A DNA stretch of 61,808 nt, from contig MU006093.1 in NCBI GenBank assembly GCA_010093705.1, positions 1,447,301 to 1,509,108 of the forward strand. The letters run 5' to 3'. The position numbers and the translations under genes were made by a program. The DNA is from Patellaria atrata CBS 101060 (Eukaryota). The first letter of the stretch is position 1, and the number at the start of each line of letters is the position of its first letter. The notes beneath the pieces were generated by a model. The model was not told the DNA's origin. It was given only the letters and a program-made list of their open reading frames with translations, and did not search any database. This document shows, piece by piece, positions 1 to 61,808 of the stretch.

Positions 1-1134
1 ACAGGGCCATCATTAAGGATATCACGAAAAAGATGGGAGACGGAATGGCGGATTTTGCAAGCAATGCGGAATATAACGCTAACGGCGTAAATAAGATCTC
101 GGACTACGAACTCTACTGCCATTACGTGGCGGGATTAGTTGGCGAAGGTCTCACAAAGTTGTTTGTTGAGGCCCAACTAGCCAATCCAGCACTATTACAA
201 CGACCACACCTTCATGAGTCTATGGGACAATTGCTCCAGAATGTAAACATCATTCGGGATGTGAAGGAGGACTTCGATGACGGACGTAGATTCTATCCGA
301 AAGAGGTCTGGTCTAAATACGCGGATAGCTTCGAGGACCTTTTCAAACCTGGGAATGAAGAAGCCGCACTTAATTGCAGCTCAGAAATGATACTTATCGC
401 TCTTAGGCGTGCGGATGAGTGTCTTTTCTATCTTGCAGGTCTTCGTGACCAGAGTGTGTTCAATTTCTGCGCGATCCCACAGTCAATGGCAATCGCTACA
501 CTAGATCTATGTTTCCGAAACCCCGACATGTGGAAGCGAAACGTCAAGCTCACGAAGGGTCACGCATGCCAACTTATGCTTGACTCGACACAAAATCTCC
601 AACTAGTCTGCGATGTTTTCCGCAAGCACACTCGATCCATCCATCAGAAGAATACGCCTAAAGACCCTAACTTCATTCAGATCAGTATTGCTTGTGGAAA
701 GGTATAACCGTCTTATATGATCCTCTCTAATATACAGAAACTCCACTAATCTTCAGTAGATCGAACAATTCATTGAAACAATCTTTCCCAGTCAACGTCC
801 CGACCCCACACTATCCGTCAAGGATGGCCGTGTTCTTAGCCCCGAAGAGGAAGCTAAAGCTAAGAAAGAAGCGCAAGAAGCAAAATGGGATATTATCTAT
901 ATGGGTGCCGCTGTGTTTGGTATCCTTTTCTTTATTTCACTATTTATGGTACGATATCTCATTCGACTCCAAAACTGGTTTCCTGTAGCTAATCATGTCC
1001 AGATCTTCATAGCTTACCTCGCGGGCGCACGTTTCGATGTGATATATAATCAGCTCCGTTCAGGCAACCTCGCACGACCGAGTGCGGGCGAGGCCCAGCC
1101 AATTCTCAATAATTATGAGCATCAAGAATTGTAG
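1..1134 (+). CDS. ERG9: Squalene synthase (farnesyl-diphosphate farnesyltransferase), 5' end outside window; introns 702-759 and 949-1002
   Basis: Motifs [41 protein letters not shown]; splicing restores [14 protein letters not shown], a C-terminal TM helix and the end HQEL. Confidence 0.97.
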
Positions 1135-2539
1135 TGTCAGGTCAGAGGTTAAAGGAATGATGGTCTCGCCTGTAGAAGCTAAGATGGGACCTCTGTAATC
1201 AAACTAGCAGTATTTAGTGTACATTAACTCTAACTAATCGTCAGGCGTAGCATAGGTTCGGGCGTTCGCGTTGCGCTACGTTAGGACAGTGCGGCAGGTC
1301 TGGATCAGTTGCGGTGGTAAGGTATGCTTCTTTTCGGATCATGTCCTTAAGGACCGAATGGTAATAATAGTCTCTCTGACCTTCAATTACTTTCTTATAA
1401 GTTTTCAGTTACTCTCCTAGTGATGAATCATTGTGACAGTTTTTCCTATTCCAGTATTTCGTCCTTGAACCCTTTGAAGATTCTCACTCAAACCTATGTC
1501 ATATGCAATGCCCAATCTTTATTTTACCCTACGTAACTCCGACTTGATTGGGAAGAAGTCGATAGAAACCTCAAAAAGCAAAGCACGGATGTCAAATTCC
1601 AATCCTACCCTACAATGGTTGTGGTTGGGCCGAGAAGTGCTGAGATTATATCCCACATAACCCGGCGACGGGGCCGTCGATCTTGTACACGAATTTCACG
1701 CTGTATGAGTGAGATGGTGTTGTGGTACATACAAAGCATTGTACGGATATCGCTTTTCTGTACGGAGAAGTAATTTGTACAGCTGCGGGTCATTTGTACA
1801 TTTTCGTTTCGCCTGTACGGTTGAGTCGAACTTTCGGCGGTGGTGTCTTGGTACCTACTGGTGTGTTGTACATCAACCGGCGGAATGTCCGCCTGGCAAT
1901 ATTTCGGCATCGAGATTTCGTATGAACAGGCGATCATGACAGTTTCAACCCCTTTATGCAGTTGTATCTTTCATAACTTGATAACGCCGAGTGCCTTCGA
2001 ATATTATCAATCCTCTGCGAGTTTGATGTAGTCAACTCTATGAGTAGCCTATTTGTCGAAGTGAAAATCGATATCAACCCCTTAATCTGTAGAGGGGAGT
2101 CAAGCGTATCGTGATATGTACCCGCAAATCGGATACTGATGTGCTGACCATACATTCTTTCCCCTTAGGTGAAGAGTCACTCGTTCAATGGAAGAGCTAT
2201 TCAACCAGTTATCTAGTCAGCTGTCTTCTCCGCTGTAAACAGATAGTATCAAACCGTCTTATACTCTACCTTGCCAGTATATATGCGCAATCCGTATGGA
2301 CAAGTGGTAATGACTTCAGTTTTCGCTTTTCTGATTCCCCAATTTAGCTTTCTAAGAGAGAAGAGAAGGTATGCTGCTGGCAACATCAGAATCAGTAATA
2401 ATCGATAGGTGAAACTGGGCCAAATGAATAAGACTTTACGACCGTGGTAAATACAATAATGCTCAGCTATACTATGAGTACAAGAGGATGCAATGCAGAA
2501 ACAAAAATAACCTTTCTATCAGACACTGATAGGCCGAAC

Positions 2540-3338
2540 TTATGCATCACAGGCCAGGCCAAACACCGAAAATATGCCACCAGCAACTGGATTCACAGTG
2601 CCCTGCACATTCAAGTTAGTCGTTTTGTTTCAACGAGAGCTGTATTCTCTTAAGCACTTACGGCAACGGCACTGCCAATAGTCGACAGAGCGGAACAGAA
2701 ACCTCCTAAAATTCCACCGTCTGACTGTAGCTCGAGCTTCACGTTGATAACGGGTGGAACTTCAGTTCCGTCGGGCTTGAAAGAGACGCCGATTGTCTTG
2801 GGGAATGTCCACCTGTCGATGTATCTAGGCGTACCAACTACGAGCCCACAGCTCATTAACAAAACGATATATCGGAGAAATAATAACCAGCACCGTACGT
2901 ACCACAGCCAGTACCACACACCGGGGTATCCATCATGATCCGTTCCTTTTTCTTCACTCCTTCCGCATCTCCAGCCGCGATGAGAGCCTCGATAAGTCCA
3001 TTCTTGATCCAAGTAGGGTATTGGCCTTCCGCGACGGTGACTTTTACTCTAGTACCACCACCAGCAACGGTGGTGGGTACTTCCCACGAATCGGCGTTAC
3101 AGAAACCCTCGGCGTAACAGTTGTCGAACAGACTTGAGAGGATTACATGCGGGTCTGTAGATCCAACTGAAGTTGTTTCGTCGGAGTAGCGAACATGTAG
3201 GTTTCCATCTTGGTTGACGATGACTTCACCTCCCTGCCGTTCTTCGAGTTTATGGGGTTCTTCGAGCTTGTGAGGAGATGCATGCACGATTGTAATGGTT
3301 GCAAATAGTGCACTCAAAGAGAAAACGGTGAAAAGCAT
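2540..3338 (-). CDS. Uncharacterised secreted protein, about 224 aa, 6 Cys, hydrophobic Gly-rich C-terminus; introns 2838-2902 and 2603-2661
   Basis: Signal peptide MLFTVFSLSALFATITIVHA, propeptide ending LEER|Q, two canonical GT-AG introns (GTACGT..TAG, GTAAGT..CTAAC..CAG) that join three exons in frame to TAA at 2540-2542. Confidence 0.8.
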
Positions 3339-4476
3339 TCTAGAAGACGTTCTAGGATTCCTTGAGAGTATTGAAAGATAATGGAGCGTTATACTCAAAA
3401 ATAAGTTAAGTTGTTCCTCTTCCTGCTCCAAACTCTTCCAGATGATTGGAAAGGTATGATGGACCGATATCTTGACCTTTTATTCCATATTCTGCATATT
3501 TATACACCGAAGACATCCTCAACTGTCATACATCGATCCAGTCTATTCAAGACTCAAGAGCCGTGACGTCGACCTAAGCTGTTGGATTCCTATGCGCCCG
3601 CTCGATCGGCGCATCATCTGAACACAGCTGGTGTAGTAAGCCGTGAAATTAGCTAAGAAAAAATGCTTTCCGTGTTGTTGAAGATCAGAAAGACAATTGC
3701 ATTTACTCCGCGGCGGTTTGTATAACTACCCTAAACGGTATGATCGTTTCATGTCGGGAGTTGGTCGGAATGTCGTACACTCCGATTCGACAATCCCTGG
3801 CGATCTATGTTAGACGATTATTTGATGACGGAACTGACAACTTACGACACCGTCCAACACTGCCTCTAAGCAAGGTAGATGCTCTTGTATAACTTACCCG
3901 TGCCGTGGTACCGTTGTCCCGTCCCTCCCCTGGCTTCTCATGCAGTTGCCCGGACCGAGAGGCGGTACGGATAGAACTAGTCGGTAACCATATAGTGCCA
4001 CGAGCACTAGGCATACTCCATTCTCCCACAACTCCATAACGTATCTGACACAGGTGTGATGCTTTTACATAGTCTTTGATTCTAAGTGACTAAGAGTGCT
4101 TTTCTTTTTCTTTTTACCCGGAGATCCGCTGCTGAGGGATGACTCCTTGAGTGAAAAGAACTAAGTCTCTTCCTGTAATCATCGTTTGTATTGTTATTAC
4201 CTCTATTATGTCGAAAGCGATGTATTCGAGGTCCCCGTGTCTGATCAAAGCATAGAGTATTCTGCATTCTGTCCAAGTATTATGCCGTTATTCTAGTCTT
4301 ACCTTCTCTGGTGGATATCGCTCCCAGTAGACTGTGGACACATGCTCATAGAAGTTAGTCTATTGCACACATTAGGAATATAGTAATAGAAAGCCTTGCA
4401 AAGAATTGTTCCGAGCATCTGTCCAGGAGTAAGAGATCGACGTGGAAAATATTGTCCAGTCAAATGTAGAATCCCA

Positions 4477-5617
4477 CTATACTTGCTGAGTAGCATGAGA
4501 CCCTCCCCTACCCATCCTCCTTGATTCCCCAGGTTGAATGAAATCAATCCTATCAAGGGAAACGTTAATGATGTGGATGTTTGATCCAAATCCCCGTATA
4601 TGAGGGAAGCATTGGCCCAGACAGAATCTTATACTAGCAAATTTGAGGTCTTGGAAAATGAATCTAACAAGAGGGGTCAGAGAGAGGAAGCACCCGGCCA
4701 TCATATATTCTCCTGGCTCAATCGAGGTCCAGGTCATGAGTGTGGTGCCACGGAATTGATAGATCTTGAAGAACATCGCGCAACGGATGATAGCGGTGAT
4801 AATGCCGCTGCGTAGGATGGATGATTAATAAAGATCCCCAAAAAGGGTTGCTTTAACACCCACAAGCTGCTTAGAATAAAGGTTACAATTAACCCAATCT
4901 TCTTCGCCATACTGATTTGAAGCTTCAGCAATGTCGGTAAGGGTAGGAGCAGTACGTCTATATCAGTGATGATATTTGGCAAGCTTGTTGCAGTATATGC
5001 CGTAGTCGCTTTCACGAAGCAGCGACCGCCTTCGATACATTTGTCCCAACGATAGGCCAAAGGTATACATGCCGTGAAGACGAGAATCAGATTGATAATA
5101 AATGCGAGCGAGACAATTCCCATGACTAGATAAATGGCCCGGCGCACCTTATCCTCGAAAAATATTCGGAGATAGAATACCAGAACGGAAAGTTTTGGAA
5201 GAGTAGTGCTGAATAGATAGCAGAGCTCCGTAGGTACATTCATTCGTAATGAATACATCACCATCCAGTGACTGGAATTAGGTAAATGGCGAGCCCCTGC
5301 GTCATGTTTTACAAGTACTTGAAAGCATACCCCCCGTTGGTTTCGGACTCTCATCGGAGGGTCTTTCAGCCGGATAATAGGACGAAGTGATCATACCAGG
5401 AAAACCTACAGACGTCTATTGCGGCCAATCCGATGCAAAATGGATAAGTAGGAAGCATCAACCAAGTATCTGGTCTGTTAAAGTTGCCTTTTGATATCTT
5501 CGCAATAACGTAGAGAATAATCGTTGCAGTCGCAAGTGTTGCTAAGGCAACCGCTACTGATACCAGCTCTTGCCCATGAACCACAACGATATATTCCTTC
5601 TGGTTCGCTAACGCCAT
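4477..5617 (-). CDS. PTH11-like (fungal rhodopsin-domain) 7TM membrane protein without CFEM; possibly degenerate; two introns
   Basis: PKLSVLVFYLRIF, ACIPLAYRWDK..GGRC, NIITD..LLLPLPTLLKLQIS..KKIGL..F, WTSIEPG..MAGC; exon joins inferred. Confidence 0.75.
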
Positions 5618-6797
5618 AGTTCAAACTAAGAAAAGAAAAAAGAAGCCAGCATCTAGAAAAATCAAATATTGAATTACCGAGATAGGTTCAGGCGCATGTC
5701 CAGTTTTTAGCTATTAGTTTACGCGCCTCGCATGCTCTCAGTACTACATAACCCCCGTTGTTAGGACTTGGGGTAGAGTCTCAGGACGATTTGTATCCGT
5801 TCTTCCAATCCGTCGGGACTTCGTAGAAAATGCATGTTAACTCAATCAAAATGCTCCGGCGAACAATGGTACCCTTTCAGATAGATCGGAAAACAAGTTG
5901 TTAGATAGAACATCGAGTTGATTGACTGAAAGTGTTCCTTAAGGCAGGTAACGCATGGAGTGTAATTGCAACACAGAATAGAAAGTTACATCCAAATCAA
6001 TCAATTTTTGTTGGTAACACGGCAGGTCATTGGTTCGTTAGATCGGAAATAGATTGCAGAAGCAGTAATAATGCCAGGGTGAGAGAGAAGCACGGTAAAT
6101 CACTGTACACGTACAATAAAAAGAACGAGAAATACCCGACGACAGCTTGAAACGACGATATGACTGAGAAAAACATTAATACAACGATTTCGACTGAAAA
6201 ATGTCTGTGAGCTTAGGATACCGTCATCGAAGGTTTAACAGCAAGCAGGATAGAAAAACATATATTCACCTGTATTCGGGTATATTTCTACTGGGGGTAG
6301 AAGCCGGGGAAATGTTCAGCTCAGCTTCAAATATTTACTCTACTACACTGGAATGAACCTGCCCGAAGAGTGGTTTCAGCTCTACCAAGTAGGGCGGCCA
6401 TTAATAGTCTCCTCATCCACCTACCATAGCATTGATGGTGGGCCTGGAGCTTGCGTCATTCAGTATATTATCTTTGCATGCAGAACCAGGTATGATGGTT
6501 GAACCTCCCTATTAGTCGTACATATGCTCCCCACTCGAATAATTCTGGTCTGAGGGGCTATCAACATGGAAAATTAAGGCGACGATATCTAGTTTTCATT
6601 AGGTCGTGATATAACGCAAGGTATATTGATGAGTTACCCGTATTCCGATTCAGACAGATGGTGTATCTCCTATTCTGCTCGCACTGCTATAGTTACCAGT
6701 ACACTGTGGAATCGTACAACTCCGATGAACTTCGTACAGAAGTTATACCTCATATATGAAGCTTCCATACATAACCCATAATAAGTCAAGGTACCCT

Positions 6798-6896
6798 GAT
6801 ATAATAGTAGATCTCTGATCTTACATTCATCGCCTCTAGAAGGTGCCGTTTGGTGGTAAAAATGAAGGTCCCGGGTTTTGATTCCCGGTCAAATCA
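6798..6896 (+). pseudogene. Degenerate tRNA-like sequence (pseudo-tRNA, isotype not assignable)
   Basis: T-arm CCGGG-TTTTGATT-CCCGG preceded by GGTC, anticodon stem TTCAT/ATGAA around an intron-sized spacer, imperfect acceptor GATATAA/TCAAATC+A. Confidence 0.4.
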
Positions 6897-7512
6897 TCTT
6901 CGGATTCTTTGTCTTGACCCGCTGGCTAGCAGCCAGTGGAGGATTATCTTTTTCGTTAATTCTCCCCACTTGGCCATTCATTTTTTTTAAGTTGTTTTCG
7001 TTTTAGACCTTTTGAAAGACTGACGTGGTGATGCAGTCAGGTAGTCAAACCGTAGCGAGGTTGAAGCAAGGATTGACGGTTGGCCATGGTATGTATGAAT
7101 ACTGCAAGGTAATACAAATCGCGGCATAGGGAAATAACTTTGACTGTAGTATACTTATATGTTTGAGGTTTTCGGGGTTTTCTGCTCTTATCTCAAGATT
7201 GCTAGCTGGCTGTAACTTGGAACACTTCCTAAGAGCATAGAACGGTTCGATCCGCATTGTGATGATGGGACAATCCCCAGGCTTCTTCACATAAGCAAAC
7301 CGTTCTACTCATAGGGTTAATACTCGTATGCTCCCTAAGTTGACTTGTTTGTGGAGTTTTTATAAAAGTCATGGAGACCCCGACCCTACCCCTGCGCGTA
7401 GCATGTCGGCAGCCGGATAAATATCCTCCGAACACTCTGCCTACGTTTCCTTTACCATCTTGAAGATTGATAGCAACAGTGGTAGACACAGTTATTTCCT
7501 ACACATCTCGCA

Positions 7513-8488
7513 ATGCGTTTCCTACACCCTCTCATCCAAGCAGTACTACTTGTCAATGCTGGTGTAGCGTTCGCAGCATCTTCATGGAGCTTTGAGGACG
7601 CCACCCTGTCAATTCAAACTAAAGGAGCTGGTGTAGGGGGTGGTTCCAAAGAGAAGTGAGCTCGTTGAGTCCGATTGCTGAATACTGTTAACATTGTTTG
7701 CTCTTAGACTCTCTCCTACGACCCCCCTTTCGAAGCCTGTATCCCTAGGCGTAGCGGACACATTAAAGGTGATCCTGACAACTACGGAAGGCAAGAAGAG
7801 CAAGAAACCACACCAAGCTTTCCTGGCACTCAATGATCCTACAACTGGACTCGAGGAGTCATATCCTTTTAGTGTTAAGGACAATGGCAAGGCGAAGGTA
7901 GATTTAGTATGTGAAGCTAAGGTAGCATCACATTGAATAACCTCAGCTAACTGCTTGTAGACTCACAAAGACCTACCGCTACAATTTGTAACATCCAAGG
8001 AATCCTTAACTGCATATATTGTCATTGGTTCTTTTGGATCCTCAGCACCTTTGAAAAGCAAGTCTTTCAACATCAAGATTGATCGCGACCCCAATACACC
8101 AATCAATGCACCTGAACCGCCTGTCCGGTATGGAAAGCGTGACGAAATTCATCACATCTTCCGCTCAAACCCAAAAAGTCCATCAAAGATTATAACCCTT
8201 GTGTTCGCTGCTGCCGTCCTTGGAGCGGTGGTTGCGCTGTTCGGGGTGTGGACAACATTGGGCGCGAATTTGAACCATTTGCCGAAAGCATTGAGCAACG
8301 CCCCTATCCCGCATGCACTATTTTTTGGCTCTATACTTGCGATTGAGGCCACATTTTTTATGTATTATACCACGTGGAACCTATTCCAAACGCTACCAGC
8401 TGCTGCTGCAGTAGGTGCTGTCGCGTTTTTGAGCGGAAGTAGAGCGCTTTCGGAGGTTCAAGAGAGAAGATTGGCGGGATTAAGATGA
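7513..8488 (+). CDS. SWP1: Oligosaccharyltransferase subunit Swp1 / ribophorin II; two introns
   Basis: Signal peptide, PHQAFL, RYGKRDEIHHIFRSNPKSP, three C-terminal TM helices, GSRALSEVQERRLAGLR end. Confidence 0.93.
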
Positions 8489-8993
8489 CGTAGATATTGA
8501 GATATGATATCAAAAGCTTATCTAAGGGCCGAGGAAAGGGAGTTGTCTCAATGCAGCGCTTCCTTTATGAAACATGATGAGGATAATGTAAGACTTCAAG
8601 GTTCAAATCATCCCAGTGATGATACGAAGCTGCTATGTAAGATTTTACGGCGTTCAATGTAGAGTAGGAATCAAAGGAAATCTTGCAATGAGAACCCCTT
8701 GATCATTTCCTCTACCGTAAATCCGGAGGACTCACCAACTGTGCTACAATATTACCAACAACACGTTTTCTAAATAAATCATGAATGTTAATCTTTCTTT
8801 ATAATATCCGCAGATCAGATACATATGTCTATTTCCAATGGACAAACATCATTAAAGTCTGGGCGTTATTAACCACCAATCAAATACGGATTTCGCCGCA
8901 GCTTCCCGTCATGACTTTCTCAAGACTCAAGCCTGATCAAAGGACTGAACACCACCTCATTCACAACCAACAGTAATCTCTCAATTACGCCCG

Positions 8994-9716
8994 ATGGGTT
9001 CGTCAGCATCAAAAGCAACAAAAACAGCTGCTTCTGCAACACGCAAATACCCTTCCCGTATCTCAACAGCGACTCAGACTCAACCACAACGGTCCACAAA
9101 CGCACCTCCACAACCACCATCCACAGGCGATCCGACAAGTCCTGGCCCAACAACACGACCACAAGTTCAAGCAAGCAGCCAAAAGGACGAAGGTTTTTGA
9201 TTACATTTCTTCTATATCTGGAGGACCTGGTCTAACCTCCTACCAGCCATCTCCCTCGATGCCTCCGACCCAGTCTACGCCTCCCACCTCCGCCAACTCG
9301 GGGCCGTCCAACCTAATCCCCATTTCTCTCACTCTTCGACCTCTCCACTCGATCCTACACCCTCAAATGCAATCCGCCCCTCTTTCTCCCGTCTGCCGTC
9401 ATCTCAATCCCAACCAAGCGTCGATCCCTCCTCGATACCCGCAAACTTCTTCCCCTCCCCCTCAAGCATTGCGCAAAATCCAGCACTAGTTGTGCTGGAA
9501 GCGCGACGGTGGCTGCAAGCGGAAGCGGAAAAGGAGTTTGAGGGCGTGGGCAGGAGGGGGTTTAAGGGACGCAGGTTTGTGGACGCGGTTACTATACGGC
9601 AGGCGCTGAGATTGAGGGAGGAAGGGGTTGAAGAGAGCAGGATCGAGAAAAGCTTGGGGTTAGAGAATGGCGTGGTGGGAAAGTTAGGAAGACAAGGGGT
9701 TTTGGATAGTTCTTGA
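8994..9716 (+). CDS. Conserved fungal protein with N-terminal myristoylation-type motif and C-terminal helix-turn-helix-like domain; intron 9193-9246
   Basis: MGSSASK start; splice restores AISLDASDPVYASHLRQLGAVQPNP through NPALVVLEARR and FVDAVTIRQALRLR..IEKSLGLENGVVGKLG. Confidence 0.8.
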
Positions 9717-9898
9717 GTTGTGTGTATCCCGGGAAGGGAAGAGGGGATTCTGGGGTATGGTTGGCGTTATGGGTGTTTGTATTATTGCGGCATTTAAAGT
9801 GTACACAGAGTTAAAGAAACCCGTGACCTGACCCGAGGCAATCGCTACAGAGTAAAGACAGTTTCTTCCAGAATCACCTAATCGGATGAAGCTTTACA

Positions 9899-11048
9899 CT
9901 ACCACGCTGAGTGTCCACCATCTATCTTGAGATCGGCTCCCTTTGCGAATACGGTCAGCATTCTAAAATCCTAAAACATAAAGACCGGCAGGAGCAAGAA
10001 AATGATGAGATTTGACACGAGGACGAACTCACCGTCATGAAACTACTAGCATCACTCATCAAAAAGACTGCCGCACCCCTATATTCCCTCGGACCTGACA
10101 ATCTCCCTAACATATTCTGCTTCGGCCACTCCGTCTTGCGCTCCGGAAACCTCTCAAATAGCTCCTCCACCATCTGCGTAACAATATATCCCGGTGAAAT
10201 CGTATTCACCCTGATGCCATGCTCGCCCCACTCCATAGCGAGGTTCCGCCCGAGCTGCAGGACCGCAGCTTTCGAGGCATTGTATGCCGGACAGATGAGT
10301 CCCCGGTTCGCCACACTACCGCTCATGCTCGCGATAATGACGATACTACCCCCTTGCTCGAACCGCACCATCTGCCGAGCCACCGCCTGCGCGGTCATGA
10401 ACGCACCTGTTACGTTTACCGAAAACATCCGATTCGCGTCTTCGGCCGTATACTCCAGCGCTGGGGTTTCCTGCTGGATTCCGGCTGCGGCGATCAGCCC
10501 GTCCAATCGACCGTGCTCGTCCGCAATCGCGGATATCGTTTCGTTGAGCGCGGGCACATCTCGCACGTCGATTTGTCGGTAATGGAGATTGGTGCCGAGG
10601 TCGAGGCGTGCGCGCTCGGCTATGGGGTGGAAGGAGCTGGACGGACTGGGGAGGATGTCGAGGGCGTAGACTACGGGCTATCAGCTTGATGGGCAACACA
10701 GCCTCCCTGGGAAGCTGTAGTGTTTGGGTTTTATAGACCTGTCGCTCCAGCTTCCAGCAATGCTTCTGCTTGTGTCAGACCCAAACCCCTTGCTCCACCT
10801 GAGACGAGGATTATTTTGTCCCTGAGACCAAACTCGGGGAGAAGTTTCGTGGTCTCAACGGAGGATTGTGCAGTTTTAGGGTTTCCCGAGATTGAGGCAG
10901 AGGGAAGCGCTACGCGGTCATGTTCTCGACGGGAGGTAGTGGTAGAGAAGGCAAATCGGGGCACGACTGGGAGGGCTTGGATGGAAGGACGGAGAGATGG
11001 GAGAGGACGGGTGATTAGGAGGCGGTGGGCGAGTCTTTGGGAGCGCAT
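9899..11048 (-). CDS. Short-chain dehydrogenase/reductase (D-arabinitol/sorbose reductase-like) with probable mitochondrial presequence; two introns
   Basis: SGGARGLG, AAAGI, YNASK (YxxxK), IRVNTISPGY, last exon GADLKIDGGHSAW; Arg/Ser-rich, acid-free N-terminus. Confidence 0.9.
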
Positions 11049-11844
11049 CTTTGTTAGGTTGGAAGTTATGGTTTGGGCCTTGTGGAGTGAGGTCTCGTTC
11101 GAAAGATGGAGCGATGGACTGTTGGTGCTTCCTGTTGAAGGAGGTGTAACACAACCTCAAGCTCTCTTGTGACTCAAACCTCCTCTTTCGTCTCTGTATG
11201 CTGTATAATGTCAATCTTCTTTGTCTGAACTCTTCATCGTCTCGTCGTCGAACGGTAATGTACACGACGGGATACAGTACGATATGACATAAAATCCACC
11301 CGACTCGATCCACTATAGCATATCTATCAATCTCCACATATCATACGTCTCTTTCTCAACCGTATAAACAAAACAGAAGTCCAGTAGGCTCTCCCATCCC
11401 CTTATAGCTCGGGGTCCGGCCAAGCTCCTCCAACCCCTCTCTTCGCTTTCCCCACACTAACTCTATTTATCCCCACGAATCTACGTACCTTCGACTTCCC
11501 CCCTTTCCAGATCGAAAAGGTAAAATCTGCGCTCAGGCCAAATCTCCTTCATAGCTTTTGGTTCCCAGATCTGAGATCTTCCCGTCCCATCGGTCCATCT
11601 ACACTACTGTACGTAATTCTCCGGTCTTTTGTTTCCTGGTTCCCGGGCGGCGCAAGAGGCGGGAACCCTAAAAACTGCTATGAAGGACGTATGGTCTGTG
11701 CTTTTTGAGGTTTCTCATGCACGCTGGGTTCTGGGATTTCCATCGTGTGCCGTCATAGCCGGCGATGTCAGAGTGTGGGGTAAATCAGGATGCGCTAGAC
11801 AACGGTGGGAAGTTGTTTATGAAGACGTCGTGGGAACGTCTTAT

Positions 11845-11956
11845 TGCTCTGACATATTTTTGTTTTGACATGTTTCTGCTCTGATATGTTACTGCTCCGA
11901 CGTGTTACTACTCTGGCATGTTTCTGCGCTAGCATGTTTTGGCTCTGACATTATTC
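11845..11956. repeat. Degenerate minisatellite, 7 x 16 bp, consensus TGCTCTGACATGTTTC
   Basis: Units tgctctgacatatttt/tgttttgacatgtttc/tgctctgatatgttac/tgctccgacgtgttac/tactctggcatgtttc/tgcgctagcatgtttt/ggctctgacattattc. Confidence 0.85.
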
Positions 11957-12275
11957 ACATGTGCAAATTCTTGTACGAATACTTTGAGAAAGATAGATAT
12001 GTCGTTAATTACCAGATCATTCGCGCTCATCTGATCCACAGTCTCTCGATTGGCATATATACTCCTTATCTACGAGATAATGGGAAACAACTATACAAAA
12101 AATAAATCCTTCCACATATGCGCATCTAAATGCTCATCTGAAAAATTAACCAAGATATGGATGAAAATAATTTGGAAACCCTCAAACCCATCAACGCCGA
12201 CAGTCTTGCATAATCTTAGTATGCTGAGAGAATGAATCGACTGTTTAATATTAAAGGGAGGCATGCATCCTTCCT

Positions 12276-15200
12276 CTACGAAGACGTCTTCGCGTTGATG
12301 ACCAGCACGCTGGCCCTGAGACCGCTAGACACAGCTCTCTCACCCAAAACACCCAAAGCTTTCCTCGCATCAACGTGCGGTGTATCGGTATCCTTCTCCA
12401 GCGAGAACTCTTGCATCCTCAAAGCATGTCTGCCCAAGATGATCATGTCACCAGCGTTCTTGGGGCTCTGGCCGACCTCTTCAGCCGCTCGAGCGAGCAC
12501 GTCCTTGACGGGCGTTTCAGTGACGATGGTGTCGAATTTGACGCGTGTCATTTGTTCTGAGGGGAGAGAACTGCTGATTGCTGCGAAGAAAGTGGCATCC
12601 CGCTCGTTGGGGTCGAACATCGATGTCTGGAACTTGACGTGCACGATAGTTGCGGTGATATCTTCCTTCTCGGCAAGCTGGATCGCCAGGCGTAGCGCCA
12701 CTCTATCATCTTCGCCACCAAAGAAGGCCATGAAGATATGATGGCTTTGATCCGCTTGTACAGAGGCGAAAGCTTCACTGGCAGTGGAACGGAACGATAT
12801 AGCACTGAGGTTGTACTTCGGCTTCGGCCTATCCTTATTGGCGATAGCGATGCCTCCAAAACGGCGGGCGACGAACACGGCGGAGTTGCAAGGTTGGTGA
12901 TCCAAAGTGTTGAGTACGAAGTTAGTATAAGCTGCCGAAGAAAGCTTTCCACTGGTGCTGTTGGGGTTGGGGGCATTGAGTAGTTGAGTTTCGCTCAAAG
13001 TGCCATTCTCACTCCAGGGAAGAAGTATCAAGTCAGACGAGACCTCTGCTGCCTTTCCAACTAACACCTCGGCGAATGAAGACTCTGGTATGACGGAAAC
13101 CTCACCAGTGACGGAGATATTATTCATCTGGCCAACAGTACGGAAAGTGTTAACGACAGGATCGAGTACGGTGAATTCTTCAACCTCAGATACTTTCATA
13201 ACCGAGGAATCACGATCCGTAAGTTCAACTAGACGAATTCCGTAAGCTTCCACTGGCCGTTCGGGGGGCCTTTCACTTGAGGGAGTGTCAACGGGATCGG
13301 AGTTCTTGTTGAAAGCTTCATCTTTAGAGGTGGGGTGAGAGGGATGAGTCTTATGCACTACTCCAGGGCAACTGCCGCTAAGCATAGACATAAGAGTGAC
13401 AAGTGCAGGCATGTTATCCATGCGAAGATATACGAGCAGACGCTGAATTTTGGTGGTCTGGAATTTGTCGAATGCCAAGCTATCGCCCGAGCTCTCGTCA
13501 TCCGAACGGGCAATTGGAGCGCCAGTATCCCAATCGATCTCACCTCGCTTCCAGGCTTCGATCTTCTTTTGGTACCATCCTGGATAGAGCATCACTGTTA
13601 GAGGTGTGGTAGTGAAGGTGGTAACAACGGCCATGACAACGAAAACGGTGAACGTTCGTCCACTCAAAATCTTGGCCTGTAAACCGATGTTCTACGCAAA
13701 ATGTCAGAATTTGGACAACAAATGGATTGAGTCGATTACTCACCAGCACAATGAGTTCTACCAAGCCTTTGCAGCTCATCAAAGCTCCGATGGCGAAAGA
13801 TTCACGCCACACTAGCCCATTGAAGCGAGCAGCGAGAGCGGCACCGAAGAACTTAGTGAAGAAGGCGACAGAAATGACGGCAGCTACATATGCCCAAACC
13901 ATTCCACTGTCGAGCAATCCTAAATTGGTGTTTAAACCTGAGAGTGCAAAGTAGAGCGGAAGGAACAGGGTACTGATCAGATCCTCAAGCTTTTCAGTAA
14001 GTTGAATGGCGAAACCACCTTCATGCGGGCATAGCAGTCCGATCATGAAACCACCGAAGATAGGATGCACGCCAATAACACCAGTAAAGAATGCTGAGGC
14101 GAGAGTGAGCAACAGTGTAAGGGCGACAATACTCTGACTAGGGCCATTGGTGAGGGCATTGTTCTTTCGTAGGATCCACATGAACACAGGGCGAACGGCG
14201 TAGACGAGAAACAAGACATATCCCAAACAGGTCAACAGAACCCATACTGCCGTGAGACCGGATCCTGAATTCACCAAGGCGACACAGAGAGCGAGCAAAA
14301 TCCAGCCTGTATCACATATCAGTATCGTCACGTGCTGTGATCTGCAACCTTGCATGGTGAAGCGCAGGGATGGAGATGTGGTGCGGAAAGATGCCAAGAC
14401 TTACCGATAACGTCGTTTCCAACACCAGCAGAAAGTACAATGATACCGACAGGTGTCACAAGGAGTTTCAAGTCGACTAGAATTCTGCACAGGACGGGAA
14501 AGGCCTATTTTCGGGTCAGCGCTAATGTTCTACGAGTCCAGCTGATAATGTACGAGAATGCTGAGTGCTTCGCCGACGTCACGCCGCGCGGTCACCTTAG
14601 CTCTTGGCTGAGATTCCACGAATTTCCAACTGCTGGCAGAATAAAACTCGAAGATACGTACCGTAATAGCCATAGCAACGCCGATGAACAGTAAGTAAGT
14701 ACCGAAATCGATATGTTCAAGGCCTTCATCGCCAGCAAATTCCTTGTACAAACCCCATGCGACGGCGCCGCCCAGTCCGAAAGGGAGGAGCATACCACCG
14801 ACTCCCACGCTGAGTGCGATTTTCCAGTTGCTGATGAGGAATCTCAAGTCGACTTCTAAGCCGACCAAAAACAGAAACAGCACTAGACCGAGGTTTGCAA
14901 CGAGGGCAAGATTGGGCATGGATGCCTCGGGGAAAATAGATTCAGTGAAGCCAGGAATCCTACCGAAGACTGAGGGACCGAGAAGAATGCCGCCGATAAC
15001 TTCGGCGATGACACGAGGTTGGCGCAATTTCGAGAGGGGGAAATGCAGCAGACGACAGAAGATGATGATGATACCAGCCTAGTTCGTGTCAGAAGATAGA
15101 CGATATTGCTACCCCTAAACACACGGAATAGTCAAAGAGGTTCTGTTGGTTCTGCTACGTACCTGAATGATGAAGATAATAATTGGTTCCTTGGGGTTAT

Positions 15201-15324
15201 ACTCTGTTGGATTTGACCCCTCGATAATACCAGCTTGAGGGGGAGCTCTGTTGCCATCGCCAGGCTCGGAGACTCCCGCCCTGATGACCAGGTTGGCGAC
15301 CACATCGGTGAAGCCTACAGTCAT
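12276..15324 (-). CDS. KHA1: K+/H+ antiporter (CPA2 family); four introns
   Basis: [68 protein letters not shown]; first ATG at 15324. Confidence 0.95.
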
Positions 15325-18300
15325 GATGTCCACTTATTCCTCTTGCTCCCACACTGTTTGTTCAGAGAGGTGGTATTCAGGGAAGGGGATCAAGTGAGAT
15401 AGCAGGTTTAGAAGTGATGATATGAGGGTGGTTTAAATACATATGGGGACGGAGTCCGAATGGGCAAAGCTTCCCATAACTTGGTTCACGATATTATCAC
15501 GATGATTACTTCGGCGGGAGCACTAGGAGATTTGGCGTGAAACATTGGTGGATAGTCCTGCCACACTGAAAGTCCTAGAACTCCCTTTCAGAAGCCATGC
15601 TGCCAAGGCGTTCGGGGATATGGGTCAGAGCGTGGGGATTAGGCGATCTTGGGAACCTGCCGCTGCGCTTTGCTTTGACCTCCGCTTTGACTTTGTGCTT
15701 TGACCTGACACCGGTTTGGCTCGCACTGCCGTTTGCAGGTGACTGAGCACAGGTTGGTCCTATCATGCTGAATATACATACAAGTATTTGCATCATTCCT
15801 GCATATTCCCCGGTGATGCTGCACTTGATGCACTCGCTGCAATCGCTGTACTCTCATCCAGTTTCGTCAGATCGCCCTATCTGTTCACATGTTGAGGCAC
15901 GGCTGGACAGACTTGCTGGCTCATCCAGGTCGAGAAGTCCTCACCGCGCTCTTCACCGCTCCGCTGTTGATGAGAGTGGAAACGAGCTGATCCAAGTGAA
16001 GCTGCGGTCGACGGACGAGCGAACGGGCTTCTTGCTGGTTCCTTTGTCTTGGAACCCACCCCTCCTTCCCGGTGCGTACCCCAATCATCTCCATGAGGGG
16101 TACTCATGTGCTCGTTATTGGATACTTGGGCATCGACCATCACCGTTGTTCGATTTGATAGAGAATACAGATTCTACATCAGCGACGAAGTAGTGCAGTA
16201 TTTGCACATGTCTCCCAGTATAACTCAAAGTTCTTGGTCCTGCGCGGTATTTTCCCACGCCTATTTCAAAGCAATCAGTTGGCGGGGAGGAGACATCAAT
16301 AGAACGGACCAATCGTCCACTACTTTCTATTAGGATACGGGTAGCATCAGTACTGAGCTGCTAGTCCCTTAAGGAACCTTAGGGGTTCAGGCGATAGCAA
16401 TACTATACTGTCACAGTACAAGTAGAATCGCGTAGGACGGAGTACACTTCTTACTTGATGCCTCGATTAATTCGACTCCGATGGTCATGAACTTTTCCAG
16501 CTGAGTAACCACTGTCGCACAAGTATGGAAAACAGATTTATCTACTACTACCAGAAATCCCAACGTTCTCATACCTCGCTTATGGGAATAACTGCCCGAG
16601 ATCAGTACGGTAGAAATCTAGATCAGCTTGCCCGCAGACACCTATGCGGCCCCGGCGTAGGATCTTAGTTCTAAGCATGGAATAGGAAAGTGTACCCCGC
16701 ATAACACTGAATAACAAAACTACAAGTATCTTGATGACCGTAAGCTGTAACCTTAAAATATCTATCATACTTTCTTGTATCGAAAAGTGTCGCTTGCCCT
16801 AACATCAACACCCTGAATATCCTTTCGATTTTGGGAAGCGCTGCCATGCGTATACGAGTACGCATAAAGTAAGTCTCTGGGACATGCCGAAAGCCTTTGA
16901 GTTACGCGATAGGAAATGTAGAGACAATCGGTTGAAGAAGTTGTTCTACGTGTAAGTGAAGTTTCACATGACGCAACATCATCCTGTAGAATCCCTCAAA
17001 TTCTCGCAAGGCTGGGTTATTCTCAGGAGTCAGGACCTCCTCTCGCTGTATTCACCCGTCTCTTAGGAAGGTACAGGCGTTGTGCTCTACGCGTTCAACT
17101 TTCTGTTCTCGCGTCAATCTTTTGGGGTTTTGATATAAATCCTTCATTCGAAATCCGTCATAAAGCTCTGCCGCTATTGATCAGTCAAAATCATGAGCTA
17201 TCAGGCTATCAGTTATGTAAACTCGTGGAAGACGTTCGGATCACTGTGTCAGGCCTTGGTCACGCGATATCGAACGTTTCTCATTCTCTCAGCCCTTCAT
17301 GTCGTAGCCCTACTTATAATACGGAGGAAAACCTTTGAATTCGAACCTTTCGATTTAATTTACGCTCTCAAGAACCCTGTGTCAGATGTAAAGGACGGAA
17401 ATGGCTAATGCCGTCTCATTTCCAGGTCCTTCCTCGTTCAATCACCTCATTCTACCCACGTGTTAGTCAATGTGGATTATAAGGCCCCTGGTCTCCAGGA
17501 TTCCAACAGACTACAGTACCGTAGAGCAGGGTACGCATTGATGCATAAGGTAAACCTTAAGGTATATCTACAAGCATTGTCGCGGGGCAACGCAAGTCGA
17601 CGTTTTGGTCCCCGTCTTCAGCGGGCGAGCCCGAGCAATTCCTTAGCACACGGGACGCCGCGAACCAGGCCTGAATAGGCCGTAGTTCGCTCTCTAATCT
17701 AACTTCAAAGGAAACTAGACGCTAGCCTATGTTCATGTCGTGAAAGGTGCTCAACGATGGCTTCATACTTTATTGTAACCTCAAAAGTTCTAATCCACCG
17801 CAAGCTCGAGATCTAAGGCTACACCTTCCTTGAATCGTTAATAAGAAAAACGACGAGGGAATCTGAGAGTTACTGCAAGGCTCCGATGTTAGGCACTGAA
17901 TATCAGAAAATCAATTGGTCATGAGGTCACAATCAATCAATCATTCACATCATAGCTGCTTGAATCTACAATAGTACTGTTGGTAAGCGCTCGCCATCGA
18001 AAATGATTCTGAATGCATAGCCCCAAAATTTTTTTCTTCGAACGCAAGATCCAGACCATCGAACCTCCATCGGCTCGATGCAAGCCTCGATGATTGTACT
18101 AGGTACGGTATTGCTACCTCTGGTCACATGTGAAGTGTAATTCATTCCCTTCAATCAATAAGACACCCAATGCCATCAATCAAACGTGCAACCTAGATCT
18201 CTTGCTGACCACCTTCCCTGTACGACATCTTCATCTAGGCCCCGAATTATGGTCTCCAATCGCATACCCCCCAAGTTCATTCATACTGACCGGTGTACGA

Positions 18301-20103
18301 TGCTCATGGCGAATTGAATTTCAGTCTTCCCATTGGAACGATCCCGCGAAACCTCAAGATCTTGAGGGACAGACACCCAGCCTTATTCTCACACACCTCA
18401 TCTACCTTCCCAACGCTTTGGGTCTGGATCTTCGCCACCTCAACGCTGCATTTCTCCTGTTACACGGTCCTCGAGCGTCCTCCACCCGATAGTGCATGAC
18501 TGTGTGACTCTGAATTCCTAGCTTCAGCCTCGCAGTATAAGAGATGCGATAAAGTTCATTGCGTTCTCTATCACGCTGCTGATCATCCCATCAAAGAGAA
18601 GCTCTGTCAGCTTCACGGTTTACCTCGCAGGTTAGTAAAGGCTCAAAGTTGATTCTCCTACAAATGTATTCTCTCAAACCGCCCAGGCGCCACGGGAGGT
18701 CTTTATCTAGTATATACGGTTAATCTTTAACATCAATCGAGATACGAACTTTATATAATGTTTCTTCGCTGGCAAGCATTCTCATGCACGACAACACACT
18801 CTTATCTGCATGTTTTCTCCCGTAGTATGGTGATACCCTTGCAGAGGGAGAACTATCAATCCTTCAGAAGATGTACTCTTCGTGTACCGTAATGTATAAA
18901 TGCATAAAGGGTCGACGGAACTTCATCAACAGCATTCGGTCATCACGCATCCCCAGCTTAGACCACGTCAAAATTGTGGAAACAGCCGCTTCAACGGAGA
19001 TGTTCTTTGAGCCATACACCATCCATCAATTTCAAGACTTCGAAATCAACTTGTTCACACCTATCGCGTCTCTTTCATAAACGTCGAATCGGAGGAATCT
19101 ATTGAGATCTAGAAATTTGCAATATCCTTAGAAAGTCTCAATATGTTGTCCAGGATGTTGATTACTGCTACACGCATTCATTCCATTACGGCAAATATCT
19201 GGAAATAGGATGTACAATCGGCTTACATTCCGGAAATGGAAACAATTTCACCTCGAATGCCTCCTTCATTATGTGCTAAATGTGAGTTGATACATGATAG
19301 TCTTCTCGGATCTAGACCGGTATCAAATCAGATACCCATGGATGATCGTGTCATCCAAAATATAGCTTCTATTGGATATATAATCAATGAGTATGACCAT
19401 CCGCGGAGGACGCACTGTAAGCCATACGAGAAATGGTAAAGAGTTCTTCTAACTTCTCGAGTGCTTATATCTTTCCATAGTTACTCCATTTTAATATAAT
19501 TATTATTGTTCAGGGAGCACCGGACTTCATCAGCCAATGGCGGGTGAACTATCACGCACTTCAAGGGAATCTTATTTATCATGATTTCTTCCTTCAAGAC
19601 AAATACAATACTCGCAGAGACTACGGTAGGATTTGCGGAATTTCCTTCGCATCAATAGGGTAATTCCCTAAGGCACGTTTGCTCATGAATGAACCTGAAG
19701 GTGAAGTACCGTAAGGTAAGATAAATTTTCTTCTACTTAGTTTATGGTTCATATGTCACCACCGTCGAAGGAAGGAGCATTCATTCCAGCGTGGCACTGT
19801 TCCTTCCCTTGAGGTACTCGTAAGGTAAGGTACCTCTTGGTTTTTTAGAGGTTGCTCTCATCTAATTACACTCGCAAAGAAAACAATCATATAAATAATA
19901 AAAAGCTTCTACGCGTTTAACATGGGGTATAACCGTGCGTTTTTCCTTTTTATCTCATTGTAACTGTCAGTTGAAGACATCGTCAATCGTAACGGTCAGT
20001 TGGAAGACATCCAATCGTCGATCGGAAAGTTTCCGCAAGACTGCTCCCTCTTCCATTATTATCTTCATCAATGGCATCATACGCCTCTTCACTTAAATCT
20101 GAA

Positions 20104-22880
20104 TTACGCCGAAAGTCCATCTTCCATTTTCTCTACAGTTGGTCGACGGAACCAACGTCTAACGCAATATCGCCCTACAATGGCAAACGTGAACGTCAGC
20201 AACAGGGCTAATACGAAAGCGAGTACCCAAAATGGCATGTCGCCATACGTATCAGAAGATACATCTGTGGGTACGGGTACGTACGGTTCACCGTGAGATG
20301 CTGGGCTCGGGACCTCAAGGCTTTCGTCCCACCAAACAGTCGGTTCCGGCCCGAGTTCGAAGTCCAACCGACCGCCGTCACGAAATACATCGTCCCAAGT
20401 CACCCAAACTTGTTTCCACTCCCCGCCGTTAACCTTCAAACTCTGTACGTAGAAATCGCGTGTCTTCCTGTCACCACCCCCGGAAGCCGTCACCTCGAGC
20501 GCCTTCCCACCGCCCAAGTCAATGGTTATCGACTCGAACCATGGACTTACGATAAGAAAGGTCGTCTGGCCTACAACCGGGTAAAGCCCAATCATCATCC
20601 ACAGGATGTAAGACTGCATGGCCCCCGCGTCGCTGTTCCCAGGAATGCCCGCACGTCCCGGACTATAATACGCATTGGCGATCTGCCGCGTCTGCTTAAC
20701 GGTCAGGTCCTGGCGGCCTGCAAAGCTATAAAGATAAGGTGCGCCCAAGCTCGGCTGATTTGTAGGATCGAAGATTGTGTTGTTCGCTTTTGGGCGCTCG
20801 GGGTAGCGACCAGGCTTGAAAAAGGTATCAAGACGTCGAAGAAACGTCTCCTTCCCACCAGACCATTCGATAAGAGTAGCGGCGTCGTGAACGGGATTTA
20901 AAGTATACTGCCAGGGCAAGCCTTGGTAGTAGGGTTCCACCCAATAACATGCACCGCACGATAATGGATCCTGTTCTACGAAGCTGCCACTCGCATCGTT
21001 ATTGCGAGGAACCAAGAAGCCTGAGAATCCGAGGGACGTGGCATTCTCATCCCAGTGATTACGCCAATTTCGAGATCGAGCGAGATATTTGTTGGCTTCT
21101 TGCGTCCGACCCAAACCATTTGCCACCTGGAAGAGTCCGAAGTCATTACCGGCATATTCCACAGCACGTGAAACTGAGCGAGTGTATTTAAGAGTGATGA
21201 AACCTCGCTCGTTCCAGTCCGGTAGAGCCCCACGGCCTTGTTGCACGGACGAATCACGTGCAGAAGGATCGTCGGTGTTTGGCGGTTCATTCTCCGCATC
21301 GGCAAGCATAGCATCTGCAAATAAGACCCAGTTAGCCAAGATATTTTTTAGAAAAGGAAAAATAACAACAGAAATTACCGAAGCCATCCTCCCAGTTGAT
21401 ACCCCCGCGAACGCCTTTCACATAGGCGTCAGCGAGCACAGTGTCAGCGTGAGAGCCACCCTGCGTCCTGCCGTTGTAGTTGGACGAGCGCCCATCTGGC
21501 ATCCAACCCTCGTTTCTCCACGTGTCGATCAGGGACCTGATTTGCTCTTCATACGTTCTGGGCTGAAGGATATGTTGGAGTGGCGTTGCGCAGCGATGAG
21601 TATCCCAAAGCGTGTAAAAGTCATCGTAATAAGGCTCCGAAGATGTCCACAAAGGATTTTCTCCGGTGCGATTTGAAGGAAGCAAATGCATTCCATACAA
21701 ACTGGAATACAGATGCCTTAGGTTGTCGACTCCGGTCTCGGCGGTGGTAACCTTTCCGAATACTTCAGTATTCCAACGGCTGACAGCATCGTCTATCAGG
21801 GATGTAAATGACTTGTCGGCGGGAGATTCTCGGTCAATGTATTCACAGGCACGATCTGATGAAATGAAAGAAACTCCGACTCTCGACATGACCTCTGTGG
21901 CCTCAAACGTAAATACTGCTCCTAATCTCTTCGACCCACTAACGGACGAGACTTCACCGTATGATTCTAGGGTGGTTTCAGATCCTATGAACGTTCGACC
22001 GCTCGTCGGTGCAGTGTCAAATTGACCGCAGAAATGAATTGTCCAATTCGGCGCTGATGCGAGGTTAGCTCTACGACAGGTAAAACTTTATTCATTCTTG
22101 CCTTTATTCCAGCCGTTATTGTAAGTTCCGCTTCCTTCGTAATGTCCATCATCAAAAATTGTCATATTACCCCCGGCATATCCTTGGTTCCATCCCATCC
22201 CTCTATATGAGGGAAGAACGTGGGATACATCGACAAGTACAGATGATGGACCTTCAGAAAAAGTGTACAGAAAGGCTCCAGTGTGCTCGGTTCCGGCCAA
22301 TTCTGCAGTCACTCCATTCATAAGAGAACTCTTGTAGTATCCGACGGAACCTTCATCTGGCGAGGCCCGGGAAGCAGAGAGATCATTCAGAGGATTCTCA
22401 ATTTCTCCAGCGACGGGTAATTGCGATACTACGCCGTACTTGGGAGCACCTCCAGTTCCTGACTCATGCATCATACTGAATCCAGTAATCGTGCCTTGTG
22501 ATACTGATGTCGTCCGTTAACCAGATATCGGAATCATAAGACATAAACCAGCCTTACAGTATCCAGAGTAAGCTTCCGCTTGTCCTGACGAGACGTCTGG
22601 CCCTAATTTGACCATGGCAAATGGTGCTTGGATTCTCAATTAGGAACGCTTCAGCTTTTACATTCTTAGCTACGACATACCCGCAACCACACCTGGAAAC
22701 ATATTACCGCCTCCTTCAGTCCCATGGCTTTGAATCTCTGTTAGTATCCTATTAAGTGTTTCCATACAGGGACACTTACAATACATCCACATATTCGGTA
22801 CGGTCCTGCTGTTGCGCTGCAACTAACATATAAGCAATTGGAAGTAGCCATATTGACCGATAAAATAGTGTCGTAACCAT
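20104..22880 (-). CDS. Glycoside hydrolase family 92 (alpha-1,2-mannosidase-like), signal peptide plus C-terminal TM anchor; five introns
   Basis: GTEGGGNMFPG, MMHESGTGGAPKYG, YYDDFYTLWDTHR, RTQGGSHAD, SVSRAVEYAGND, PGNSDAGAMQS. Confidence 0.93.
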
Positions 22881-25800
22881 TTGCAACAATGATAGCGGCT
22901 GAGAAGGAAAGAAAGTTGAGTAGCTAATGGAAATAATAACACAGAGACCTGAGGTGTCCGAGAGCGAGTGACGGTTGATATAGAGTTATCGATCCTTAGG
23001 ATCGTACAGGTCTTAAGAGTCCCTTGACCTTTTAAGCAGTCCACTTCAACAACTTGTCAAATGCACATGCAAGTGTTTAAGAAGGGACTACACGAAGTCA
23101 AGCTTTCTGAGCCTACCGACGCCTTCAAAGAACAGAAGAAACACGAAAGCTTCGCCCACCTTGAGGAGGGATGGAGTTATATTGAGCATCACGTTTTAGC
23201 GGTTCAGGTAGTGAATCGCCACCTGCCCCTGTAAAACGATGAGGTAGTAGTGGTGTACCCTTGTCGGCACTGAGTTTGACAGATTGTCGAAGCCGTTTAA
23301 GGACAAGGGGTTGAGGAAAACCCTATTGGGTCATGAGGCGCACGTTCCTTAACGATGCGTGAAGTCTCGACTGACGATGTCATGGTAGCCATATTTGTCC
23401 ATGTGCTATAGTAGCAGTAGAGATATCGCTCATGATACTACGTGCAGTTACGAGTTTTGCAGTTGTGCAGCGCCCCATGCTGGCACGTAACTGTCTGTAC
23501 AGGCCGCTCGAGGTGATGAATGCCATCTTCCCCACGTGTGGGGGGTGGAAGGGGTTGACTGGATCATGTTGTCTTCGCCGTACGAGGTTTTGAATGGAAG
23601 CTTTGAAGGTGAGGATGTTTAGATATCTAGGAGAAATAGGTCGTGGAGCGAAGCCGCGATGTCATTGGACCCCTTGAACTGCGGGATGGCGTCGCTGTGT
23701 AGATCCCCCCAAAGCTAGCCTGTGCCACCCCCCGCGCTTGGCGCCCATGCGGACGGTTTGTTTCATTTCTATTCAAACGACATGATCGAGTAAGGTAGTC
23801 TCATGTCTTCTTAGCTGACTCGCTGTTGTTGATGTTACTCTGTTGACTGCAATATAGAATATCATCGTGACATTGTCAACTCAACCAAAGCCCTTGGGGT
23901 TTCAGATATACCTCAGGATTCTTCCCTCACAAACAGAGAACTGCAAGCCCTTCGAGTCAGCAAATCAAACCAGAAGACTCCGGATCGTTATCCGTCTTGG
24001 TTCCAGTCGCGCACCATGGAAACCTCCAAGCGAGATGAAAACACTAAACGCCAGCAATTCCCAGAAGAAACGAATGAGAATACTGTAATGATGACATTAG
24101 TGTCAGCTTTCTAAGCGCAAGCCACACGCTCATTGTTATATCGAAAAACCCCAAGCTTGCCACGTTCCCATCGCCTCGGCACAAGAGCCTTAGGTTGAGG
24201 CTTTGTACCGTATTGTTCGCCACAAGATGGCAGCGCCGCATGGAGTCGTCACCACTCGAATACGGAAAACCGGAAACGGCGGCGGGACGCGAACCGGGAC
24301 CATGGAAAGAGCGGATGAGATCCCTGATGGCAATCATGAAGCCTCAGCAATCGTGGATTCGTGGTGGAGCGGATCTCTCGGCAGGTTAAAGGCCAAGATG
24401 GCGCTCCTACTCATTCCTATCTTTGATACGTACCGGAAACCGCTTTCGGTGGCTGATGACGGAGGTATGTATGTCGCTCCTCTGGTCTTATTGGTGTTTG
24501 GCGAGATCTGAGAATAGGGCCGAAGTCTCAAGAGATTCGATAAGAATAGGGGTTCGGAGACGAACTTTTTTTTAATACATCTTCTTACCATTGTTCGAGG
24601 GAAGTTGAATACCTAAGCCTAGGGATTTGAACCTCGTATTACGAATTTCGTATTTTGAATTTCTTGTTTCGAACCTACTATTTGAACCAAAGGCTGATAC
24701 GTAAAGGTCAGTCTTGGAAATCGAATCATAGGATACCTATTGTATTTAGTAGTGTAATTTTAGTCAAATCTTGAGTGATCCCAAGAATCTGAAGAGACAA
24801 TGTCAATTATTCTAACCATAGTATTGCCCTCTCCTCATCTACTGCTAGCACATCATAAGAAACAGTTGAGTTTCGATGACAAGACGTTCCAAATATCTCG
24901 AACTTAACATGACCCACGTGCAATGATCTCAGCAACAGTATTTACCCAAGATTGTATCTATAAAGGATAATGTTATTCCCACCCAGAAGTGGTGTAACCC
25001 GCTGGCGAGGAGGTTGACAGTTATCTAACTCTTTACTGCTACATGTTCGTGGGTTGACTACATACTTCAAATTCCTTGTTCATCGGGGTTTAGGACGTAG
25101 TACTACCCATAGACTCAACCCCTATAGCAAGGTATCAGTTCGATTTCTCCTGGTTCCTGTCCACATATACGGTCACCGAAAACACGCACCTGGCTGCGCT
25201 GATACCAATTAGGGGACGGTGGTCTTTTGTCAAATGTTCAACCGCGTTGCAATACCTCTTTCACATGGAACGCTAACGAAGAAAGAAAAGGTTTGTTTTT
25301 AAGGGTAGTCCAAATGGAGAGTGGAGAGGAAAAGCTGACCGTAACATCCGTTATTCTAAAACCATCAGCGGAATTTGTACGGTCAGAATTCAGATAGTGA
25401 CGAAATTCAACGATTCATTCCTCACGACGAACATCCCCTCGACAATAGGGGTGATACTTTGTATCTGCGGCTGGACTATTATATACTCCGCAAACGTTAC
25501 ATCTGACAATAGACCTCGTACGGAATCTGTATATGTAAAGATAGTACCGGTGAGTAGAGCCCTAATCAAGGTTAGACATATTACTCAAAGTGATGCATTT
25601 ACTTGCTGGAACAATTGTGGGCATTTTGCTTAACAACGAGTTCGTTGCAATTCGCGGTACAGAAGTAGTGAAGAAGGTTTTGTAGGAGTTACAAGGCGGA
25701 ACTTAGTCTTCGTTGCAACATTATCATGCTTGTACAGGTACGGTACATGCACAGGATTACTGGTACCAGGGATTTCTTAGAAATTAAAGGTTTTGGGACG

Positions 25801-26417
25801 AAAGTGATAAATATCTTTCGGAGCGAATACTAGGGTTTTGACGGGTGGTGTGAAGGCACGCGACGTTTTAAGTAGAAAATTCATGGGACAATACCCTGAC
25901 TCAATTGAATGAAGAAGAGTAACTGCTTGCAGCGTACACGATAGATTTCATATGGACGTGTATGGGCGTAAGATTGCTGTATAGACTGAAGTAATGCTTC
26001 TCGATGTAGTAGAACGAAAGTGATAGGTGATCCTGTTCTAATACAGCTCCCTCGCCTTAATACTATTAATCTGTGAGTGCAATCTGTAATACTTAAGATC
26101 AGAGGTGTCTTAAACCGAAGTCGGGGCGCAACGTACCATTAATAGCAATCGCTTTATGGAACCAAATGTCAAAATTCTTACTGCTCAATCAAAACCATAA
26201 TATAGTAACCCCAAATGGTAAGCCATACTGCTCAGTCAAAATCACAATCAGGCATATAATCCCCCTTTTTCCCTGAGATTTCTTCTTCAGAAATCCAAAC
26301 CTTGAAACTCAACACACACATTAACAAAAACACATAATCACAATCAAGTTTACACTCTACCTACTTCATATACAAATTCACAACCCATTCTACCCAACTC
26401 TACTATGCCCTATCAAG

Positions 26418-27347
26418 ATGTACAGAGATTCAGCTGTCGAAACATACTATACCAAAGCACTCGCTGCCGTGACTCCGTGCGAAGAGTGTACAATGTCCGA
26501 CTGCGTCTCCAAAGAATCCCAGTCGGAATGGGAAGCAGACGAGATTGACCGACTACGGGCAATACTTTGGTACGAGATGAGTTGCCACAAAGGTCACAAA
26601 AGATGGTGGAACGTGAAGGACTTCAAGACAGTATCCAACGTCCGACACAAATCCGTACAAATATACATACAAAATGAGTTGAAAAGATTACAACACCTGC
26701 ACGAGGAGGGCGTATGGGGTGAAAAAGAGCTGGTACAGCTTGTCCGAGTGAAGGGACAGGCGGACGAGCTTGGGAGATACCTTGGCGTTGCGAAAGCTGA
26801 GGAGGACAACGAGGAGGAAGAAGAGGAAGAAGAGGAAGAAGAGGAAGAAGAGGAAGAAGAGGAAGAAGAGGAAGAAGAGGAAGAAGAGGAAGAAGAGGAA
26901 GAAGAGGANNNNNNNNNNNNNNNNNNNNNNNNNNNNNNNNNNNNNNNNNNNNNNNNNNNNNNNNNNNNNNNNNNNNNNNNNNNNNNNNNNNNNNNNNNNN
27001 NNNNNNNNGAAGAAGAGGAAGAAGAGGAAGAAGAGGAAGAAGAGGAAGAAGAGGAAGAAGAGGAAGAAGAGGAAGAAGAGGAAGAAGAGGAAGAAGAGGA
27101 AGAGGAAGAAGAGGCAGGTGGCGAGATGGTAGAGGAAGACGGAGAGGAGGATGAAGATGAAGAGATGACGGAGGGTGCAGAAGATGAAGATGCGGATGAG
27201 GATGAAGAACACTCGGAGGCGGGCGAAGATGAAGAAATGTCTACGGGTACCGATGATATGATGGAGGATGAAGATGGAAAATTTCCTATGGATGCGGAAG
27301 ACATGGTGAGGACTGACATACTTCTACCCACGGGACTAGGGAATTAA
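26418..27347 (+). CDS. Orphan ORF with very long poly-glutamate/acidic C-terminal half (spans an assembly gap)
   Basis: ATG after a CA-rich leader, about 130 aa unique N-terminus with CEEC..C, then a (GAA/GAG)n tract and an acidic tail; frame across the gap cannot be verified. Confidence 0.55.
   Translation: MYRDSAVETYYTKALAAVTPCEECTMSDCVSKESQSEWEADEIDRLRAILWYEMSCHKGHKRWWNVKDFKTVSNVRHKSVQIYIQNELKRLQHLHEEGVWGEKELVQLVRVKGQADELGRYLGVAKAEEDNEEEEEEEEEEEEEEEEEEEEEEEEEEEEEEEEXXXXXXXXXXXXXXXXXXXXXXXXXXXXXXXXXXEEEEEEEEEEEEEEEEEEEEEEEEEEEEEEEEEEEAGGEMVEEDGEEDEDEEMTEGAEDEDADEDEEHSEAGEDEEMSTGTDDMMEDEDGKFPMDAEDMVRTDILLPTGLGN
26811..27113 (+). repeat. (GAGGAAGAA)n 9-mer tandem repeat interrupted by a 100-N gap (26909-27008)
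   Basis: Near-perfect 9-bp periodicity on both sides of the gap. Confidence 0.95.
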
Positions 27348-27979
27348 GTGGGAGGAGTCAAGAATTCAATTGGAAAGTATGTTTGGTCGCTTTGATGAGA
27401 CATACGCTTAGATACCCGTGTACATATGGATTACTTCTCTCTGTACGCACTATTAGCACTCTTCGACATATATGTATTTGTAGAATATACACTGGTGTAT
27501 GGTCATATTCGCGTTGCGGAGCAAATCAACAGGTTCTATACGGTGATGTCTATTGTACAACTAATGTATTCCCACAAAAACCCCTTGATTGTAGAGGTAA
27601 GTCGGAATCGTTCTAAACATTAATTGTACAGTACGATGAGGTTATTGTAGTGCAATGGAATCTCTTTCGGTGTGAATGTTAATAGGGTGGTAACAAACGC
27701 TGTGATATTCCTTTTGGAAGGAACTCTTCGACAAATGTACGCTGCGTATATAGTGGTCGTCATACCGTTAAGCATGAACTCCGATTGAAGCTCAGTACTC
27801 TGTATAGAGAGGTCGGAGGTTCATTGGAGTTAAATTAGAATCGACGTAGGGTCCGTGCAGAGCCCGTGATGCCGCGTCTTCGGAGAAATCGCGGCGTCCT
27901 CCCATATACTTTTTTCTGGACTGAACCCTGAATCCATTCAGCAATTCGAAGCACATTACCATTGCTGCACTGGAGAAGG

Positions 27980-30518
27980 ATGAGGTTCAATGGGATTGTG
28001 AGGACGCAATCTTCGGCCCTCAGATCGTTGGCCAATGGAGTAAGGGCACCTCGCTCGAGCCCACTACTCCAACAACGGTGCGCCTCAACAGCCGCTCTTA
28101 GGCCTATACGGACTGCCAAAGCTGTTGACTCCCCATCATGGCAGAATCGGAGGTGGCAGTCTGCAGCTGCAGCTGTGTGAGTGTTTGCCGCGAAACGTCA
28201 GGGCCTAACTATACACTAATGGACTTAGCATGGAACAAGCATCTGCAGATTCGAGCCAGCTCACTCAGGAGACTATCATTGAGAACCTCGACCCGAAAGA
28301 AGCGGCGCGGTTAGCTCGGGTTCGGAACATTGGTATTGCTGTGAGTTGGGACAAAGGGTGGTATCCATCTCAAATGCTAACATGTAAAGGCACATATCGA
28401 CAGCGGTAAGACTACGGCGACGGAACGTGTCCTTTTCTATACCGGTCGAATCAATGCAATACACGAGGTCCGTGGCAAAGATGCTGTTGGCGCAAAAATG
28501 GACTCCATGGACCTGGAAAGAGAAAAGGGTATTACTATCCAATCCGCAGCAACGTTTTGTGACTGGGTCAAAAAGGAGAATGGAAAGGATGAACAATATC
28601 ACATAAATTTAATCGATACCCCTGGGCATATTGATTTCACGATTGAAGTGGAAAGAGCTCTGAGAGTCTTGGATGGTGCTGTCATGATTCTCTGCGCAGT
28701 GTCGGGTGTACAATCTCAGACGATTACCGTGGATAGACAGATGAGGAGATACAACGTGCCAAGGATATCATTTATTAATAAAATGGACCGTATGGGCGCC
28801 AATCCGTTCAAAGCCGTAGAGCAAATCAACCACAAGCTCAAGTTACCCGCTGCTGCTGTGCAGGTGCCAATCGGAAGCGAAGACAACTTCAAAGGAGTTG
28901 TCGATCTAATACGTATGAAGGCAATCTATAATGAGGGTGACAGTGGTGAAAAAATCATTGAGAAAGACGAGATACCGGCAGATCTTGTGGAGTTATGCAA
29001 GGAGAAGAGGACGAAGCTCATCGAGACCGTTGCAGATGTGGATGAGGAGATTGCAGAGATCTTCTTGGATGAGCGCGAACCGACTCCAGAACAACTCAAG
29101 GCGGCCATACGACGAGCAACAATTTCGTTGAAATTCTCACCAGTATTGATGGGTTCCGCTCTAGCAGATAAGTCCGTCCAACCTATGCTGGATGCAGTCT
29201 GCGATTACTTGCCCAATCCCTCGGAAGTAGAGAATCTGGCATTGGACACACGGAGAAACGAACAACAGGTCAAGTTAGTCTCTTACAATTCTCTTCCATT
29301 CGTTGGGCTTGCGTTCAAGCTGGAAGAGAGCAATTTCGGGCAATTGACATATATCCGGGTTTACCAAGGCTCCTTAAAGAAGGGTATGAACGTCTATAAT
29401 GCTAGGACAGACAAGAGAGTCAAGATTCCAAGGATCGTGCGAATGCACTCGAACGAGATGGAAGAAGTCCCAGAGATCGGTGCTGGTGAAATCTGCGCCG
29501 TGTTCGGCGTCGACTGTGCGTCTGGTGATACCTTCACCGATGGAAAACTAGGGTACACAATGGTAAATTTTTCTTCCCCTAAAACCCTAACTCTCCTAAC
29601 ACATCCCAGACCTCAATGTTTGTTCCTGAACCCGTCATCTCCCTTTCCATCAAGCCCAAGAACCAAAAAGACGGGCAAAACTTCTCCAAAGCCATGAACC
29701 GCTTCCAGCGCGAAGACCCAACCTTCCGCGTGCACGTCGATCCCGAATCCCAGCAGACCATCATCTCCGGCATGGGCGAACTTCACTTAGACATCTACGT
29801 TGAGCGCATGCGCCGCGAGTACAAAGTTGACTGCGAGACCGGCCAACCCCAAGTCGCCTACCGCGAGACCATCACCCAAAAAGTCCCCTTCGACCACCTG
29901 TTGAAAAAGCAGACAGGTGGTGCTGGTGACTATGCGCGCGTCATGGGATGGATGGAGCCGACGGGCTCGCTCACCGAAAACAAATTCGAGCAACAGGTCA
30001 CCGGTGGCAGTATCAGCGAAAAGTTCCTCTTCGCGTGTGACAAAGGCTTTCACGCCTCTTGCGACAAAGGCCCTCTCATCGGGCACAAGGTACTGGGAAC
30101 AGCCATGGTCATCAACGACGGCGCAACACACATGACCGACTCCTCCGAACACGCCTTCCGCAACGCGACCATGCAAGCCTTCCGCAAAGCCTTCGCCGCC
30201 GGTCAACCAGTCATCCTGGAGCCCCTCATGAAGACTACCATCACCGCCCCCAACGAGTTCCAGGGCAATGTCGTCGGGCTTCTGAACAAACGCAATGCAA
30301 CGATTAGCGAGACGGAGATCGGCGCCGAGGATTTCACCCTCTATGCTGATTGTAGTTTGAACAGCATGTTTGGCTTCTCGAGTCAGCTGAGGGCCGCGAC
30401 GCAGGGGAAGGGCGAGTTCTCGATGGAGTTCAGTCATTACGAGAAGGCGCCGGGGCAACTACAGAAGGAGTTGATTGCGAAGCATGAGAAGGCGCAGGCG
30501 GAGAAGGCGAAGAAATAG
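27980..30518 (+). CDS. MEF1: Mitochondrial elongation factor G1; three introns
   Basis: [54 protein letters not shown], Arg-rich presequence. Confidence 0.97.
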
Positions 30519-30946
30519 AGGAATTTTCAGAGAGTGGTGTAGTTGACGCAATGGGAACGAGGGCTTAAAATGGGCTTTTGGCTCGAATAGGACGGGGGCG
30601 GCGTATGGTATCGCATTTTAAGCGGCATTTAGACGGAAAGGGATTTTGTACACATATGTTTCTCTTTCGTTGTCGCTGTAGGGAAGGGGTATTGTAGCAT
30701 TAACAAACAGTTCTGGTTAGATCAAGGGACGAAATCTAGTGACAGACGTCACGAATCTCTACTTCACGAAGATTATTCTGGAAGCAATTGGTTTGTATAT
30801 TTGTGTAGCTACTTATAGCTGATTTTCCTCTAAAGCCATGCAAATGCTGGATCCGTGCAATGTGCCCTTCCATTTGCTGAAACAAATACAAACACTAGTC
30901 CCTATCTGAGTTTCTTGTCTCAGCTTTGGGTATCCCATGGATATGA

Positions 30947-32917
30947 TTACAGCATCACGACTCCGATACCACCCATGCTCTTCTCGTCCGCCGCGTTTCT
31001 GACGTCCACGCCGCCAGGTATCGGGTTCGCCCGGTAGTTGAAAAGATAGAAGTGCAGCTGGCCGTCACCAGCACCGAAGCGCTGTTCCTCTAGGAATAAG
31101 GGATTGTCCATGAGAGTGAGAGCATTGAAGACGTCGAAGTTTTCCTGCTCATTTATCAGCCTTATAAAAGAGACCGAGAGAAAGGTAGAGATCAAATTTG
31201 AAACAAATGGAACAAGAGCGAAGGACGTATATATCCAAATCAAGTTGGCCGAATTGCTTGACTTACCTTCTTCGCCAAAATCAGCGCATCCTTAACCAGC
31301 GTATTCAACCTCTTCTTATACGCCTTCTGGTCATCCCCAAATGCCGTTTCTGTCGCATAGTAGAAAAGATACGCAGCGCGTACCAAGTCATGTTTCTTGC
31401 TGCCTATCACAGTACTCGGTAAATAATAGAAAGAAAAGAAATCCGAAATCTTCTTCGACTCCGGGTCCTCGACGACAAAAGTCCATACCACGCGCTCAGA
31501 CTTCGAGTCCTCCTTATGCAGGAGCCAATGCTCGATTTCCTCGCGCGTGTAGACCTGCGCCATCTGCATACGGTCTAGGAACCGGTTTTGCAGATCCAGA
31601 ACGCTATCGATGTCTTTGGCCGCCATTGGCCGCAACCCGTGCGTTGTGGTTTCGGACGGTAAGGCGAATCGGGCCACTTGGCGCTGTTTTGTGCTCCCAG
31701 GAGGTAACGGCGAGAATCCGACGTCGTATAGCTTTTCCCAGTCTAAGCTTCGGTGGAAGTATCGACATGTGCTGACGGGGGTGGGGAGGATGATTCCGAC
31801 GGTGTAGATCGCTTGGTATATCCCAACGACGTAACACCGCCGTGTGATCTCTTTGATGAGAACGGGGGTAAGGCGCTTTTGCCGTAACTTCTTGTGTACG
31901 CAGAGAAAGTTGATCTCGGAACACTTAAGGACCTTGTCGCGCACGCGAAGATCCACTGGGATACCCGAGATAAAAGCAACTAGACGACGAGAGCTGGAGG
32001 TGCGAACGCCTACATGCCATTCTTTCCGCCAACCAGGAGACTTGAGGGCCCTTTTGATTGTGAGTCAGCATAGAGATTCTCCAACACAAATTCGGGAAGA
32101 ATGTGGATTTACCAGTCAAAGAAAGAAGCGGAATATCTGAACCTGAACATCGCTTCGTCATCTTCGACGTAGTGACCCGAGAGTAACTCATGAACTTCGC
32201 TGAGCTAGGAATCATCAGTAGAGTTCTCGTTACAATATTTTAATATCAACATACCTCGTTCTCGTCCGTCAAATCCATGGTAACCCACTCATACCCAGTC
32301 GGTAAAGGAGCAGGTTCCTTCGGAACAGTCTTAGGGTCTATTATCTTTATTGGACCCTCCTCTATGCCGCCTTGTGCCCTCTCCTCTACCTAGAGTTAGC
32401 CAATGAGCTCTGACCAAACAGCACAACCCTCATTTCTCTATCCATTCCTCCAATTTACAGCGGACCTACCAAACTTTGGCACCGGTTGCGTCTTCCAAAA
32501 CGTATGACTAGCCATATCCTTTTGATTCTTTCCTCCAACCGCCATTCCCGTCAGCAGATCGCTCGCCTTCAGCTTTCTCATCATCTCTTCTATTTTCTTC
32601 TGGTCCCCGCCGAGCGTCTCCAGTTCCGACTTCAGGGCTGGGTTCGCCTGTAGCACCTGCTGCAGTTGTCCCGCGCTGAGTTGCGGTTCTGAGGAACTCG
32701 AGGATGATACCTGACTACCTGTTAGAGCAGCCTTTAGTTTAGCCTTCTTGGACTTCTTTTTCTTCGATTTGGCGGCGGTGGGAGCTCCACTGGACGGTTC
32801 GGCCTCGCCTTCATCTTCGTCGTGAGAGGATTCTGCTGCGTTTTGGGCTTCGGCGAGTGTTTCCTTGACAGCTTCAGCTGTAGCTTGGGAGTCAACTGGT
32901 TTCGATTCTTCCGACAT
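30947..32917 (-). CDS. NMT1: Glycylpeptide N-tetradecanoyltransferase (N-myristoyltransferase); four introns
   Basis: [51 protein letters not shown]-terminal GIGVVML. Confidence 0.97.
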
Positions 32918-33541
32918 CGTGATATTAGGTACTGCTGCACGCTTTCGTGGCGGTTGTCGTTGAGTTTGTTAATGATTGTGGAATGTAGAGGGGTGTGGGG
33001 CAGGGGCAGGGGCAGGGGCAGATTGAAAGCTTGTTGAAGCTAACGTCACACAGCAGCTTAGGAGACGCATCGTGCTAAGAGTACTATACATTACAGTATA
33101 AAAAGATTTCAGTGGATATTTTCAGTCTGTACTGAATGGCTTACAGTAATCTATCCCAGATCTCTCTAACCAGTAGCTATATATGAGTACTATACTATCC
33201 AAGTGCGACCGAAGTAGAGACCGACTGACATAAAAGTCAACGAATTGTTACTGTATAATATGTACATTGGAAAGGCTCCCACGGTTATGTAGAAAGCCCA
33301 TATGAAGTCGCTCCAGAATGCATGCTCACAGCCTCCATGCTCCTAAAAACGCCAGCGCCGTATCTGCAATATCGTATCCATCAAGTACAATAAGTTGACC
33401 AAAAAGTCCTACAGTATTCATAAACCCATTGCCATCGTTTGTGTTACCCAGAACAAGAAATCGTTCGAATTGCCACCGCATAACTGGGTAGAAAAAAAAC
33501 TCCGAAAACCAAATTTTTTGACTGAAACAGAGGGGTAAAGC

Positions 33542-34951
33542 CTACCGTCTCTGTTCATGGTTCACTGACTCCTCAAAGCCGGAAGACGGGGTTCTATCTA
33601 CCGGAGTGAGACTTTCAGTAATTTGTATACTCGGGACACGATCTATATCCGGTAGTTGCGGTGCTGTCCGCATCGTCCTCACGCTAGAGTGATTCGACGG
33701 TAAATGAGGAGCTCTTGTATCGACAGGACTCGAGTATGGAGGTGCTTCGTCCCAGCCCAGATCATCATATCGTGGAGGCTCCGGCGGCGGAATACCCATC
33801 TCACCTACATCGGCAGAGCTATGTGCTGGTGGAGAGTGTGACGAGCCAGAGTTGGTGTTGGTTAGATTAATCACCTCAAAATCCGTATGACCGCTTTCGT
33901 TGCTTTGAGAACGGGCGGGTTCATCGGAGGCGTTGGACGAGAGAGATATCACAGAAGATGCCGAGCGACCCCTAGAGTGAATGGTCAACGTTCTGCTGCT
34001 TCCAGGACGGCCTTCCTCCATAGCGGCAGCGCCGTCTAAGAGCGGCCTATTGTCAGATTCTGAAGAGTTGGCCCGCAGTCGAGTACCATCATGTCGAGCA
34101 ACACCGAGTTCAGCATATTGAACACTGCTAACCCTCCGTTGGCGATCTTTTGCTTGATGTTCGGCAATTAGTTGATTTGCAATTGTTTCACCACCAAGGC
34201 TCTCCGCTCTCCTCCTCGCATCCTCACGTAATCTTCGCAGTGTCTCGAAATCGCCTCTATCCCTTGCTTCGCGCCGTTGCCGTCTCCGTTCCTCTCGCTC
34301 AGCATTCTCCTGCCGCCGGGCTAATCTGATCTGATAAAGTGACTCCATCTCCTCATCGCGTCGCTCCTCCTCCTCTTCATGTGTTTCTGGAAATTCCACC
34401 ACAACATCTATACCAGCTCTTTCTCCCTCACGTGCCAAAATTTGTTCATTGGGCCTTGCGACCGGTGCATAAGCTGGTAATGTCATAACGCTTCTAACGG
34501 AAGTATTCCTATCAACTGTCGCGCCGGCTGTTTCCGAAACCTCGGCAGCTCTGTGCGGTGCAGTCTCCAGTTCATTTTCCATGGTCGTCTCATGATTGGA
34601 CTCAGCATTCGTGCTGTGGAGCGACCGACTATCGTTTTGTAATCTGTTCGAGTATTTTCCTTTCCTCTTTTCTTCCCAGAAGCGCCAATTCCATTTGCGT
34701 TTCGAGGGGCGCGGGCCCACTGTACTCTTAATATGTCGACGTCTCGCTCTGTAAAGGATGAAAGCGACAATAAGGGTGATGCCACCAACAACTGAAAGAC
34801 CAACTGCCTGTAGTAATCACCGATTAGCCAAATTCCACATCTCGTACTCTGTAACACATACTATTGCCGTTGTACTCGGTGCTCGACCTTCACTCTTGTC
34901 TTCACGCCTTTGCAAGTTGGTCTTTAACTGAGAAGATATGGACAGGTACAT
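33542..34951 (-). CDS. Single-pass membrane protein with a long cytoplasmic tail carrying PY motifs; one intron near the 5' end
   Basis: Spliced TM AVGLSVVGGITLIVAFILY followed by RARRR; RNTSVRSVMTLPAY, ERAGIDVVVEFPET, charged coiled coil, PPRY and APPY. Confidence 0.8.
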
Positions 34952-35930
34952 CACTGGTCACTGACAGCGTACGGTGCCAATGCTACCAGAATGACGGCGA
35001 GGATGTGGTGTAATCGATATCCCAGAGTCGCTCTCGAACCATGAGCGGTCGCGAGAATTGAGGTAACCAGGTTTTCCAGTATTCGAAAGTAATCGGGGTC
35101 CACGAGTGCAACCTATTACAAAATAGTATATACAGATATTGGCAAACACGAGGAGGATAGGTTTATACAATAAGAAATAGGTCACAAGGCATAATTGATG
35201 TTGAGGCTGACAAGAGGGCTGAAGTTATTAGTTATTCCATTCGAAGATCCATCCGGCGGGTGGCTCAGCCGGTTTTGCAACCTGGAAGCTTGAGGTGGTC
35301 GGGGGAGTAGGCTTGGAAGGTTAGGTTGGACCGCTCCTTGATGTTGGGGGCGCTTTGCTGATCTCCAATCATTGGACCTTACAACGGCGCAGAGCTTGAA
35401 CTTTTACTGAAATACCTTTCTAAACCCTTTGGTATTTCAATTCGACGACGGGAAAAGGCTCACTAGGCGGACTGGAGAGTATGAACTCAAGAGAGCAGAA
35501 GAAGAGTGAAGGAGAGGCGGCGATGACGGATCACCAGTGATTCACCACCAGGAGGACCCCCTTACACGCTGCGATTACATGATGTCCATCAAGCTTGATT
35601 ACTCGGATCAAAATAGAAACACAAATAATTCGTTCGCACATTCTTTACCTCACGTAAGTTATCGTTAGGCCTCCCTACAGCAAAACGCCATTGTTATCCT
35701 ATCACGCCAATCTAATCATCTCTCCATTCCTATTCGTGAGGACGCAAGTAAAATCGCAAGCAAAGCCTTAAATAAGAATAAAGTTCACTCATGGAGCCAA
35801 TCTCGTTCATCTCATGAACCGATGCGATCCGCAGATGCGTTGAGAAAATCAGTTGCATCTCTTCATACGTCGTTAATTAAACATCTTGGTATCCAAAATA
35901 TGCACGTGAAAAAGTAGTAGCTTCGTCAAA

Positions 35931-37464
35931 TCAGAACTTCTTATCCAATCTTTTCAAAAACCCTCCTACTCCTTTCTCCAGCTTCCTCGCTCTGGCTTCC
36001 AATCCACCAGGTCTTTGCGGCTGCTGTTGCGCCGGATCATTGCCTGTACCCTGCATACCAGCCTCATGCTCTGTCGGCCTATACGCTTGCCCCGAACCGT
36101 AGCCCTGATCAGCGTGTTGACCATATTGATACTGTGAGTATCCTCCAGGAGGCGGCCCAGTTGCTTGTGCGGGCACGAAACTAGGCGATTGTAACGGTGT
36201 ACCTGCATTCGGACCAAATCCAGGTGACGCGGGATAATTCGCGTACTGCATCTGTTGCTGCGCATATTGTTGTTGAGGTTGTTGTGAATATGTTGCCGGC
36301 ATTGTGTTCTGACGCTGTAAAGGTAGTGGGGAACCGTTTTGGCCATACTGCTGTGGCTCTTGTGGGGGAGGTGCAAATGATTGTGCGTATTGCTGCCCTA
36401 CCGGAGGGCCTTGACTCCCTGTAGTCTGGGGAGGCGGAGGAGGAAACGAACCCTGAGTATTGGTTCGTGTAATGCCAGTTGGTGGAGTCCCCGTCGGAGG
36501 GGGAGGTGGAAACCCTTGGGTAGTCTGACGTGTAGGCGGTCCCGGAAGATACGATTGCTGTTGCTGTTGATGTTGCTGTGGTGCAAAGGGGTTTGTATGA
36601 TGTAGTGGAGGGCCGTTATAGCCTTGATCGACTAACTGGGCTTGAGATAGACCGGTACCAGTCGCCGCATCCACTGGAGGTGGGGTGGGCTCACGGTGAG
36701 CAATGGGTTCTGGTGCCGCCGGAGCTGCTGGATTATATGCCATTGGTGCAAAGTTGGAACCTTGACTAGCTGGAGGAGGTGAAGCGGTGCTACTACCAGG
36801 AGTGGGCACCGTTGGAGGACCAGGAAAAGTTTTAGTAGTGCTAATACTTTCACTTCGACCTTGATACGGTGGACTTGAGATGGCTGCTTGCTCTAACTTC
36901 TGCACCACTGGGCTCATTGTGTCCCTATGCTCAGCGACTGCAGCTTCAGCAGGGGCATCGAGGATGCGTAGTTGACTGTCGACCATGAAACGCTTTAATG
37001 AATCCCGGAACATATCGGAGTCCGCCACAGTCCAGAAATATATGTCGACTGTATGAAGTTTGAACATATATTTCCCCTGATTGCTTTGATCCAGCGTTGG
37101 GAGATGCCACTGTGACATATCTTGCTGTGGGCTCGGTGCTGGACTTCCTGTAGCTGCGCTCTGGGGGTCTACTGTCACTGTGAAGAGCGTGGGATGTTTA
37201 TGTGAGTTTTCGATGGATGAGCAATCAAGATCTAGATCGCATGTTTAGTATATTGTCCTTTATGGAGAATCTTATTTGACACCTACATCCCGTAAAAGCA
37301 TCCTGATCTGACGTGCCGGCATTATTTGCTATTTCTAGCCTTCCCCGCCGTTGGATAGGGTTATGGTATAGGTAGACATATGAACCTTTGTCGAATCTAT
37401 GGTGAGGAGGTTTCGAGTTAGGAGGACCGAAGAAGTAGTGTAGGTCCGCAAAACTAGGGGACAT
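35931..37464 (-). CDS. Conserved fungal hypothetical protein with a globular N-terminal domain and a Pro/Gln-rich low-complexity tail; one intron
   Basis: HHRFDKGSYVYLY, KYMFKLHTVDIYFWT, MSPVVQKLE, YNPAAPAAPEPIAHRE, GGFLKRLDKKF end. Confidence 0.85.
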
Positions 37465-38030
37465 CAGTAAAACGCACCAGAAATTATAGAATCTAATAAA
37501 ACTTACAGAGTCAAGAGAAGCACCTCGCCTGGCTGTGGAGGCATTTTCGGTTTGGTATACTGAATATCAAAACGGAAAGACGGAGATAGCCCAGGAGTTC
37601 AAACAACTTGCTGAAATAATTATAAGAAATAGAAGTAGCTGTCTGCAAAATATATGCAAGAAGACTGAATTACAAAAATCTGGGTTGATTGCAGAAGCGC
37701 CAGGCTATGAATATCTATGAATATCAGCGGTTCGATGCTCGAATTGCGCCCAATCAGACGAGAAGTCCACCATTAAAACGTTTGTGCCGAACCTTCCCCG
37801 GCTTTCATGCTCGACCTTGATGAATTTATTTTTGGGAACCATCAGTCCATTTGTTCCAACGACCCTTGCGGATGTCAACGCATCAATTCTACTTTTGATG
37901 AGAATCTCTTGAACAGGAGAGCATATCCTCGACGACTGTGCGTCCCCACGAAGCTGCGTCTCGGCTGGCGCAACCACCAACGCGACAACCTTGAACCCCC
38001 TTCTCATCTCGTTCTCCCGCAGCTGTCCCA

Positions 38031-38738
38031 ATGTCACTCGTCAATCTAGGGAACATCTGCTCACATCTACAAAATGCCTCTAAATCGCGGTTAGGCTTAA
38101 CATCAATACCTCTCACGAAACTCCATCTTGCTCTTGCTCTTGGGCTTCAAAAGGAAGGCTTCGTCTCCAAAGTAACTCTTGGTGGTCGCGCACCTCCGTT
38201 ACCTCCATCTTTAAGAGAGCCCATATCAGTGTCAGAAGGCGCGGAAATTACTCCGGATAAGCTACAAGAAGAACCATGGCTGGCTTTTGCAAAACCGACC
38301 GCACAAGACTCGGGGGCATTACTGAAGAAGCAGATTCCGCAAGAGAACCCAGTCTCTACCCAGATTTCAAAGAAGATTCTAGCTAAGACTCAACGAACTA
38401 CGCCGACTAAACTAACGCCGCAGGAGAGCTTGGTCTCTTCTCAAGTTTCAAAAGAGATTCTGAATAATCCTGCCCACCAGAGGCTCTGGCTTGGACTTAA
38501 ATACTGGAATAATCAACCTGTTCTTAGTGCCATGAGTCTGGTCTCGAAACCCACCAAAAGGATATGGCTGAACTCAGATGACCTTGGCCGGATAGCGAGG
38601 GGTAGAGACGCAGGATATGTGAAGGGACTGTCGAGTCCAGGAGAGTGTTTGTTCATATCAACAGATCGGGGTGTTATGGAAGTAAGGCACTGTGTCGAGA
38701 AAAAAATCGGCGGTATGGTGCTCTGTCGCGTGTCATAG
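38031..38738 (+). CDS. MRPS8: Mitochondrial small-subunit ribosomal protein uS8m, intronless
   Basis: MSLVNLGNICSHLQNAS, RLWLGLKYWNNQPVL, SKPTKRIW, STDRGVME..KKIGGMVLCRV. Confidence 0.94.
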   Translation: MSLVNLGNICSHLQNASKSRLGLTSIPLTKLHLALALGLQKEGFVSKVTLGGRAPPLPPSLREPISVSEGAEITPDKLQEEPWLAFAKPTAQDSGALLKKQIPQENPVSTQISKKILAKTQRTTPTKLTPQESLVSSQVSKEILNNPAHQRLWLGLKYWNNQPVLSAMSLVSKPTKRIWLNSDDLGRIARGRDAGYVKGLSSPGECLFISTDRGVMEVRHCVEKKIGGMVLCRVS

Positions 38739-39419
38739 TGTGGGAATCGCCTTGAAAGGAATGATAGACGCATCAGGGCGTGGGCGAACTGGTCCTGGTT
38801 ACGTACCGGGTCGAATGTACTCTGTACAATAGTAGCTTAGCGGGAACATTACGGCGCTGGTATATCCCTCCAATTGTACAAAAGAGAAACTGTATAACAA
38901 AGCGTTTAGGACCTAGACTTCTTACTTCTGAGAAGATGGACAAAAGCGAAAGTTGTGAACAAGTGCCGTAGCATTTCCGCAGTGTCTCCACTCCACACAC
39001 ACTCAGTTTGTGCCCACAAGCATTGAGGATGCCTATGAGGAGTTTTAGGCCCTGGGGATAATCTGAGCATTATCTCAGTAATTTATGTCCTCCATATTAT
39101 TGTACTGTAGCTTCAGCGGACAAACGTCTCGAAAACACTGTCGGAACTCATAGCATCCCCTTAACCATTCTCCGTACAGATGCCTCAATACTGTACAGTA
39201 TACCTCACAAGCCAAATTACTCAAGTAACGTATAATAAAACATTTATGTACCGTACTGTATAAGAAAACCTATTGTACAATATCCGCCGGGATGATACCT
39301 TAATATTCCCCGTCGCCAAGACTTCGGAATGCGAGGAAGCTCGGACTTCAGTCTTGATGGTCTTCGAAGCTCATTTGAGCTCAACCATTTTTGATCTCTA
39401 GCATGTGAACGCGCCGCTT

Positions 39420-41114
39420 ATGCTGAGTAGACGGAGTCATGTCTGCTGGAATAGGCGATTCGCACTTTTCCGCACATTTTATACCAACTTATTGAAGATG
39501 GACAAAAGAACCTACCAAGATGCGCTTGAAGCGCTCAATACGCTTCAGTCCAACTTCGCCGCCGTGCAGGCAATTCGCGATTCGGGATTCGCTGCGCACA
39601 AAGTCGCAATACAAGAGATGATTGAGTGGTGTAGAAAGATAGGTTATGAGGTGTGCGGCTCCCCCCATACTATGTCATCCCCACCGTTTGAGTATTCGCT
39701 GAGTTCCTCCAAGCCCTCGGATTTTGATCGTATCAAACCGATACATGTAGCTGGTACTAAAGGCAAAGGCTCTACCAGCGCGTTTATCTCCTCTATCTTG
39801 ACGCAGTATCGCCAACCTACTACTCAATCCTCACCTAGACTCGACAAAGTTGGACTGTTCACTTCTCCTCATCTCCGGTTTGTTCGCGAACGTATCCAGA
39901 TTAACAATGAGCCATTATCAGAGGAGCAGTTCGCCCGATACTTCTTTGAGCTCTGGGATCGTATGGAGATGGCTTCTCCCACTAAAGATGGGGGTAGCGC
40001 GGTGCAGAAACCGATGTATTTCCGTTATCTTACGTTGATGGCATTACATGCATATTTCTCGGAATCCGTAAATACAGCGATTATAGAATGCGGTATAGGA
40101 GGCGAGTACGATAGTACAAATGTCCTAGTCCACCCAACCATCACAGCAGTTACGAGCTTAGGTATAGATCATACGGCAATGCTAGGCTCAACGATTGGAG
40201 AGATTGCATGGCAAAAAGCAGGAATCTTTAAACCAGGAGCACAAGCTTTCACAGTTCCGCAGCCAGAAGAAGCTATGAATGTTCTAAGACAACGCGCATC
40301 AAAGAAGGGCGTGGACCTAGTTGTCGTAAAACGCCATCCAGACCTCGATAAAATTACACTCGGTCTCCGTGCTGATTTTCAAAAAACAAATGCGAGTCTT
40401 GCAGTTGCGGTTGCGGCGAGCCATCTCCGTGCTTTAGGGTACACGAATATTCCAAATTATCCCGAGCTTCTAAATCAACCGCTGCCACCTGAGTTCAGGC
40501 GCGGCTTGGAACAGGTTCGATGGCCAGGTCGCGCTGATATTCGTAAGGAGAACAATATCACATGGCATCTTGACGGATGCCATACCTTAGAAAGTATCGA
40601 ACTTCTAGGTCGCTGGTTTTCTGAGCAAATTGCATTGTCAGATGGAAAGAATGCTTCACCATCTTCCGGTCTCGATATAGAGAGAGCAGTTGCAAGGCAC
40701 ACCCGTATTCTGGTCTTCAACCAGCAGACCCGTGATGCAAACGGACTCGCTAAGTCTTTACATCGCGTCCTTTCATCATCTTTATCTTCGTCCCAACCGT
40801 TTACACATGCAGTCTTCTGCACAAACACAACATATCCATCTGGTTTCAATCCCGATTTGATATCGTTGAATGCAGATTCAATATCAGTAGATGCCCTAAC
40901 GGTACAAAACGCCTTAGCGGAAATGTGGAAGAAACTAGATGGCGCAACGGAAGTAAAAGTTGTTAAGTCTATAAAAGACGCTCTTGACTGGTGCAGAGAA
41001 GTTGCAAGCACACACGGATACCAGAAGGGGACTGACAGGGAGGTCGAAGTGCTCATAACGGGGAGTATGCACCTTGTAGGTGGTGCACTTGAGGTTTTAG
41101 AGACTGGAAATTAA
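39420..41114 (+). CDS. MET7: Folylpolyglutamate synthase (Met7/Met-6-like); probable in-frame intron 39651-39713
   Basis: RTYQDALEALNTLQSN, IHVAGTKGKGST, LFTSPHL..VRERIQIN, ECGIGGEYDSTN, WPGR, LITGSMHLVGG; exact orthology among FPGS paralogues not tested. Confidence 0.88.
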   Translation: MLSRRSHVCWNRRFALFRTFYTNLLKMDKRTYQDALEALNTLQSNFAAVQAIRDSGFAAHKVAIQEMIEWCRKIGYEVCGSPHTMSSPPFEYSLSSSKPSDFDRIKPIHVAGTKGKGSTSAFISSILTQYRQPTTQSSPRLDKVGLFTSPHLRFVRERIQINNEPLSEEQFARYFFELWDRMEMASPTKDGGSAVQKPMYFRYLTLMALHAYFSESVNTAIIECGIGGEYDSTNVLVHPTITAVTSLGIDHTAMLGSTIGEIAWQKAGIFKPGAQAFTVPQPEEAMNVLRQRASKKGVDLVVVKRHPDLDKITLGLRADFQKTNASLAVAVAASHLRALGYTNIPNYPELLNQPLPPEFRRGLEQVRWPGRADIRKENNITWHLDGCHTLESIELLGRWFSEQIALSDGKNASPSSGLDIERAVARHTRILVFNQQTRDANGLAKSLHRVLSSSLSSSQPFTHAVFCTNTTYPSGFNPDLISLNADSISVDALTVQNALAEMWKKLDGATEVKVVKSIKDALDWCREVASTHGYQKGTDREVEVLITGSMHLVGGALEVLETGN

Positions 41115-41680
41115 GTCTCTTCCTGAACAAAAGAGAGGAATCGTAATGGTCTGTTTACTCACATTGGGACTGAAGGCAGAATCGCTCTCTAAGCATTTCA
41201 ACAGCTTTTAAGGTGGTATAAAAGGGGTGGATAGGAGCCACGGGAGCATAATTTAGGCGCTGTAGAGGGCATGGAGCGCAAGCTCAAAAGATTCAACACT
41301 TTTAAGGCCAATACCTAGCTTAAGAACCTGTATACGATGTTCAGCTGATAAAGTTAGGATTTGTACCCTTTTTCTTGAGTGCCTAGGGTATGGTGAACAT
41401 GTACCATAAAGGGAGTACTTCCCAAAGAGGCAAGTCCGAAGCTTCGCACGTGATCTCTGATTCCACCTCAGTTCTCGTCCTGTGGTCCAGACCATACCTT
41501 AATTCCCCACAATCACAGCAATTATCATTGTCTCTATTCTGCTTGATCTACTACAAGATCGTTTCATCAAAAGGAGTTACAGCTCGTGACTTTCAGATTA
41601 TTGGTAATCTCGTACTGAACAACACATTCTACTATTTCGCATGCATGAGGGTTGGGTCCATATTAAGAAGTTCACATAGA

Positions 41681-43239
41681 ATGGAAAAGACGTATGAAGT
41701 AAAGATCAGAAGCTCTGGCCGTGTGATATCTTCTAATATCCTCTAGAATGCTTTATTGATTCTAAAAAGTAGGGTACGGCCACAGCGTCCAACTAGGGAT
41801 ATTTCTCTTAGAGGCGATGTTCCCCAAACAATTCCAATCCGTAGGGACTCGGACTTTCGAGGGACTCCAAGCATCATTGGCATGTCAAAATGGCTCCAGT
41901 GGCTTGGACATGACGATAAAGATATCAGCCGTTTAAACATTATCCATGTAGCCGGCACAAAAGGCAAAGGTAGCACTTGTGCCTTTGCCGAATCCTTTCT
42001 CAGAGCACATGGTCAACGAACAGGATTTCCTCAGAAAACTGGAATGTATACATCACCGCACTTGCTCTCTCCGGAAGAAAGGATCCGAATAAACTTTCAA
42101 CCAATCTCACGGGATCTCCTGACAAAGTACTTCTTCGAGGTATATGAAACATTGAAAGAGAAGAGCCCGCCAGAAGAATTTGGACGTGTTCCCCGATATC
42201 TGCAATTATGGGCGCTTGTTTCATTTCATACCTTTCTCAGAGAGAGAATCGATGTAGCTATTGTCGAAACTCACCATGGAGGAGAGTATGATGCAACGAA
42301 CTTTATCCAACATCCAGCTGCTACGGTAATTGCAAAGCTGGGGATGGACCATATAGCGCAACTTGGGCCTACAATCGAAAATATCGCGTGGCATAAAGCT
42401 GGGATCTTCAAACCGGGAGCTCCAGCGTTTTCGACCTTCCAGGCGCCCTCACTTGCAAAAGTGCTCGAGACCCGTGCACGGGAGAAAGGTGTACAGTTGA
42501 AATTTGTTTCCGACGAAACTGACCTTCCAGATGATACTTTAAAACTGACATCTCACGTCCAAAGACAGAATGCCGCACTAGCTCTTGCTGCTGTGGAAAG
42601 CGTACTAGACCGACGTGGGTTGAAGCTCACGCGAGATGATGTCGAAGTTGGGGCACAACAATTTTCGTGGCCTGGTCGGTTTCAAATAATCAATGACGAT
42701 GCTCAAAAATGGTTTCTAGACGGAGCTCATAACGATATTAGTGTCAGAGAAGCTGCTAGATGGTTCGCTGACGCCCATATACTGTTATCGCGGGAGCACA
42801 ATCCCGCACTGCGTGTTCTGATATGGAGCCAGATCTCCGACCAAAGGGAGAGTCTAGAAGTACTTGAAATTCTAGCGAGGACTCTGAAAGAGTACAATGT
42901 ACCAATTCAGCATGTTATATTCAGTACATATAATGAACATGAGGGATCGGGTAAGTATATTGTTCAAATGCTTATAATGCAAGATCGGGGAATTAACTGG
43001 TAATAGGGACTTCGTCTCGCCGTGGAATTGATATCCACGATCTTTGGCAACAGTATTCAGATAAGTGGAGATCCGTTGATCCGGATGCCCGCATCTACGA
43101 GGAACCCACAATCGACTCCGCGATGTTGCAGGCGCAGGAGCTCTCAGCATCCGAAGGAGATGCGCATATCTTGCTAACGGGAAGCCAGTATCTTATTGGT
43201 GGTGCGCTTCGCATTTTGCAGAGAAGGATCAAGATTTAG
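41681..43239 (+). CDS. Second, divergent FPGS/FolC-family (Mur-ligase) protein; introns 41699-41746 and 42951-43006
   Basis: MEKTYE|NAL, IIHVAGTKGKGSTC, YTSPHL..EERIRIN, ETHHGGEYDATN, IAWHKAGIFK, WPGRFQ, LDGAHN, last exon LLTGSQYLIGG to TAG. Confidence 0.9.
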
Positions 43240-43468
43240 TTGAATCGGGATATACCCTTCGGCTACCACATTTAAGAAGGTCGCTCTATAGATGAGCATT
43301 ATCAATTGTTCAGCGTATCGTAAGTGCCCATGTTTCATATCGCTGGTTTATTTGGAAATGGTGTCTGAATATGTATATTAGGCCGTTACGACTCGTTACT
43401 GATCATGTTATAACTTCTTTATCATAACCAACTCGAACGAGATTTAGATCTCAACTGCTATACGGCAA

Positions 43469-45421
43469 TCAAAGAACAGCGACCCACTCCCAGTGGTCAT
43501 CTACACCGACTATACCATCCGCCATCAGGACCTCCCCATCCATGATCCCAGAGATAAAAGCCTCCCCAACAAGTCTCATCTTTGACCCTTCCCGTCGTAG
43601 GATATAAGGAACACTGGCTCCCCTTACGATGCAAATCGAGTCTTCTCGTTCTGTACGCTCTGGTACGAGTCCGATACTTCCTGACGTTGTCAGAGCTGGT
43701 CTCCTTTTCAAAGCGGTAACTTTGAGTTGCTGTTCATAGTCTCCCAATCCCAACTCTACCAGATCAAGGTTGTCGATATTGACTGAAGTCAGGTCGCCGA
43801 TCTGTTCTATTAGTTGGTTCACGACGATTCGGCTAAGTCGGTCCTTGGCTCTTCCACGTCGCAACGCCTGGTCTGCTACTGCTGTCTTGTATACAGTACG
43901 CAAATCTACCATGGAGTTTTCTGCACAGCAGTCCTTCCTTAAACCCGTTAAACCATGCAAATCTTTGAGCCACTCACCCACGTTGTGATGCTCTCCCCAC
44001 TTGCGGCCTAACCTACAAACTTTCGAGACTATTCGAATATAGACTAATAAGTCCCTTTCTGTATCAAAATTTACCAGTGGAAGCTTTCTTGGTGGCTCTA
44101 GCGGCGCCAAACCACCCGATGCAAAAAAGGGAGGCTGCATGACCAACTTCGGCAACTGTGAAGAGCGGTCGGTTGCACATTGCTGGAGCATATTACCAGG
44201 TAAAGGATTAGACCAATCTGGTACCCACGAGGGCAAATTTCCATGCCTCTTATAGGAATTGTTCATAGAGAGTATTTCATATAATCCTTTACATATCAAA
44301 GCCCTAGCGGTCTGTATGAAGACGTGTTCCGTGGACTTGGAGTAATCGGAGAGAATTCCTAGGTCCTCGCTGTCTTCGGAAATACCCAAAAATGCGAGAA
44401 CCTTATCTCGAGGGTCAGTCGACTTGAATCTCGATAACCGGCGAATGAGATAGATGAGTGGAGAAATTTCCTTAGTTCTTCTTACTTTTAGGAGATCGAT
44501 TGCGGTGCTGGGATTTATTTCTAAGAGAGCCTTGTTTTCAGCTCCCCCGTGCAGGAGGAAATAAAGGCGATAGTTCCGTATCAGACGAAGGGCATAGTGA
44601 AGCGATTCCTCGGGCACTGATTTCGTTCCGCAGGCGAAAGAAATGCTACCAGCAACAGTTACCTCTTGGACCACCCATGCGCGCTCCCAGTACGGCCGAC
44701 GAAGCAAAGAATGGAGCGAAGATACGACAGAAACACCATTTCTCCTCTTGAAGGAAACCTCTAGATCCTTTACGAACGCATCAAGAGCTGCTTCCGCTAT
44801 ATCCAACTCCGGTACAGAATTCAGTTCATCTGGTGTCTTTCCTGTCATATTCCTCTTCCTCCTTCGCTCGCATACGCTCCTCAATTGTAAAGCAGGCGTG
44901 CTTCCGATCCTCAACTCTCTCGCCTTGCTACCAAATGCTCGAATCCACTCCATCGCTTCATCACTCCCCTCACCACCAGGGCCCAACCATGCCACAACTT
45001 CCGTCGCACGCTCATATATTTCTTTCATGCGTTGTACCTGCTCACTCTTTTCCACCACATCTTCTTGGTTAATACACAGCGCATCCGCCCACAACATAAT
45101 AGGCTCATCTTGAGATCGAAGATGGCGTAGCGCTTGGTCTAGGTTCGCCGTCACTGGGACTCGTACGTTGTCCACGGTTATATTTCGCCGTCCGCCACCT
45201 TGGCACCACGCATACGAGAGCGCAATATAGGATGGTGCTTCATGGAGGCTGAGGACATGGAGACGGCAGAATATAGGTGAGCTTAGCTGCACGATACTGA
45301 GGCAGGTCGAAGACTTGAGGATGCTCTCTTGCAGTGTGAATTTCTCACGAAGGGGAAGGAGCTCGAGAAGACGGACTTGGTGGAGAGGGGGAAGGAGGGG
45401 TTCATAGTGGTACGAAGTCAT
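43469..45421 (-). CDS. Heterokaryon-incompatibility (HET) domain protein, HET-6-like, intronless
   Basis: YIALSYAW, LWADALCINQ.D..EKSEQVQRM..IY..A..VVAWLG, YWERAWVVQEV, TDPRDK, LPSWVPDWS, LVGEAFISGIMDGE. Confidence 0.95.
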   Translation of the reverse strand: MTSYHYEPLLPPLHQVRLLELLPLREKFTLQESILKSSTCLSIVQLSSPIFCRLHVLSLHEAPSYIALSYAWCQGGGRRNITVDNVRVPVTANLDQALRHLRSQDEPIMLWADALCINQEDVVEKSEQVQRMKEIYERATEVVAWLGPGGEGSDEAMEWIRAFGSKARELRIGSTPALQLRSVCERRRKRNMTGKTPDELNSVPELDIAEAALDAFVKDLEVSFKRRNGVSVVSSLHSLLRRPYWERAWVVQEVTVAGSISFACGTKSVPEESLHYALRLIRNYRLYFLLHGGAENKALLEINPSTAIDLLKVRRTKEISPLIYLIRRLSRFKSTDPRDKVLAFLGISEDSEDLGILSDYSKSTEHVFIQTARALICKGLYEILSMNNSYKRHGNLPSWVPDWSNPLPGNMLQQCATDRSSQLPKLVMQPPFFASGGLAPLEPPRKLPLVNFDTERDLLVYIRIVSKVCRLGRKWGEHHNVGEWLKDLHGLTGLRKDCCAENSMVDLRTVYKTAVADQALRRGRAKDRLSRIVVNQLIEQIGDLTSVNIDNLDLVELGLGDYEQQLKVTALKRRPALTTSGSIGLVPERTEREDSICIVRGASVPYILRREGSKMRLVGEAFISGIMDGEVLMADGIVGVDDHWEWVAVL

Positions 45422-46374
45422 GGTAAGTTCATTTGATTTGACAATCGAAGGGGAGTCGATGCATCAAGAGGACTTGTTCACAGCTTTGAGGCCGTTCTGT
45501 AGGTATTCAGGCCGAACTCCAGAAGTATAGCTATCAGCATTAAATTCAAAGAGTATACAAGGCATCAAGGGCCCGACAATAGTTGCACAACTAAAATACT
45601 AGAACACCGGACCTTTGACACGACTTTCAACACCAGCTCTCCGCAAGGCTGAAACTCACCCATCACCCCGGTTGAAGCTTTCACAAGCTTTCCCACCCTG
45701 CATTCCAGCCTTCTCAAAACAATCCCCTACTTATTCCCTCCACTCAATCCCCTATATCCCTCGTAACAACATCAAAACTCCATAAACCCCGATGGCTTAT
45801 AGCTACCGTAGACGCCTGGTTTCAAACCCTAAAACAAACTTCCTACACGAACGGTTTAGGAAGTTTGAGCGTACGGGGTAGTCAATCGGTTAGATATTCT
45901 AAGGGTTCTGTCCACTGGTATTCGGCTGCGTCCGAGGGCGGTTGCATAGTATTACAATGGACAGGGCTGTGGTTGGAGTTCGTGTTGCGTGGGGGCCGGA
46001 ACGGAGGGAACGCGTGGTCCTTGCTGGGACGTGAGGTGGAATTATAGAAACGGTTTGCTCTTGTATAATGGATTGAGTGAGGATAAAGTTATCTAGATTT
46101 GATAACATATGTGTTTTTGATTCTAATACCACAAGCTATCATTGCAGTTCTTTAGAGCGATTGTTGCTTCGTCACGAGGAAATTTTTGGAGTGATATACC
46201 AATTTTATGCTTCTATATATTTATTGCACTATCATTTTCCCATCCTACTGCCATACTAAGTGATTTTTATCCATTATCGTACAATGACTTTTACAGATCC
46301 ACAATATTATACATGGTTCCCAATAACCTCCCAAAACGCCGTACCATGCAAATCCATGAATGAAACATTACACC

Positions 46375-48345
46375 TTAGTTCGCGCTATCCGTAACCGCCG
46401 AATGGGTACTCCATCCACCCACCCAGACTGGGAAATCACTAGCCGACTCGGCCGGCTTAATCTCGATACTCTGGACCACGACCTTAAAATCCGGGACGTC
46501 CGTCTTCGGCACGATAACCCCCTGTCTCTGGACCTCCCAATGCAGATTCTTAGCTAGATATGCAACCACGGTCTCCTCATCGAGGCTCTCCAGCTCACCG
46601 GACTGATGCTTCTTCGCGAGCGCCTGGGTCAAAACGACGGAATTGGTGATCACAACGTCATTATCCGGTGTATACGGATTCGACATCGAGGTCTGGGCAC
46701 CGAGGAAGTTGGGGTCCTTAGCCCAGGCCTTGGGATCGTGGTTGAAGTCGCCGAGGAAGAGGCCGACGCTGAAGGTGCCCTCGAGGCCGATCCAGGGCAT
46801 AGAGACCTTGGCGACATAGTCGCGGGGCGCGGTGGAGCTGCCATCAGCGCGCTTGGTGATGATACCTTGAACGGTACTGCCGTAGAGGGCATTAATTTTC
46901 GCTTTGAGGGTGTCGTTAGTGGCACCGACGAGCTCGGGGTAGGTGTATCCGAAGTTTGTGATGCCACGGGAGTTGGCGGAGGTGAAGAATGAGCCTGCCG
47001 TGTCCCTGTGGAAAGGAGTCAAGTTGGAGTTTGCGTTCTGGGAGCTCCCTTTCTTTATGGTGTACGTGGGACCCTTTTGGCTAGCGGATTCGACATAAGT
47101 TGATGGATAGAGCGCTTGCCAAAGAGCAAGCATGCGGTCCACATTGCAGTGATGAAGCCAAAATGCGGGATCGAAAGCTGCTGCGGGGGGCCAGCCCATA
47201 TGTCCACTGCCAAAAGCGCTGTGGATGTTGTCATGAAGGGATTCAAGATTCCCAATCGAGCCTCCCGAAGCCTTGTTGCTGAAGGTTTGGTACTTCTGTG
47301 TCTGAGTGAACAACTTATATAATTGGGCACGGTTATAATTGAGATTGCCTTTCAACTCCTTTTCTAAGGCAGCATCATTGCTCACGGCGCTGGCTGTTGA
47401 AGAACTGGGCTGGCGTAAAGTTGTTTTCCACTCATCAAACGGTGGCATATTCTACAAGGTATTAGACGACTACAGAAATTGACATCCGCGCTGGGAAACT
47501 TACATTATTAGGATCGGGGAAGTCAGCAGCCCGTAGGGGATTGAAATTATAGGTATACAAAGGATTCTGGATGGTTGCTGTAGTCCCATTCGGATAGGTG
47601 ACAGAAATGGTCTTTGTCGACATGCTTGCCGGCATGACTGTTCCGCCTGCAGGATCAATCGCCCAATCCCAATAAGGGAGACGTAGTTCATTTGCCGCAG
47701 CGACGTATTTGTCTTTGTTGGTACCAGCGGGAAGAGCATTTGCTATTTCTTTCGCCTTCTGCTGAAGTACTTGCTATATTGATGTCAGTTGCAATTCAAG
47801 ATTGAGCGCATCTTAACATTACCTCAAACAGGACTATGTAAGGCTTATGCCACGGCCCGAATATATTGCTCCCGTGGGGACAGTATCCCCAATTTCCTGA
47901 TCCCGAGACCCGGTCCCAGGCGGAATACGGTGCGCCATGTATCCCTTATTGTCCCGTTAGTTAAAAAAATACCAACTGACCAGAGCGCACCGAATCCAGA
48001 CTGCCGGAACGATAACAATGATATGGATGCTTCCATCGGAGGCGAGAGGAGGAACCTACCGGCAATCTGATAATATGATTCCCGGGTCGTCTGGTCCATA
48101 GCCTTGAACCTCTCCATTGCTAGAAGGAAGAGATTCCACATCTCGGGTTTTGTGGAAGCCAAAGTACGAATCTCGAGGCGAGGTTGGACCCCTCCATCCG
48201 TCACACCAGTAATAGCGAAGTATTGTTGCTGCCGCGACTTTATTGCGTGTGGTAGTTCAGAATTGTGCTCTAATGGCAGAGCGAGAGAGTATTTAAGGTT
48301 TAGTGATGCTGCTAGGAAGCAGACAACCTTAGAGAAGGAAACCAT
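46375..48345 (-). CDS. Secreted tyrosinase (type-3 copper) with C-terminal cap domain; three introns
   Basis: Signal peptide; spliced CuA GIHGAP..GYCPH..FGPWHKPY; LRLPYWDW; CuB LESLHDNIH..GHM..AAFDPAFWLHHCNVDR; FGYTYPE. Confidence 0.94.
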
Positions 48346-51314
48346 AAAGATTCTGAGGTCTCGAGTAACCCTCGAAACTGGTAGAAAAGATGAACGAACG
48401 ACTTAATAGAATTAAAAAAGAGCTCAGAATAATAATGAATCAGAGAAAGTCATGGTATCTTGAGACCTCCCTGGACATTATATACTCTCTGGCCGGACCA
48501 ACTGAAGTACAATTCAAAACCATGATACAACATATCTAAAATTATCAGACCTAACTTCGTTCTAATTATTTTTCCTGGCGAGTGCATATGTCAGACTATC
48601 GGATGTCCCGAATGAGCCTAACAGGACGGTTAGGTAAGAATATTTCGGGTTGGCCCTGGACTGTCAGACTAGGAATGCGGTGCACCACTTACGTGACTGG
48701 AGAGAATATACTCCATTGGACTGAATTGAAGCAAGAAGTGTAGTCTGACAGCTCAGCAGTCAGCACTGGATGTGTGATCTGCCTACTGCGGGTACTTGCT
48801 TGAAGCGCGCAAAGGCTCTGTTAGGCAATGGCCTCATGCACGAAGAGTTAAACACACGGTCGTATGGGTTAGTCCTGATCACATATGGAAATTGCAAATT
48901 AGTTTCGACAGCCTAGAGATGTCGGGAAGGCTTCTAGAATTGGACGACAACTCTCTTTCAGCTAGTTGATATGCCGGTAGCTGCGCTGGCGCTGCGTTTC
49001 ACAGAAGCTTTTCTTTGGTTTATCCGGTCGTCGTACTCCTACGAGCCTTCGACCAAGGATCCGTAAGTTGTTGTAAGAAGGGGAACTGAGTCAGAGCTGA
49101 TGATGATCTCCTTGATCCTAGGGGACGGGACGCACACCCGCTGAGCTGGAAAGGTGGAATACCACGAATTTACGAATTCACGATGAGGTGATGTTCTTTC
49201 AAGCCGGCGAGTGTTGTACCGTATATTGTATTGTATATTTTAACTGTCTCCCTCGGCTGAGGTCTTTGTAGACTCAACTGAAGAAGGTAAGCTTTGCGCA
49301 GCTAACCAAAACTAGCTTTGATTAACCGTAAGCTTATTAGCGCTGCTATTATCTAGATACGCAAAGACGGAGGATTTTGGTTATTTTTAATGACTTCCTT
49401 TACAAAACTTCATCTACTGTACTTAGATACAGTACCTACTTGATGCCCACCTTTGGATGCCGTAAGACACTCGACAGCAAACATCTGGAGTGAGGATTGT
49501 GTACTGTACAGTTAACTACAAACTCACCGAGCACGGGTATACGGACGCGTGCTAGAACCACTTAATATTGGCCTGCTGCACGTCTTCTCTCTATATTAAA
49601 TGGCGCGGCTAGAATTCTCGATTGCGATATCATCAATCATCAATCCGTTCGTCTAGCACAAGCGCCTGTATTGTACGTGGTCCCTGTTACTCCTGTAGGA
49701 CTACAAAGGATCCCGAGCGGTTCGTATCGCTCTCGTCGATCATTTCGCTTTCTCCTGCTCTCTGTAATAAAATGCACTACAGTCTTTATGTCAGTCCGTG
49801 GCTTGATAGAGAGAGGTCTGGATGCTGGTCTGAGCGATTGACTGATGACCTTTGACCCTTTTTAACCTCCATCCTCTTCTTCTCCAAGTTCTTCCAATCC
49901 AAGTTCGATTTCCTCCGATTTAGCCAGTAATAACAATGCATCGGCTGGGCGGCTTTTATGTTTCGAATTCTGATAGTTCTACAGCTGAGAGCGTGAGTGA
50001 TACATATTATTTCCGATCCATCATCCAGGATAACACGAGGCAGAATCATAAGGCACAGTCCAAGCTCATCTAGGGCTCAGTCTGGTTGCACACCCCATCT
50101 ATTCTCGCCCAGTTATCATGCGTAGACCTTATGAGGTGACCCTGTAGGCAGGTAAAGGCAATATACCATGTGCGAAGCAGCCCTTGGGATTGGGATCTGA
50201 TCGTCGCGTTCGTACCGCGGAGACCAATCTATTGCAACATGCACATTCGGTACGAGGGACAAGAGTTTAGGCGAAGAGAATAACATTAAAGAATTACACC
50301 ATCTCTATCGTCAAGTTAGCAATGCTTAATAAAGATCACTTAGGGACAATGCTCAGAGTCCTTCGAAGGATGCGTCTGATACCGATCGAGTGCTAATCCA
50401 GGTGTCTCTTTTCTCGCTACTTTCTCTGCACCGCCTGTACTTCGAGAGATGCATACAAGCCAGGATTTGAACCGATCGGCCTTGGAAGTTATGTCGATCT
50501 CGCCTGGTATGGCTACTACTAAATACAGAAGCACACATCTATAGACTCAAATTTTATGCCGGAACCAATTAGCCTTCATTGTGGGTACTCGTTTGATGTT
50601 TGAAAAAGAACTTCTAGATTCTGACGGGAAACAGTCGACGACAAGACTGGCGGGTGATACGGAAGAAACAACGAGAACGGATTCACCGCCGCTTGATTTA
50701 CCATGGAAGAGTGTAATAGGACAACTGTACGAATTTTGCATAGTAAGCGCGTGGTACACTATATTGTAGGCTGTAAGTACATAAACTTCAATTGCCACCA
50801 CAATCATAGAGTCAACCCCATTTGTCCCAAAGCACAGTGAGATGTTGTACTTGACCAGAGTTGGAACACAATCTAACGTGAGGGAGCACTATCGCACGGG
50901 TCCAATAATTTCGTCAAGAAGTGGGAGTTGACCTACAGGCTACACGTGTGTGTCCGGATTTCCGTTATGGATTATATCAGAACGGTTCTATAATACTAAA
51001 TAAGGTGACAACGATGTCGACGTTACACTTTCCACGGTTATGGAACCCACCAGAAATCCGAGAGATCAACCTTTAGAGTGCATTTTTCAATCCCCTAAGA
51101 ACTTTTGTACGTACTCGTACATTTGCTCGCAGTTCCAACCAAAGGGTTGGACGTTCGGTACCGTTAAGCTTACAAGAACACTAAATATATGATCGCACTT
51201 CAATTTCATTTACTCAGTTACATTCATTCACACTAAGAACAGACTTCCCGTTTCCCAGGTTCTTTCTCGCTCTTCAATTTCCTCTCAGGAACTTTCACAT
51301 AAGACACTGCATCC

Positions 51315-51626
51315 ATGCGTGTGTCGAGCATACTACTCATAGTACTTTCTCCTCCTCTTGGTCTCCTCGCACTCCTAGCCCCTCTTTCCATCGCCGTACC
51401 AGTCCCGGGTGCCGTACAATCTCAGTCCGGCGCGGCCCTTCTACTCCCGTCACCCATTGCGTTTTCTATCATCCTGTATAACACGCTCCGCGAGACTCAT
51501 AATAACGTCCGCTCGGATGCTATCGTAGAGATCCGAGGTCTTATTCCGCCTGTCATCGATGGACGCCTCCCATTCAACTTGTATGAGGCCCCATCTCCGG
51601 TTCCGGGTTTGGATTGTCCACCTTAG
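51315..51626 (+). CDS. Possible small secreted or membrane orphan protein
   Basis: TATA-like TAAATATAT near 51182, CT-rich leader, hydrophobic N-terminus ending SIA|VPVP; no recognisable family. Confidence 0.35.
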   Translation: MRVSSILLIVLSPPLGLLALLAPLSIAVPVPGAVQSQSGAALLLPSPIAFSIILYNTLRETHNNVRSDAIVEIRGLIPPVIDGRLPFNLYEAPSPVPGLDCPP

Positions 51627-52483
51627 AGTGATAATATTTCCAAACCTAGGACTCCAACGGAGACGGTGACTGTCGATATGAAATTGAGTAGACAATTGGT
51701 CGTACCCAGCATAGATGATGTGTATGTTGTAGGACTGGTGGCCTAGGTTCTCACGGATCCTATTAAAACGCTATCTCATTGGCTACTCTGCAATAACTTT
51801 TTAGTGTTCCCTTATGATTCAATTAGAGATTCCGCTTTCATGTACGGTATATATGAAGTAGACTATCAGGATCGAACCGGTGATTGAATAGCGAATTATC
51901 ATTGAAAGAGGTGAATAATTGCTACAAGATGCCATGAACCAAAGATATTGACCAAGCTATTTCAGTGCCTCGGAAGGTCACCTTCGGATGAGATGCATTT
52001 GTTCCACAGAAGTTCGAAACGAGGAATATTAATATATGCTCCAAATGCTCGATAGATAATGTCTATATACCTATTTGTGATACAAGATATACCCTAATTT
52101 ATCGAACCCCATGGTCTTGGTCAGATCCGCGGTGCCTAACTTAACAAAACGTACACTAATGTGGCTTAAATGATCATTTGTATGATTGAGCCAGTACGTA
52201 CCTTGTCTTCTTGTAATTAAACGACTTCCAGTCAACTGTATACTGGTCGGACAAGGATCTTCGGAATGTGAATAGAACTTTTGGGCTCGTTAGTGTACAC
52301 TTACTATACTTGTACACAGTTGGCAGTTGGTCTAATACCTGAAAATTCCCTAGAATGGCATACTGAAGGTACGGACGGGCGCAGGGTAAAGTCACAACGG
52401 CCCAAAGCGCTTTAAGAACCATAGTATATTGTTTATACAAAGACTCTAGAGAAGTTCATTTTATGTCTTGTACGTGCACCAAA

Positions 52484-53953
52484 TCACCGTCCAGATTCTG
52501 GGCTTGGTTCCTCACCCGCTTCTGATCCATCTACATCCTCTCCATCATCCCCCTTGCCAGTGCTTTTTCCCCATTTGAACCCTCCAAACAGTACCAAAAG
52601 GCCCAAATCGTACAACCCCTTTAAAGCGCCTGCGACTACAAATGCAATCCACCACATCTTCCCCTGTGCCAACCCTCCAGTGATAACCGGCCCGGCAGCC
52701 TGAGCCAGGGTCTTCGCAACCATCAAAACACCACCCCCGGCCGTCCTCTCCTGTCTGCCCAGCAGACTCGCCACAAACGCGCTCCTAGGGCTTTGGTCCA
52801 TCGCGTTAAGCGCCGCACGCAGAACCAGCAGCACGACCGTCCAGCCAATAGTTTGCGGGAATGGGAGCAGGACGAGAAAGAGCGCGGCGGGAGCGTGCGG
52901 GAGCACCATGGCGGGGATGGGGCCGAGGTGGTGGGTCAGAGCGCCAGAGAAGAGCGCGAAGAGCGTGCTGAGGAGTGTCGTGCAGGACATGAGGGTGCCG
53001 AGGGCGGATTCGCGCAGGGGAAATTTGGTCACGAGCCAGTAGTTGAGGAGGGGCCAGGGGGCCATGCCGGAGGCAAAGGAGTCGAGGGCGAAGAGGAGAG
53101 CGAGTTTGAGGAGCGTGAGACGGGATGTGGGAGAGATGGTGAACAGAGAAGCTGTCTTGGGAGATACGGAATTGGTTTGCTCTGGGGGAATGTTTGGGGG
53201 TACTGGCGTGTGGTTGTGCGGAAGGAGAGGCTCATGTTCTAGGTCTAACGGTAGGTGGGTATGAACGCTTGTTTCGTTCCGTTCGAGCTCCAGTTCGCAC
53301 TTCCTGCTCAAGGAGATGGCAAAGAGTGCCTTTGCAAGCCCAATGGCGGAGTATACGTAAAATATGACTCTATAGGCGTCAGATTCCTTCCATGCAGGTT
53401 TTTCGCGTAAGAAGCTAGTCAGCCAGCCAGATACAGCCAATCCTGCGGCCGCCGCAAGGTTCATGAAGACATTGTACCATTGATACAGATATGATCTCTG
53501 AATCTCGTCATCAGTCAGTTGCGCGATGATGCTTTCCTCTATCGCCCGGAATGGGCCAATCTCGTTTCCTCCAACGCTAATCACACCCACAATCGCGACC
53601 AGTAGCATGATCCAGTAGTTGCTGAAAATCACAAACACGGTACCGGCAAGCATCATCCCGCAAGCGCCGAAAAGAAGCATGATTCGACGGCCGACCTTGT
53701 CGGCCACTTGCGTGAGGGCCAGGCTGAGGATAGCGTCCCCGAGAAGTGTCAGAGTCATAAAAAGGCCGATACGCGTATCTGAAAAGCCGAGAGAGGCAAG
53801 ATAGAGGGCCAAAATCAGTCCTACGAGCCCAAAGGCGAATCCGCGGAGAGATCTCGATATAATGATGATCCAAACGTCGCGTGAAGCATTCGAAGCAGCA
53901 GATATCCCAAGTGTGTTGCTCACCACTGAGAGGACGCTTTTGATAGTAGCCAT
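52484..53953 (-). CDS. MFS transporter (yeast YJR124C-like), intronless
   Basis: About 12 hydrophobic segments, motif A-like ADKVGRR, GGNEIGPFRAIEES, LFALDSFASG, MDQSPRSAF; first ATG at 53953. Confidence 0.9.
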   Translation of the reverse strand: MATIKSVLSVVSNTLGISAASNASRDVWIIIISRSLRGFAFGLVGLILALYLASLGFSDTRIGLFMTLTLLGDAILSLALTQVADKVGRRIMLLFGACGMMLAGTVFVIFSNYWIMLLVAIVGVISVGGNEIGPFRAIEESIIAQLTDDEIQRSYLYQWYNVFMNLAAAAGLAVSGWLTSFLREKPAWKESDAYRVIFYVYSAIGLAKALFAISLSRKCELELERNETSVHTHLPLDLEHEPLLPHNHTPVPPNIPPEQTNSVSPKTASLFTISPTSRLTLLKLALLFALDSFASGMAPWPLLNYWLVTKFPLRESALGTLMSCTTLLSTLFALFSGALTHHLGPIPAMVLPHAPAALFLVLLPFPQTIGWTVVLLVLRAALNAMDQSPRSAFVASLLGRQERTAGGGVLMVAKTLAQAAGPVITGGLAQGKMWWIAFVVAGALKGLYDLGLLVLFGGFKWGKSTGKGDDGEDVDGSEAGEEPSPESGR

Positions 53954-54731
53954 CTCTTTCTTATTAGACAATTGAAGCCGGAAATATGGTATGACCGATA
54001 GTAATCGAATTGCTTAAGGTACAACGAGAGAAATAGTAGTACTACAGGGTGAACTATGCCCCCAAGACCGTATTATCTGCAACATTGACTTGGACTGCTG
54101 AAATAAAATGAATCTCGATATAATCAAGCCATGTAGGGTAGGTCCAATTTGAGTATGTAAGAGTGGAACGGTCATATTGTATCAGAGGTTTCCTTGACAT
54201 TGAATATTGGAGGATGACGGAGATTGTGGCTGATGCCTGGGATAGATCTCCTTATGGAAGGTAAGGTAGGGATATAATACCTTAGTCGTTTTGAAACTAA
54301 GCCTTTTTCGATTTGGATATCACCACGACATCCTCCGAACTTGAAACTGCGAAATACGTCTATTTCAACTTCACATATCATCACGCAATCGGCCTCACCT
54401 CTTTATAGGACAATTATGAGTCTATATCCAAACGGAGAAGCATGGTTCTGCAGGATGCTCTCGTACGAGTGAGAACTAGAGACAGCTGACAATTCTTCAC
54501 CTTCGAACACCGGGTCTTGTGGCTGTTACAGTGGGCTTCAGCTAAGAGACAGTCGTATCAGAATGCAAATGAGTAAAGGGTGAAATGGTTTGATTATCTA
54601 GAAAGCCGACAGCGATGTTGAATAGCATTCCGACCACCACCTTCTCAAACCGGATACCCTAGTTTTATGGCAGCATTTCAACTCGTTTGCTCGAAGATGC
54701 CTCAACTTTGCCCAGCAGCTCAGTTTTCTAC

Positions 54732-55130
54732 CTATGGGCAAATAACTTTGACGCTCTCGAACGAAGTACCTGCTTGGACGCATCCGCCAACAGGAGCCAG
54801 GGTTTCTCCGACAGTACAGTTGGTATCCGTGAAAAGGTGGACTGTCAGTTAGGTTAATCTAACCGCGATCTTGCAAACTACTCATTTTTGGGGATATTTA
54901 CCCGTACATCCATCTACAACCGATCTCGTCCTGTAGCTCAGAACTGGTGCAATTTGACCCGATCGATCAACGGGCGCGCAGGTACCCGGGTCTGCGAACA
55001 CAGGATCCGAAAAGATAAAATTGGTGCAGCCGCCCGAAGCAAAGAGGTCGCCGACAGCACTGAATTGACCTTGCGCGTACGTACCGGCGACGGCGGCGAG
55101 AAGAGTTGCGAGAAGAACTTTTGTTTGCAT
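54732..55130 (-). CDS. Small secreted cysteine-rich protein, 112 aa, 6 Cys; intron 54842-54901
   Basis: Signal MQTKVLLATLLAAVAGTYA; GT-AG intron joins ..DGCT to VHLFTDTNCTVGETLAPVGGCVQAGTSFESVKVICP*; TATATAAA about 100 bp upstream. Confidence 0.85.
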
Positions 55131-58100
55131 CTTGATAGACGAGTCTTGTATGACTATTAGTGGATAGGGCGCCAAAGTATTGGTTTGTGTGTTGATAATT
55201 ATACTCTTTTGTCGCTCCAGGGGAGGGCTTCTTTATATACACGTCGCTGGAGGTGAGTATGGTCCCCGACCGCTTTCGCGGCAATCCTACACTTATCCGA
55301 ATTAGAATATGAAGCTCATTCAACGTAACTATGGATGTTACCTTGTCCATTAAACCCATGTTATCCGTATACCAATACTATTTTCGGCTGTCTTGCGCAT
55401 GTATTTCTGATCAAATGATTGGAGGTCGCATGCCCTGACATACCGGCGGTATGTTCTGACGAGTGCGTGGTGGAATAAAAACTCAGAGATTCGAAGAAAT
55501 CGAGCGAAAATGGAAACTCATTGGCTAACAGCTACTGAGATGTGATGGGGTAAGACCAGGTCCGTCAGCTGAGTGGCGTTGGCATTCATCTTAGCACGTA
55601 TATGTAAGCTGCTTATAACTTCTACAGAAAAGGCACGTTACAAACTTGACGATATTATCGAGAATGGCATACAGATAACGGTGCCCTCTGACGTACCTCT
55701 GGCTGCTTACACGGGATGACGATGGAATAGAAACAACGCGTAAGACTAAAAGGATCACACTATTGCGAAGCGAAGAATACCTGAGTACATGGAAGTATCA
55801 TAAGCGGGGAACTGATGATTTAGAAAGGGTAAGAAATGACTGTGCGGTGCTACTTGCGGCCAATTTGTTTCCTGGGATCTGTGAGGTCCGTCCTCTGAAA
55901 GACGGTGCAAAGGATGCGCTTGGGAAGCAGTTTCAACTTGCGGAGCATGAGGTGGGCATATCAACCCGTACAGTACTAGAACGCAGCCACTAGATTTGAA
56001 TGCCTATAACAGTGTTGGATCTCCTCAGAGGTGCATGTGGTGGTAGGTAAGCGTTTCCTTTTTCAACCGTCACCAAGGAAGCCATACGGGAGGAGACGGG
56101 TTGTGGGCTCTTATTTTGCTATATACACTCTTTAGTTCTAGTTTGCATATGCTCAAGGTATGCTTACCCGTTACTATCGTTCATAACTTTCTAAACTATT
56201 GGTTAGGTTGTAACTGCGTACCTGGTAACGAGTGATATGCGTAGACACGGATTGCATTCGTCTAAAACCCAAGCGGTAGGATATCTTGTATTACATCAGC
56301 CCAGAAGTTAATATGTCTCAAAACTAGACACAATTCTACAAGATATCGAATTATAGCGGATTTTTGTTTAGACAATGAGCAACTCTGCGACATTACATCT
56401 TCGTATACATTGCATTTGACATTCAGCAACATTACAATTCCTCTACCACTTACGACTTAGGCAGGAGCTCGGCACTTGTGGTCACGTCTAGAAAGAGGAG
56501 GAGACCAGTACCCTGGTTACGGTAGTAAACAATAGCAAACTCTCTCAGTCTGACATACTTTATCTTACTTATATGAGCCTTCGGGTTCTTCCCTGGAATC
56601 TCTTCTTCTACATTGCACTTCTAAAAAACGCCGAACATCGTGACAATACATTACACGAACCTATTCATCATCTAGTCGAGCGTTGTCCTTTTTGAAAACC
56701 CTTGCATCACTCAAAATTCGCTTCGTAGTCTACCGCCTGAAACTAGTTGAAATGAAACGTCTTTGGACTCAACGTCATCCAGAGGCAATTAAGGTATTAC
56801 TTGTTACTACTAAGTGAGAATCATAGGAACATACCTCCTTTCGGGCTGCGTCAACAATTCACCATTATGTCTTAACGATTGTACATCCTCACCCTTTCTC
56901 CCTTAGAGAAACGGTACACTCATGGCCATTCTACGAGCGCCATGCCGAAGACCTACGTTCAAACACACCCGAAAGGACATTGAAGTCAGATTTCAGGTTG
57001 TGTCTCGTTACTCGATTTCAACGACATCACCGGCATCATCAACATCCTCAATTCACACTAGGTACGGAACAACAATTCTCTCGCTAGTCAAGTATGTTCT
57101 GAAATCTTATATTGGAAAGGGACTGTCAGAAAGGGCGATCCCTCGAAGTAGTTACCAGATGAGACGACTTAGATATCTATGATCATCTATCCAACCTCCT
57201 TATATGCTATAAAACGGATTTCGTACGGAACGTACTGCGACGAACCTCTTGTTCGAAGATTTTGAAACGGAATCCCCCCCCTACCGTTTCGTCTTCGTGT
57301 GACCGACGTATAGCTTTGGCTTGTTTATTTTCTCGCCCTTTAGTGCTTTTCATCCTTGTTTCTCAGTACTAGTCCCTCTTCTTGTTCTATTTTCCAATTG
57401 GCCATTTTGAAATAACGTTTTATACGGGTTGGAGCTTTGGCGTTGTTTATGCTAGAGTAGCTCTTTGTTTTCGTCTTTGGTTTTATATTTTGAGAAGCTC
57501 TGTTTATTATTACTGTGCTACAATGAGATATTACTGGGTCGGCTCTCGAGACAATCGTCTCGGTATTTTGATCTCTCACGATATATTGAGTAGCTTGTTA
57601 GGTCGCGAGATATGTAGCAGGACAGGACGGCATGCGACGTACTTATGGCTGGATTGGTGGGAAATATGTGGCGTAGGGACACGTATATGGCTCCCTTGCC
57701 CTTTAAAAGGCTGGTGTGGAAGGTCTAAGCAGAAAAAGTCTCGAAAGATAGCGATAACCTCAATTGAAGATTGTTCTCATCTGATCTCTTAGTTAGTGCT
57801 GTGCCCATTTTCATAACTTTTAGCCTTGATATGAGGCTACAAATTCATTTTCGGCCTATCGGCTCATAGTTCTCAGTGGATGATTGCTGTGATTCCAGAA
57901 CGAAGACGGACATAGCCCATGACAGATTGCCATCGCCCAAAATTATTCCTTTTTATCTATAGGTCTAGGGAATTATAGACATTCGTAACAGGGACCATAA
58001 TGCGCTCTTATTTTATCCTACCCTGAATATGGAGAACCTGAAGGAATGTACGCAACTGAATACCACTAGCACAGGTCTCCTAGTGCTAGGATAATTAAGG

Positions 58101-58268
58101 GGAGTTCGGGAGTTTTAACGATGCGAATCTGAAAATACGTATGGGAGTTATTATCACGACAAACCGAGGGAAGTTATAATTCGTGGAACTACTGAATTCT
58201 CTATCCGGAATCTATGTCTAGCTACTATTGTCGTATCTTCAATTCAAACAATCGTTGGAGTTTAGAAA

Positions 58269-61200
58269 TGTAACAGGCTAGAGCCTAGTGGTATGAGCGC
58301 GCCCTGCATCCGAAGATCAGCCAGTAATATTTTCCTCAAACCTGCCTTCAGACTCTTCTCTNNNNNNNNNNNNNNNNNNNNNNNNNNNNNNNNNNNNNNN
58401 NNNNNNNNNNNNNNNNNNNNNNNNNNNNNNNNNNNNNNNNNNNNNNNNNNNNNNNNNNNNNNNNNNNNNNNNNNNNNNNNNNNNNNNNNNNNNNNNNNNN
58501 NNNNNNNNNNNNNNNNNNNNNNNNNNNNNNNNNNNNNNNNNNNNNNNNNNNNNNNNNNNNNNNNNNNNNNNNNNNNNNNNNNNNNNNNNNNNNNNNNNNN
58601 NNNNNNNNNNNNNNNNNNNNNNNNNNNNNNNNNNNNNNNNNNNNNNNNNNNNNNNNNNNNNNNNNNNNNNNNNNNNNNNNNNNNNNNNNNNNNNNNNNNN
58701 NNNNNNNNNNNNNNNNNNNNNNNNNNNNNNNNNNNNNNNNNNNNNNNNNNNNNNNNNNNNNNNNNNNNNNNNNNNNNNNNNNNNNNNNNNNNNNNNNNNN
58801 NNNNNNNNNNNNNNNNNNNNNNNNNNNNNNNNNNNNNNNNNNNNNNNNNNNNNNNNNNNNNNNNNNNNNNNNNNNNNNNNNNNNNNNNNNNNNNNNNNNN
58901 NTGGGCCCGGCTGAGAATCACTAACTTGTTGTGATGGTAGGGGATCACTTGGTACTGGATGTAGTAGGTCTACATGGAATACTGGGTGGATCTTTCCAGG
59001 GACGTTGAGTTGGTATGAGTGAGAATTCACCTGCTTAACAACTTGATACTTCGAGTGCAACCAATCCAGCTTCTTTGACGGTCTTGGGGTTTTGACATTC
59101 TTCAAGTTCAAAAACACCCAATCGCCTTCTTTATATCTCGGGGAAGCTATTCTAGTTTTATTAGCATAGTGTTGTTGCTTTTCTTGTGCCATCGCTATGG
59201 CAGCTTGAGCCCATTCTGTTGCATCTTGAAGTCTTTTAATAAAGTCTTCTGCTAGCACCTCACCATCTTTCCTTGTTCGATCCCGGATAGTGCGTTCTTC
59301 TACAAGTTGGATTGGCTCATTATGATATCCATGCATGAAGAAGAAGGGGCTCAGTCCAGTCGATGAAGACTCTCGATTATTGATTCCTCCCATGACAATC
59401 GGTAGTAGTTCCGACCAATTCTCCTGCATGTAAGTTGCCCAAATGCGAATCATCTTCTCAATCTCTTGGTTCATTCGTTCTGTTGCGCCATCCGTCTGAG
59501 GATGATATGCAGTTGATAAGCGCTGCTTAATCTTCAAAAGCGTGCAGAAATGTCTCCATAGGTCACTAACGAACTGTGGGCCTCTATCGCTTGTGATTGC
59601 GTTGGGGATACCATGAACAGGGTAGTGGCGTTCAAAGAGTCTTTATGCAACCTTTTCAGAGGAGATATCGTGCATACTTTCTAACTCAACTCCTTTCGTT
59701 AGTCGATCAGTGACTACCATGCAGTTTGTAGCATTGTCCCGTCCAGACGGTGGTAAGTCGGTGATAAAATCAATTGAGATCTCTCCCCAAATGCGTTCTG
59801 GTATCGGTAGTGGCTTGAGGAGCCCTTTCTTCGACTCTCTCCAAATGGTGTTTCTTCCACATACTTCACAATTCCGGACGAACTGTCGAACATTGCTTGC
59901 AGCACCTGGCCAGAAGAATTGCCTTGATAGAATGGTATAAGTAAGGTCTCTTCCAGGGTGTCCAGTAATGTGAGAGTCGTGAATGTTTTGGATTATACGA
60001 GTACGCAATGGTTCACTACCAGGAATCCAGATTCTTCCACGAAATTGTAGCAAGCCTCTATCCTCTAAAGTACACTCGGTAATACTTACAGACTTCTCCT
60101 TTTGAAGCGTTATTGGTAGGTCTCGTCCTTCATTTGCCACTAGAACTGTCAACTCCTAGTAGAGCTGGTCTTCCTATCGGCTTTGGTGCCAGAGCTGTTG
60201 CATCTCTTCGTTCTCAAAGAGTGGTACTTCTTTAGAGAAGTCAACTTTAGCTGATAGAGCATTTATATTTAGGACTCTAGTGCTCTTAAGATGTTTGTTC
60301 TGGAAGAGTTGTATAAAACGTGATCGTAGCCTTTCGTCGTTATAGTTATTTGGAAGGTCCTATTCACGACGTGATAGCGCATCAGGTTTACCCATACTTG
60401 TTCCTGGTTTCCATTCCAGAGTGAAATTAAATCTTGCAAGAAACTCTGACCATCGTACTTGTCTCTCGGATAGCTGCTTCTCTGTGTAGAAGTACCTTAA
60501 ATTCTTATGATCAGTCAAAATGGTGAAGTGCTTAACCATATGTAGCTCCGGTTCCCAGGCTTCTAAGCACCTTATAATAGCAAGTAATTCCTTATCATGA
60601 ATTGGGTAATTGGCTTCAGTAGAAGAATGCTTTTTTGAATGATACGCAACGGGTTTCCAGATACCTGCCTTATCTTTCTGCAAAAGTAAACCACCAGTAG
60701 CATAACCAGACGAGTCGGCTTCTATTAGTGTCTCCATATCTGGGTCAAAGTGAGCTAAGATAGGTGCGGTGATAAGTAACTCCTTTATCTTTTCAAATGC
60801 TTCATCACAAGGCTTATCCCATCGAAAGGGGACGTCCCTCTTTGTAAGATCTGTAAGAGGCCTTGCAATATCCGAGAACTCAGGTATAAAAGTCCGATAG
60901 AAGTTTGCAAACCCTATAAACCCTCGAACTGTCTTGACGGATGACGGTGTGGCCCACTCCCGTATTGCAACAATCTTTTCAGGGTCAACGCGGATCCCAG
61001 TTTCAGCTTCAATAATAAACCCAAGATATTTGACCCTTTTAGTCTCAAATTCGCACTTTTCAATATCGATCTGTAGTCCGGCGTCCATTAGCCGTTGAAG
61101 AATCTTTCCAACTTTATTTCGGTGGTCTTTAAGGGTTCCTGATGAGTAGATAAGAATATCATCTACATATGCTGAGACAAAATCGTCTAGATAATCTTGA

Positions 61201-61808
61201 AGAATGCTATTCAGGTATCTTTGAAATGCCGCAGGTGCTCCAGTTAATCCAAAGGGAACAACTTTCCACTCGAAAAGTCCATATCTTGTCCGGAAAGCGG
61301 TTTTCCATTCTTCCCCTTCGGCTATTCGTATCTTATGAAAAGCGGCAATAACGTCGAGTTTAGTAAACCATCGAGCCTTTGCAACGTTCCTTAGGGTTTC
61401 GCTGAATAATGGTAAGGGATAGCGATCTTTCTTTGTAATGTTATTCAGTCCACGATAATCAACACAGAATCGGATACCTCCATTAGGCTTCTTTACCATT
61501 AGCACTAGTGCCGCAGCGGGTGAGTTGCTAGCTCTAATAAAGTCCTTCCCTAACAATTCAGTAAGAGTCTTCCTTAAAACAAGTAATTCTTCTCGACCCA
61601 TGCCATAAAGTGGGCCCCACGGGACCGCCTTCTCATTACCATCCTGATCCTTTTCAATCTCAATATGCAAATCAACACCTTTCCGACAAGGAGGTAGCTT
61701 CTCTGCTAGGAAATGGTCGAATACCTTCAGCCAAGGAAAATATTGAGGTGGTAATTTTGTCTTAGGGTCTAACCTCTGACGTGGTTTTAAGGCTTTATCA
61801 ATATCTGC
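58269..61808 (-). mobile_element. Ty3/Gypsy LTR retrotransposon (pol RT-RNaseH-integrase plus probable 3' LTR end); continues beyond window
   Basis: RFCVDYRGLN, AFRTRYG, YVDD, ADSS, HDKELLAI, TDHKNL, HHCC zinc finger, SDRGPQF, HPQTDGATER, HPVFHV; minus strand ends ..CCTGTTACA at 58269; domain order RT-RH-IN. Confidence 0.96.
58902..61808 (-). pseudogene. pol polyprotein disrupted by four in-frame stops, no frameshifts seen
   Basis: TAG 60360-60362, TAG 60174-60176, TAG 60156-60158, TAA 59643-59645, all in one frame. Confidence 0.88.

Follow-up and report, generated by a model that had tools for sequence, protein, structure and literature searches.

Fungal genomes carry 65-132 HET genes each and only a few of these have a known partner or trigger, according to PMC10890737. 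As reported there, het-B of Podospora anserina comprises Bh, a HET-lectin protein, and Bp, a PII-like protein; pairs of PII-like and HET genes have variable orientation and include several receptor lineages, and about 5% of PII-like genes are linked to HET. In Neurospora crassa, het-6 is tightly linked to un-24, the essential ribonucleotide reductase gene itself (PMC3618301). Another described arrangement is the guard model of PMC12881547, in which SEC-9 is guarded by the NLR PLP-1. For fungal gasdermin/protease pairs, to which het-Q1/het-Q2 belongs, 80% are given as lying within 10 kb (bioRxiv 10.1101/2021.06.03.446900).

Organization of the locus

The window analyzed here is a stretch of 61,808 nucleotides of Patellaria atrata CBS 101060 (contig MU006093.1), and all positions are counted from its first letter. 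Its neighborhood includes housekeeping genes such as that for MRPS8, and three genes were studied: a canonical folylpolyglutamate synthase gene (FPGS1, plus strand), a divergent one (FPGS2, plus strand), and a HET-6-like gene (minus strand) convergent with FPGS2. This arrangement, with an intronless HET-6-like gene, had been described in an earlier note on this DNA and was confirmed; the stop codons of FPGS2 and the HET gene are separated by a spacer of 229 bp (43240..43468). Two sequencing runs from one sample, which may be the source of the window, showed zero differences from it over the three-gene stretch.

FPGS1 extends from the ATG at 39420 to the stop codon at 41112-41114. It belongs to the ECGI lineage, groups with canonical fungal FPGS, and reached 286.9 bits against the TIGR01499 folC profile. 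An in-frame intron of 63 nt is probable (39651-39713, plus strand). Also, a second in-frame ATG follows at 39498, downstream of a presequence-like N-terminus, and the two start codons might allow dual targeting.

FPGS2 (41681..43239, plus strand, 484 aa) starts with the ATG at 41681, ends with the stop codon at 43237-43239, and would consist of the exons 41681-41698, 41747-42950, and 43007-43239. Both introns were predicted from the sequence and its homologues. With the first removed (48 nt, GT-AG, 41699-41746), MEKTYE continues into the main exon, an arrangement shared by the homologues; the second has 56 nt (GTAAGT-TAG, 42951-43006).

The intronless HET-6-like gene (43469..45421, minus strand; ATG 45421, stop 43469-43471) encodes 650 aa. 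Its HET domain (PF06985, E=4.8e-28) covers aa 65-253 with the invariant W-x-R-x-W-x-x-Q-E253, followed by a clade-specific middle region. The C-terminus was assigned to Het-6_barrel clusters (Atlas, 0.99), and PF26639 was found on nearly all close relatives. Both parts of the HET-6-like class, the N-terminal HET domain and the Het-6 barrel C-terminus, are therefore present, and identity to a protein named HET-6 OR (P0196) is 28-29%. By sequence comparison, the protein falls into a small clade that shows linkage with FPGS2. In a fold search, the HET domain model matched TIR domains and nucleoside deoxyribosyltransferases at weak Z values of 5.7-6.0 (5.9-6.0 for TIR). A Foldseek search of the whole model against the PDB gave nothing at E<=0.001; no lectin fold appeared among the fold-search matches, which barely covered the C-terminal part.

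As in het-B and other PII-HET pairs, a HET-domain gene adjoins a partner that would bind small molecules and be non-toxic. However, the partner is an FPGS of Mur-ligase fold rather than a PII-like protein, the HET C-terminus is of the Het-6 barrel type, and an allelic series and incompatibility are features of het-B. With het-6/un-24, the locus shares a HET-6-type architecture tightly linked to the gene of a nucleotide-precursor enzyme. Unlike un-24, FPGS2 is not the essential gene itself but a separate, patchy paralogue next to an intact canonical FPGS, with a clade of its own and pseudogenes.

FPGS2 is an old subfamily with an intact catalytic core

FPGS2 reached 267.8 bits against TIGR01499 (cut-off 162.65), and the top Foldseek rows for its predicted fold were all FPGS/FolC, with an E of 5e-21 for L. 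casei FPGS. It shares 37% identity with FPGS1 (local alignment), in contrast to 49-56% with relatives across Pezizomycotina among the matches listed, and formed its own clade with support 100 in both trees built. FPGS2 therefore represents an old Pezizomycotina subfamily, and the view of it as a spare local duplicate had to be abandoned. Its distribution is patchy; samples carry several copies each, and pseudogenes are frequent. On viral contigs no HET relative was found and a single FolC-like match, which served as outgroup.

Conserved residues were compared between 113 FPGS2 and 84 canonical rows. The P-loop GTKGKGS and the ATP/Mg residues (E180, D188, D207/H208, K223, N281, R317, D331, H334, S467) are common to 93-100% of both sets. 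E180, D188, H208, and K223 align with E143, D151, H170, and K185 of L. casei FPGS, for which we assume ATP/metal roles. The canonical loop E-x-G-[IVM]-G-G has its first G replaced by H in 113/113 FPGS2 rows; the subfamily motif is E-T-H-x-G-G, and the window copy reads E-T-H-H-G-G-E-Y-D. The canonical Y-F-R-x-x-T helix is altered by F158L, R159Q, and T162A, and T335N, N367S, and N401Y are further fixed changes at sites that canonical enzymes conserve. The altered positions presumably face the folate site. Values of dN/dS, mostly 0.06-0.3, indicate purifying selection. Like FolC/FPGS, FPGS2 thus keeps fold, P-loop, and metal/ATP residues, and unlike canonical eukaryotic FPGS it has fixed changes, immune-type neighbors, multiple copies, and many pseudogenes. 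Since the ATP/Mg core is kept and FPGS2 is under purifying selection, though the folate side has changed, FPGS2 is not a catalytically dead decoy; judged from its residues, it looks active.

FPGS2 is recurrently linked to one HET clade

With the number of HET genes per genome given above (PMC10890737), any given gene is expected, by our estimate, to have a HET neighbor about 1-2% of the time, so that a single case of one of these abundant genes lying next to a recent FPGS duplicate could be due to chance. However, members of the same small HET clade were found beside FPGS2 in at least 8 other places in several fungal classes, far beyond this expectation. These are Dendryphion nanum (KAH7119931.1 and KAH7119933.1, with the same length of the longest contig), two Fusarium pseudograminearum gene models merging FPGS2 with a clade HET, and six metagenome groups (L039, L046, L050, L056, L061, L069). 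The search for conserved microsynteny across fungi proposed in the earlier note was thus positive; chance, which it had named as an alternative, is refuted by this recurrence and by the age of the subfamily, and we regard it as extremely improbable.

In the six metagenome groups, the two genes are about 0.6-1.5 kb apart, compared to 229 bp in the window. All four orientations occur (convergent, divergent, and co-oriented both ways), and the flanking genes are unrelated. This resembles the PII-HET pairs, as far as described, in linkage kept across classes, varying orientation, and a partner family joined by receptors of more than one lineage, an NLR among them. The contig size of 6277 common to the ENA proteins P0125 (HET) and P0092 (FPGS2) was put down to probable coincidence, and the apparent pair was dropped: P0125 shares 96% identity with the L050 HET, P0092 only 56% with the L050 FPGS2. 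Some observations count against the module proposed below: in Rhynchosporium (2), Oidiodendron, Fusarium sp. Ph1, and F. phalaenopsidis, a clade HET is present and FPGS2 is absent among the matches listed, and three JGI contigs (15-103 kb) with a clade HET are absent from the 91 scan matches.

Identities of FPGS2 and HET correlate across 6 pairs (Spearman 0.90; 1/720 permutations reaches this value), a correlation to which co-inheritance alone would also give rise.

NLR and TPR genes are alternative neighbors of FPGS2

Fourteen further FPGS2 groups adjoin members of one NLR family (SesB-like, NB-ARC, TPR), either complete or truncated to a TPR form. This pairing, absent from the earlier note, is commoner than that with HET. 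The NLR architecture of P-loop, NB-ARC or DUF7779, and TPR was found in L034, L068/L078, L082, L090, and L091; four of these have an N-terminal motif which we take to be SesB-like, with none listed for L090. In the remaining nine groups, nothing beyond the winged-helix-like/TPR part is seen, and neither a P-loop nor a known effector was found in these truncated partners, which is left unexplained by a simple guard model. In Gyalolechia, the pair has the consecutive locus numbers Q9188_001287/001288, and the gene model of a sister species merges TPR and FPGS2. However, those FPGS2 and TPR genes that were found in Cercospora kikuchii sit on different contigs. Eight of the 14 groups stem from one accession series, and the 28 matches of the TPR-family homologue search were drawn mainly from one subfamily. 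An AAA_16 neighbor in L035 was dropped as an NLR candidate on inspection.

Among groups whose flanks measure 5 kb or more to each side, 10/15 had one of the two partners, as did 14/19 at a threshold of 3 kb; the search in metagenome loci reached up to 10 kb. No other gene family was recognized beside FPGS2 in more than three groups. The linked fraction of about two thirds differs from the about 5% given for PII-like genes (PMC10890737). Five well-flanked groups are partnerless within the stretch covered (L021, L036, L037, L043, L081); their FPGS2 is under purifying selection (dN/dS 0.12-0.19) and must therefore have its own function or an unlinked partner. In the FPGS2 tree, the partner type switches only twice among 25 labeled rows. 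A constant gene mostly clustered with one of two clade-sorted partners, with occasional re-association, is also described for het-Q1/het-Q2; there, however, the constant gene is the executioner, whereas FPGS2 has no known killing activity.

Where FPGS2 is broken and the partner site visible (L017, L032, L058, L075), the partner is broken or absent in 4/4 loci, and no broken FPGS2 was seen beside an intact partner, a pattern which rests on two related families of loci. FPGS2 is also broken in L020/L087, L089, L104, and L106, where the partner side is out of view, and the flank of L029 is short. Around FPGS2 in L017/L034/L073, identities form a mosaic, which may hint at divergent linked haplotypes in these other fungi.

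Linkage could also exist without functional coupling, if the genes are co-inherited, moved jointly, or both gather in variable HET/NLR-rich regions. Retroelement remnants near L050, L053, L082, and L091, a HET of another type near L054, and ankyrin-repeat NLR-like genes near L063 and L090 would fit this, as would the mixture of Pleosporales and Hypocreales in the FPGS2 tree, which is consistent with transfer or hidden paralogy. However, the partner always comes from two specific families in all orientations with the other neighbors fully replaced, down to L022, L053, and L072, which have only FPGS2 and the TPR gene in common. Also, several loci have housekeeping surroundings: the window with MRPS8 and FPGS1, L069 (Memo, INSIG, AMMECR1), L025 (NF-YA), and L028 (Ras, Whi5). 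We therefore consider uncoupled linkage unlikely.

A metabolic pair without a role in cell death, in which the HET protein would be a nucleotide hydrolase or transferase of TIR/deoxyribosyltransferase fold and FPGS2 a ligase, appears quite doubtful. The HET domain model does match nucleoside deoxyribosyltransferases as well as TIR domains, and FPGS2 looks active from its residues, but the NLR in place of HET in most FPGS2 branches would be left without explanation, and no other enzyme or transporter recurs next to FPGS2-HET.

A proposed two-gene module with exchangeable receptors

To a reading in which FPGS2 and its receptor form a two-gene cell-death module, with FPGS2 as guarded or recognized partner as in PII/HET or SEC-9/PLP-1, we give an even chance. 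FPGS2 would have been born early in Pezizomycotina by duplication of the housekeeping FPGS and come to serve a receptor as its dedicated partner. This receptor would be an NLR (SesB-like hydrolase, NB-ARC, TPR) or its truncated winged-helix/TPR form in most sampled branches, and in one branch, which includes the window gene, a HET-6-like protein whose death domain is TIR-like. What the receptor monitors may be presence, conformation, or bound folate/ATP state of FPGS2, and loss or modification of FPGS2, or a mismatched allele of it, would release the death domain, thereby serving non-self or damage surveillance. Physical contact, cell death, the trigger, and the direction in which the receptor watches FPGS2 are what we infer from the genes. 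Co-folding of FPGS2 (401 aa) with HET residues 265-650, run without alignments, scored zero twice and carries no weight in either direction. Of the two roles first suggested for FPGS2, partner or decoy of the HET protein, that of partner is the best reading, and that of a dead decoy conflicts with the intact core and with the purifying selection on FPGS2.

A TPR-sensor NLR proposed to guard a housekeeping-type protein, as in PLP-1/SEC-9, fits the NLR-linked branches. That system, as described, has a patatin effector where the NLR here has a SesB-like one; the guarded protein would here be an enzyme paralogue dedicated to this role, and in one branch a non-NLR HET protein replaces the receptor.

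Alternatively, FPGS2 could be the downstream enzyme, switched on when the NLR or TIR-like HET senses its trigger, and could mis-tail or trap folates (one-carbon starvation) or make a signal molecule. We rate this as considerably less likely. In its favor, FPGS2 stays constant while the partner changes, its fixed changes affect the folate side but not the invariant catalytic core, no effector was recognized in the truncated TPR partners, and linkage in 10/15 groups is nearer to the 80% of gasdermin/protease than to the about 5% of PII/HET. On the other hand, the HET and SesB-like domains are presumed effectors themselves, so that HET and full NLR would need no FPGS2 as executioner, and a pure effector in the partnerless groups, where FPGS2 is under selection, would need an unlinked activator. 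Rather unlikely, in our view, is that FPGS2 is the shared ligase of a fungal immune pathway through which NLR and TIR-like HET both act, its rewired site yielding a modified folate or another glutamylated signal by which the cell is arrested or killed. If true, such a pathway would parallel, on the basis of folate, the defence systems that deplete NAD or nucleotides.

Implications for fungal immunity

To our knowledge, fungal NLRs are mostly orphans, and we found no paper linking FPGS to HET/NLR cell-death systems. The genomic evidence suggests a two-gene defence module, so far undescribed, that is based on a folate enzyme. Throughout Pezizomycotina, a single HET clade and a single NLR family each gain FPGS2 as a candidate partner. 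As the receptor is exchanged while FPGS2 stays, the guard hypothesis and HET activation become testable with two short genes in yeast or Podospora. The findings also suggest that the annotation folylpolyglutamate synthase does not denote the housekeeping enzyme for many proteins of Aspergillus, Penicillium, Fusarium, and others, and that folate metabolism may be watched or used by fungal immunity.

Gene arrangement in the window

The Dothideomycete Patellaria atrata carries three adjacent genes in the window: the canonical folylpolyglutamate synthase gene FPGS1 (39420-41114, + strand), FPGS2 (41681-43239, + strand; 484 aa, two GT-AG introns inferred) from a divergent FPGS subfamily with an E-T-H-x-G-G motif, and a convergent HET-6-like gene (45421-43469, − strand), a single 650-aa frame with PF06985 and a C-terminus of the Het-6 barrel type. 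Both FPGS proteins pass the folC cut-off. The stops of FPGS2 and the HET gene are 229 bases apart, and the positions agree with the three-gene arrangement described in the earlier note. The trio is flanked by genes for mitochondrial ribosomal S8 and tyrosinase; the tyrosinase gene (46375-48402, − strand), just upstream of the HET gene, has introns and a predicted signal-like N-terminus. In FPGS1 (39420-39713), in-frame ATGs are found at 39420 and 39498, and a 63-nt intron is in frame and without a stop, so that the unspliced form is still open. The public models P0004 and P0124 of this locus look wrong: the FPGS2 model (373 aa) uses an internal Met as start and runs into intron 2, and the HET model is a 363-aa partial with one internal piece missing. 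Elsewhere, Gypsy-like integrase fragments (58317-60155, − strand) adjoin an N gap, and an open frame (26325-27347, + strand) contains a very long glutamate run broken by an N gap.

FPGS2 as a subfamily

Sequence relationships mark FPGS2 as an old subfamily: it shares 37% identity with FPGS1, against 49-59% with its relatives in Dothideo-, Sordario-, Leotio-, Eurotio-, Lecanoro- and Pezizomycetes among the best 120 of 7643 matches. In both trees (FastTree, 125 rows, without loci having short flanks and no partner or an open frame <200 aa; IQ-TREE quick, 73 rows, without L084 and six near-duplicates), FPGS2 formed one clade with support 100, separate from the canonical lineages ECGI, which contains FPGS1, and EVGM/ETGI.

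The P-loop and E180, D188, D207, H208, K223, N281, R317, D331, H334, and S467 are common to 93-100% of 113 FPGS2 and 84 canonical proteins; we take this set to bind ATP and Mg. By alignment, E180, D188, H208, and K223 map onto L. casei E143, D151, H170, and K185, and the predicted model has the FPGS fold. G182H, at a site conserved in canonical enzymes, occurs in 113/113 FPGS2 proteins, and F158L, R159Q, T162A, T335N, N367S, and N401Y are further fixed changes at canonical-conserved sites; the changed positions presumably face folate. For the core exon, dN/dS was 0.06-0.32 in 15 of 17 pairs, and the higher values of 0.51 and 0.89 both came from pairs involving pseudogenes.

Partner genes of FPGS2 in other fungi

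The FPGS2-motif scan of metagenome contigs yielded 91 loci (L-numbers), 80 of them with flanks, which fell into 52 groups at 90% nucleotide identity and into 50 once L084 and L105 (36-38% identity) were removed. Search scores and motifs place the HET gene of the window in a small clade recurrently linked to FPGS2: 19 of 669 matches, the window's own record counted, scored >270 bits, the next one scored 229 bits, and the aligned members have clade-specific motifs in common. The adjacency, from which the earlier note had proposed FPGS2 as polymorphic partner or decoy of the HET protein, recurs probably in Dendryphion nanum (KAH7119931.1 and KAH7119933.1, both from a contig of equal length), and further in Fusarium pseudograminearum, where two models join both genes in a single frame (fusions or merged neighbors), and in six metagenome groups, where the genes lie within about 0.6-1.5 kb. 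They are convergent as in the window in L050, divergent in L061 and L069, and co-oriented with HET upstream in L039, L046, and L056; Fusarium supplies a fourth orientation. The remaining neighbors differ at each locus. In a 35-Mb genome, the probability that a single-copy gene falls no more than about 5 kb from a given locus is roughly 3 in 10,000; chance adjacency is extremely improbable. In six full pairs, FPGS2 and HET identities were correlated (Spearman 0.90, reached by 1 of 720 permutations); at this level the correlation shows co-inheritance, not contact, and linkage of the two genes without function is, in our estimate, improbable. Counting against the linkage, clade HET genes of Rhynchosporium (two), Oidiodendron, Fusarium sp. 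Ph1, and F. phalaenopsidis had no FPGS2 tied to them among the best 120 of 7643 FPGS2 matches. Clade HET genes also lie on three JGI contigs (15-103 kb) that are absent from the 91 scan loci; these contigs may lack FPGS2, may not contain the scan motif, or may lie outside the scanned collection.

All-against-all flank comparison revealed a second, larger partner family in 14 groups. A full NLR (P-loop, NB-ARC/DUF7779, TPR) is present in five (L034 group, L068/L078, L082, L090, L091), at least four of which have a SesB-like N-terminal motif; in the other nine, the gene is truncated and keeps a winged-helix-like part along with the TPR domain of the full NLR. TPR profile scores are circular because the profile was made from the same loci; the recurrence itself came from the unguided flank comparison. 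The Gyalolechia TPR and FPGS2 genes occupy consecutive loci or one merged model, and those found in Cercospora kikuchii sit on separate contigs. A partner was visible in 20/50 groups, many others being too short, in 10/15 with at least 5 kb on each side, and in 14/19 with 3 kb. The JAABU accession series supplies 8/14 NLR/TPR groups and 4/5 negatives; outside it, 5/6 well-flanked groups have a partner. In the IQ-TREE tree, all nine HET-linked rows fall inside one 31-row FPGS2 subclade (support 83-85), and partner type switches twice across 25 labelled rows. With the tree rooted on canonical FPGS, the NLR is tentatively the older partner. Further immune-type neighbors, comprising an unrelated HET gene, ankyrin-repeat NLR-like genes, and a DUF7580 gene, occur at L054:819-2912, L063:3-3848, L090:1-2809, and L092:5762-7722. 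Single metagenome assemblies of one series (L022, L025, L053, L101, and similar sets) hold four or five distinct FPGS2 copies, from one genome or several.

Decay, mosaics, and tandems

Regarding decay and REARRANGEMENT, FPGS2 was broken and the partner site visible in L017, L032, L058, and L075, and there the partner was broken or absent. Intact FPGS2 cores with a broken or absent partner occur in L026, L073/L076, L050, and the five negatives. At no surveyed locus was a broken FPGS2 seen next to an intact partner, with the partner side unseen at five broken FPGS2 loci and a short flank at L029. This pattern, from two related families of loci, fits a receptor that would be harmful without FPGS2. 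Relative to L025, the segment with FPGS2 at L058:9198-11056 has flipped its orientation without changing place, which disrupts the TPR partner at its 3′ end.

Since L022, L053, and L072 share only FPGS2 and the TPR gene, the pair moves as a unit. In a comparison of L073:6000-11300 with L034 and L017, L034 is 95-98% identical to L017 far upstream; beside FPGS2 it is 97% identical to L073 versus 74-87% to L017, and FPGS2 of L017 is 98% identical to that of L073. This mosaic hints at haplotype sharing in other fungi. An ankyrin-repeat gene lies inside the divergent stretch.

FPGS2 has a canonical FPGS as a second copy less than 4 kb away in the window, in L036 (9429-12484, convergent), and in L069 (9438-14921, past a Memo gene), so the window tandem may be left over from the founding duplication. 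L091:6540-6701 holds a short FPGS remnant. The 1007-aa model P0333 contains two canonical FPGS of EVG and ECGI type in tandem; FPGS paralogues thus cluster in other fungi too.

Possible function and relation to known systems

From genomic context, we infer that FPGS2 and its receptor may form a two-gene surveillance module, the best-supported reading, to which we give an even chance: the receptor would watch a predicted enzymatically competent FPGS paralogue and trigger death upon its loss, modification, or mismatch. E253 is invariant across the HET clade, and TIR domains are weak structural matches of the HET domain model (Z 5.9-6.0, rmsd 3.5-3.8 Å, about 100 residues); a TIR-like HET domain is proposed in PMC10890737. 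The main rival reverses the order, with FPGS2 as an enzyme switched on by the sensors. FPGS2 is the constant member and its substrate site would be rewired, and gasdermins activated by linked proteases offer an analogy (bioRxiv 10.1101/2021.06.03.446900); we consider this order rather unlikely. That FPGS2 and its neighbor form a metabolic pair appears quite improbable to us.

The Cryphonectria vic6/pix6 system is another case of a HET gene tightly linked to a partner. The closest systems are PII-like/HET pairs and het-B (PMC10890737), het-6/un-24 (PMC3618301), the PLP-1/SEC-9 guard model (PMC12881547), and gasdermin/protease pairs (bioRxiv 10.1101/2021.06.03.446900). The putative FPGS2 module resembles these in its proposed working and by membership tests belongs to none. 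The searchable literature, outside which most subscription papers lie, yielded nothing on the FPGS2 subfamily and no report of FPGS with heterokaryon incompatibility; supplementary neighbor or domain tables of NLR/het-B studies could mention the pairing. The main texts of PMC10890737, PMC12258605, and PMC9815663 lack ‘folate’, and those of the latter two ‘folyl’. One study counts a Pyricularia folylpolyglutamate synthase, conceivably an FPGS2 member, as one of six genes under positive selection (Ka/Ks 1.51; PMC6293661 Table 3). The FPGS2/receptor pairing, of which we found no prior description in the searchable literature, is real, conserved, and broader than first proposed.
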